Assembly: GCA_947367415.1 (NCBI GenBank)
Contig: CANBEE010000001.1
Location: forward strand, 1 to 37,837
Source of the DNA: an uncultured Bacteroidales bacterium
GTDB lineage: Bacteria; Bacteroidota; Bacteroidia; Bacteroidales; Bacteroidaceae
Direction: 5' to 3'
Length of the DNA stretch: 37,837 bases
The notes under the pieces are model-generated. The model saw only the letters and a program-made list of their open reading frames with translations, did not search any database and was not told the DNA's origin. Below are positions 1-37,837 of this stretch, piece by piece. Position numbers and translations under genes: made by a program. The stretch's first letter is position 1, and every line of letters begins with the position of its first letter.

Positions 1-2
1 TG

Positions 3-344
3 TTGCTGGGCTACAGCATACTGCACGAGGAACTGATGGACGGCGGCTTCTGCCAGCTGATACAGAATGGCTACGGACCCTATATCTTCGATAACCCCTT
101 CGCCAAGGCGATGCGCCTGTGGGGATTGAAGGAGTTTTCCAAGGTTATCTACAAGGCCAAGGAGGTGTATGACGAGCATAAGGTGGATCTTACGCGCGAA
201 CGCACCGACGAGGAGTTCATGGCCATGTATGAGCAGTACCCGCAGTTTGATGACCTGGAAGACTACTTCATCGAGAACGAGGAGGAGATAACGGCCGCCA
301 TCGCCTACTATGTGGATGAGCATATTGAGGAATTCTTGATTTAA
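3..344 (+). CDS. DMP19/DUF4375-like protein, C-terminal part (5' end lies outside the window)
   Basis: The ORF is open to the window edge. The segment DGGFCQLIQNGYG resembles the NGGF core I associate with DMP19/DUF4375 proteins. The family call is from memory only. Confidence 0.45.
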   Translation: MLGYSILHEELMDGGFCQLIQNGYGPYIFDNPFAKAMRLWGLKEFSKVIYKAKEVYDEHKVDLTRERTDEEFMAMYEQYPQFDDLEDYFIENEEEITAAIAYYVDEHIEEFLI

Positions 345-353
345 TTGACAATT
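343..353. repeat. 11-nt palindrome AATTGACAATT, copy 1 (overlaps the TAA stop of the preceding ORF)
   Basis: AATTG-A-CAATT is self-complementary around its central base. The same word recurs at 431-441, 438-448 and 24299-24309. Confidence 0.7.
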
Positions 354-430
354 CCGCAGCGCAGCGAGAGCAGAGTCAAGCTTGCTTGAACTATGCCGAG
401 CCAGCAAGGAATCTTGATACGAAGTATCAT

Positions 431-449
431 AATTGACAATTGACAATTT
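431..449. repeat. AATTGACAATTGACAATTT: two overlapping copies of the AATTGACAATT palindrome (GACAATT x2)
   Basis: Read directly from the sequence. It matches 24299-24317 at 18 of 19 positions. Confidence 0.7.
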
Positions 450-504
450 ACGCCAACCTATATAAACCTTAACCCATAAACAAAAACTTATAACAATATT
501 GAAT

Positions 505-1293
505 ATGAAGAAGAAACTTTTATTTGGCCTTGCGTGTGTTACAAGTGTATTGATGACCTCCTGCTTTGAGGAGACTGGCTATAGCCAGACAATGGACTTT
601 GCACGTGTGGTAACGATTGACCGTAACAGTGCCCCCTTGCAATTGGTGGCCGATTATACGGGTGAGACTTTTAAGCTCAGCAACCTCACCTCTGTGGAGC
701 AGCTGAGCCTGTATGACCTGCAGGACACCGAGCGTGCCATTGCCAGAATTCACTTCGAGGTGGACGACTCGTACACTGCCAAGTGGACACTCTCGAGCGC
801 CGACCCCGTTAAGATTAGTCCCGTTTGGAACAAGCCGTTGCCCGAGGCGGCTTATTTTGGCCCGTTGACCGACCTCTTCCGTCTGCAGCTTGATAACTGG
901 AGCTATCCGCTCAGCTGGTTGGCTGGCAAGTATCTGAACCTTGCTCCCGTAGTGCGCTCGATGGGACGTGGTACCTATTATCTACAGCCTACCGAGGCTT
1001 ATGGCGATACCTTGCGCTTCGATATGTTGGCCGAGTATATCCCTGCCACGACGAGTGCCGATGTGGTTGACTTCATCAACTTTGACCTCAGCACACTGGC
1101 CGATACGGCGAATGCCGATGCCAAGACTACGGTTGCCGTGCGCGACATGCTGGGCACTATTGCTGCCAATGACTCGGTAATGGTGATGGTGGTGGCAAAC
1201 TACCGCACTAAGGGTCATCTGGGCACCGACACTGTCGTGAAGTGGCCCTCGTATGCAGGCTACTCCAAGGTGCTGAAGTCGCTCGTGAAGTAA
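505..1293 (+). CDS. putative lipoprotein of unknown function (possibly NigD-like, a weak call)
   Basis: The ATG is at 505; the track start at 499 is a TTG two codons upstream. MKKKLLFGLACVTSVLMTSC is a lipoprotein signal with a lipobox Cys. No catalytic motifs were recognised. Confidence 0.7.
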   Translation: MKKKLLFGLACVTSVLMTSCFEETGYSQTMDFARVVTIDRNSAPLQLVADYTGETFKLSNLTSVEQLSLYDLQDTERAIARIHFEVDDSYTAKWTLSSADPVKISPVWNKPLPEAAYFGPLTDLFRLQLDNWSYPLSWLAGKYLNLAPVVRSMGRGTYYLQPTEAYGDTLRFDMLAEYIPATTSADVVDFINFDLSTLADTANADAKTTVAVRDMLGTIAANDSVMVMVVANYRTKGHLGTDTVVKWPSYAGYSKVLKSLVK

Positions 1294-1320
1294 TGACAAC
1301 ACATACTCTCACCCCATACG

Positions 1321-1893
1321 ATGAACTATAAAGAGCTCTTCACACGGCTTTATGCCCTGTTGACCAGTCCCAAGAGGGCGTGGACGGAGATTACCGTCGA
1401 GTCGCCCCGACGCGATGTGATGGCCACGTTCGTGTATCCGCTCATAGCCTTGGAGGGGGTGGTGGTGCTGCTGAGCACGTTTGTCCACGAGGGCCTCAAG
1501 CGCGAGGTATACCAGCCGGCCCTGATGGAGATGCTCAGCTGCTGCATCGCCCTGTTTGGTGGGTTTTTCCTCGCATCCTATCTGCTCGATATGCTCTCGC
1601 AGAAGTACCTGGGCAGGAATGCCGACATGCCGCTAGCGCAACTCTTCGTGGGCTATGCCATGGGAGCTGTGTTCGTGGCCGATGTGCTGGTGGTGCTGTT
1701 TCCCCAGTTCTTCATCTTCAAGTGGGTGCTCCTCTTCTATGTGTGCTACATCGTGTGGGAGGGTAGCGAAGTTATCTGGGGCGTCGATGAGGACAAGCGT
1801 CTCGTCTTTATGGCAATTGCCTCAGCGGCCATCGTCTTCTCGCCTGTAATCATCCGAATGGTGTTCAATACATTATCAAATCTGTTAGGCTGA
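1321..1893 (+). CDS. Yip1-family integral membrane protein
   Basis: The 190 aa product has a short soluble N-terminus followed by about five hydrophobic helices, as in Bacteroidales Yip1/DUF1282 proteins. Its stop overlaps the smpB start (TGATG). Confidence 0.6.
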
Positions 1894-2357
1894 TGGAAAA
1901 GAAAAAACATACAGCTCCTATCAATATAAAGAACAAAAAGGCGTCGTTCGACTATGAGTTTATCGACACCTACACCGCCGGCATCGTGCTCACGGGTACG
2001 GAGATAAAGTCCATACGCATGGGCAAGGCTAGCCTGGTGGATACCTACTGCTACTTCATCAACGGGGAGCTGTGGGTGAAGAACATGCATATATCGGAGT
2101 ACTTCTACGGCTCGTACAACAACCACAACGCCCGTCGCGAGCGTAAGTTGCTGCTGAGCAAGAAGGAACTGCGCAACCTGCAGAACGAGGAGAAGAACCC
2201 TGGATTCACTATCGTGCCCACACGCCTCTACATTAACGAGAAGGGGCTGGCCAAGCTCGTTATCGCCCTGGCCAAAGGTAAGAAGCAGTACGACAAGCGC
2301 CAGTCGCTCAAGGAGAAGGACGACCGCCGCGAGATGGACCGCTTGTTTAAAAGATAA
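1893..2357 (+). CDS. smpB: SsrA-binding protein SmpB
   Basis: The 154 aa product carries [27 protein letters not shown] and RERKLLL, plus a basic C-terminal tail typical of SmpB. Confidence 0.92.
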
Positions 2358-2360
2358 TCT

Positions 2361-2429
2361 TAGGCTGTCATAGGAATTCCTGGGATGCCCTAGGATTTCC
2401 TAGGAATCCTATAAAGCCCTAGAAAACGA
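2361..2429. repeat. degenerate tandem repeat, seven units of ~10 bp (TAGGAWTYCC)
   Basis: Units: TAGGCTGTCA TAGGAATTCC TGGGATGCCC TAGGATTTCC TAGGAATCC TATAAAGCCC TAGAAAACGA. The array starts 4 nt after the smpB stop. Confidence 0.85.
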
Positions 2430-2435
2430 CACTTC

Positions 2436-3371
2436 ATGGCAATCAACCAACTCTTTCACCGCCTCTTCAAGTGTGTGCGCCTGGCTCTGCCGCGCTCGCT
2501 CAGCATCTGTCTGTGGCTGCTCAAGGTGATGCTGCCCATCTCGCTGGCTGTGCGGGTGTTGCAGTATGTGGGTGTCATCGACTGGCTGGCAGGTTATCTG
2601 TCGTCCGTGTTCTCCTATATCGGGCTTTCGGGCGACTCGGCATTCGTGTTTCTCACCAGCATCTTCCTGCCGCTCTATCCTACGATAGCGGTGATGACCA
2701 CGCTTACGCTCACCCTGCGCGAGGCTACCATCCTGGCGGTGATGTGCCTCATCTCGCACAACCTGCCCGTGGAGTGCTCCGTGGCACATAAGACCGGCTC
2801 GCGCTTTGGCGAGATTGTGGCTTTCCGCATCGTGATGTCGTTTGTGGCGGCTGTGGTGCTCAACTGGCTGTTGCCGCAGAGCGATGCCCCCTTCTGTTTC
2901 TTCCTCGCTTCTGCCACGGCGGAGGTCACCTCGTGGGGGATGCTCCTGACGCAATGGCTCACCTCATCGCTCTCGCTCATCGTCACCATCGTGCTTATCG
3001 TGACAGCCCTGATGGTGCTGCAGCGTGTGCTCGAGGAGTTTGGTTGGATGCACCGCATAGCCCACTCTCTGTCGCCGTTGATGCGCCTCTTCGGACTCCC
3101 CTCGGGCTGCTCCCTGCTGTGGCTTACGGGCAACGTGGTGGGCATGGCCTATGGTGCTGCCATCATGATCGATGAGGTGGAGGAGGGTAGGCTCACGCGC
3201 GAGGAGGCCAACCTGGTGAACCATCACCTCGGTGTGTCGCACTCGCTGCTTGAGGACACCATGCTCTTCGTGGCCATGGGCATCAGCTTCTGGTGGATAT
3301 GCCTTACCCGCCTGGTGCTGGCTATGATAGCGGTGTGGACGATGCGGCTTTGGTGCATGATTCGCGGTTGA
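2436..3371 (+). CDS. nucleoside-recognition (Gate) domain membrane protein
   Basis: The 311 aa polytopic membrane protein has a pattern resembling the FeoB-type Gate/nucleoside-recognition domain. The family call is from memory. Confidence 0.6.
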   Translation: MAINQLFHRLFKCVRLALPRSLSICLWLLKVMLPISLAVRVLQYVGVIDWLAGYLSSVFSYIGLSGDSAFVFLTSIFLPLYPTIAVMTTLTLTLREATILAVMCLISHNLPVECSVAHKTGSRFGEIVAFRIVMSFVAAVVLNWLLPQSDAPFCFFLASATAEVTSWGMLLTQWLTSSLSLIVTIVLIVTALMVLQRVLEEFGWMHRIAHSLSPLMRLFGLPSGCSLLWLTGNVVGMAYGAAIMIDEVEEGRLTREEANLVNHHLGVSHSLLEDTMLFVAMGISFWWICLTRLVLAMIAVWTMRLWCMIRG

Positions 3372-3372
3372 T

Positions 3373-3472
3373 GGTCAACAATCGACGGTCAACAGACAAC
3401 GGTCAACAGACAACAGTCAACATACTCATCAACCATCATCCCTCAACCATCACCCATCAACCCTCAACCCTT
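3373..3472. repeat. degenerate tandem repeat, seven units of ~14 bp (GGTCAACAGACAAC decaying to CAACCATCAYCCNT)
   Basis: Units: GGTCAACAATCGAC GGTCAACAGACAAC GGTCAACAGACAAC AGTCAACATACTCAT CAACCATCATCCCT CAACCATCACCCAT CAACCCTCAACCCTT. The array fills the whole convergent spacer and runs into the last codons of gadC. Confidence 0.85.
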
Positions 3473-4921
3473 ATCCTCCCAATGGAAAGGCTCGAAATTG
3501 GTGTCAGCATCTTTCCACGAGGGTTTGCGCATAGCATAGATGATGAGTGGAGCAGCTACCACCACCACACATCCGATGACGAGCACGGCATACCACATGG
3601 TCTTGCTACCCACGGCAATCTGACCGGGAGGAATGAAGCTGAGGATAAAGGCTAAGAGCGAACCGAGGAAGCCTACACCACCCACAATCCACATCAGACC
3701 GTTGCCCTTCGAACCGATGCGGAAAGGACGGTTGGCTTTCTTCATGCTGTAGCGCAGATAGATGGCGGCGGCAAACATCAGCAGGTACATGATGAGGTAG
3801 AGCAGCACGGTCAGCTGCGAGAGTATCTGGTAGAAGCTCTGCACCGAAGGCATCACCACGAACAGCAGTCCCAAGAGGGTGACTATACCGCCCTGGATGA
3901 GCAGGATGTTGCGCTGCACACCCAGCTTGTTGGTCTTCTGGAAGAAGGGAGGCAAGTAGCCCGCACGGCCTACGGCAAAGATACCCTTCGAGGGACCCGA
4001 CACCCAGGTGAGCACACCGGCCAGCACGCCGAAGGCAAGGGCCACGGCAATCACGGGCGACAGCCACGAGGCACGGATATAGGCAAAGTAGCGGTCGAAG
4101 CCCACAAGCAGGCTCTGCGTGAGGTTGATATCGTCCTTCGGGATGATGATGCCCAACGAGTAGGTACCCAGAACAAAGATGAGCACTGTCACGAACGAAC
4201 CGATGAACACGGCCTTCGGGTAGTTGCGCGAGGGATTGTCCACATCTTTCACGTGGATACCGCCCATCTCCATACCGGCATAGAAGAGGAAGATGCTCGA
4301 TGCCAGCACGAGGTTGTTGAAGTTGCTGAGGTCGGGGAAGAAGCTGCTGTGGAAGTCGAGCTGCGAATGTCCGCCCGTAGCCAAGTACATGACGGCCAGC
4401 ACCACCAGCAGGCCAGCCGGGATGATAGTACCCACCAAGCCTCCAATCTTCGACACCTTGCCCACCCATGACATGCCTTTAAGCGAGATGAAGGTAGCCA
4501 GCCAATAGATGGCCAGCACCACCACAAGGGTGTAGATGCGGTTTGAGGCCAATGCCATATCGTGCGCCCCGTTCATCCCGATAAAGGCGAGCGACACGGC
4601 GCCAAAGGTCAGCACCGTAGGGTACCAGATGGTGCTCTCTACCCACTGCAGCCAGATGGCGAGAAAGCCCATACGCTTGCCGAAGGCTTCGCCTACCCAG
4701 CGGAACACACCGCCCTGCTTGTCGGAGAACATCGCCGCCAGCTCAGCCGCCACGAGAGCCGTGGGGATGAGGAACACGATGGCCGCAAAGAGATAATAGA
4801 ATGCCGAGCTCATGCCATATTCGGCCTCGGCAGGAAGTCCGCGCAACGACACTACAGCCGTCACGTTCATGATAGCGAGTGTAGCCACACTCAGCTTGGT
4901 TGCTTTACCTATAGTTGCCAT
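3464..4921 (-). CDS. gadC: APC-family amino acid permease, probable glutamate:GABA antiporter
   Basis: The 485 aa product has about 12 TM helices and an APC-type N-terminus (ATLAIMNVTAVVSLRGLP). It lies divergent to glutamate decarboxylase, the classical gadC/gadB pairing. Confidence 0.8.
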   Translation of the reverse strand: MATIGKATKLSVATLAIMNVTAVVSLRGLPAEAEYGMSSAFYYLFAAIVFLIPTALVAAELAAMFSDKQGGVFRWVGEAFGKRMGFLAIWLQWVESTIWYPTVLTFGAVSLAFIGMNGAHDMALASNRIYTLVVVLAIYWLATFISLKGMSWVGKVSKIGGLVGTIIPAGLLVVLAVMYLATGGHSQLDFHSSFFPDLSNFNNLVLASSIFLFYAGMEMGGIHVKDVDNPSRNYPKAVFIGSFVTVLIFVLGTYSLGIIIPKDDINLTQSLLVGFDRYFAYIRASWLSPVIAVALAFGVLAGVLTWVSGPSKGIFAVGRAGYLPPFFQKTNKLGVQRNILLIQGGIVTLLGLLFVVMPSVQSFYQILSQLTVLLYLIMYLLMFAAAIYLRYSMKKANRPFRIGSKGNGLMWIVGGVGFLGSLLAFILSFIPPGQIAVGSKTMWYAVLVIGCVVVVAAPLIIYAMRKPSWKDADTNFEPFHWEDKG

Positions 4922-4985
4922 AGTTGTTAGGTTTTTAAGATTCTGAGGGGTATAACAATGGTTTAGGGTGTTTGGTTTAGAGTAT

Positions 4986-5104
4986 GCAGCTCCGCTGCTG
5001 CTTAATCATCGCTTCGCGATTTGTTAATATGCCTACGGCAAGGTTAAAGTGCCTGCGGCACGGTGAAAGTAACCTTTGGTTACGGTTAATCGCAGCTCTG
5101 CTGC
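4986..5104 (-). repeat. array of six 11-15 nt mini-hairpins (4-6 bp stems, 3-nt loops) spaced 19-23 nt apart by GGTTAA-like linkers
   Basis: Palindromes on the plus strand: gcagcTCCgctgc 4986, atcgcTTCgcgat 5008, tgccTACggca 5030, gtgccTGCggcac 5049, gtaaccTTTggttac 5069 and gcagcTCTgctgc 5092. The strand is assigned to the gadC sense because the loops then read GGA/GAA/GTA/GCA. Confidence 0.8.
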
Positions 5105-5122
5105 TAGTCAACGTTAATGTCA

Positions 5123-5150
5123 TCGTTCCTCGTTTCTCGTTCCACGTTTA
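5123..5150. repeat. four tandem heptamers: TCGTTCC TCGTTTC TCGTTCC ACGTTTA
   Basis: Read directly. The heptamers lie between the hairpin array and the gadB start. Confidence 0.8.
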
Positions 5151-5222
5151 GAGTGTAGGGTAAACATTTTCGGTTGTAGGCTTGTTCTATGCTGAACTAA
5201 ACCAACCCTTAACAGAATATTT

Positions 5223-6644
5223 ATGGAACGTACAGATTTTAGTACCGATGTGTTTGGATCTAAGGAGATGCTGCAACCTTCTCCTGTAGACAGAATTCCC
5301 CAACAGGGCACACGCCCCGACATTGCTTATCAGATGGTGAAGGATGAGACCTTTGCGCAGACGCAGCCGCGGCTCAACCTGGCTACCTTCGTCACTACGT
5401 ACATGGATCCTTATGCTACGCGACTGATGAACGAGGCTATTGCACTCAACTATATAGATGAGACGGAGTATCCGCGTGTGGCGGTGATGTGTGCCAAGTG
5501 TATCAATATCATGGCCAACCTGTGGAACACGCCCGAAAAGGCGCAGTGGAAGACGGGCGCCCTGGCCATCGGCTCCTCTGAGGCCTGCATGCTGGGCGGT
5601 GTGGCTGCATGGCTGCGCTGGAAGGAACGTCGCGAAGCACAGGGCAAGCCTACCGACAAGCCCAACTTCATCATCTCCACAGGCTATCAGGTGGTGTGGG
5701 AGAAGTTTGCCGACCTCTGGCAGATAGAGATGCGTACCGTGCCCCTCACGCTCGACAACATCACCCTCGACCCCAAGCAGGTGATTGAACTGTGCGATGA
5801 GAACACCATTTGCGTAGTGCCCATCCAGGGCGTCACCTGGACAGGACTCAACGATGATGTGGAGGCACTCGACGCCGCACTCGACGAGTACAATGCACGT
5901 ACGGGGTACGACATTCCCATCCATGTGGATGCAGCCTCGGGCGGATTCATACTCCCCTTCCTGCAGCCCGAGAAGAAGTGGGACTTCCGTCTCAAGTGGG
6001 TGCTCTCCATCAGCACCTCGGGCCACAAATACGGCCTCGTATATCCCGGCCTCGGATGGGTGGTATGGAAAGACAAGAAGTACCTGCCGGGCAAGATGTC
6101 CTTCTCGGTCAACTACCTTGGCGCCGACATCACGCAGGTAGGACTCAACTTCTCCCGCCCCGGTGCACAGGTGCTGGGCCAGTACTATCAGTTCATCCGC
6201 CTCGGTTTCGAAGGTTACCGTCAGGTGCAGCACAACTCCATGGAGATAGCACGCTACCTCCACTCGGAGATTGGCAAGATGGCACCCTTCAAGAACTACA
6301 GTCAGGACATCGTGAACCCCCTATTTATATGGTACATGAAGGAGGACTATGCGAAGAATGCCAAGTGGACGCTCTATGACCTGCAAGACAAACTCAAACA
6401 GAGCGGATGGATGGTACCTGCCTACACCATGCCCAAGGATATCGAGGACAGCGTAGTGATGCGTATCGTGGTGCGCCAAGGCTTCAGCCGCGATATGGCC
6501 GACATGCTGCTGGGCGACATCGGAGCCGCCATCATCGACCTCGAGAAACTGGAGTACCCCACGCCTTCGCGCATCGCATGTGAGCAGAAGAAGCCGGTGA
6601 AGCCTACCATCTTTACTCATACGGGGACCAAGAAACGAACGTAG
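5223..6644 (+). CDS. gadB: glutamate decarboxylase (PLP-dependent)
   Basis: The 473 aa product contains ISTSGHKYGLVYPGLGWVVWKD, the PLP-lysine motif of GAD. The N-terminal PVDRIPQQG...PDIAYQMVKDE region is typical of bacterial GadA/B. Confidence 0.92.
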   Translation: MERTDFSTDVFGSKEMLQPSPVDRIPQQGTRPDIAYQMVKDETFAQTQPRLNLATFVTTYMDPYATRLMNEAIALNYIDETEYPRVAVMCAKCINIMANLWNTPEKAQWKTGALAIGSSEACMLGGVAAWLRWKERREAQGKPTDKPNFIISTGYQVVWEKFADLWQIEMRTVPLTLDNITLDPKQVIELCDENTICVVPIQGVTWTGLNDDVEALDAALDEYNARTGYDIPIHVDAASGGFILPFLQPEKKWDFRLKWVLSISTSGHKYGLVYPGLGWVVWKDKKYLPGKMSFSVNYLGADITQVGLNFSRPGAQVLGQYYQFIRLGFEGYRQVQHNSMEIARYLHSEIGKMAPFKNYSQDIVNPLFIWYMKEDYAKNAKWTLYDLQDKLKQSGWMVPAYTMPKDIEDSVVMRIVVRQGFSRDMADMLLGDIGAAIIDLEKLEYPTPSRIACEQKKPVKPTIFTHTGTKKRT

Positions 6645-6675
6645 GCAGGAGTCTATGTAGACCTCATGCTGCTAT

Positions 6676-6720
6676 TGCCATTCTGCATGCTCTATGGAGC
6701 TCTGAATGGCATTTGCTTTG
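6676..6720 (+). terminator. candidate intrinsic terminator after gadB
   Basis: An 8 bp stem tgccattc/gaatggca (6676-6683 and 6704-6711) contains an inner gctc/gagc stem and is followed by TTTGCTTTG. The 20 nt loop is long, so the call is tentative. Confidence 0.35.
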
Positions 6721-6794
6721 TAAATTGCGCATGCTGTATTTGTGTGTATCAAATATTTATGCGAACTTTATACTCTGTTTCCAAAAACGATATT

Positions 6795-6962
6795 ATGCAA
6801 CGATTACAAGATATCATCAAAGAGCGTGTGCTCATCCTTGACGGTGCCATGGGCACCATGATACAGCAGTGCGGACTCACTGAAGAGGACTTTCGTGGTG
6901 AACGCTTTACCCACTTGCCCGGTCTGTAGAAGGGCAACAATGACCTGCTCTGCCTCACCCGA
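6795..6962 (+). pseudogene. metH: 5' remnant of the methionine synthase gene (homocysteine S-methyltransferase domain) with an in-frame TAG at 6927
   Basis: [55 protein letters not shown] matches the MetH N-terminus as I remember it ([10 protein letters not shown]...[12 protein letters not shown]). Only about 55 codons are present. Confidence 0.7.
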
Positions 6963-7022
6963 CTGGTGCTCGCCATGATTGCCGTCTGGGCAATGCGAGG
7001 ATTGGCAATGCTCAAGCATTAA
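6951..7022 (+). pseudogene. orphan 3' end (23 codons plus stop) of a second, diverged copy of the Gate-domain membrane protein gene
   Basis: It encodes CLTRLVLAMIAVWAMRGLAMLKH*. The end of the intact gene at 3300-3371 encodes CLTRLVLAMIAVWTMRLWCMIRG*. The first 13 codons are identical in protein and differ at 7 synonymous third positions. Confidence 0.7.
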
Positions 7023-7057
7023 CGTACCGCTTCCCTGCTTCCCCTAAGAAACTGTTT

Positions 7058-7102
7058 CATAAAAACGCCCAGACAGGTATAGGTCGCTATCTCTGTCTGG
7101 GC
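7058..7102 (-). terminator. intrinsic terminator at the end of the PUL operon (after the GH97 gene)
   Basis: A perfect 10 bp stem gcccagacag/ctgtctgggc (7067-7076 and 7093-7102) has a 16 nt loop. On the minus strand it is followed by GTTTTTAT. Confidence 0.7.
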
Positions 7103-7159
7103 TCTATAATAAGATATTCCCCGTTTCTGTAGGTCTCTTATTACATTGTAATCATGTCG

Positions 7160-9382
<2,223 letters not shown>

Positions 9383-9398
9383 TTATTTCTAATTTGTT

Positions 9399-9452
9399 GA
9401 GTACTCTGATTACTCGGAGTATTCAGAGTTCTCCGAGTAATCCGAAAAATCT
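9399..9452. repeat. six tandem 9-mers (GAGNNNTCN) that also contain an 11 bp perfect inverted repeat
   Basis: Units: GAGTACTCT GATTACTCG GAGTATTCA GAGTTCTCC GAGTAATCC GAAAAATCT. The inverted repeat is attactcggag (9409-9419) and ctccgagtaat (9431-9441). Confidence 0.85.
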
Positions 9453-12400
9453 TATTTCTTTACAAACTCCACCACCAGCGCCTGCTCGGGCTCTACGATG
9501 GTGTTATCGGAGAGCGTAACCGTCTCGCCTGTGATGACGTTACGGCCAGTAGTGAGGCCCTCGGAAATCTCCTTGTAGTAGGTCCAGGGGAGATGCTTGG
9601 GCTCCTGGGAGTTGTTAATGTATACGAACACCACATCCTTATCATTATAGCGGAAGTAGGCGTAGGTGTTGTCGCGGGTCATGAAGTGGAGGGTCTTTCC
9701 GTTGTGGATGACCTCCTTGGTCTTGCGCCACTGGAAGAGCGTGTGCGAATAGTCGTACATGTCGGCGATGACAGGATGCTGCTCGCGACCTTCGGGGGTG
9801 AAGTAGTCGGCCTTGTCGCCAGCCCAACCGCCGGGGAAGTCGACACGCAGGCCGCCATGGCCTTGGCTGAGGTCTTTGGAGTAGAACATCATCTCGTCGC
9901 CGGCAAAGAGCTGCGGGATGCCGCGCATGGTGGCCAGCATGGTGATGCCCAGCTTGGCCTTGTTGTAGTTGCGCCCCACCACATCGCCCAGACGGTCGGT
10001 GTCGTGGTTGCCGGCAAAGATCATCATGTTGGAGAGGTCGTGGTAGAGGAAGTCGTGCGACAGACAGTCATATACACGCGTCATGCCCTGTCCCCAACCG
10101 GGGTTGCGCTCGGAGAGTCCGGCACGCATGGCATCGTGGAGGGGGAAGTCCATGATGGCACGCAGGTGTGAGTCGAAGCCATCCTTATTGGCATTGCCGC
10201 CCTGCCAGTAGGCCAGCTGCGGAGCCGAGGAGGTCCAGCACTCGCCCACGATATTGAAGTTGGGGTACTCGCGCATCAATGCCTCGCACCAGCGGCTCAT
10301 GGGCTCCTTCTCGTTGTAGGGGTAGGTGTCTACACGCAGGCCGTCGAGGTCGGCATACTCGATCCACCAGATGGCCCACTGGATGAAGTAGCGCAGGGTG
10401 TACTCGTTGTTGAGGTTCATATCGACCATCGAGGGCACAAACCAGCCGCTCTCCTGGATGTAGAGGTCCTGCTTCGAGGCGTTGGGGTCCATGTTGGTGG
10501 AGAAGCAGATGTTGGTGCCGGTGTAGGTGTCGAACTGGTGTATCCAGTCGTGGAAGGGGAGGTCCTGCATCCACCAGTGCTCGGTGCCGCAGTGGTTGGT
10601 GACGATGTCCATAATCATCTTGATGCCCTTGTCGTGGGCCTTCGACACGAGTTCGCGGTAGAGGGCATTGCTGCCGAAGCGCGGGTCTATCTGATAGTAG
10701 TCAGAGGCGGCATAGCCGTGGTACGACTCCTTGGGGGCGTTGTCGAGCAGCAGGGGGGTAGACCATATAGCTGTGGCACCGAGGTCGGCGATGTAGTCAA
10801 GGTGGTCGATGATGCCCTGGATGTCGCCACCGTGACGTCCGAAGAAGGCATCGCGGTCGGCCTTGTCATCGGTGTCGGGGGTAGAGTCGTTCGAGGGGTC
10901 GCCATTGGCAAAGCGGTCGGGCATGAGCAGATACACCATATCGGCCGTGGTGAAGCTGGTGCGCTCGGCAGAGCCCTCGCGACGTGCCTGCAGCTGGTAG
11001 GGGTAGCGGAACTCCTTGCCCTCCTTGGTGAATACGAGGTTATAGGTGCCGGGCTGTGCCTTGGCATCGATGGTGACGTCGACAAACAGGTAGTTGGGGC
11101 TTTCGGCCTTGTGTACCTTGGCCACTTGCACACCCTCGCCGCCCTCGATGGTGAGGTCGTAGGAGGCGATGTCGGTGCCATGAATCATCAGCTGCAGGGG
11201 TGTGTTCATGCCGGTCCACCAAGAGAGCGGCTCCACGCGGTCTACGGGGTCGCACACGGTGCGGTACTCCCAACGCCAGGGAGCCTCGAGCTGTACCGAA
11301 ACCTCTACCTTGTTGCCCGGTACCGAGCGGGTGAAGGTGAGGGTGTTGTTGTCGGTGCTGATAATCTCAAACTCGCCATGGCCGATGCCTGCGCTCAGGG
11401 CAGGGTTGCTATGCTTGAAGGCGATGAGATCGCGGTAGAAGTCGGTATGTGCATTCTGCTCCCATGCAGGGATGGGGTCCTTCTCGAAGAACTGGAAGCG
11501 GTGGTCCCAGCCCATCTCCTGACCGGTATAGATGAGCGGCTGTCCGCCCGGCAGGGTGAAGGTGAGTACGGCCATGGCCTGTACGGCATCGCCCATACGC
11601 TCAAATTCGGTGCCTGCCCAGGAGTTCTCGTCGTGGTTGGTGATGAACATGAGGCGGTAGGCACCCTCGGGATGGCGCTCGGTGTCCTTCTTTATATAGG
11701 ATACCAGGTCGTCGATGCTCTTGTTGCCCTTGGCAATATCGTTCATCATGTGGTGCAGCTCCCAAGAGTAGGAGGAGTGGAAGCCGCACTGACTCTGCAG
11801 GAGAGGCTCTTCGCCCTCGGCGAGCATGAAGACATTGGGGTACTGAGCCTTGATGCCCTTGATGGTCTCCTCCCAAAAGGTAAGGGGTACCTCGCAAGCC
11901 ATATCGCAGCGGAAGCCGTCGACACCACGCTGTAGCCAGAAGTGCATGGCCTCTTGCATGCCCTTCATCATACCCTCATCGGCATAGTTGAGGTTGGCCG
12001 TGTCGCTCCAGTCGGCCGTGTAGGTGAGTCCGCCCTGCGCATCGCGCTCATACCATGAGGCGGGCGACTCGGTGACCCAGCGCGCGTCGGGCGAGGTGTG
12101 GTTGGCTACCCAGTCGATGATGACCTTCAAGCCCAGGCGGTGAGCCTCGGCAAGGAAGTTGTCGAAGTCGGCCAACGTGCCAAACTCAGGGTTGATGTCG
12201 GTGTAGTCCTTGATGGCATAATAAGAGCCTAAGGTGCCCTTGCGCCCCTCTACGCCGATGGGATAGATGGGCATGAGCCATACCACGTCGATGCCCAACT
12301 CCTTGAGTCGGGGCAGCTCGCGCTGGGCAGCAGCAAAGGTGCCCTCGGGCGTGTATTGACGTACATTCATTTCGTATACTACGGTGTTGGCCCAGTCGGT

Positions 12401-12484
12401 GGTGTCCGCCGTGGGTTGCTGTGTGTTACTGGTACAGCCTGTCATCAGTATGGCTGCTAAGAATACCCAGAATAGTTTTTTCAT
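9452..12484 (-). CDS. double GH13 enzyme: N-terminal alpha-amylase module fused to a C-terminal SusA/cyclomaltodextrinase-like module (lipoprotein)
   Basis: The 1010 aa product has the signal MKKLFWVFLAAILMTGC. Module 1 carries DWVANH, GFRCDMA, MLAEGEE and FITNHDE. Module 2 carries MPDRFANGD, DIVTNH, GLRVDTYPY, VGECW and AGNHDTDR. Both catalytic triads appear intact. Confidence 0.85.
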   Translation of the reverse strand: MKKLFWVFLAAILMTGCTSNTQQPTADTTDWANTVVYEMNVRQYTPEGTFAAAQRELPRLKELGIDVVWLMPIYPIGVEGRKGTLGSYYAIKDYTDINPEFGTLADFDNFLAEAHRLGLKVIIDWVANHTSPDARWVTESPASWYERDAQGGLTYTADWSDTANLNYADEGMMKGMQEAMHFWLQRGVDGFRCDMACEVPLTFWEETIKGIKAQYPNVFMLAEGEEPLLQSQCGFHSSYSWELHHMMNDIAKGNKSIDDLVSYIKKDTERHPEGAYRLMFITNHDENSWAGTEFERMGDAVQAMAVLTFTLPGGQPLIYTGQEMGWDHRFQFFEKDPIPAWEQNAHTDFYRDLIAFKHSNPALSAGIGHGEFEIISTDNNTLTFTRSVPGNKVEVSVQLEAPWRWEYRTVCDPVDRVEPLSWWTGMNTPLQLMIHGTDIASYDLTIEGGEGVQVAKVHKAESPNYLFVDVTIDAKAQPGTYNLVFTKEGKEFRYPYQLQARREGSAERTSFTTADMVYLLMPDRFANGDPSNDSTPDTDDKADRDAFFGRHGGDIQGIIDHLDYIADLGATAIWSTPLLLDNAPKESYHGYAASDYYQIDPRFGSNALYRELVSKAHDKGIKMIMDIVTNHCGTEHWWMQDLPFHDWIHQFDTYTGTNICFSTNMDPNASKQDLYIQESGWFVPSMVDMNLNNEYTLRYFIQWAIWWIEYADLDGLRVDTYPYNEKEPMSRWCEALMREYPNFNIVGECWTSSAPQLAYWQGGNANKDGFDSHLRAIMDFPLHDAMRAGLSERNPGWGQGMTRVYDCLSHDFLYHDLSNMMIFAGNHDTDRLGDVVGRNYNKAKLGITMLATMRGIPQLFAGDEMMFYSKDLSQGHGGLRVDFPGGWAGDKADYFTPEGREQHPVIADMYDYSHTLFQWRKTKEVIHNGKTLHFMTRDNTYAYFRYNDKDVVFVYINNSQEPKHLPWTYYKEISEGLTTGRNVITGETVTLSDNTIVEPEQALVVEFVKK

Positions 12485-12521
12485 GAGTTATGTATTATGA
12501 GTTATTTATTTTGTCGTTTTT

Positions 12522-12575
12522 TCGGAGTCCTCGGAGAACTCAGAGTGCTCGGATTTCTCGGAAAACTCCGATATT
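12522..12575. repeat. six tandem 9-mers of the same family as 9399-9452
   Basis: Units: TCGGAGTCC TCGGAGAAC TCAGAGTGC TCGGATTTC TCGGAAAAC TCCGATATT. In the +3 register these read GAGTCCTCG GAGAACTCA GAGTGCTCG GATTTCTCG GAAAACTCC. AATTTTC AATTCTC AATTCTC follows at 12579-12599. Confidence 0.85.
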
Positions 12576-12590
12576 CTTAATTTTCAATTC

Positions 12591-14891
12591 TCAATTCTCC
12601 ATTAAATACAGTCTATACTCTCCCGCCCCGAGGGTTACTATTGCCGTTGAGCCGCTGTAGTTCTCTGCGGACTCAAAATAGTTTTTCCATGTGCCCTCGA
12701 TGGGGAAGGTCACGGTGATGGCTTGCTCGCGGGTGTCGGGGTTGCCCACTACCACGAAGGCCTCTTCGCCAGCTACGCAGTTGATTTGGCGTCCTGTGCT
12801 CCAGTGCGATGTGGATACCTTCCAGACGAAGTCGGCCTCGCTGGTGAAGAACTGGGGATGCTCCCTGCGGAAGGTGATGAGCTGTGCATAGGCGTCGTAG
12901 AGGGCACGGCGCTCGGGCATCTCAAGGTAGTCCCAGCGTAGGGGCTTCTCGCCCGTGCGGCCATTCTCCTCGATGGAGTAGTCGTAGCCGAGTTCGCCAA
13001 ACTGCCATATCATCTTCGGGCCCGGCACGGTGAAGAAGAAGGCGGCACCCATGGCGGCGCGCTGCATCTGCTCATTGAGCGAATGCGCTATGGAGCCTGC
13101 GCCCCAGGTCTTGGCCTTGTAGATGAGGCGCTCCTCGTCGTGGCTCTCCATGAAGCCTACGTAGGCTCCGAAGGGCATGGAGGTGCCTGTCCACAGTCCG
13201 CTGAAGCTGCTGTTCTCCACGTAGCCCATGGCCGATTGGCAATAGCTGTTGTTGAGGTTACGCCATACCTTGATGCCCTCCTCGGCAAGTGCACGCTCCT
13301 CGGCATCGCAACAAAAATGCTCGAGTATGACAACGGCATCGGGGCTTACGGCTTTGATGGCATCATGGTACTCGGTCAGCACGTCGATACGGCCCTGGTC
13401 GTAGTTCGATGCAGTGGCCTCGGTACATTGGCGTTGGGTGAAACCCTTGGTGAGGTCGAAGCGGAAACCGTCGAAGCGGTACTCACGGAGCAGATATTCA
13501 AGATTGCGCTTCACATGCTCGCGCACCTCGGCATTCTCGTGGTTCCAGTCGTGGAACACGCTGTAAGGGTGGGGGGCTGTGACGTTGAACCATGGATTGT
13601 CCCCTGCGGTGCAGTTGTTGGCAGTGTTCCAATAGAGCTTGGCCATGGGGTGTGCACCCGTGGCGTGGTTGTATACCACATCGAGGAGCACGGCGATGCC
13701 ACGGCTGTGACATTCGTCGATGAACTGTTTGTACATCTCGCGTGTGCCGTATGCCTTGTCCATGGCGAAGTAGGCGCAGGGGTTGTAGCCCCAGCTGTTG
13801 TTGCCGTCGAACTCCTGCACCGGCATCAGTTCGATGGCGTTGATGCCCAGTTCCTCCAGATAGTCGAGGCGGGCAAGCGCTCCCTTCAGGTCCTTGGTGG
13901 AGGAGAAGTCGCGTAGAAGCAGTTCGTAGATGATGAGGTCGTCGGGGTTGCTGACGGTGAAGTCCGTCTGCCATGCATAGCTTTCGCGGGCGGTCTGGAA
14001 TGCTCCCACGAGTCCCGATGTGGCAGTGGGGTAGGCGGGCATGTCGGGGTAGGTGCTTGCCGGTATCCAGTGGTCATCGGCACTGTATACAATCTCGGTG
14101 TAGGGGTCGCAGATGCGTATGGTGCCGCGCTCGGCATCGTGCAGATGGTATTGGAAACGGTATTCCTTGCCTGGCTCTACCTGCGTGAAGGTGTACCACC
14201 ACGTGCTTGCCTCCTCATCGCGCTTCATGGCATATGCCGATTGGTACTCCCAATTGCTGAAGTCGCCGATGACGTAGGCATGATCGTAGCTGCCGCCTTG
14301 TCCGTCATGGTCTTTCAGCACCAGGGTGACGGTATGCTCGTCTATGTAGTTGATGCCCTCGCTTGTGCCAACAGGCATAACGGCATGCTCCACTTCATCA
14401 TAAGCGGTGCCTTGCTGGTCCTCCACAGTGCAGAAGAGGTCAGCCGTCTGACGGGTGCCATCGGCATTGCGCACCACCACGCCTATCTTGTTTATCACCT
14501 CAGTGCGTGAGGCACCGAACCACTCTCTGATGCTTGGTTCAAGGCGCAGCATCCACACGTCGGGTACGTCGGTGGCGGTGAAGCGGCATCGGTCCAGATT
14601 GGTATTCCAGTCGGCCGGTACATGCTTCCACTCGAACTCCACGATACCAATGTGTGCATACAGCACGTCGGTGTACCCACTGAAAGGGAATCCGCCACCT
14701 GCCTTATAGTAGATAATGCAGGGCTCATCGGCCTTCGGTGTGCCATTGTCTGTGAGCGAATAGCCTGAGAGCCCGTAGGGCAGATTGCTTAGGTCTATCT
14801 CTTCCTCGGGCGTGACTGGTACTTGTGGCTCGCAGCTGGCCAGAAATGCCAAGAAGCATAATTCAAGAGCAAATAGAATATAGCGTTTCAT
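12591..14891 (-). CDS. GH13 pullulanase/debranching-like enzyme with a CBM48-like module (lipoprotein)
   Basis: The 766 aa product has the signal LAFLASC. The segment VIGDFSNWE is CBM48-like. Other motifs are NSWGYNP, DVVYNHA, GFRFDLTKG, ILEHF and MESHDE. Confidence 0.8.
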   Translation of the reverse strand: MKRYILFALELCFLAFLASCEPQVPVTPEEEIDLSNLPYGLSGYSLTDNGTPKADEPCIIYYKAGGGFPFSGYTDVLYAHIGIVEFEWKHVPADWNTNLDRCRFTATDVPDVWMLRLEPSIREWFGASRTEVINKIGVVVRNADGTRQTADLFCTVEDQQGTAYDEVEHAVMPVGTSEGINYIDEHTVTLVLKDHDGQGGSYDHAYVIGDFSNWEYQSAYAMKRDEEASTWWYTFTQVEPGKEYRFQYHLHDAERGTIRICDPYTEIVYSADDHWIPASTYPDMPAYPTATSGLVGAFQTARESYAWQTDFTVSNPDDLIIYELLLRDFSSTKDLKGALARLDYLEELGINAIELMPVQEFDGNNSWGYNPCAYFAMDKAYGTREMYKQFIDECHSRGIAVLLDVVYNHATGAHPMAKLYWNTANNCTAGDNPWFNVTAPHPYSVFHDWNHENAEVREHVKRNLEYLLREYRFDGFRFDLTKGFTQRQCTEATASNYDQGRIDVLTEYHDAIKAVSPDAVVILEHFCCDAEERALAEEGIKVWRNLNNSYCQSAMGYVENSSFSGLWTGTSMPFGAYVGFMESHDEERLIYKAKTWGAGSIAHSLNEQMQRAAMGAAFFFTVPGPKMIWQFGELGYDYSIEENGRTGEKPLRWDYLEMPERRALYDAYAQLITFRREHPQFFTSEADFVWKVSTSHWSTGRQINCVAGEEAFVVVGNPDTREQAITVTFPIEGTWKNYFESAENYSGSTAIVTLGAGEYRLYLMEN

Positions 14892-14919
14892 AAGGGTAAA
14901 TCCTTTTTTATTGTAGCGA

Positions 14920-14974
14920 CCTAAGGCCCGATCAAAGGCCTTAGGCCAAAAGGGGCACCCACTGAGGGCACCCC
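14920..14974 (-). terminator. tandem hairpins between the susE/F-like and GH13 genes, probably an internal terminator or attenuator
   Basis: The minus-strand RNA forms GGGGUGCCC-UCAGU-GGGUGCCCC, a 9 bp stem that includes two G-U pairs and would be C-A/A-C mismatches on the plus strand. UUUU follows, then a perfect 9 bp hairpin cctaaggcc/ggccttagg (14920-14945). Confidence 0.6.
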
Positions 14975-14997
14975 TGTGTTGTTTAGTTTATCACTGA

Positions 14998-16422
14998 TTA
15001 GTTGATAGAACCAGTACCAGCGTTGAAGTCGAGAGTTACCTTCTGACCTGCAGTAGCGGCAACAGCAGCCTGATCACCACCAGCAGCGCGGTATACGATA
15101 ACGCCATCGAATACGTTGTACTCCATCTGCCACCAGTCTACACCAGTGATTGCTGAAGGAGCAGCGGTGTACATGCGGATATTGCCATCGGCTACAGTAG
15201 CGGGCGATACGAGTGTGGTACCCTCAGCTACGAACTTGTTTTCTTCCTTAGCAACGTCCCAGCCACCGAAGCAGTCGCCCATGCCGTAAACAGCAGCAGG
15301 CTCCATAGCGATGATATTGTTGGCGAGGTCGATGTAGATAGTATAGAAACCATCCTCTGCTACGAAGCAGTTGCCACCGTCAACTGTGTAACCAGTATCA
15401 GTGCCGAGGTTGGTGAAGTCACCGCTCCATTCCTTCTTAGGACAGAATTTGAAGCCGTTAGCTGCAGTGATGTAACGTGTGGTCCAGAAAGCACCAGAGT
15501 GGCTGTGTACGGGAGTAAGAGCTACGACGCCATCAGAAGCCCAATCCCAACCACCGAAGTCCTGGCCGATCATGTAGAGCTCAGTAGGAAGTGTAGACTC
15601 CTTGGTGCACTCAGTGGTGAAGGTGTAACCGTTAGCGATATCGCCACCCTTCAAGGTGTAGGTCAATGTGATGGTGTAGAGACCAGCCTTCTCAACCTTG
15701 ATGTTAGCACCGTTAGGCAATGACTCCATACCGAGGTTGGTGTTAGCCTTTACGTTACCAGCGTCGTCGAGCTGAATCTTCCAGCCGTGGCCGTAAGCGA
15801 ACTTGAACTCACCATTTGCAGGCATGTCAACGTTCTCCATCTTCCAAGTCATAGTCTCGGCATTTACCTCTACAGCGTCGAATGCTGTGAAGCCCCAGCC
15901 GTTCATGGCACCGCGAACACCCCACTGTACGTCGGCAACTACGATCTGCGGATACAGAAGGTCACCTTCAAGGTTGAGGTCAAGTACGATGTGATAGAGA
16001 CCAGTCTGGTCAACCTTCATAGCAGGAGCATCGTCACCGATAACCAATTTACCACGCTTAACCTTTGCAAGGCCAGGATTGTCAGCAAGCTCAGTTACGT
16101 TGTACTCCTCAAGAGTAGCACCATAGTTGGTGTACTTACCAGCCTCGTTGAGCACGAGATAGAACTCCTTGCCACCTTCGAGCACGATGTACTTTTCGTA
16201 CATACCACCACGCTTCTCGGCAGTTACCTCGTTGAGACCAGCAGCCATACCATAGTCAGCTGTGATGTCCTCAGAGCCGGTAGCCTCTCCGTACACGTAG
16301 AAACCATCGAGAGCAATCTCGTCAAAGTCAATACCACCATTGCCTTTCTGTTCTTCAGGCTCGCAAGATGTGGCAACAAACATCAGTGCCAATGCACTAA
16401 TACTCATCAAAATTTTTTTCAT
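14998..16422 (-). CDS. SusE/SusF-like surface starch-binding lipoprotein
   Basis: The 474 aa product has the signal LMFVATSC. It contains three repeated Ig/CBM-like segments with GxxGW motifs (MNGWGF, FGGWDW, FGGWDV). It sits immediately downstream of susD. Confidence 0.7.
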   Translation of the reverse strand: MKKILMSISALALMFVATSCEPEEQKGNGGIDFDEIALDGFYVYGEATGSEDITADYGMAAGLNEVTAEKRGGMYEKYIVLEGGKEFYLVLNEAGKYTNYGATLEEYNVTELADNPGLAKVKRGKLVIGDDAPAMKVDQTGLYHIVLDLNLEGDLLYPQIVVADVQWGVRGAMNGWGFTAFDAVEVNAETMTWKMENVDMPANGEFKFAYGHGWKIQLDDAGNVKANTNLGMESLPNGANIKVEKAGLYTITLTYTLKGGDIANGYTFTTECTKESTLPTELYMIGQDFGGWDWASDGVVALTPVHSHSGAFWTTRYITAANGFKFCPKKEWSGDFTNLGTDTGYTVDGGNCFVAEDGFYTIYIDLANNIIAMEPAAVYGMGDCFGGWDVAKEENKFVAEGTTLVSPATVADGNIRMYTAAPSAITGVDWWQMEYNVFDGVIVYRAAGGDQAAVAATAGQKVTLDFNAGTGSIN

Positions 16423-16435
16423 AATGCTTTTGTTT

Positions 16436-16465
16436 TAGTTTAACAAAAAATGAATAGTTTAACAA
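16436..16465. repeat. direct repeat TAGTTTAACAA x2 at 19 bp spacing in the susD-susE/F spacer
   Basis: Copies lie at 16436-16446 and 16455-16465 and are identical 11-mers. Confidence 0.7.
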
Positions 16466-16480
16466 TTAAATTAATATAGA

Positions 16481-18340
16481 TTAGATGTCTTGATATCCTT
16501 CGTTTTGCTTCCAGTAGCGCTCGCCCGTCTCCTCATTAATCTTTGATTTCTCCAGTACAGAGTAGGGGATGGGGAACCATTCGCGATACTTATCCTTTGC
16601 GGTTACGTAGTCTACGTAGGTGTTGTCTGCAAACTTACCGAAGCGGATCAGGTCGCGACGACGCACACACTCCCATGCAAACTCACGACCACGCTCGTCG
16701 AGGATGTCATCGAGTTGCAGACTCACTACACCGGGATATTCCTTGGCATAGGCCTCTTTTGGATTATTCTCGTAAGCCATAGTACGGCTCAGCATTTTTT
16801 GGAAATCAGTTGTGCTGAAGCCTGAGGTTCCTTGTCCGCCACGAAGAATTGCCTCCTCCTTCATCCAGAGTATGTCGGCATAGCGCATCAGCACAAAGTC
16901 GTTCTCTGCATATTGGTATTGCCCAGCTTTATCTACTTCATACTTGGTGCAACGTGCGCCATCGTACCAGTTGGCAGCTTCCAATGAAGCAATCTCGATA
17001 CGGCAGATAGAGCCAATCTTGTTTTCGTCGAGAATGATTTCACCGTTCTTGTCAAAAACAGGACCAATGAACCAACCCCACTGCTTGGCGCTTTGTGTTC
17101 CATACCCTTGAACGGTCTTTGCATACTCCTTGAGCGGGCCATGATACTCTTTTTCAAGCAATTTATTATATTCTGCCAATTCAGCATCGGTCATCTTGTC
17201 GGGGCGGGCAGGAGGCTCGGGAGCAGCAGGAGGGATTGGACCAGGACCACGGAGATCCTTTTCGCTATAGCGCTCCATGAACTTAGGACGAGCTGCAAAT
17301 CCGTTCCAGGGCTTCTCTATCATACCATACACAGACTGGTGTGAGTAGTGCAATGTGAGTATGGGAACGCGTAACTTGTTTGACATACTGCCAATGTAAC
17401 GATGGTCGAACTCACCATTACCGTTCTCCACAATGACGAAGATGTTCTCCTTAGATGCACTGTTGTCAATCTTGAAGTTGGCAAACCAATCCTCCTCAAT
17501 AGAGTATGAACCTGAATTGATAACTAAATCACAGCATGCAACGGCATTGGTGTAAAAATCTGTAGCTGACTGAATCTTTACGAAATCGTTGCGATATTCA
17601 TTGTTGTCTGCCAAGTTGATGTTTTGGGGAGTACAGCCGAATGATTCAGCATTCAAGTATAGACGTGCCAAGAGAGCATATGCAAAACCTTGGGTCACAC
17701 GGCCGTAGTTGGCTGCTCGGTTGGCGTCGGTCACTACTGCCATGTTAGGGGCATTGCGCTCAAGGCAATTGACCAGATGTGACCATACCTGCTCGGGCTC
17801 CATGAGTGGCTCGGTCTTATCAACAAACTCCTCGAGGTAGGGGATACGTCCGAAGCAGTCGAAAAGCATGTAATAATAGTATGAGCGTAACACTTCGAGT
17901 TCACCTACATATTGGGCGTATATCTCAGGCTTCATAGACTCTTCAGCATCGGCTAATGTCGCCAACAGCTTGTTGCAGAGTACAGCTCCCGAGATGGTAG
18001 TGTTCCAGATGTTTTTGAAAGCATCGCCCATCCAGTTCCAGTTGTGGTTGTTAAGGCGTGTCCAGTAATAACTGTCTTTCCAGTGTTCACCCGGCATGCG
18101 GATGGGGCAAACACACTCGTCAGAGGTGAGTGAGGCTACTCCCCAATATCCCCAGTGGTCGTGTAACCACTTGATGTCGGCATAGGCTTGTCCTACGAGA
18201 AGAACAACGTTCTCCTCAGAACCCATCATAGAGTCTACGGTAGGATTACCATAATTCTTTTCTTCGAGCAAATCCTCACATGAGGTCAATGCGACCAGGG
18301 AGAAAAGTGCGGTAACGAATAATAAACTTATCTTTTTCAT
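16481..18340 (-). CDS. susD: SusD/RagB-family nutrient-binding lipoprotein
   Basis: The 619 aa product has the signal LVALTSC. Its TPR-like helical N-terminal half, size and position after susC are typical of the family. Confidence 0.88.
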   Translation of the reverse strand: MKKISLLFVTALFSLVALTSCEDLLEEKNYGNPTVDSMMGSEENVVLLVGQAYADIKWLHDHWGYWGVASLTSDECVCPIRMPGEHWKDSYYWTRLNNHNWNWMGDAFKNIWNTTISGAVLCNKLLATLADAEESMKPEIYAQYVGELEVLRSYYYYMLFDCFGRIPYLEEFVDKTEPLMEPEQVWSHLVNCLERNAPNMAVVTDANRAANYGRVTQGFAYALLARLYLNAESFGCTPQNINLADNNEYRNDFVKIQSATDFYTNAVACCDLVINSGSYSIEEDWFANFKIDNSASKENIFVIVENGNGEFDHRYIGSMSNKLRVPILTLHYSHQSVYGMIEKPWNGFAARPKFMERYSEKDLRGPGPIPPAAPEPPARPDKMTDAELAEYNKLLEKEYHGPLKEYAKTVQGYGTQSAKQWGWFIGPVFDKNGEIILDENKIGSICRIEIASLEAANWYDGARCTKYEVDKAGQYQYAENDFVLMRYADILWMKEEAILRGGQGTSGFSTTDFQKMLSRTMAYENNPKEAYAKEYPGVVSLQLDDILDERGREFAWECVRRRDLIRFGKFADNTYVDYVTAKDKYREWFPIPYSVLEKSKINEETGERYWKQNEGYQDI

Positions 18341-18352
18341 AATACTTATCTA

Positions 18353-21322
18353 TTAATATAGGCTGATGTTTACTCCAATAAGAATGTTTGCCACTGTTGG
18401 ATAGAAGTCGCAGTAGTCGATACCTGCATCCCAAACACCAGTGGTGTTCACTTCGGGGTCTTGTCCACTGTACTTGGTGAGGGTAAGCAGATTCTGTCCA
18501 GTGACATAGAATCTCATGTTCTCTACATATTTGTTGCTCACGGGTTTGTAGTTATAGCCCAAGGTGATGTTGTCAAGCTTGATGTATGAACCATCCTCAA
18601 GGTAATAGTCTGAGAAGTGGCCCTTGTCAGAGTACACTACATTGTTTCCTATTGCATCCTTAATGAACACGTTGGATGATTGTGATTGCTGTGGACCATA
18701 AGCCCAGCGAGTGAGGTTGAGAATCTTGTTGCCCACTACGCCGCGGAAGAACAATGAAAGGTCAAAGTTCTTATACTTCAGCATATTGTTCCAACCATAA
18801 GTGAACCAAGGCTGTGCACTACCTATTATTTGGCGGTCAACCTCTGATACGGTGCCTCCGTCCTTATAACCTCCGGCAGGTGTCTCAAACATCCATGTAC
18901 CGTCTTTCTTGAATCCTGCAAACTTGTAACCGTAGAATGAACCTACGGGATGACCTTCGGTAAGAATCTGAGTGTTGGTGTTCATGATACCATTCTCGCC
19001 AACGCCACCCGATGTGGTCTCCTTATAATTGAATCCCTTAGAGGGGTCAGAGAGCTTAGTGATGTAGTTCTTGTTGTAAGAGATGGTAGGAGTTGTTATC
19101 CATGTGAAATCCTTTGAGCGTACGGGTACTATGCTTACAGCAAGCTCAGCACCATAACTGTCCATCTGTCCAGCATTCGCCAAGAGTGTGGTATACTGGT
19201 AGGGAGGTGTAGGTACCTCGTAGTCCCACAATAGGTCGCGTGTCTGGCGATAGTATGCATCGAGGCTACCATAAACGCGGTTGTTGAAGAATGAGTAGTC
19301 GAAGCCGAGGTTATACTCATATTTCTTTTCCCAACGGAGGTCGGGGTTTACATTCTGACTTACACCATAAGTATATACGTACTGTCCGTTGTACCAGAAA
19401 GTACCACCATTAGAAAGCATGGCTACAGAACGGAGGTCAGAGCCGAGGTTGTTACCTGTGACACCAAATCCAGCACGGAGCTTCAAGTCGTTGCACCAGT
19501 CTTGGTTGCGCATGAAATTCTCTCCACTGATTCTCCAACCCAGGCTCACTGCGGGGAACCATCCCCACTTGTGGTTGGCACCGAAGCGTGAAGAACCCTC
19601 GCGACGTACCGATGCTGATACCAGGTATTTGTCGGCAAAGTTATAGTTAGCACGCAAGAAGGCTGCAGCCAGTGTATTTGAGTTGCGGTAAGAGCCTACG
19701 GTTAAGTAGTCTTTCGATGCATCACCATTACCAATCTGATAGTATTTGGCATCATCGGTTGGGAATCCCTTGTTTTCGATGTTGTTGCCATCGTATAGGA
19801 AGTTCTGGTAAGAGAGACCTGCTACAGTTGTGATGCTATGGCGACCATAAGTGCGCATATAGTCTGCTGTGAGTTCAAAAAGTTTACTAAAGCTCATGTC
19901 GTTCTTGCGACCAGCCTTTCCTGAACCTGCAAGATCTGTGTTGATGGTATTGTTATACCAATATGCGCGGTTGTCACCTTCCTCTATTGCTGCAAATCCA
20001 TTGATGCGGAGCATTCCTTTTACAGGCTTTACGTTAATCGTAGCCTTTACAGAACCACGGAAGTAATTACCATCTTGGTATGACTCCTTCTGCATCATTT
20101 GCTCTACAGGGTTTGACTGTCCTGTACCTTCAGGCATGAAGAAACCATTAGCATTGGCAGCATCGTAGATGGGGTAGGTGGGGTTCATTGTGGCTGCTTG
20201 CTTGAAGTCACCACAGAAATAATCGTTGCGGTAGTGCATGTAAGAGAGATCGTACTGCAACTCCAACCAACCATCAAGGGCCTTCTGCGATGCAGCAAGC
20301 TTTCCGATAATCTCTTCACGGTTTGAGTTAAGAGCGATACCCTGTGCATCTTTATAAGTAAGTGATGAACGGTAGTTGAACTTGCTTGAAGAACCTACGA
20401 TAGCCACATTGTGATTGTGTGCCAAAGCTGCATCGCGGCAAAGAGCGCCTACCCAATCGGTGTTCTGGTCAGACTGGATGACAGGGCTGATGGCTCCGTT
20501 CGAGAGTGTTCCGAGGTTGCGGAACTCCTCAGCTGTTGCCATTCCCATATCACCGTTACGCATGGAGGCAGATACGTAGCCGTCATATTCCACGCGTGTG
20601 GTAGCTACGTCAGAAAAGCTGTCGCCACGCTTGGTGGTGATAATGATGACACCATTGGTACCGCGCGTACCATAGATGGCAGCGGCCGAACCGTCCTTGA
20701 GTACGTCCATGGAGGCAATCTCATTGGGAGAGATGTTGTCGATGTTGCTTACAGGCACACCGTCAACGATAAAGAGGGGTGAGGTACCTGCACCTTTGTC
20801 AAGAGTGGAGAAACCACGAATCTGGATGTTGTAGCCAGTAGATGTGGGGTCTGATGATGTTTTGATAATATTCAAACCAGCTACCTTACCTTGCAGGAGC
20901 CCCACGGGACTCGACTTGATACCGGCATTAAAATCCTCAGCCTTGATGGAGGCTACAGAACCTGTCACCTCTTTCTTTTTCTGAGAACCGTAACCGATGA
21001 CTACTACGTCGGTAAGGTTGGTAGTCTCTTCAACGAGCGTGATGCGCTTGGGCATAGCCGAAGCCTTGAAGCTCTGTGTAGTGTAGCCTATGTAGCTGAT
21101 TTCAATGATGGCATCGGGGCCAGCTACAGTAAGAGCAAACTCGCCTTCGAGGCCTGTGGCTGCACCGTTTGTGGTGCCCTTTTCCACTACGGATACACCT
21201 ACGGCGGGGCCTAGCTCATCGTAGACTACGCCTTGTACCTTGTATTTGCCTTGGGCAAACACTTGCGCGGACGTCAGGAGTGACAGCATCAGTCCGGCTA
21301 ATACAAATTTAATCTTATTCAT
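18353..21322 (-). CDS. susC: SusC/RagA-family TonB-dependent transporter
   Basis: The 989 aa product has an N-terminal carboxypeptidase-regulatory-like domain (KVQGVVYDELGPAVGVSVV), a TonB-box/plug region (DVVVIGYGSQKKKEVTGSV) and a C-terminal beta-barrel ending in an aromatic residue. It has no STN anti-sigma domain. Confidence 0.92.
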   Translation of the reverse strand: MNKIKFVLAGLMLSLLTSAQVFAQGKYKVQGVVYDELGPAVGVSVVEKGTTNGAATGLEGEFALTVAGPDAIIEISYIGYTTQSFKASAMPKRITLVEETTNLTDVVVIGYGSQKKKEVTGSVASIKAEDFNAGIKSSPVGLLQGKVAGLNIIKTSSDPTSTGYNIQIRGFSTLDKGAGTSPLFIVDGVPVSNIDNISPNEIASMDVLKDGSAAAIYGTRGTNGVIIITTKRGDSFSDVATTRVEYDGYVSASMRNGDMGMATAEEFRNLGTLSNGAISPVIQSDQNTDWVGALCRDAALAHNHNVAIVGSSSKFNYRSSLTYKDAQGIALNSNREEIIGKLAASQKALDGWLELQYDLSYMHYRNDYFCGDFKQAATMNPTYPIYDAANANGFFMPEGTGQSNPVEQMMQKESYQDGNYFRGSVKATINVKPVKGMLRINGFAAIEEGDNRAYWYNNTINTDLAGSGKAGRKNDMSFSKLFELTADYMRTYGRHSITTVAGLSYQNFLYDGNNIENKGFPTDDAKYYQIGNGDASKDYLTVGSYRNSNTLAAAFLRANYNFADKYLVSASVRREGSSRFGANHKWGWFPAVSLGWRISGENFMRNQDWCNDLKLRAGFGVTGNNLGSDLRSVAMLSNGGTFWYNGQYVYTYGVSQNVNPDLRWEKKYEYNLGFDYSFFNNRVYGSLDAYYRQTRDLLWDYEVPTPPYQYTTLLANAGQMDSYGAELAVSIVPVRSKDFTWITTPTISYNKNYITKLSDPSKGFNYKETTSGGVGENGIMNTNTQILTEGHPVGSFYGYKFAGFKKDGTWMFETPAGGYKDGGTVSEVDRQIIGSAQPWFTYGWNNMLKYKNFDLSLFFRGVVGNKILNLTRWAYGPQQSQSSNVFIKDAIGNNVVYSDKGHFSDYYLEDGSYIKLDNITLGYNYKPVSNKYVENMRFYVTGQNLLTLTKYSGQDPEVNTTGVWDAGIDYCDFYPTVANILIGVNISLY

Positions 21323-21340
21323 ATTAATATAAATGTTTGG

Positions 21341-22645
21341 TTATACTCGTTTTTCTTTTACTAAATATACAGCTACAGCGCCACACACAAGCAGGATACC
21401 TGCAATGATGAACATGCTAGCTTGGCTTCCTCCTACCATCTTGAGTAGTATACCGCCACATGCTGCAGCTACTATTTGGGGCAAGCAGATGGTGCCGTTG
21501 AAAAGGCCTAGGTATGTTCCTATATGATTGCCCGAAAGCGAATTGGTAAGCAAAGTGAAGGGGATGGCAAGCATTGCAGCCCAAGCTGCTCCAATGAGCA
21601 GGAAGGAGATGAAGAGCAAGTGCTGGTCGTGGATGAAATAAACCGAAGCAAATCCAACAGCTCCTAATAGAAGGCTTACGACATAGGCAGTCTTCACATT
21701 CTTGAATCGTGGGATAAGGAGTGCCCATAACATTGAACCTATGGCTTGTACCGCAAACAGGATACCTACCCAGTTGCCTGCATCCTGGTATTCGGCAGAA
21801 CGTACGTCTGTGGTGCCCCATACGGTGTCGGCAATAGCGCCATTGGTGTATGTCCACATATACATGAAGGCTGCCCAGCAGAAGAATTGTACAAGGCCTA
21901 CTGTCCAGAATACGCTGGGAGCTTTCTTGAGCAGGGTGAGCATACCGGGCGACTTCTCCTTTTGTGCTTGTAGGTCGATGCCGTGGAATTCGGCATACTC
22001 CTTCGGTGGCATCTCCTTCACCTTAACGCTGGTAAATAGCACGCAGAGGATAAGGATGGCGGCACCGATGTAGAAGGCATACTTCACGGTGTCGGGGATT
22101 TCACCCTTAGGAGCAGTGTTGGCAATTCCTATCCATGCGAAGAGGAAGGGGAAGATATAGCCCACAAGGCTACCTGCGTTGCAAAGGAAACTCTGTATTG
22201 AATAAGCAAGGCTCTTCTGCTCTTCGCGTACGAGGTCACCTACAAGCATCTTGAAAGGCTGCATGGCCATGTTGATGGAGGTGTCGAGTAGCATTAGGGC
22301 TATGAGTCCGAATACCATGGCACCACCTACGGCAAAACCGAAACTACCGGCATTGGGAAGCATGCACATGACGAGAATGGCCACAAGAGAACCTATGAAG
22401 AGATAGGGGATGCGGCGGCCGAAGCGACACCAAGTGCGGTCGCTATACTTGCCCACGAGAGGCTGTACAATCATGCCCATCAAGGGAGGGAGTATCCAAA
22501 AGTAACTAAGACTATGAGGGTCGGCTCCAAGGGTGGCAAAGATACGGCTGATGTTGGCGCTTTGGAGCGAATAGGCTATTTGCACCCCGAAGAATCCGAG
22601 GCTGATATTCCATAGCTGCCAAAATGATAGACGGTTAGTGCTCAT
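21341..22645 (-). CDS. MFS sugar (maltose/maltodextrin-type, SLC45/GPH-like) transporter, first gene of the PUL operon
   Basis: The 434 aa product has about 12 TM helices and the motif GKYSDRTWCRFGRRIPYL, typical of GPH/SLC45-like symporters. It lies 18 nt upstream of susC. Confidence 0.8.
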   Translation of the reverse strand: MSTNRLSFWQLWNISLGFFGVQIAYSLQSANISRIFATLGADPHSLSYFWILPPLMGMIVQPLVGKYSDRTWCRFGRRIPYLFIGSLVAILVMCMLPNAGSFGFAVGGAMVFGLIALMLLDTSINMAMQPFKMLVGDLVREEQKSLAYSIQSFLCNAGSLVGYIFPFLFAWIGIANTAPKGEIPDTVKYAFYIGAAILILCVLFTSVKVKEMPPKEYAEFHGIDLQAQKEKSPGMLTLLKKAPSVFWTVGLVQFFCWAAFMYMWTYTNGAIADTVWGTTDVRSAEYQDAGNWVGILFAVQAIGSMLWALLIPRFKNVKTAYVVSLLLGAVGFASVYFIHDQHLLFISFLLIGAAWAAMLAIPFTLLTNSLSGNHIGTYLGLFNGTICLPQIVAAACGGILLKMVGGSQASMFIIAGILLVCGAVAVYLVKEKRV

Positions 22646-22722
22646 GGTATGTGCGCTTTCGTTTGTTTGGTTATGTCAGTTTACTGAAGTAAATGCCATT
22701 AAAGACATTACTTTTATTTATG

Positions 22723-22730
22723 CAAAAATA
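22723..22730 (-). promoter_or_regulatory. Bacteroidota -7 promoter box TATTTTTG (TAnnTTTG) for the PUL operon
   Basis: This is an exact match to TAnnTTTG on the minus strand, about 78 nt upstream of the MFS ATG. Confidence 0.5.
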
Positions 22731-22773
22731 GGAATCTTTTTTGTATGCTACCCCCTTCGGGGGCATTGTTGCC

Positions 22774-22825
22774 GACGAATTGCAAGTTTACTATGATGAA
22801 TTGCCTCGAATGCGTGACGAATGGT
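22774..22825 (+). promoter_or_regulatory. three direct repeats GAYGAAT(T)G at exact 21 bp phasing, a candidate LytTR operator
   Basis: The repeats are GACGAATTGC at 22774, GATGAATTGC at 22795 and GACGAATGGT at 22816. A weaker CGAATGC lies at 22807. All lie 84-135 nt upstream of the kinase ATG. Confidence 0.5.
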
Positions 22826-22908
22826 TTTTTGCACAAAGACGCTAAAAGAATCGGTGAAATCAGAAAATAATCGTATCTTTACGCCCAGAAAGTAAACTTT
22901 GCACAGAT

Positions 22909-24297
22909 ATGCTGAGAACGATGAAATCCTCGGGGGTGATACATCTTTTTGCCTTATTGCATGCCTTGGTGGTCATTGTCTGCCAATGGGCTGGGATGGA
23001 TGATGCGCTTACACTGACCATCTTTACCATGACTATGACGGTGATTCTGTGTCTCAAGAAAGGCATGCCTATTGACATTATTGCAGTGATGGTAATTGTT
23101 GTCAATGTCGTGGGATTTGTCGTTGGTACTTTAGGCGCTGGAGTAATCCGTCATCTGGTTGATGTGGAGGTAGCCGCAAGAATCTTCTCCACCGTACTGA
23201 CCACGGAATTGTTGGGATGGACCCTTGTTCTACTATCTCGCCTCACCAGTAAGAAGAATCGAGTGGAGGAGACCGATTTGTCGCGATCTGATTCGAAGCT
23301 CAGATGGACACTTGTCATCGTTGGTGTCATATTGGCTTTGCGTATAGGAGCAGCCATGCTTTTTTCGTCACCTTTATATGCTGGTACTAGTGTCATGGAA
23401 TTTGCTTGGAAGATACTTTCCAGCTCGCCTGCTCTCATTACCTACGTATGCCTCAGCATAATCTGTGTTCGTCGACTTCAACGTTTGAGCCAATCGGGAC
23501 ATAAACTTCTTGTTTGGCTAGGCTATATGGCCTTCGTGAGTGTCATCTCAGCAGTGGGAGCGTGGTGCTTTAGCATCACACGTGAGGGGACGATTTCCAT
23601 TGCTGTCGAACTCGATACTTTCCTGCGCTACTTTATCGCATCCTTCCTCGTAGAGACTACCATCTGCTGCATCGTGATATTGGTAGGTAGTATCTTCTCC
23701 ATACGTAAGGCTATGCAGCTTGAGCGTATCAGAGCAGCGCAAGCTCAGTATCGATATGCAACGCTCAAGCAACAGGTCAATCCCCACTTCCTTTTCAACT
23801 CACTCAATACCCTTGATGGACTGGTGTGTGAGCAACGTACCGAGCAGGCTAGCAACTATATACACAAGCTTGCCCACATGTATCGCTATATGTTGCGATG
23901 CGAGGATGAGGCTCTTGTCCCTTTGCGTGATGAGATTGAATTCATTAAGGAGTATGTTGCCTTGCAGAAGGTTCGTTTTGCTAATGGTTTTGAAATAAGC
24001 TACGATGTGCCCGATACGGCAATGCGACGTATGGTGGTACCCTGTGCTGTTCAACTGCTAGTGGAGAATTCCTTTAAGCATAATGCGGTGAATGCAGCTA
24101 ATCCACTACGTATTCTCATATCGGCAACAGATGATTGTCTTATAATAAAAAATAACGTGTTGCCGAAATATACGCGTGCAACGTCGACAGGACTCGGGCA
24201 GAAATACATACGTGAACATTACCATACTTTATCGACGCAAGATGTGGCCATCGAAAGCACTGCAGAGTATTATCGTGTGGCCATACCACTGCTTTAA
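22909..24297 (+). CDS. LytS/YehU-type sensor histidine kinase (polytopic membrane sensor)
   Basis: The 462 aa product has about 8 TM helices. These are followed by the His_kinase motif QVNPHFLFNSLNTL and an HATPase region (LLVENSFKHN ... GLGQKY). Confidence 0.85.
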   Translation: MLRTMKSSGVIHLFALLHALVVIVCQWAGMDDALTLTIFTMTMTVILCLKKGMPIDIIAVMVIVVNVVGFVVGTLGAGVIRHLVDVEVAARIFSTVLTTELLGWTLVLLSRLTSKKNRVEETDLSRSDSKLRWTLVIVGVILALRIGAAMLFSSPLYAGTSVMEFAWKILSSSPALITYVCLSIICVRRLQRLSQSGHKLLVWLGYMAFVSVISAVGAWCFSITREGTISIAVELDTFLRYFIASFLVETTICCIVILVGSIFSIRKAMQLERIRAAQAQYRYATLKQQVNPHFLFNSLNTLDGLVCEQRTEQASNYIHKLAHMYRYMLRCEDEALVPLRDEIEFIKEYVALQKVRFANGFEISYDVPDTAMRRMVVPCAVQLLVENSFKHNAVNAANPLRILISATDDCLIIKNNVLPKYTRATSTGLGQKYIREHYHTLSTQDVAIESTAEYYRVAIPLL

Positions 24298-24298
24298 G

Positions 24299-24317
24299 AA
24301 TTGACAATTGAAAATTT
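24299..24317. repeat. AATTGACAATTGAAAATTT, a copy of the palindromic word seen at 431-449
   Basis: It matches 431-449 at 18 of 19 positions. It starts 2 nt after the kinase stop, inside the 70 nt kinase-regulator gap. Confidence 0.7.
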
Positions 24318-24367
24318 GGCCAGCCGAATGGATCCCTCATCCCTCAACTATAAACCATAAACAAGAT

Positions 24368-25111
24368 ATGACCGTACTGATTATAGAAGATGAAATAATG
24401 GCACAGAGCAACCTGATGAGGATGCTGGGACAGTACTGTGCCGACCTTACAATAGTGGGAACTGCTACCTCAGTATCCAGTGCCGTAGAGTGGCTACAGG
24501 ATCCCTCTCACAAGGCCGACATCCTTTTTATGGATGTTGAACTGGCCGATGGCGTGTGTTTTGAGATATTCCGCAAAGTCAATGTCGATGCTCATGTCAT
24601 CATGACAACTGCTTATGATACCTATGCCATAAAGGCTTTCGAGGCAGGAAGTGTCGATTACTTGCTCAAGCCTATTGCCCCTGAAGCCTTATTGCGAGCT
24701 GTTTCGCGCTGTCGTACGCGAAGCGAGAAGCCCGACCTCAATGCAGTGATGAATACCCTTGCTGAGCCAAAGCGATATCGAGAGCGTTTGGTAGTGAAGT
24801 TCAACGACCGTATCGTACCAGTACCAACAGCCGAAATTGCCTATATCTGCTCAGAAGAGAAGTGCAACTATGTCGTTACCTCTGCTGGCTGTCGCTACAT
24901 ATTAGACGCTTCGCTCGACGTAGTAGCCGAAGTTCTCGATCCTGACAAGTTCTTCAAGATCTCACGTGGTTGTATCATAGCTTCCAAGGGAATAAAAAGC
25001 ATAGTCAAGCAAGGCGGACGCTTCAGAATCATCCCCTTTGTAGATTCTCCCGTTGAACTCACCGTAAGCCGTTCTCGTGTGGACGACTTCATGGCATGGC
25101 TCGAACGCTGA
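24368..25111 (+). CDS. LytTR-family response regulator
   Basis: I start the gene at MTVLIIEDE; the track start at 24308 adds 20 implausible residues. The receiver domain has an acceptor Asp in ILFMDVEL. The C-terminal LytTR domain carries FFKISRGCII. Confidence 0.85.
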   Translation: MTVLIIEDEIMAQSNLMRMLGQYCADLTIVGTATSVSSAVEWLQDPSHKADILFMDVELADGVCFEIFRKVNVDAHVIMTTAYDTYAIKAFEAGSVDYLLKPIAPEALLRAVSRCRTRSEKPDLNAVMNTLAEPKRYRERLVVKFNDRIVPVPTAEIAYICSEEKCNYVVTSAGCRYILDASLDVVAEVLDPDKFFKISRGCIIASKGIKSIVKQGGRFRIIPFVDSPVELTVSRSRVDDFMAWLER

Positions 25112-25254
25112 TGTGGATGTTGATATGGTGATTCTAATGTGGTGATTATTTGCTATCCATATGATTCTCTAGATCCTTATAATCAGAGGAATCCTGATTT
25201 GAGAGTGTGTTGAAGTTGCGATTTCTATGTCTCATTTATTTGTTTAAAGTATTA

Positions 25255-25950
25255 TTATGAGCCTTTCTTGATGATATTGCGCACCGTGAGTGTGCGATTG
25301 GCTACGGTGAAACGGATGTCGTAGTCTTCGTAAGGCATGCCGTAGACTTTTTCTGGTACATCGTGGTATGAGGGCCGTGGGTCGAGAGATAGTACATGTA
25401 TGAGGGCACGCAGGCTCTCTGGACTGAAGAGGGATTGTAAATGTTGGGGAAACTCAACGGTGAGCTCTTGCCACGGATGTTCGTCGACGAAACCGCTGCG
25501 AGCCTCGGGATGACTGTCTGCATAAGTGATATAGGGCTTGATGTCGTAGATGGGGGTTCCGTCCATGAGGTCAGCACCTAATACGTGGATTACGGGGCCT
25601 TCGGTGGGGCTAAGCTCAATTCGTTCAATGCGTGCCGATGAAAGCCCTATCGGGTTGGGACGGTAGGGCGAACGGGTGGCAAAGACGCCCATTTGCATGT
25701 TGCCTCCCAGGAGTGGTGGGCGTACTGTGGGTTGCCACGAAGTGGCTCCTCGCTCCTCGCGTGACCGGTTGGCCGAGAACTCCCAAATAATCCATAGGTA
25801 GTCGAAACCGTCGAGACCGCGGAGGGCATCGATGTTACGGTATGGTGACTCAAAGACTATACGGCCACGTAATTCGGTGACAATGCCGCTTTGTCGCGGT
25901 ATGCCGAACTTTGTGGGGAAGGCGCTACGGAAATGGGCGATGGGATGCAA
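25255..25950 (-). CDS. trmO: tRNA (N6-threonylcarbamoyladenosine-N6)-methyltransferase TrmO (TsaA/YaeB family)
   Basis: The 231 aa product carries FGIPRQSG, FDYLWIIWEF and RSPYRPNPIGLS, which are typical motifs. The start codon appears to be TTG. Confidence 0.8.
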   Translation of the reverse strand: MHPIAHFRSAFPTKFGIPRQSGIVTELRGRIVFESPYRNIDALRGLDGFDYLWIIWEFSANRSREERGATSWQPTVRPPLLGGNMQMGVFATRSPYRPNPIGLSSARIERIELSPTEGPVIHVLGADLMDGTPIYDIKPYITYADSHPEARSGFVDEHPWQELTVEFPQHLQSLFSPESLRALIHVLSLDPRPSYHDVPEKVYGMPYEDYDIRFTVANRTLTVRNIIKKGS

Positions 25951-25998
25951 GGTTAATTCAAGATTACGAGTTATGATAGATCTTTTTGACTACATCTC

Positions 25999-26637
25999 TC
26001 AAAGGTAGGGATTATACTTCATCTCATCGGCAATTGTGGTGGGGGCACCGTGTCCAGGGTAGACAATGGTGTCGGTAGGCAGTGTGAGCAGACGTCTCTG
26101 TATGGATTGAATGAGTTGGGCATAATTGCCGTCAGTGAAGTCGGTGCGTCCGATAGAGCCTTGGAACAGGGTGTCTCCGGCGATGAGAATTTTGCTGTCA
26201 GCCGCATAGAAACACATGCCTCCGGCCGAATGGCCAGGGGTGGAGATACACTCCAATTGGCTTGAACCTAAGGACAGTATGTCGCCATCGTGCAGAGGAT
26301 GACTCACAGGACGGGGCGCTCCGTTTGCACGAATCCCGAAGCGGGATATCGAATTGTCGAAATTGTCAATCCATGGGGCATCAGAAAGGTCGGCACTGAG
26401 CTTTACTCCAAAGGTGTCTTCTACAAAGGGGACACCGAAAATATGGTCGAAATGCAGGTGAGTGCATAGCAGGTATTTCACATGCAGCTCTTGGGAACGG
26501 ACAAACTCGGTGAGTTGTTGCTGCTCATTGGCCCAGTAAAAGCCGGGGTCGATGATGGCGGCTTCGCGTGATGACTCATCGTATACCACGAAGCAGTTCT
26601 CGTGGAGCATGTTGCAGATGAATGATTGTACTTTCAT
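25999..26637 (-). CDS. MBL-fold metallo-hydrolase (glyoxalase II-like)
   Basis: The 212 aa product has the metal-binding motif THLHFDH and TPGHSAGG. Confidence 0.8.
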   Translation of the reverse strand: MKVQSFICNMLHENCFVVYDESSREAAIIDPGFYWANEQQQLTEFVRSQELHVKYLLCTHLHFDHIFGVPFVEDTFGVKLSADLSDAPWIDNFDNSISRFGIRANGAPRPVSHPLHDGDILSLGSSQLECISTPGHSAGGMCFYAADSKILIAGDTLFQGSIGRTDFTDGNYAQLIQSIQRRLLTLPTDTIVYPGHGAPTTIADEMKYNPYL

Positions 26638-26643
26638 TGTAGC

Positions 26644-27447
26644 TTACTCGAATATGTAGAGTTCAGATGGGGTGGTACGCTTCAAAGCCGATAGATAGAG
26701 ATCTTTCCCAGGGATGATACCGACACCACGGAGCTCCCACTCGACGGTCTTATAGGCGAGTTCGGGGTGATTGTTCTCGCGGCTCAGATGGCATAGCCAG
26801 ATGTACTTGAGCTCTTCGGTGAGGTTATTGGCTAGGAACTTGGCGGTAGCCTTGTTGCTTAGGTGACCGTTGGGACCCGAGATGCGTTCCTTAAGGTATT
26901 GGGGGTAGGTGCCATGAGCGAGCATCTCCTCGTCATAGTTGGCCTCGATGATGAGGTATTGGGTGCGGGTGATGTAGCTGGCTACGGTGTCGGTGATGTG
27001 ACCTATGTCTGTGATGAAGCAGAAGTGCTTGTCCTCAGCTTGGATGAAGTAGCCTACGTTGTCGTTGCCGTCGTGGGGCACTTCAAAAGGGGTGATTTGG
27101 AAATCACGGAAGTTGAGCGTTACATCTTTCTCTACGTAGCGCATGCATGATACGAGCTTCTGTGTCATGCAATAGTTCTTGTTGATGCCTACATGGGTTT
27201 CGCGGGTGGCATAAATGGGAATGTTGTATTTCTCACCCAGGGTGCCTAACGACTTGATGTGGTCGGCATGATCGTGGGTGACAAAGACCGCAATTATGGA
27301 CTCGAAGTCGATACCGACATCTTTCAGCGCACCTTTGATGGTGCGTACGGGTATGCCTGCATCGATGAGGATACCGTATTTTTCGGTACCCAAGTAGAAG
27401 CTATTGCCGCTACTTCCACTGGCAAGGCAAATGAATTTCAGTTTCAT
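26644..27447 (-). CDS. MBL-fold metallo-hydrolase (YycJ/PhnP-like)
   Basis: The 267 aa product has an N-terminal LASGSSGNS segment and the motif THDHADH. Confidence 0.8.
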   Translation of the reverse strand: MKLKFICLASGSSGNSFYLGTEKYGILIDAGIPVRTIKGALKDVGIDFESIIAVFVTHDHADHIKSLGTLGEKYNIPIYATRETHVGINKNYCMTQKLVSCMRYVEKDVTLNFRDFQITPFEVPHDGNDNVGYFIQAEDKHFCFITDIGHITDTVASYITRTQYLIIEANYDEEMLAHGTYPQYLKERISGPNGHLSNKATAKFLANNLTEELKYIWLCHLSRENNHPELAYKTVEWELRGVGIIPGKDLYLSALKRTTPSELYIFE

Positions 27448-27495
27448 ATATGTTCTTTTTTGTTTTCTTCAATAATATCCTCGGCCTGCTCTTTA

Positions 27496-29811
27496 TCAGA
27501 AGGGATAACCGACTGCAAAGTGCCATGCGAAGTCGCGCTTTAGGCTGGGGTTGAGGATGGGGTAGTGGTCTTTTCCCTCAAAGGCTGGGTTGATGGCCTT
27601 CATGGCAATGTCGAAACGCAGTATGAGGAAGTTGAGGTCGACACGAATACCTGTTCCGTAGGCTACAGCAATCTGATTGTAGAAATTATCCCACTGAAAG
27701 ACACCGCCTGGTTGGTCGTCGTAGTCGTACATGGTCCAGATGTTACCGGCATCGATGAACAATGCTCCGTTGAACTTCCAGAATAGGTGCATGCGGTATT
27801 CGAGGCTGAGGTCGAATTTGATATCACCCGAATGATTGATGTAGTCGATGGTGTTGTTGCGGTTGACATAGCTACCTGGACCGAGCTCGCGTACTGACCA
27901 TCCGCGTACTCCGTAGGCTCCACCGGCGTAGTAACGCTTCTCGAAGGGGAGCATTCGGGCATTGCCGTAGGGGAAAGCTACGCCCGTCTCTATGTGGAAA
28001 AGGAGTGAATTGTATTGGTTGAAATTCATCTCCATTGTCCATTGGAAGTCATTCTTTATGTACTGTGCATAGGCGAGATTGAATATCCTGTATTGGCCCA
28101 ACGAGTCGGTTCTCATGTTCATACCTTTGGAGATTAGGTAAAGTAGATTGCCGGCACTCTCAACACCTATGCGCACCGAATGGGATATGTCGAAGTGGTC
28201 TTTGGCGATACCCGCGTTGGGTGAGGTGTATTGGAAATTGTAGTTGCTGCGGAAGATAAACAAATCCTCGTAGTTAAACTTCAGGATAGAGTTCTTGCTG
28301 TTGTATTGGTTAAGGTAATCGTTGATGAACTTCGGATCCTTGCGGGGTACGGATACAAAGTTGATTCCTAACAGATCGAAACGATGTCGTATCTGCTGGT
28401 TGCTATTCCACAAATATCCCCATGAGGCTGAGAATACATCACGGTCAAACTCGGGGCGCTTCTGCGTATTGTACTGCAGGTCAAATTGGGTGGTGGCCTT
28501 GCTGCGACGTTGTGTCTCGTTCTTGATGAACGGAACAATGAATCGAGGGAAGCTGATGCCCATGTCTATTCCGAATTCTCTGTAGGTCTTGGAGGTGTAG
28601 TCGGCTAGGTTGGCAATGTTTTCGTAGGCTCCGTGTCCTTTTATGGTGAAGGTCTCTGAACCACGAAAGAGGTTGCGGTTGGTGAATGATAGGGCTGCTG
28701 ACACTCCGTATCCGCCAGAGGTGTTGGTGAAATCAAGTTCCCCTCCTACTGATATTTTCTTGGTTGGATGCAGGGCGATGAGGCAGTCAAGAGTCGTGTC
28801 GCTAGTCTCTACAAATTGGATGTTGGTGTATTTCAGTGCGTCAAGACGTCCGTATGAAAGGTATGAGTTCTTTACCTCGCTGATGTTATACAGTGTTCCA
28901 GGGGTTATCATGGATGCATTTTTCAACGAACTTGGGCGTAGCATCATTTCGTTGTTGTACAGGAAATGGAATCCATCGTGATGAAGGGTGTCGGCAAAAG
29001 TGATACTCTGCTGGGATACCGATGAGATGGGGTGCATCAAGAATGATACGTTGGCAACCTTGTAGGGATGTATGGGTGTGAACTGACGGGTCTCCTCATC
29101 TATGTATGTCACTTTTGATGAGCGCACACGGACGTGCAAGTTGATGTCGTTTGAGTTGCGGACTGTGTCGGCTAAGTAGGTGATGTGGTCCTTCTTGAAT
29201 GTATAGTACCCATTCTTTTGCAGCAGCTCGGTTATGCGTGAGCGGTCTTCATCAAGCTTGTTGGCATTGAAGGTCTCTCCCTCTTTTACCAATGCGTTGC
29301 CCTCATCCTTTTGGATGATGTTAAGGATTGCCGAGTCGGCGCATTGGTAGTCGATGGTGGCTATCTGATAGCAATCTTGTGGATTAATATAGTAGTTCAC
29401 TTGTGCCTTGTGCCCATGAAAGGTGGTGGACGACGAAACTTTGGCTTTTAGGTAACCTTGGTTGACAAGTGCCTGCTCCATACGGTCGCAGCTCTTGCGG
29501 GTCAACGATTCATCGTATATCTGAGGCTTTTCGCCAATCTTCTGAAGTGTGCGGTTGATGTAGTTGTCCTTAACTCCAGACAAACTGTAGATTCTCAGCG
29601 GAAGCCTGATGAGGCCGAGGGTACGTGTGTTGGGCTGTTGGCGTACGAGCGGTTTCAGCGAAGAAGCCAGTCGTTGGTCATGTTCAGAGATGAGGCTTAC
29701 CTCATCCAATAGGTAGGAGTCATCGGGGAGATGGCGGGAAATAGAGCATGAGGACAAAGCGCAAGCTATAATCCCTATGGCAAGCATGATGTATTTATTC
29801 GTTTTCTTCAT
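27496..29811 (-). CDS. BamA/TamA-family outer membrane protein (POTRA domains plus beta-barrel)
   Basis: The product is about 770 aa. The preferred start is MKKTNKYIMLAIGIIACALSSC; an alternative ATG lies 12 codons upstream at 29847. The C-terminal barrel ends in ...FAVGYPF. Confidence 0.75.
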   Translation of the reverse strand: MKKTNKYIMLAIGIIACALSSCSISRHLPDDSYLLDEVSLISEHDQRLASSLKPLVRQQPNTRTLGLIRLPLRIYSLSGVKDNYINRTLQKIGEKPQIYDESLTRKSCDRMEQALVNQGYLKAKVSSSTTFHGHKAQVNYYINPQDCYQIATIDYQCADSAILNIIQKDEGNALVKEGETFNANKLDEDRSRITELLQKNGYYTFKKDHITYLADTVRNSNDINLHVRVRSSKVTYIDEETRQFTPIHPYKVANVSFLMHPISSVSQQSITFADTLHHDGFHFLYNNEMMLRPSSLKNASMITPGTLYNISEVKNSYLSYGRLDALKYTNIQFVETSDTTLDCLIALHPTKKISVGGELDFTNTSGGYGVSAALSFTNRNLFRGSETFTIKGHGAYENIANLADYTSKTYREFGIDMGISFPRFIVPFIKNETQRRSKATTQFDLQYNTQKRPEFDRDVFSASWGYLWNSNQQIRHRFDLLGINFVSVPRKDPKFINDYLNQYNSKNSILKFNYEDLFIFRSNYNFQYTSPNAGIAKDHFDISHSVRIGVESAGNLLYLISKGMNMRTDSLGQYRIFNLAYAQYIKNDFQWTMEMNFNQYNSLLFHIETGVAFPYGNARMLPFEKRYYAGGAYGVRGWSVRELGPGSYVNRNNTIDYINHSGDIKFDLSLEYRMHLFWKFNGALFIDAGNIWTMYDYDDQPGGVFQWDNFYNQIAVAYGTGIRVDLNFLILRFDIAMKAINPAFEGKDHYPILNPSLKRDFAWHFAVGYPF

Positions 29812-29918
29812 GCTTTTGTTTGTTCTATTCTTTCTATTCCAATGCATCTCTTTTGTTTTGACTACGCAAAAATGGAGTAATCTATTTATTTAGACATACT
29901 CCGCGTAATTTAATCTTG

Positions 29919-29926
29919 CAAAGATA
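29919..29926 (-). promoter_or_regulatory. -7 box TATCTTTG for the TamA-like operon
   Basis: This is an exact TAnnTTTG match on the minus strand, 70-110 nt upstream of the candidate starts. Confidence 0.45.
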
Positions 29927-29948
29927 GAAAATAAATAAAAAAACTTTG

Positions 29949-29956
29949 TAGATTTG
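29949..29956 (+). promoter_or_regulatory. -7 box TAGATTTG for the TrmH-family gene
   Basis: This is an exact TAnnTTTG match, 43 nt upstream of the ATG at 29999. Confidence 0.45.
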
Positions 29957-29998
29957 CATTGATTTTTTTGATAACTCACCTCTATTAATTGATATAGT

Positions 29999-30757
29999 AT
30001 GTTAAGCAAAGCAAAAATGAAGCTTATTCAATCGTTGGAGCTAAAGAAGAAACGGAAGGAAGAACGATTGTTTGTTGCCGAAGGTCCTAAGGTGGTGGGT
30101 GATTTGTTGCCACTCTTTGTATGCCGCTTGATAATTGCTACGGAAGTTTGGTTGAAGGCGCATCCACATGCCCAGGCAGCAGAGGTGATTGAGGTGAGCG
30201 ATGAAGAATTGCGCAAAGCCAGTTTTCTGAAAGCACCGCAAGAGGTGCTGGCTTTGTTTGAACTTCCCGAATCTGTAGCATTAGCTGGAGTGGCTGAGAA
30301 AGAATTGTGCCTTGCTCTGGACGATGTACAGGATCCTGGGAATTTGGGTACTATCATACGTGTTGCCGATTGGTTTGGCATTAAGCATTTGATTTGTTCT
30401 ATCGGTACGGTCGATGCTTTTAATCCCAAAACGGTGCAGGCTTCTATGGGTGCTGTGGCTCGCGTCAATATCCATTACGTGGATCTGCCTGCCTATTTGG
30501 CCGACCTCCGTGGCATGAGTCCGCAAGTGCCTATTTATGGCACTTTCCTTGAGGGAAAGAATATTTATAAGGAGCCTTTGTCGGCAAATGGTGTCATTGT
30601 CATGGGGAATGAGGGCAAAGGCATCAGCAATCATACAGAACAGTACGTCACTCACAAACTGTTTATTCCCAACTACCCGGAAGGTGCCGAAACCTCAGAG
30701 TCGCTTAATGTGGCCATTGCAACGGCAATCACTTGCTCGGAGTTTAGGCGTCGATAA
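29999..30757 (+). CDS. TrmH/SpoU-family RNA 2'-O-methyltransferase
   Basis: The 252 aa product carries DDVQDPGNLGTIIR, VMGNEGKGIS and SLNVAIATAI, the SpoU motifs. Confidence 0.85.
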   Translation: MLSKAKMKLIQSLELKKKRKEERLFVAEGPKVVGDLLPLFVCRLIIATEVWLKAHPHAQAAEVIEVSDEELRKASFLKAPQEVLALFELPESVALAGVAEKELCLALDDVQDPGNLGTIIRVADWFGIKHLICSIGTVDAFNPKTVQASMGAVARVNIHYVDLPAYLADLRGMSPQVPIYGTFLEGKNIYKEPLSANGVIVMGNEGKGISNHTEQYVTHKLFIPNYPEGAETSESLNVAIATAITCSEFRRR

Positions 30758-30782
30758 TCCATTAATGTTCTTGCCCTCTCGA

Positions 30783-33700
30783 ATGAAGTGTCGTTTCAGA
30801 TATTTAGTGCTTTGTCTGTGTGCTGTGTGGCTGATGGGCTGCTCGTCGCATGGAGGACATGGCGCATCTACGCACCCGGCCGATGAACTGAACCGCAAGG
30901 CGTATACTTGGCGTTATCGCAATTTGGACTCCACCGAGTACTATGCTCTGAGTGCATATCAAGAGGCTGAACACTATAAACACGGACGCACCATGGCATG
31001 CAATATGTTGGGCTTTGTGGCATTCATGCAGATGGATTACAATGAAGCGTTATTGTGGTATGATGAAGTGGAAAGGCTCTCGGGATGTGAACTGGAACGC
31101 TTGGTGGCCGATGTCGGTCGTATGTATGTATATCTGCGAACAGCAGATAACCTGGCTTTCTACAACAATCGTGTGAAAGCGATGAAACGCTTGGCTCACA
31201 TTGAGGAGGAAAGTGAACTATTCGCTCCTGTCGAACGTGCTCGACTGCAATCGACGGTGAACGACTTGTATATGATTTCGGCCTTGCATCATTACATGAT
31301 AGGGCAACGCCCAGAAGCATATGCTGAAATGGATAAGGTACAAGACGATGAGGTGTTGCGCGCTGATTCGGCACAATGGCTTATGGTGCAGTATATGCGT
31401 GGCTCAGGCTTTGATGTAGAGGGTGATACACGTGAGCTACGTTTGTTACGCCGATACACTCATCTTAACAATTGTCTGCGCGAAAGCCGTGAGGGTGGTT
31501 ATGTGTATTTTTCGGGACTCGCTCTTTCTGGATTGTCCGAATTGTTGGCCGATTCGGTACGTAATGCTTATCTGGCTCAGTTGCGCCCTAACTCATTTGC
31601 ACAGCTCACTCAGGGTATGGAAGAAGCGGTTTTCTCATTGGCTTCAGAAGCTCAGGAGTACCTGCATTCTTATGGTGACCGCTATGGCGAAGTGAATGCG
31701 AAAGTACAGACAGCCTCTCTTTATAATAGAATCGGAGAATATGGTATGGCGCTTGATACCTTGTTGTGTATGTTGGAGGATACTACCCTCGTGCCTGATG
31801 TGCTGTGCCGCTTACATGAGGAGGCCAGTCTGGCCTATGCAGGGTTGGGTGATAAGGCTTCGTCGGATTATCATCGCAACCTCTATCTTGACTTGTTGGA
31901 GATGACTCGTCAAGACAAGGAGTTGGAAAATCGCTATTGGGAGCTGATGCGTCAGCAACGAAGGATGAATCTACTCTTGTGTACTGTACTTGGCGGCATT
32001 GTCCTCTTTGTTCTGCTCGTAGCACTCATGTCACGTTACAGACGTCGCAAAGGCAATGGCTATGAACAGCATCTGCGCGACCTCTTGCAGGAAACGGAGG
32101 GAAGGGTATATCTACAGCTACGCCATATAGAAGCAGGCAAACGTGGCAATGTGGTGCGTAAGGCTACTTTCTCTATGGTGACGGGTATGATGCCCTATAT
32201 CGATCGCATGGCTCGTGAGGTCGACCGTTTGCAATACGATACGGTATGGAGCGATGCGGAGCTTCGTGCACGTAAGTTGGAGTATATAGGCGAGTTGGCC
32301 GGTGAAATTAACAATCTCAATGAAGTGCTCTCTCAATGGATCAAGACCACCCAAGGAGTGGTGAGCTTGCATATAGAATCGTTCTCCCTGTCTGAGGTGT
32401 TTGATATGATAGCCCGAAGTAATGCCTCTTTTGCATTGAAGGGCCTCACGCTTGATGTGTTGCCTACAGATGCTGTCGTCAAGGCCGATAAGGCACTCAC
32501 TTTCTTTATGCTCAATACGTTGGCCGACAACGCCCGCAAGTTCACTCCCGAAGGAGGACGGGTGAGCATTGCTGCTGATGTATGTGGGGATTATGTGGAA
32601 TTGTCGGTGTCTGATACTGGTGTTGGGATGTCTGCCGAGGATATTTCTCATATCATGAGCGAGAAGGTATATGATGCAGCTTCCATAGGTCAGGATTTGC
32701 CTCCTGTTCAACGCAAGAATAAGGGCAGCGGATTCGGACTGCTCAACTGCAAGGGCATCATCGATAAGTACCGAAAAACCGACTCTCTCTTTGAGGTGTG
32801 TCGTATGGGAATCGATAGCCGGGTGGGTGAGGGAAGCCGTTTTTGGTTTCGTCTGCCCAAAGGAGTGCGTCGCCTGATGACATTACTATGCCTGATTGCA
32901 TTTTCTTCCGGGATATATGCAAACTCCCTCTCTTCGGATGAGGATATCGCTGAATCTTATTCTCCTCTCCTGATGCAGGCTTCGGCCTATGCCGATAGCG
33001 TGTATTATGCTAATGTCGATGGTCGTTACGAGGCAGCTCTCTCCTTTGCTGATTCTGCCCTTTATTACTTGAATGTTCATCACCGTCGGTATGCCGACCC
33101 CTATATCGCTCCACTCACAGCCACACGAGGCGAGGAGAACGATGTGGAGATGCGCTGGTGGCTTAGCGACTTTGCCACTGACTATCATACCATACTTGAT
33201 GTACGCAACGAAATGGCTGTGGCCAATCTTGCTCTGCGCCGTTGGGAACATTACCGTTATAATAACCGTATCTATAATGACCTGTATAAACTCATCAGCG
33301 AAGACCGTTCGCTGGTTGACTACTGTAATCGTATGCAACGTTACAATAGTAATATCTCCGTGGCAGTACTCTTCTGCGTGCTGCTAGTGCTCGGTTATCT
33401 GGCTGTGCTGATCTATACCTTCATGGGGCGTGTAGAACATGTTTATCGTGATATTGAATCTGTTGAGGATGAAGAACGACGTGCACGTCATGAGGGAAAT
33501 CGCCTTCACGTGCAGAATATGGTGCTCGATAACTGTCTCTCTACCATCAAACACGAGACAGTGTATTACCCCAATCGCATCAAGCAGCTGGTGTCACGTC
33601 TCGATGGACAGGATGAGCGTCAGCAGATGAAGGAGCTTGTCGATTACTATAGGGTCGTCTTCACAACTTTAGCAAACTGTGCTTCCCGGCAGTTGGATGA

Positions 33701-34193
33701 GGTCACCTTCCGTCGTTCTGTGGTGCAGGCTGCAACGTTGCTCCATCGTGCCCAGTCGTATCATGCTAAAGCGATGCGTCAACATCCCGGTGTACCAGCA
33801 CTCACCATAGATAACAGTGGCGATTTGTCTGTGCATTGCGATGCCGATCTGGTAGCCTTCCTTCTCGAACAACTGATTGATGCGGCTCTTGCCGCTTCTC
33901 CAGCAGATAGCCTCACTCTTAAGGCCAGTGCTGATGGCGATTTTGTGCGTTTCTCTCTAATTAACACTTCGCGTACTCTAGCTCCTGAAGCATTGCAGGG
34001 CCTCTTCTCACCCTTTTATATGAGCAGTGCTGAAGGTTCCCGACTGCAGGGAACTGAGTATATCGTATGTCGCCAGATAATCCGCGAGCACGATAGCTAC
34101 TTCAACCATATCGGCTGTCGCATCAAAGCTGACTCGGTTCCCCAAGGTTACGCCATATGGTTCACTCTGCCTTTACTTTCTCCCCTTAAATAA
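30783..34193 (+). CDS. two-module membrane sensor kinase-like protein (DUF5112/DUF5113-type architecture, named from memory)
   Basis: I start the gene at MKCRFRYLVLCLCAVWLMGC (lipobox), with an alternative ATG at 30765. The track ORF start at 30537 overlaps trmH. Module 1 is a ~390 aa helical periplasmic domain, a TM helix and an HATPase with N box NTLADNARKF, G1 DTGVGM and G2 GSGFGL. Module 2 is an internal signal-like helix, a ~150 aa domain, a TM helix, an H-box STIKHETVYYP and a degenerate ATPase-like domain. Confidence 0.75.
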   Translation: MKCRFRYLVLCLCAVWLMGCSSHGGHGASTHPADELNRKAYTWRYRNLDSTEYYALSAYQEAEHYKHGRTMACNMLGFVAFMQMDYNEALLWYDEVERLSGCELERLVADVGRMYVYLRTADNLAFYNNRVKAMKRLAHIEEESELFAPVERARLQSTVNDLYMISALHHYMIGQRPEAYAEMDKVQDDEVLRADSAQWLMVQYMRGSGFDVEGDTRELRLLRRYTHLNNCLRESREGGYVYFSGLALSGLSELLADSVRNAYLAQLRPNSFAQLTQGMEEAVFSLASEAQEYLHSYGDRYGEVNAKVQTASLYNRIGEYGMALDTLLCMLEDTTLVPDVLCRLHEEASLAYAGLGDKASSDYHRNLYLDLLEMTRQDKELENRYWELMRQQRRMNLLLCTVLGGIVLFVLLVALMSRYRRRKGNGYEQHLRDLLQETEGRVYLQLRHIEAGKRGNVVRKATFSMVTGMMPYIDRMAREVDRLQYDTVWSDAELRARKLEYIGELAGEINNLNEVLSQWIKTTQGVVSLHIESFSLSEVFDMIARSNASFALKGLTLDVLPTDAVVKADKALTFFMLNTLADNARKFTPEGGRVSIAADVCGDYVELSVSDTGVGMSAEDISHIMSEKVYDAASIGQDLPPVQRKNKGSGFGLLNCKGIIDKYRKTDSLFEVCRMGIDSRVGEGSRFWFRLPKGVRRLMTLLCLIAFSSGIYANSLSSDEDIAESYSPLLMQASAYADSVYYANVDGRYEAALSFADSALYYLNVHHRRYADPYIAPLTATRGEENDVEMRWWLSDFATDYHTILDVRNEMAVANLALRRWEHYRYNNRIYNDLYKLISEDRSLVDYCNRMQRYNSNISVAVLFCVLLVLGYLAVLIYTFMGRVEHVYRDIESVEDEERRARHEGNRLHVQNMVLDNCLSTIKHETVYYPNRIKQLVSRLDGQDERQQMKELVDYYRVVFTTLANCASRQLDEVTFRRSVVQAATLLHRAQSYHAKAMRQHPGVPALTIDNSGDLSVHCDADLVAFLLEQLIDAALAASPADSLTLKASADGDFVRFSLINTSRTLAPEALQGLFSPFYMSSAEGSRLQGTEYIVCRQIIREHDSYFNHIGCRIKADSVPQGYAIWFTLPLLSPLK

Positions 34194-34246
34194 CTCTTGT
34201 TGGGTAAATAATTAGAAGATTAGTCTTATTTGCGGAATAATTGCAT

Positions 34247-34254
34247 TATATTTG
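34247..34254 (+). promoter_or_regulatory. -7 box TATATTTG upstream of the response regulator
   Basis: This is an exact TAnnTTTG match, 43 nt upstream of the ATG at 34297. Confidence 0.45.
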
Positions 34255-34296
34255 CATCAAGCATGCTGAAGTTTTATCTTTAACGGACAAGAACGT

Positions 34297-35010
34297 ATGT
34301 ATAATGTAATAATTGTAGAAGACGTAAAACTCGAACTGAAGGGTACCGAAGAAATCTTTCGGAATGAGATACCAGAAGCGCAGGTCATTGGCACGGCAAT
34401 GACGGAGGAGGAGTTTTGGCCGCTCATGGAAGAACAGTTGCCTGATATGGTCTTGTTGGACCTTGGACTGGGTGGTTCCACAACTATTGGTGTCACCATT
34501 TGCCGCACTATCAAGAAACGTTATCCTCAGGTGAAGGTTCTGATATTTACGGGCGAGATTCTGAACGAAAAGCTTTGGGTCGATGCACTTGATGCAGGGG
34601 CATGCGGTATAGTGCTTAAGACTGGAGAGTTGCTCACGCGTGCCGAGATACAGAGTGTGATAGATGGAAAACAATTGGTCTTTAACCAGCCTATACTGGA
34701 AAAAATCGTTGAACGTTTCCGTCGGGAAGTCAATGCAGAGTCTATGCGCCATCGTGCTGCAATAGCTTATGAGATTGATGAATACGACGAGCGATTTTTA
34801 CGTCACCTGGCATTGGGATATACCAAGGATATGATAGCTTCGCTACGTGCAATGCCCTTCAGTCCCAAGTCGCTGGAGCGACGGCAAGCTGATCTCATTG
34901 CTCGTTTGTTTCCTGAAGAAGAGCAGCGTGGAGTTAATGTCACTCGCCTTGTTGTGCGTGCTATCGAACTGCATATCATTGAACCGGACAATCTGGTGGC
35001 TGATGATTAA
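34297..35010 (+). CDS. NarL/FixJ-type response regulator (receiver plus an atypical LuxR/GerE HTH)
   Basis: The receiver has ED at residues 8-9, an acceptor Asp in MVLLDLGL, Thr in LIFTGE and Lys in IVLK. The C-terminal region FLRHLALGYTKDMIASL...SPKSLERRQADLIARL...TRLVVRAIELHII fits the LuxR HTH pattern with an insertion. Confidence 0.8.
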   Translation: MYNVIIVEDVKLELKGTEEIFRNEIPEAQVIGTAMTEEEFWPLMEEQLPDMVLLDLGLGGSTTIGVTICRTIKKRYPQVKVLIFTGEILNEKLWVDALDAGACGIVLKTGELLTRAEIQSVIDGKQLVFNQPILEKIVERFRREVNAESMRHRAAIAYEIDEYDERFLRHLALGYTKDMIASLRAMPFSPKSLERRQADLIARLFPEEEQRGVNVTRLVVRAIELHIIEPDNLVADD

Positions 35011-35030
35011 TATATAGTTTCTTACCCAAA

Positions 35031-35750
35031 GTGCAGCTTCCCTTGTTTACTACCATTTATATATGTCTCTTGTTGGTGCTGGTATTCGTTTCGTGGATTG
35101 CCAGTATATACGGAGTCGTACTTCCCAATGGTGAAGTAATGCCCAGTTTGCTTAGCGCAGATAGCTTGCGCTGGTTTGTACGGCATAGTATGGAGATTAT
35201 TGCAGCTGCTCCTTTAGCGCATGTACTGCTTATATTATTGATGGTGGGTACTGTTCGTAGCTGTGGACTGCTACGTTATGTCGCACATCTGATGCGTGAA
35301 CATAAAGCTTTACCTTTGGTACATCGCCAGAAACATGCCTTACGCATTGCGTTGCTCGTGTTTGGAGTGTTTGTGGCATTGGTGTTGTCGGGCATACTGA
35401 CTCCTGACGGTAATTTGCTTAGTGTTACCGGGCATATTGTTGGTGGCCCATTGTCACGTGGATGGCTATTTTTGCTCTGTCTCGTGGTGTGTGTGCCTTG
35501 CTTGATTTATGGCCGCTTGTCAGACTTGTGGCATACGGAATATGAGTTGTTAGGATTTTTCACATCGGAGATTGCTCGCTGTTCGGGCTATTTTGTAACA
35601 CTTGTCGTAGCAGCCCTTTTTATGGCGGCCTTGCATTATATAGGATTGTTCGAACTGCTGGGGTGGAGTGACAGCGCTATTTCTATATTCTCTTTGATGT
35701 TGTATGGACTTCCCTTGGCCGTAGCTGTATGCAAGAAGGGCCTGTCTTAA
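35031..35750 (+). CDS. hypothetical polytopic membrane protein
   Basis: The 239 aa product has about six hydrophobic helices. The start is a GTG 20 nt after the regulator stop, so the two genes are probably co-transcribed. Its stop overlaps the yggS stop (TTAA). Confidence 0.55.
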   Translation: MQLPLFTTIYICLLLVLVFVSWIASIYGVVLPNGEVMPSLLSADSLRWFVRHSMEIIAAAPLAHVLLILLMVGTVRSCGLLRYVAHLMREHKALPLVHRQKHALRIALLVFGVFVALVLSGILTPDGNLLSVTGHIVGGPLSRGWLFLLCLVVCVPCLIYGRLSDLWHTEYELLGFFTSEIARCSGYFVTLVVAALFMAALHYIGLFELLGWSDSAISIFSLMLYGLPLAVAVCKKGLS

Positions 35751-36415
35751 TATTCTCTTTTACCGAATATCAAAGAACCGATGCGTACGATTGTACTCCC
35801 TTCCTCGATGGCAATAGGGTAATCGTCGGTCATGCCTTCTGACAGTTGGCAGAATGAGGAGTCATCTGCAAAGTAGGTGCGCTTGAGTTCATCAAAGAGC
35901 TGTTTGATTTGGCGGAATTCTTTGCGTACTTGTTCCAAATCATCCGTGTTGCTTCCCATAGCCATAAGACCTGTAATACGAATGTGCTGTAGCTCGCGCC
36001 AAGGTTCATTGGCAAGCAATTGTCTACATTCGTCGACGGTGAGTCCGTATTTTGTCTCTTCCTGTGCTATGCGTATCTGCAGTAGACAATCGATACGGCG
36101 TTCGTGCTTTGCTGCATGCTTGTTTATCTCACGTAACAAGCGGAAAGAGTCTACTGCATGAATGAGGCTTACGAACGGAGCCATGTACTTGATTTTATTG
36201 GTCTGTACATGTCCGGTAAAGTGCCATTCTATATCCTTAGGCAATGCGGCAGCCTTGGCCGCCATTTCCTGTATGTGATTCTCGCCGAACATACGTTGCC
36301 CCGCATCGTAGGCCTCTTGCAAGGCCTCGATGGGATGATATTTGGAGATGGCCAACAGGCTTACTCCTTCGGGCAACTCCTGATTCAGACGGCTTATTTG
36401 TTCGGCTATGTGCAT
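35747..36415 (-). CDS. yggS: YggS-family pyridoxal phosphate homeostasis protein
   Basis: The 222 aa product carries LLAISKYHP (PLP lysine), FGENHIQE, WHFTGHVQTNK and IVRIGSLIFG. Confidence 0.88.
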   Translation of the reverse strand: MHIAEQISRLNQELPEGVSLLAISKYHPIEALQEAYDAGQRMFGENHIQEMAAKAAALPKDIEWHFTGHVQTNKIKYMAPFVSLIHAVDSFRLLREINKHAAKHERRIDCLLQIRIAQEETKYGLTVDECRQLLANEPWRELQHIRITGLMAMGSNTDDLEQVRKEFRQIKQLFDELKRTYFADDSSFCQLSEGMTDDYPIAIEEGSTIVRIGSLIFGKREY

Positions 36416-36417
36416 GC

Positions 36418-36870
36418 TTACTTTACTTCTATGCTGGCATCGTAGGGATAGACGTCCATAATCATGGTCTCGGTCACGGAAGCTATTTGGTAATCCATGA
36501 TAGTACCCTTCATCTGTTCGTCGAGATATTTGATGGCTTCGCGGAGGTCGCCTGCCTGTACCAAAGCGTATGAATTGCTTTTCTTCTCCGCACCACTCTT
36601 TTCGTCAAGGGTGATGAACGAGAGCTTGCACTTAAACCAACGGTCGGCACTCTCGGCATCGCAGAAGAATACCTCGCTATAGTTGGCACGCTTGATGTCC
36701 GAGATTACAAACTCGCCCGTCATGAAGGGATGAATCTCCTCGATGATACGTTTTTCAGCTTCAGTGAATGATATGGCATCAACAAGATATGGCTCCGATA
36801 CCTTCTTTGTCAGACCATTCTCCATGGTTTTCTCATATTTTACTTTACATTCAAACCAATTGTTCATCAT
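36418..36870 (-). CDS. DUF4494 domain protein
   Basis: The 150 aa product begins NWFECKVKYEKTMENGLTKKVSEPYLVDAISFTEAE, which matches my memory of the Bacteroidales DUF4494 family. It ends 2 nt upstream of the yggS start. Confidence 0.65.
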   Translation of the reverse strand: MMNNWFECKVKYEKTMENGLTKKVSEPYLVDAISFTEAEKRIIEEIHPFMTGEFVISDIKRANYSEVFFCDAESADRWFKCKLSFITLDEKSGAEKKSNSYALVQAGDLREAIKYLDEQMKGTIMDYQIASVTETMIMDVYPYDASIEVK

Positions 36871-36897
36871 AGTTGTATATGCTATTATAATTAATTC

Positions 36898-37837
36898 TTA
36901 TGAGTTCATACTCATGAGGAACTCTTCGTTGTCCTTGGTGTTCTCCAAGCGTCCCTTGACGAAGTCCATGGCCTCGATGGGATTCATGTCGGAGAGGAAC
37001 TTGCGGAGTATCCACATGCGGTCGAGTGTCTGTCGGTCGTGGAGCAGGTCGTCGCGACGGGTGCTTGATGCTACGATGTTCACGGCAGGGAAGATACGCT
37101 TGTTTGAGAGGTTGCGGTCGAGCTGCAACTCCATGTTACCTGTTCCCTTGAACTCCTCGAAGATTACTTCGTCCATCTTCGAACCGGTTTCTGTGAGGGC
37201 GGTGGCGATAATAGTGAGCGAACCACCGTTCTCGATGTTACGTGCAGCACCGAAGAAGCGCTTGGGCTTGTGCAGGGCATTTGCGTCCACACCACCAGAG
37301 AGAACTTTTCCTGAAGCGGGAGATACGGTGTTGTAGGCACGTGCAAGGCGGGTGATGGAGTCGAGGAAGATGACCACATCGTGTCCGCACTCGACCATGC
37401 GCTTTGCCTTCTCGAGCACGATACCGGCAATCTTCACATGGCGCTCGGCGGGTTCGTCGAATGTAGAGGCAATCACCTCAGCATTGACGCTGCGTGCCAT
37501 ATCGGTCACCTCCTCGGGACGCTCGTCGATGAGCAGCATAATCATATACACCTCGGGATGGTTGGCGGCGATGGCATTGGCGATATCCTTCAGCAAGATA
37601 GTCTTACCGGTCTTGGGCTGCGCTACGATGAGTCCGCGTTGTCCCTTACCGATGGGTGAGAAGAGATCTACCACACGGGCCGAGAGGGTATCGTTGTATC
37701 CCTTGCAAAGGGTAAACTTCTCATCGGGGAAGAGCGGTGTAAGATGCTCGAAAGGCACACGGTCGCGTGCGATGCCAGGAGCAAGTCCGTTGATGAGGTT
37801 AATCTTCACCAAGGGGAAATATTTCTCTCCCTCACGA
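36898..37837 (-). CDS. rho: transcription termination factor Rho, C-terminal ~313 codons (5' end outside the window)
   Basis: The frame is open to the window edge ([17 protein letters not shown]...). It carries Walker [16 protein letters not shown], Walker [11 protein letters not shown] and [21 protein letters not shown]. Confidence 0.93.

Follow-up and report, generated by a model that had tools for sequence, protein, structure and literature searches.

The spacer between the divergent gadC-like and gadB genes carries a compact array of short palindromes, and the segment that holds it (positions 4959-5162 of the window, the whole 37,837-nucleotide stretch of DNA that was analysed) probably represents an allele of an insertion that differs between strains; it lies between the two gad core promoters and would be a local copy of a modular DNA repeat that is dispersed in ruminant-gut Bacteroidales. 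Near-identical strains either lack the element or carry something else in its place, and at gad it is not conserved. Whole units, deletions bounded by short repeats and exchanged flanks distinguish its alleles, and the palindromes are a property of the family as a whole, held at the DNA level by Watson-Crick pairing.

Both the sequence and a palindrome scan bear out the six perfect palindromes that the initial annotation had described in this spacer, along with their coordinates, spacing and linkers (Table 1). The palindromes (H1 to H6) start 22, 22, 19, 20 and 23 nt apart and have stems of 4-6 bp. Palindromes with a 3-nt loop occur across the whole window at 4.23 per kb (stem of at least 4 bp) or 1.16 per kb (stem of at least 5 bp). 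At the first of these rates, chance would give about 0.55 palindromes in 130 nt, against the six present; a Poisson estimate for six or more gives about 2e-5 per 130-nt stretch and less than 0.01 over the entire 37.8 kb, in which the densest other stretch of that length holds at most four. On the minus strand, which is the gadC-sense strand, the loops read GGA, GAA, GTA, GCA, AAA and AGA from H1 to H6, as had been reported. Folded as single-stranded DNA, the array is predicted to adopt six local hairpins as its minimum-energy fold (z = -3.4). An independent 4.9-kb ENA contig (L082) has an identical spacer, so the array is not an assembly artefact.

Table 1. Features of the gadC-gadB spacer and its flanking genes (positions are those of the window)
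Feature	Position	Strand	Description
gadC-like amino-acid antiporter	3464..4921	-	Pfam AA_permease_2, E = 1.2e-60; flanking gene, outside the element
gadC-proximal spacer	4922..4958		Present in all alleles; alignable in the window, L081, L003 and L001
Heptamer-type tract TGGTTTAGGGTGTTTGGTTTAGAGT	4959..4983	+	GTTTAGR/GTGTTTG module; left border of the variable cassette; direct repeats D1, D5
Six-unit array H1-H6	4986..5104	+	GGTTAA-type linkers tGCTTAATc, ttGTTAATa, aGGTTAAa, GGTGAAa, GGTTAATc
H1	4986-4998		GCAGC/TCC/GCTGC, perfect palindrome, 3-nt loop
H2	5008-5020		ATCGC/TTC/GCGAT, perfect palindrome, 3-nt loop
H3	5030-5040		TGCC/TAC/GGCA, perfect palindrome, 3-nt loop
H4	5049-5061		GTGCC/TGC/GGCAC, perfect palindrome, 3-nt loop
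H5	5069-5083		GTAACC/TTT/GGTTAC, perfect palindrome, 3-nt loop
H6	5092-5104		GCAGC/TCT/GCTGC, perfect palindrome, 3-nt loop
Degenerate linker remnants tAGTCAACGTTAATGTCA	5105..5122	+	Junction where the 61-nt centre of L003 is missing (window versus L003 alignment)
Heptamer tract TCGTTCC TCGTTTC TCGTTCC ACGTTTA	5123..5150	+	TRF period 7, 3.7 copies; TTCGTCT/CGTTCC module family
Heptamer-type tract GTTTAGAGTGTAGGGT	5146..5162	+	Right border of the variable cassette; repeat D1
gadB-proximal conserved region AAACATT...CTTGTTCTATGCTGAACTAAACCAACCCTTAACAGAATATTT	5163..5222	+	Outside the element; related sequence before gadB in L001-L012
gadB glutamate decarboxylase (PLP decarboxylase)	5223..6644	+	Pfam Pyridoxal_deC, E = 2.5e-65; flanking gene, outside the element

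Heptamer tracts border the array on both sides. The initial annotation had noted the four tandem heptamers to the right of the array, which TRF also detects, and a CTAAACCAA motif common to both gad leaders, which corresponds to inverted repeat I1. Both are there, but the heptamers and the leader motif before gadC turn out to be modules of the same repeat family and not gad signals. The GTTTAGR/GTGTTTG module of the left border also borders arrays in L100, L105, L107, L121, L132 and L135 and is absent from L001, and tracts of the TTCGTCT/CGTTCC family commonly come after arrays, with similar ones in L103, L112, L115, L120 and L101. The flanking tracts have the properties of heptanucleotide simple-sequence repeats (head-to-tail 7-nt units, intergenic, strain-variable), and the hairpin array does not. 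Heptamer and nonamer tracts also occupy other intergenic regions of the window (3373-3469, 9399-9445 and 12522-12603, with the heptamers of the last also given as 12573-12603); the types are (GTCAACA)7, (CATCAAC)6, (ATTCTCA)4 and 9-mers of the GAGTACTCC type, and (GTCAACA)7 resembles the GACAACG cassette that stands in for the hairpin array in L081.

The sequences next to the two start codons (4922-4958 for gadC and 5163-5222 for gadB) are kept in all alleles, which places the element between two intact divergent promoter regions. The first of these segments probably holds the gadC core promoter and leader, and the second the promoter and leader of gadB, again probably. A promoter and terminator scan returned no sigma-70-like promoter and one terminator-like match, H2 with a T-rich tail, at chance level. 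Many Bacteroidaceae loci share a pattern upstream of gadB (window 5163-5215; L001-L012) that consists of (G)AAACATT, about 15-17 nt, TTGTTAC or TTGTTCT, and then GAACTTAACCC(C)TAAAC; it is closer to an ECF-type GGAAC...GTT promoter than to the Bacteroides TAnnTTTG box, and AAACA-N13-GTTAT before gadC is a relative of it. Regions upstream of gadB seem to have been invaded repeatedly. In a Bacteroides xylanisolvens MAG (L066, 2400-2770) the place is taken by an unrelated long palindromic MITE-like element of GCCCTGAAAGGGC and CGTAGGGCAACGCCCTACG hairpins. Groups of four or five hairpins upstream of other gadB genes (L002, L004, L066 and others) were rejected as chance clusters or, in L066, as that different element.

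Comparison of gad loci shows how variable the spacer is. A genome scan with GadB returned 80 related loci, of which L003 alone had the array, and the length of the gadC-gadB spacer varies four-fold between strains. In L001 (GadB 99% identical) the same divergent gene pair is separated by 126 nt without the element, and in the outgroup L016 (87% identical, same arrangement) by 142 nt of AT-rich sequence, also without it. L081, whose GadB protein is identical, has a 258-nt spacer in which a heptamer cassette (two 62-nt tandem copies of GTTTAGGGTGTAGGGGGG plus (GACAACG/GACAACA)n) lies at the array's site: its flanks equal those of the window up to GGTTTAGRGT and again from TAGAGTRTAGGGTAAACATT, and the two sequences are identical again from the GTTTAGAGTGTAGGGT tract at 5146 onward. 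The reference allele, in the window and L082, has six units in a spacer of 301 nt. L003 (GadB 95% identical) has seven units, a centre and five inverted units (hairpin plus TTAACC) in 500 nt. L101, which carries a partial gadB, has a spacer of more than 650 nt with an L003-type right arm and further repeats, and the right half of that spacer is 93% identical to L003.

The alleles that have the element differ in a simple way. The window allele is L003 minus exactly one 18-nt unit, the 61-nt centre and the 120-nt right array; the junctions of these deletions fall at short repeats such as TTCCACGTT, and the stems are identical across the window, L082 and L003. The centre itself, ATGGCACACAGATGACACGGATTGGGCGGATGACCACAGATTTTTA (L003, 2200-2260), is a low-complexity 7-9-mer module missing from the window allele. 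Because the L001 flanks have diverged, that locus by itself does not separate insertion from deletion; the outgroup L016 speaks for an ancestral spacer without the element. Orthologous spacers (L001, L016 and L081) keep neither the palindromes nor their phasing, the outcome that the initial annotation had set beforehand as counting against its idea of a gad-specific role, and that idea does not stand.

Outside gad, arrays of the same kind are found in many unrelated settings. A metagenome scan was run with the pattern GCAGCNNNGCTGC-N0-1-GSTTAA-N10-18-KGTTAA, which was seeded with the GCAGC hairpin and therefore samples only part of the family. It matched 54 contigs; eight were chance matches in coding sequence, and about 46 were true arrays: long runs of GGTTAAT plus a differing perfect mini-palindrome, with unrelated flanks. 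The host range covered is that of ruminant-gut Bacteroidaceae-like contigs, and the GC content of the array contigs runs from 0.34 to 0.53. Several contigs hold two or more arrays, and arrays often meet an inverted array head to head. About twenty lie within 200 nt of a contig end, a position typical of repeats that break short-read assemblies. Heptamer tracts border these arrays as well: (GGTTAAA)n, (GGTGAGC)n, (GACGAAA/ACGAAGA)n, (GTTTAGR/GTGTAGR)n, (GGCTGTT)n and (CAGATTA)n. Within its own 37.8 kb the window contains a single array of this type, the one in the gad spacer, and this counts against reading it as a dispersed repeat. A recurrent palindromic module, CCTGTCTCAGGGGGACAG or GTCCCCCTTGAAGAGGGGAC, was seen beside arrays in L084, L101 (about 830-860), L115 (4180-4205) and L120. 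In L130, near-identical copies of an array with (CAGATTA)n and GGGGTAGGGCGGTAGGGACGCTGC... (1282-1332 and 3584-3634) lie 2.3 kb apart and bracket an AAA-ATPase_like/PDDEXK_9 gene.

Several features of these copies bear on how they change. A 114-nt block is 95-100% identical after six different left flanks. L095 and L126 have only the right flank in common, and L098 and L103 only the left; such one-sided sharing places arrays at recombination junctions. Near-identical copies of the 114-nt block show seven differences in 15 loop columns, three in 50 stem columns and two in 43 linker columns, and the stem changes between them are uncompensated. Chimeric units such as GTTGC-GGA-GCCAC indicate exchange between units. 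BLAST with the 396-nt L003 element gave no match in phage and plasmid collections, and the hairpin-seeded pattern had no matches in viral contigs. Rfam returned nothing at E<=10 for window positions 4700-5500 and nothing at gathering score for ten array-rich loci. A literature search found no description of a GGTTAAT/mini-palindrome family, which is apparently undescribed so far; we rate it as bacterial interspersed repeats with a grammar that is unusual within that kind.

The grammar of the units is the same in the gad spacer and elsewhere. In each unit a perfect palindrome of 13-15 nt comes after a constant linker of 7 nt, GGTTAAT (or its variants GGTGAAT and GGTTAAA), and units are arranged as direct arrays. 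The palindromes have a 5' arm of consensus G-Y-N-S-C, a C-G closing pair and a variable loop. Family-wide, 327 segments were counted between consecutive GGT[TG]AA linkers 15-28 nt apart, and a stem of 4 bp or more forms a perfect hairpin in 288 of them (88%); the repertoire comprises 121 distinct hairpins and 37 distinct 5-nt stems. Linker periods peak at 18, 20, 21 and 22 nt (average about 21 bp, range 18 to 24), with a separate peak at 7 nt that represents pure heptamer runs (55 period-7 linker pairs). The negative control was a set of 80 tandem repeats from viral contigs, matched by a generic 3x GGTTAAT pattern at the same linker spacing; these are ordinary tandem repeats with essentially no hairpins. 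Among triloop units, 230 of 234 have the C-G closing pair, and GNA loops make up 38% of triloops compared with 12.5% expected. These GNA loops divide evenly between the strands (45 forward, 45 reverse), so the one-strand C(GNA)G pattern of the window is local.

That the stems are kept self-complementary, as first claimed for the window, holds for the whole family. Covariation was measured across family units because the stems are identical in the window, L082 and L003, which makes an orthologue test inapplicable. The alignment (A3) comprised 59 distinct units chosen solely by a 20-nt linker distance and was compared with 500 shuffles. Standard pairs fill 95.6% of cells, against 68.5% in shuffles; 83 cells are changed on both sides, against 25.8; and the covariation score is 0.726, against 0.231. 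None of the 500 shuffles reached the observed value in any of these measures, and every slid register collapsed. Stem complementarity is thus real and maintained, over 37 stem types. G-U pairs occur in 2 of 295 cells, which means that the Watson-Crick symmetry belongs to the DNA and is not RNA-type pairing. Palindromes this close to perfect, with an unvarying C-G closing pair and an excess of R-N-A loops, resemble the product of selection on some structure, and this counts against the main reading.

The neighbourhoods of the arrays are mostly of the capsule-locus type. Gene ends next to array blocks are 5' ends about as often as 3' ends (39 versus 32), and in the 146 ORFs that neighbour them the most frequent families are GT1/GT4 glycosyltransferases, AAA_14/DUF4143, PF05635, HU-HIG, WecG, acyltransferase_3, Peptidase_M15_3 and Rml. 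The 25 commonest Pfam families of these ORFs include no transposase and no RAYT, and a search for a recurrent neighbour that might act as a mobilising enzyme turned up only capsule-locus genes, AAA ATPases, HU-HIG and PF05635. Arrays can also lie inside genes: orthologous GT4 genes (88% identity) carry in-frame arrays with a different number of units (L105, 5850-6230; L126, 828-1051), located in the linker between two Rossmann domains, where they are translated into a QVNCDDSQVNVA..PRLNAAEQ-type repeat. The open frame in both alleles suggests that the gene remains functional. Small genes of PF05635 ('23S rRNA intervening sequence protein', an Avd-like four-helix bundle; 6 of the 146 ORFs) lie between or beside array blocks in L136 (13281-13652), L093 (204-581) and L132 (5291-5683), and in L136 the two blocks that flank the gene are near-identical direct repeats. 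This could reflect a link between gene and repeat, or simply that both are frequent in variable loci.

A dispersed DNA repeat of this kind could be maintained through its own structure. The mini-palindromes would act as DNA and not as a gad RNA leader. At the replication fork, single-stranded DNA could fold into stable mini-hairpins (C-G-closed purine-N-A triloops are very stable DNA mini-hairpins), and the hairpins together with the repeated linker would favour slippage, giving gain and loss of units. Perfect stems could be restored by intrastrand template switching, and homologous exchange or recombination between copies would be promoted, with the family persisting and spreading as selfish or neutral DNA. 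Its influence on gad would be confined to the distance between two intact promoters; an incidental or co-opted effect of the array on gadC or gadB is possible. No target-site duplication was found, and no transposase or RAYT among the 25 commonest families of neighbouring ORFs, which counts against the main reading as far as the way of spreading is concerned.

Other readings fit part of the evidence. Tentatively, and with lower probability, the arrays could be a previously undescribed class of interspersed element, propagated by dedicated machinery that acts on single-stranded DNA mini-hairpins and is possibly linked to PF05635, an element that would cause capsule loci to rearrange and could settle in frame in protein linkers. 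As for such mobilising machinery, the array-flanked PF05635 genes (L093, L132 and L136) are a lead towards it, not evidence.

It is unlikely that the array is a non-autonomous, MITE-like transposon with ends made of transposase-binding-site arrays as in Tn7 or Mu, of which the window would hold an internally deleted copy. Such a transposon would account for the head-to-head inverted arrays of L003 and many metagenome copies, candidate terminal inverted repeats of which the window copy has one arm only, for the near-identical 114-nt block in six flank contexts and for the insertions within the GT4 gene. Against this, the number and order of units are free to vary, conservation between units is confined to the 6-7-nt linker, transposases are missing from the 25 commonest neighbouring families, and phage and plasmid collections and viral contigs gave no matches. 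Nor was a target-site duplication found: the 9-nt GTTTAGAGT repeat at the borders was considered as one and rejected, since it is a heptamer module of the family that recurs beside unrelated arrays and in the L081 cassette.

It is distinctly improbable that the array offers binding sites to a DNA-binding or nucleoid-type protein which would read GGTTAAT about every two helical turns, organise or insulate variable loci and, here, insulate the divergent gad promoters. The linker is constant, its period averages about 21 bp, and genes for HU-HIG DNA-binding proteins form one of the most frequent neighbouring families (6 of 146 ORFs); however, periods that range from 18 to 24 bp do not keep the helical face, the perfect palindromy of the DNA between sites is left unexplained, and arrays lie within coding sequence and are absent from sister strains. 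Finally, it is highly improbable that the array is a gadC cis-regulatory RNA or structured 5' leader, or a multi-hairpin platform to bind or sponge a protein: six hairpins with purine-N-A loops do lie on the gadC-sense strand and as RNA the array folds with lower energy than its shuffles (z = -3.1), but the predicted RNA minimum-energy fold pairs H1 with H6 and differs from six local hairpins, the stems use Watson-Crick pairs almost without G-U, the loop bias favours neither strand, arrays are found in either orientation and about as often beside 5' as beside 3' gene ends, L001, L016 and L081 keep the divergent gene pair without the array, and Rfam has no match.

If the array is an allele of a dispersed DNA repeat, it lies outside the conserved control of acid resistance, and a tempting false lead in gad biology is removed. 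The grammar is unusual in that one fixed heptamer alternates with dozens of different, perfectly Watson-Crick palindromes. Short-read assemblies break at copies of the family; in capsule-type loci of gut Bacteroidales such copies mark recombination junctions, and they can sit in frame inside enzymes. Knowing it should help in annotating intergenic 'structure' calls, and it raises the question of what maintains the palindromes.

Known repeat systems resemble these arrays to different degrees. An iteron or operator array was rejected, as the constant part is only 6-7 nt (at least 15 nt required) and the periods run from 18 to 24 nt. A CRISPR array was likewise rejected: the constant part is 7 nt (at least 23 required), and the variable part is 13-15 nt and palindromic (spacers of at least 26 required). 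BOX elements of Streptococcus pneumoniae (boxA-boxB(n)-boxC) are also modular dispersed repeats with a variable number of internal units and stem-loop potential, but their modules are 45-59 nt long, sequence-conserved and found in Firmicutes, and they do not have the grammar of constant linker and variable stem. The Correia elements of Neisseria are MITEs. Correia-type MITEs share the inverted-repeat architecture of the L003-type copies and insertion near promoters and occasionally inside genes, whereas the array family has no fixed length, target-site duplication or related transposase.

Of the three identities first proposed (a structured gadC leader, a protein-binding array and a REP/BIME-like element), the last comes closest; the near absence of G-U pairs argues against the RNA leader. 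The REP/BIME elements of enterobacteria and pseudomonads have palindromic units with conserved extra-palindromic motifs and are mobilised by RAYT transposases. The arrays resemble them in that short palindromes cluster as mosaics with brief conserved motifs in between, and in being strain-variable and sites of recombination; they also appear to be intergenic and present in many copies, with about 46 contigs that carry arrays and several that carry two or more. There are multiple distinguishing characteristics. First, array palindromes are perfect, 13-15 nt long and built on at least 37 stem types, whereas REP is one or a few conserved imperfect sequences (20-40 nt). Second, the flanking motif is GGTTAAT and not a GTAG-type tetranucleotide. 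Third, array units are direct where BIME units alternate, and RAYT was not seen near arrays among the 25 commonest neighbour families. Cyanobacterial STRR heptamer repeats, reportedly described by Mazel in 1990 and Elhai in 2008, are said to have 21-27-nt 'small dispersed repeats' inside them, and the arrays are like STRR in embedding very small hairpin-capable units between heptamers. In Bacteroidetes, heptamer repeat assemblages have been described in intergenic regions, with close relatives that have short repeat-free spacers (MacGregor, 2015; PMC4679880). With both STRR and these assemblages the arrays share a heptanucleotide vocabulary and several kinds of tract that fill intergenic regions, although the sequences are unrelated and the alternation of heptamer and variable palindrome and the pairing of inverted arrays are not described there. 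On this comparison, the architecture is closest to REP/BIME mosaics and to heptamer STRR tracts with embedded small dispersed repeats.
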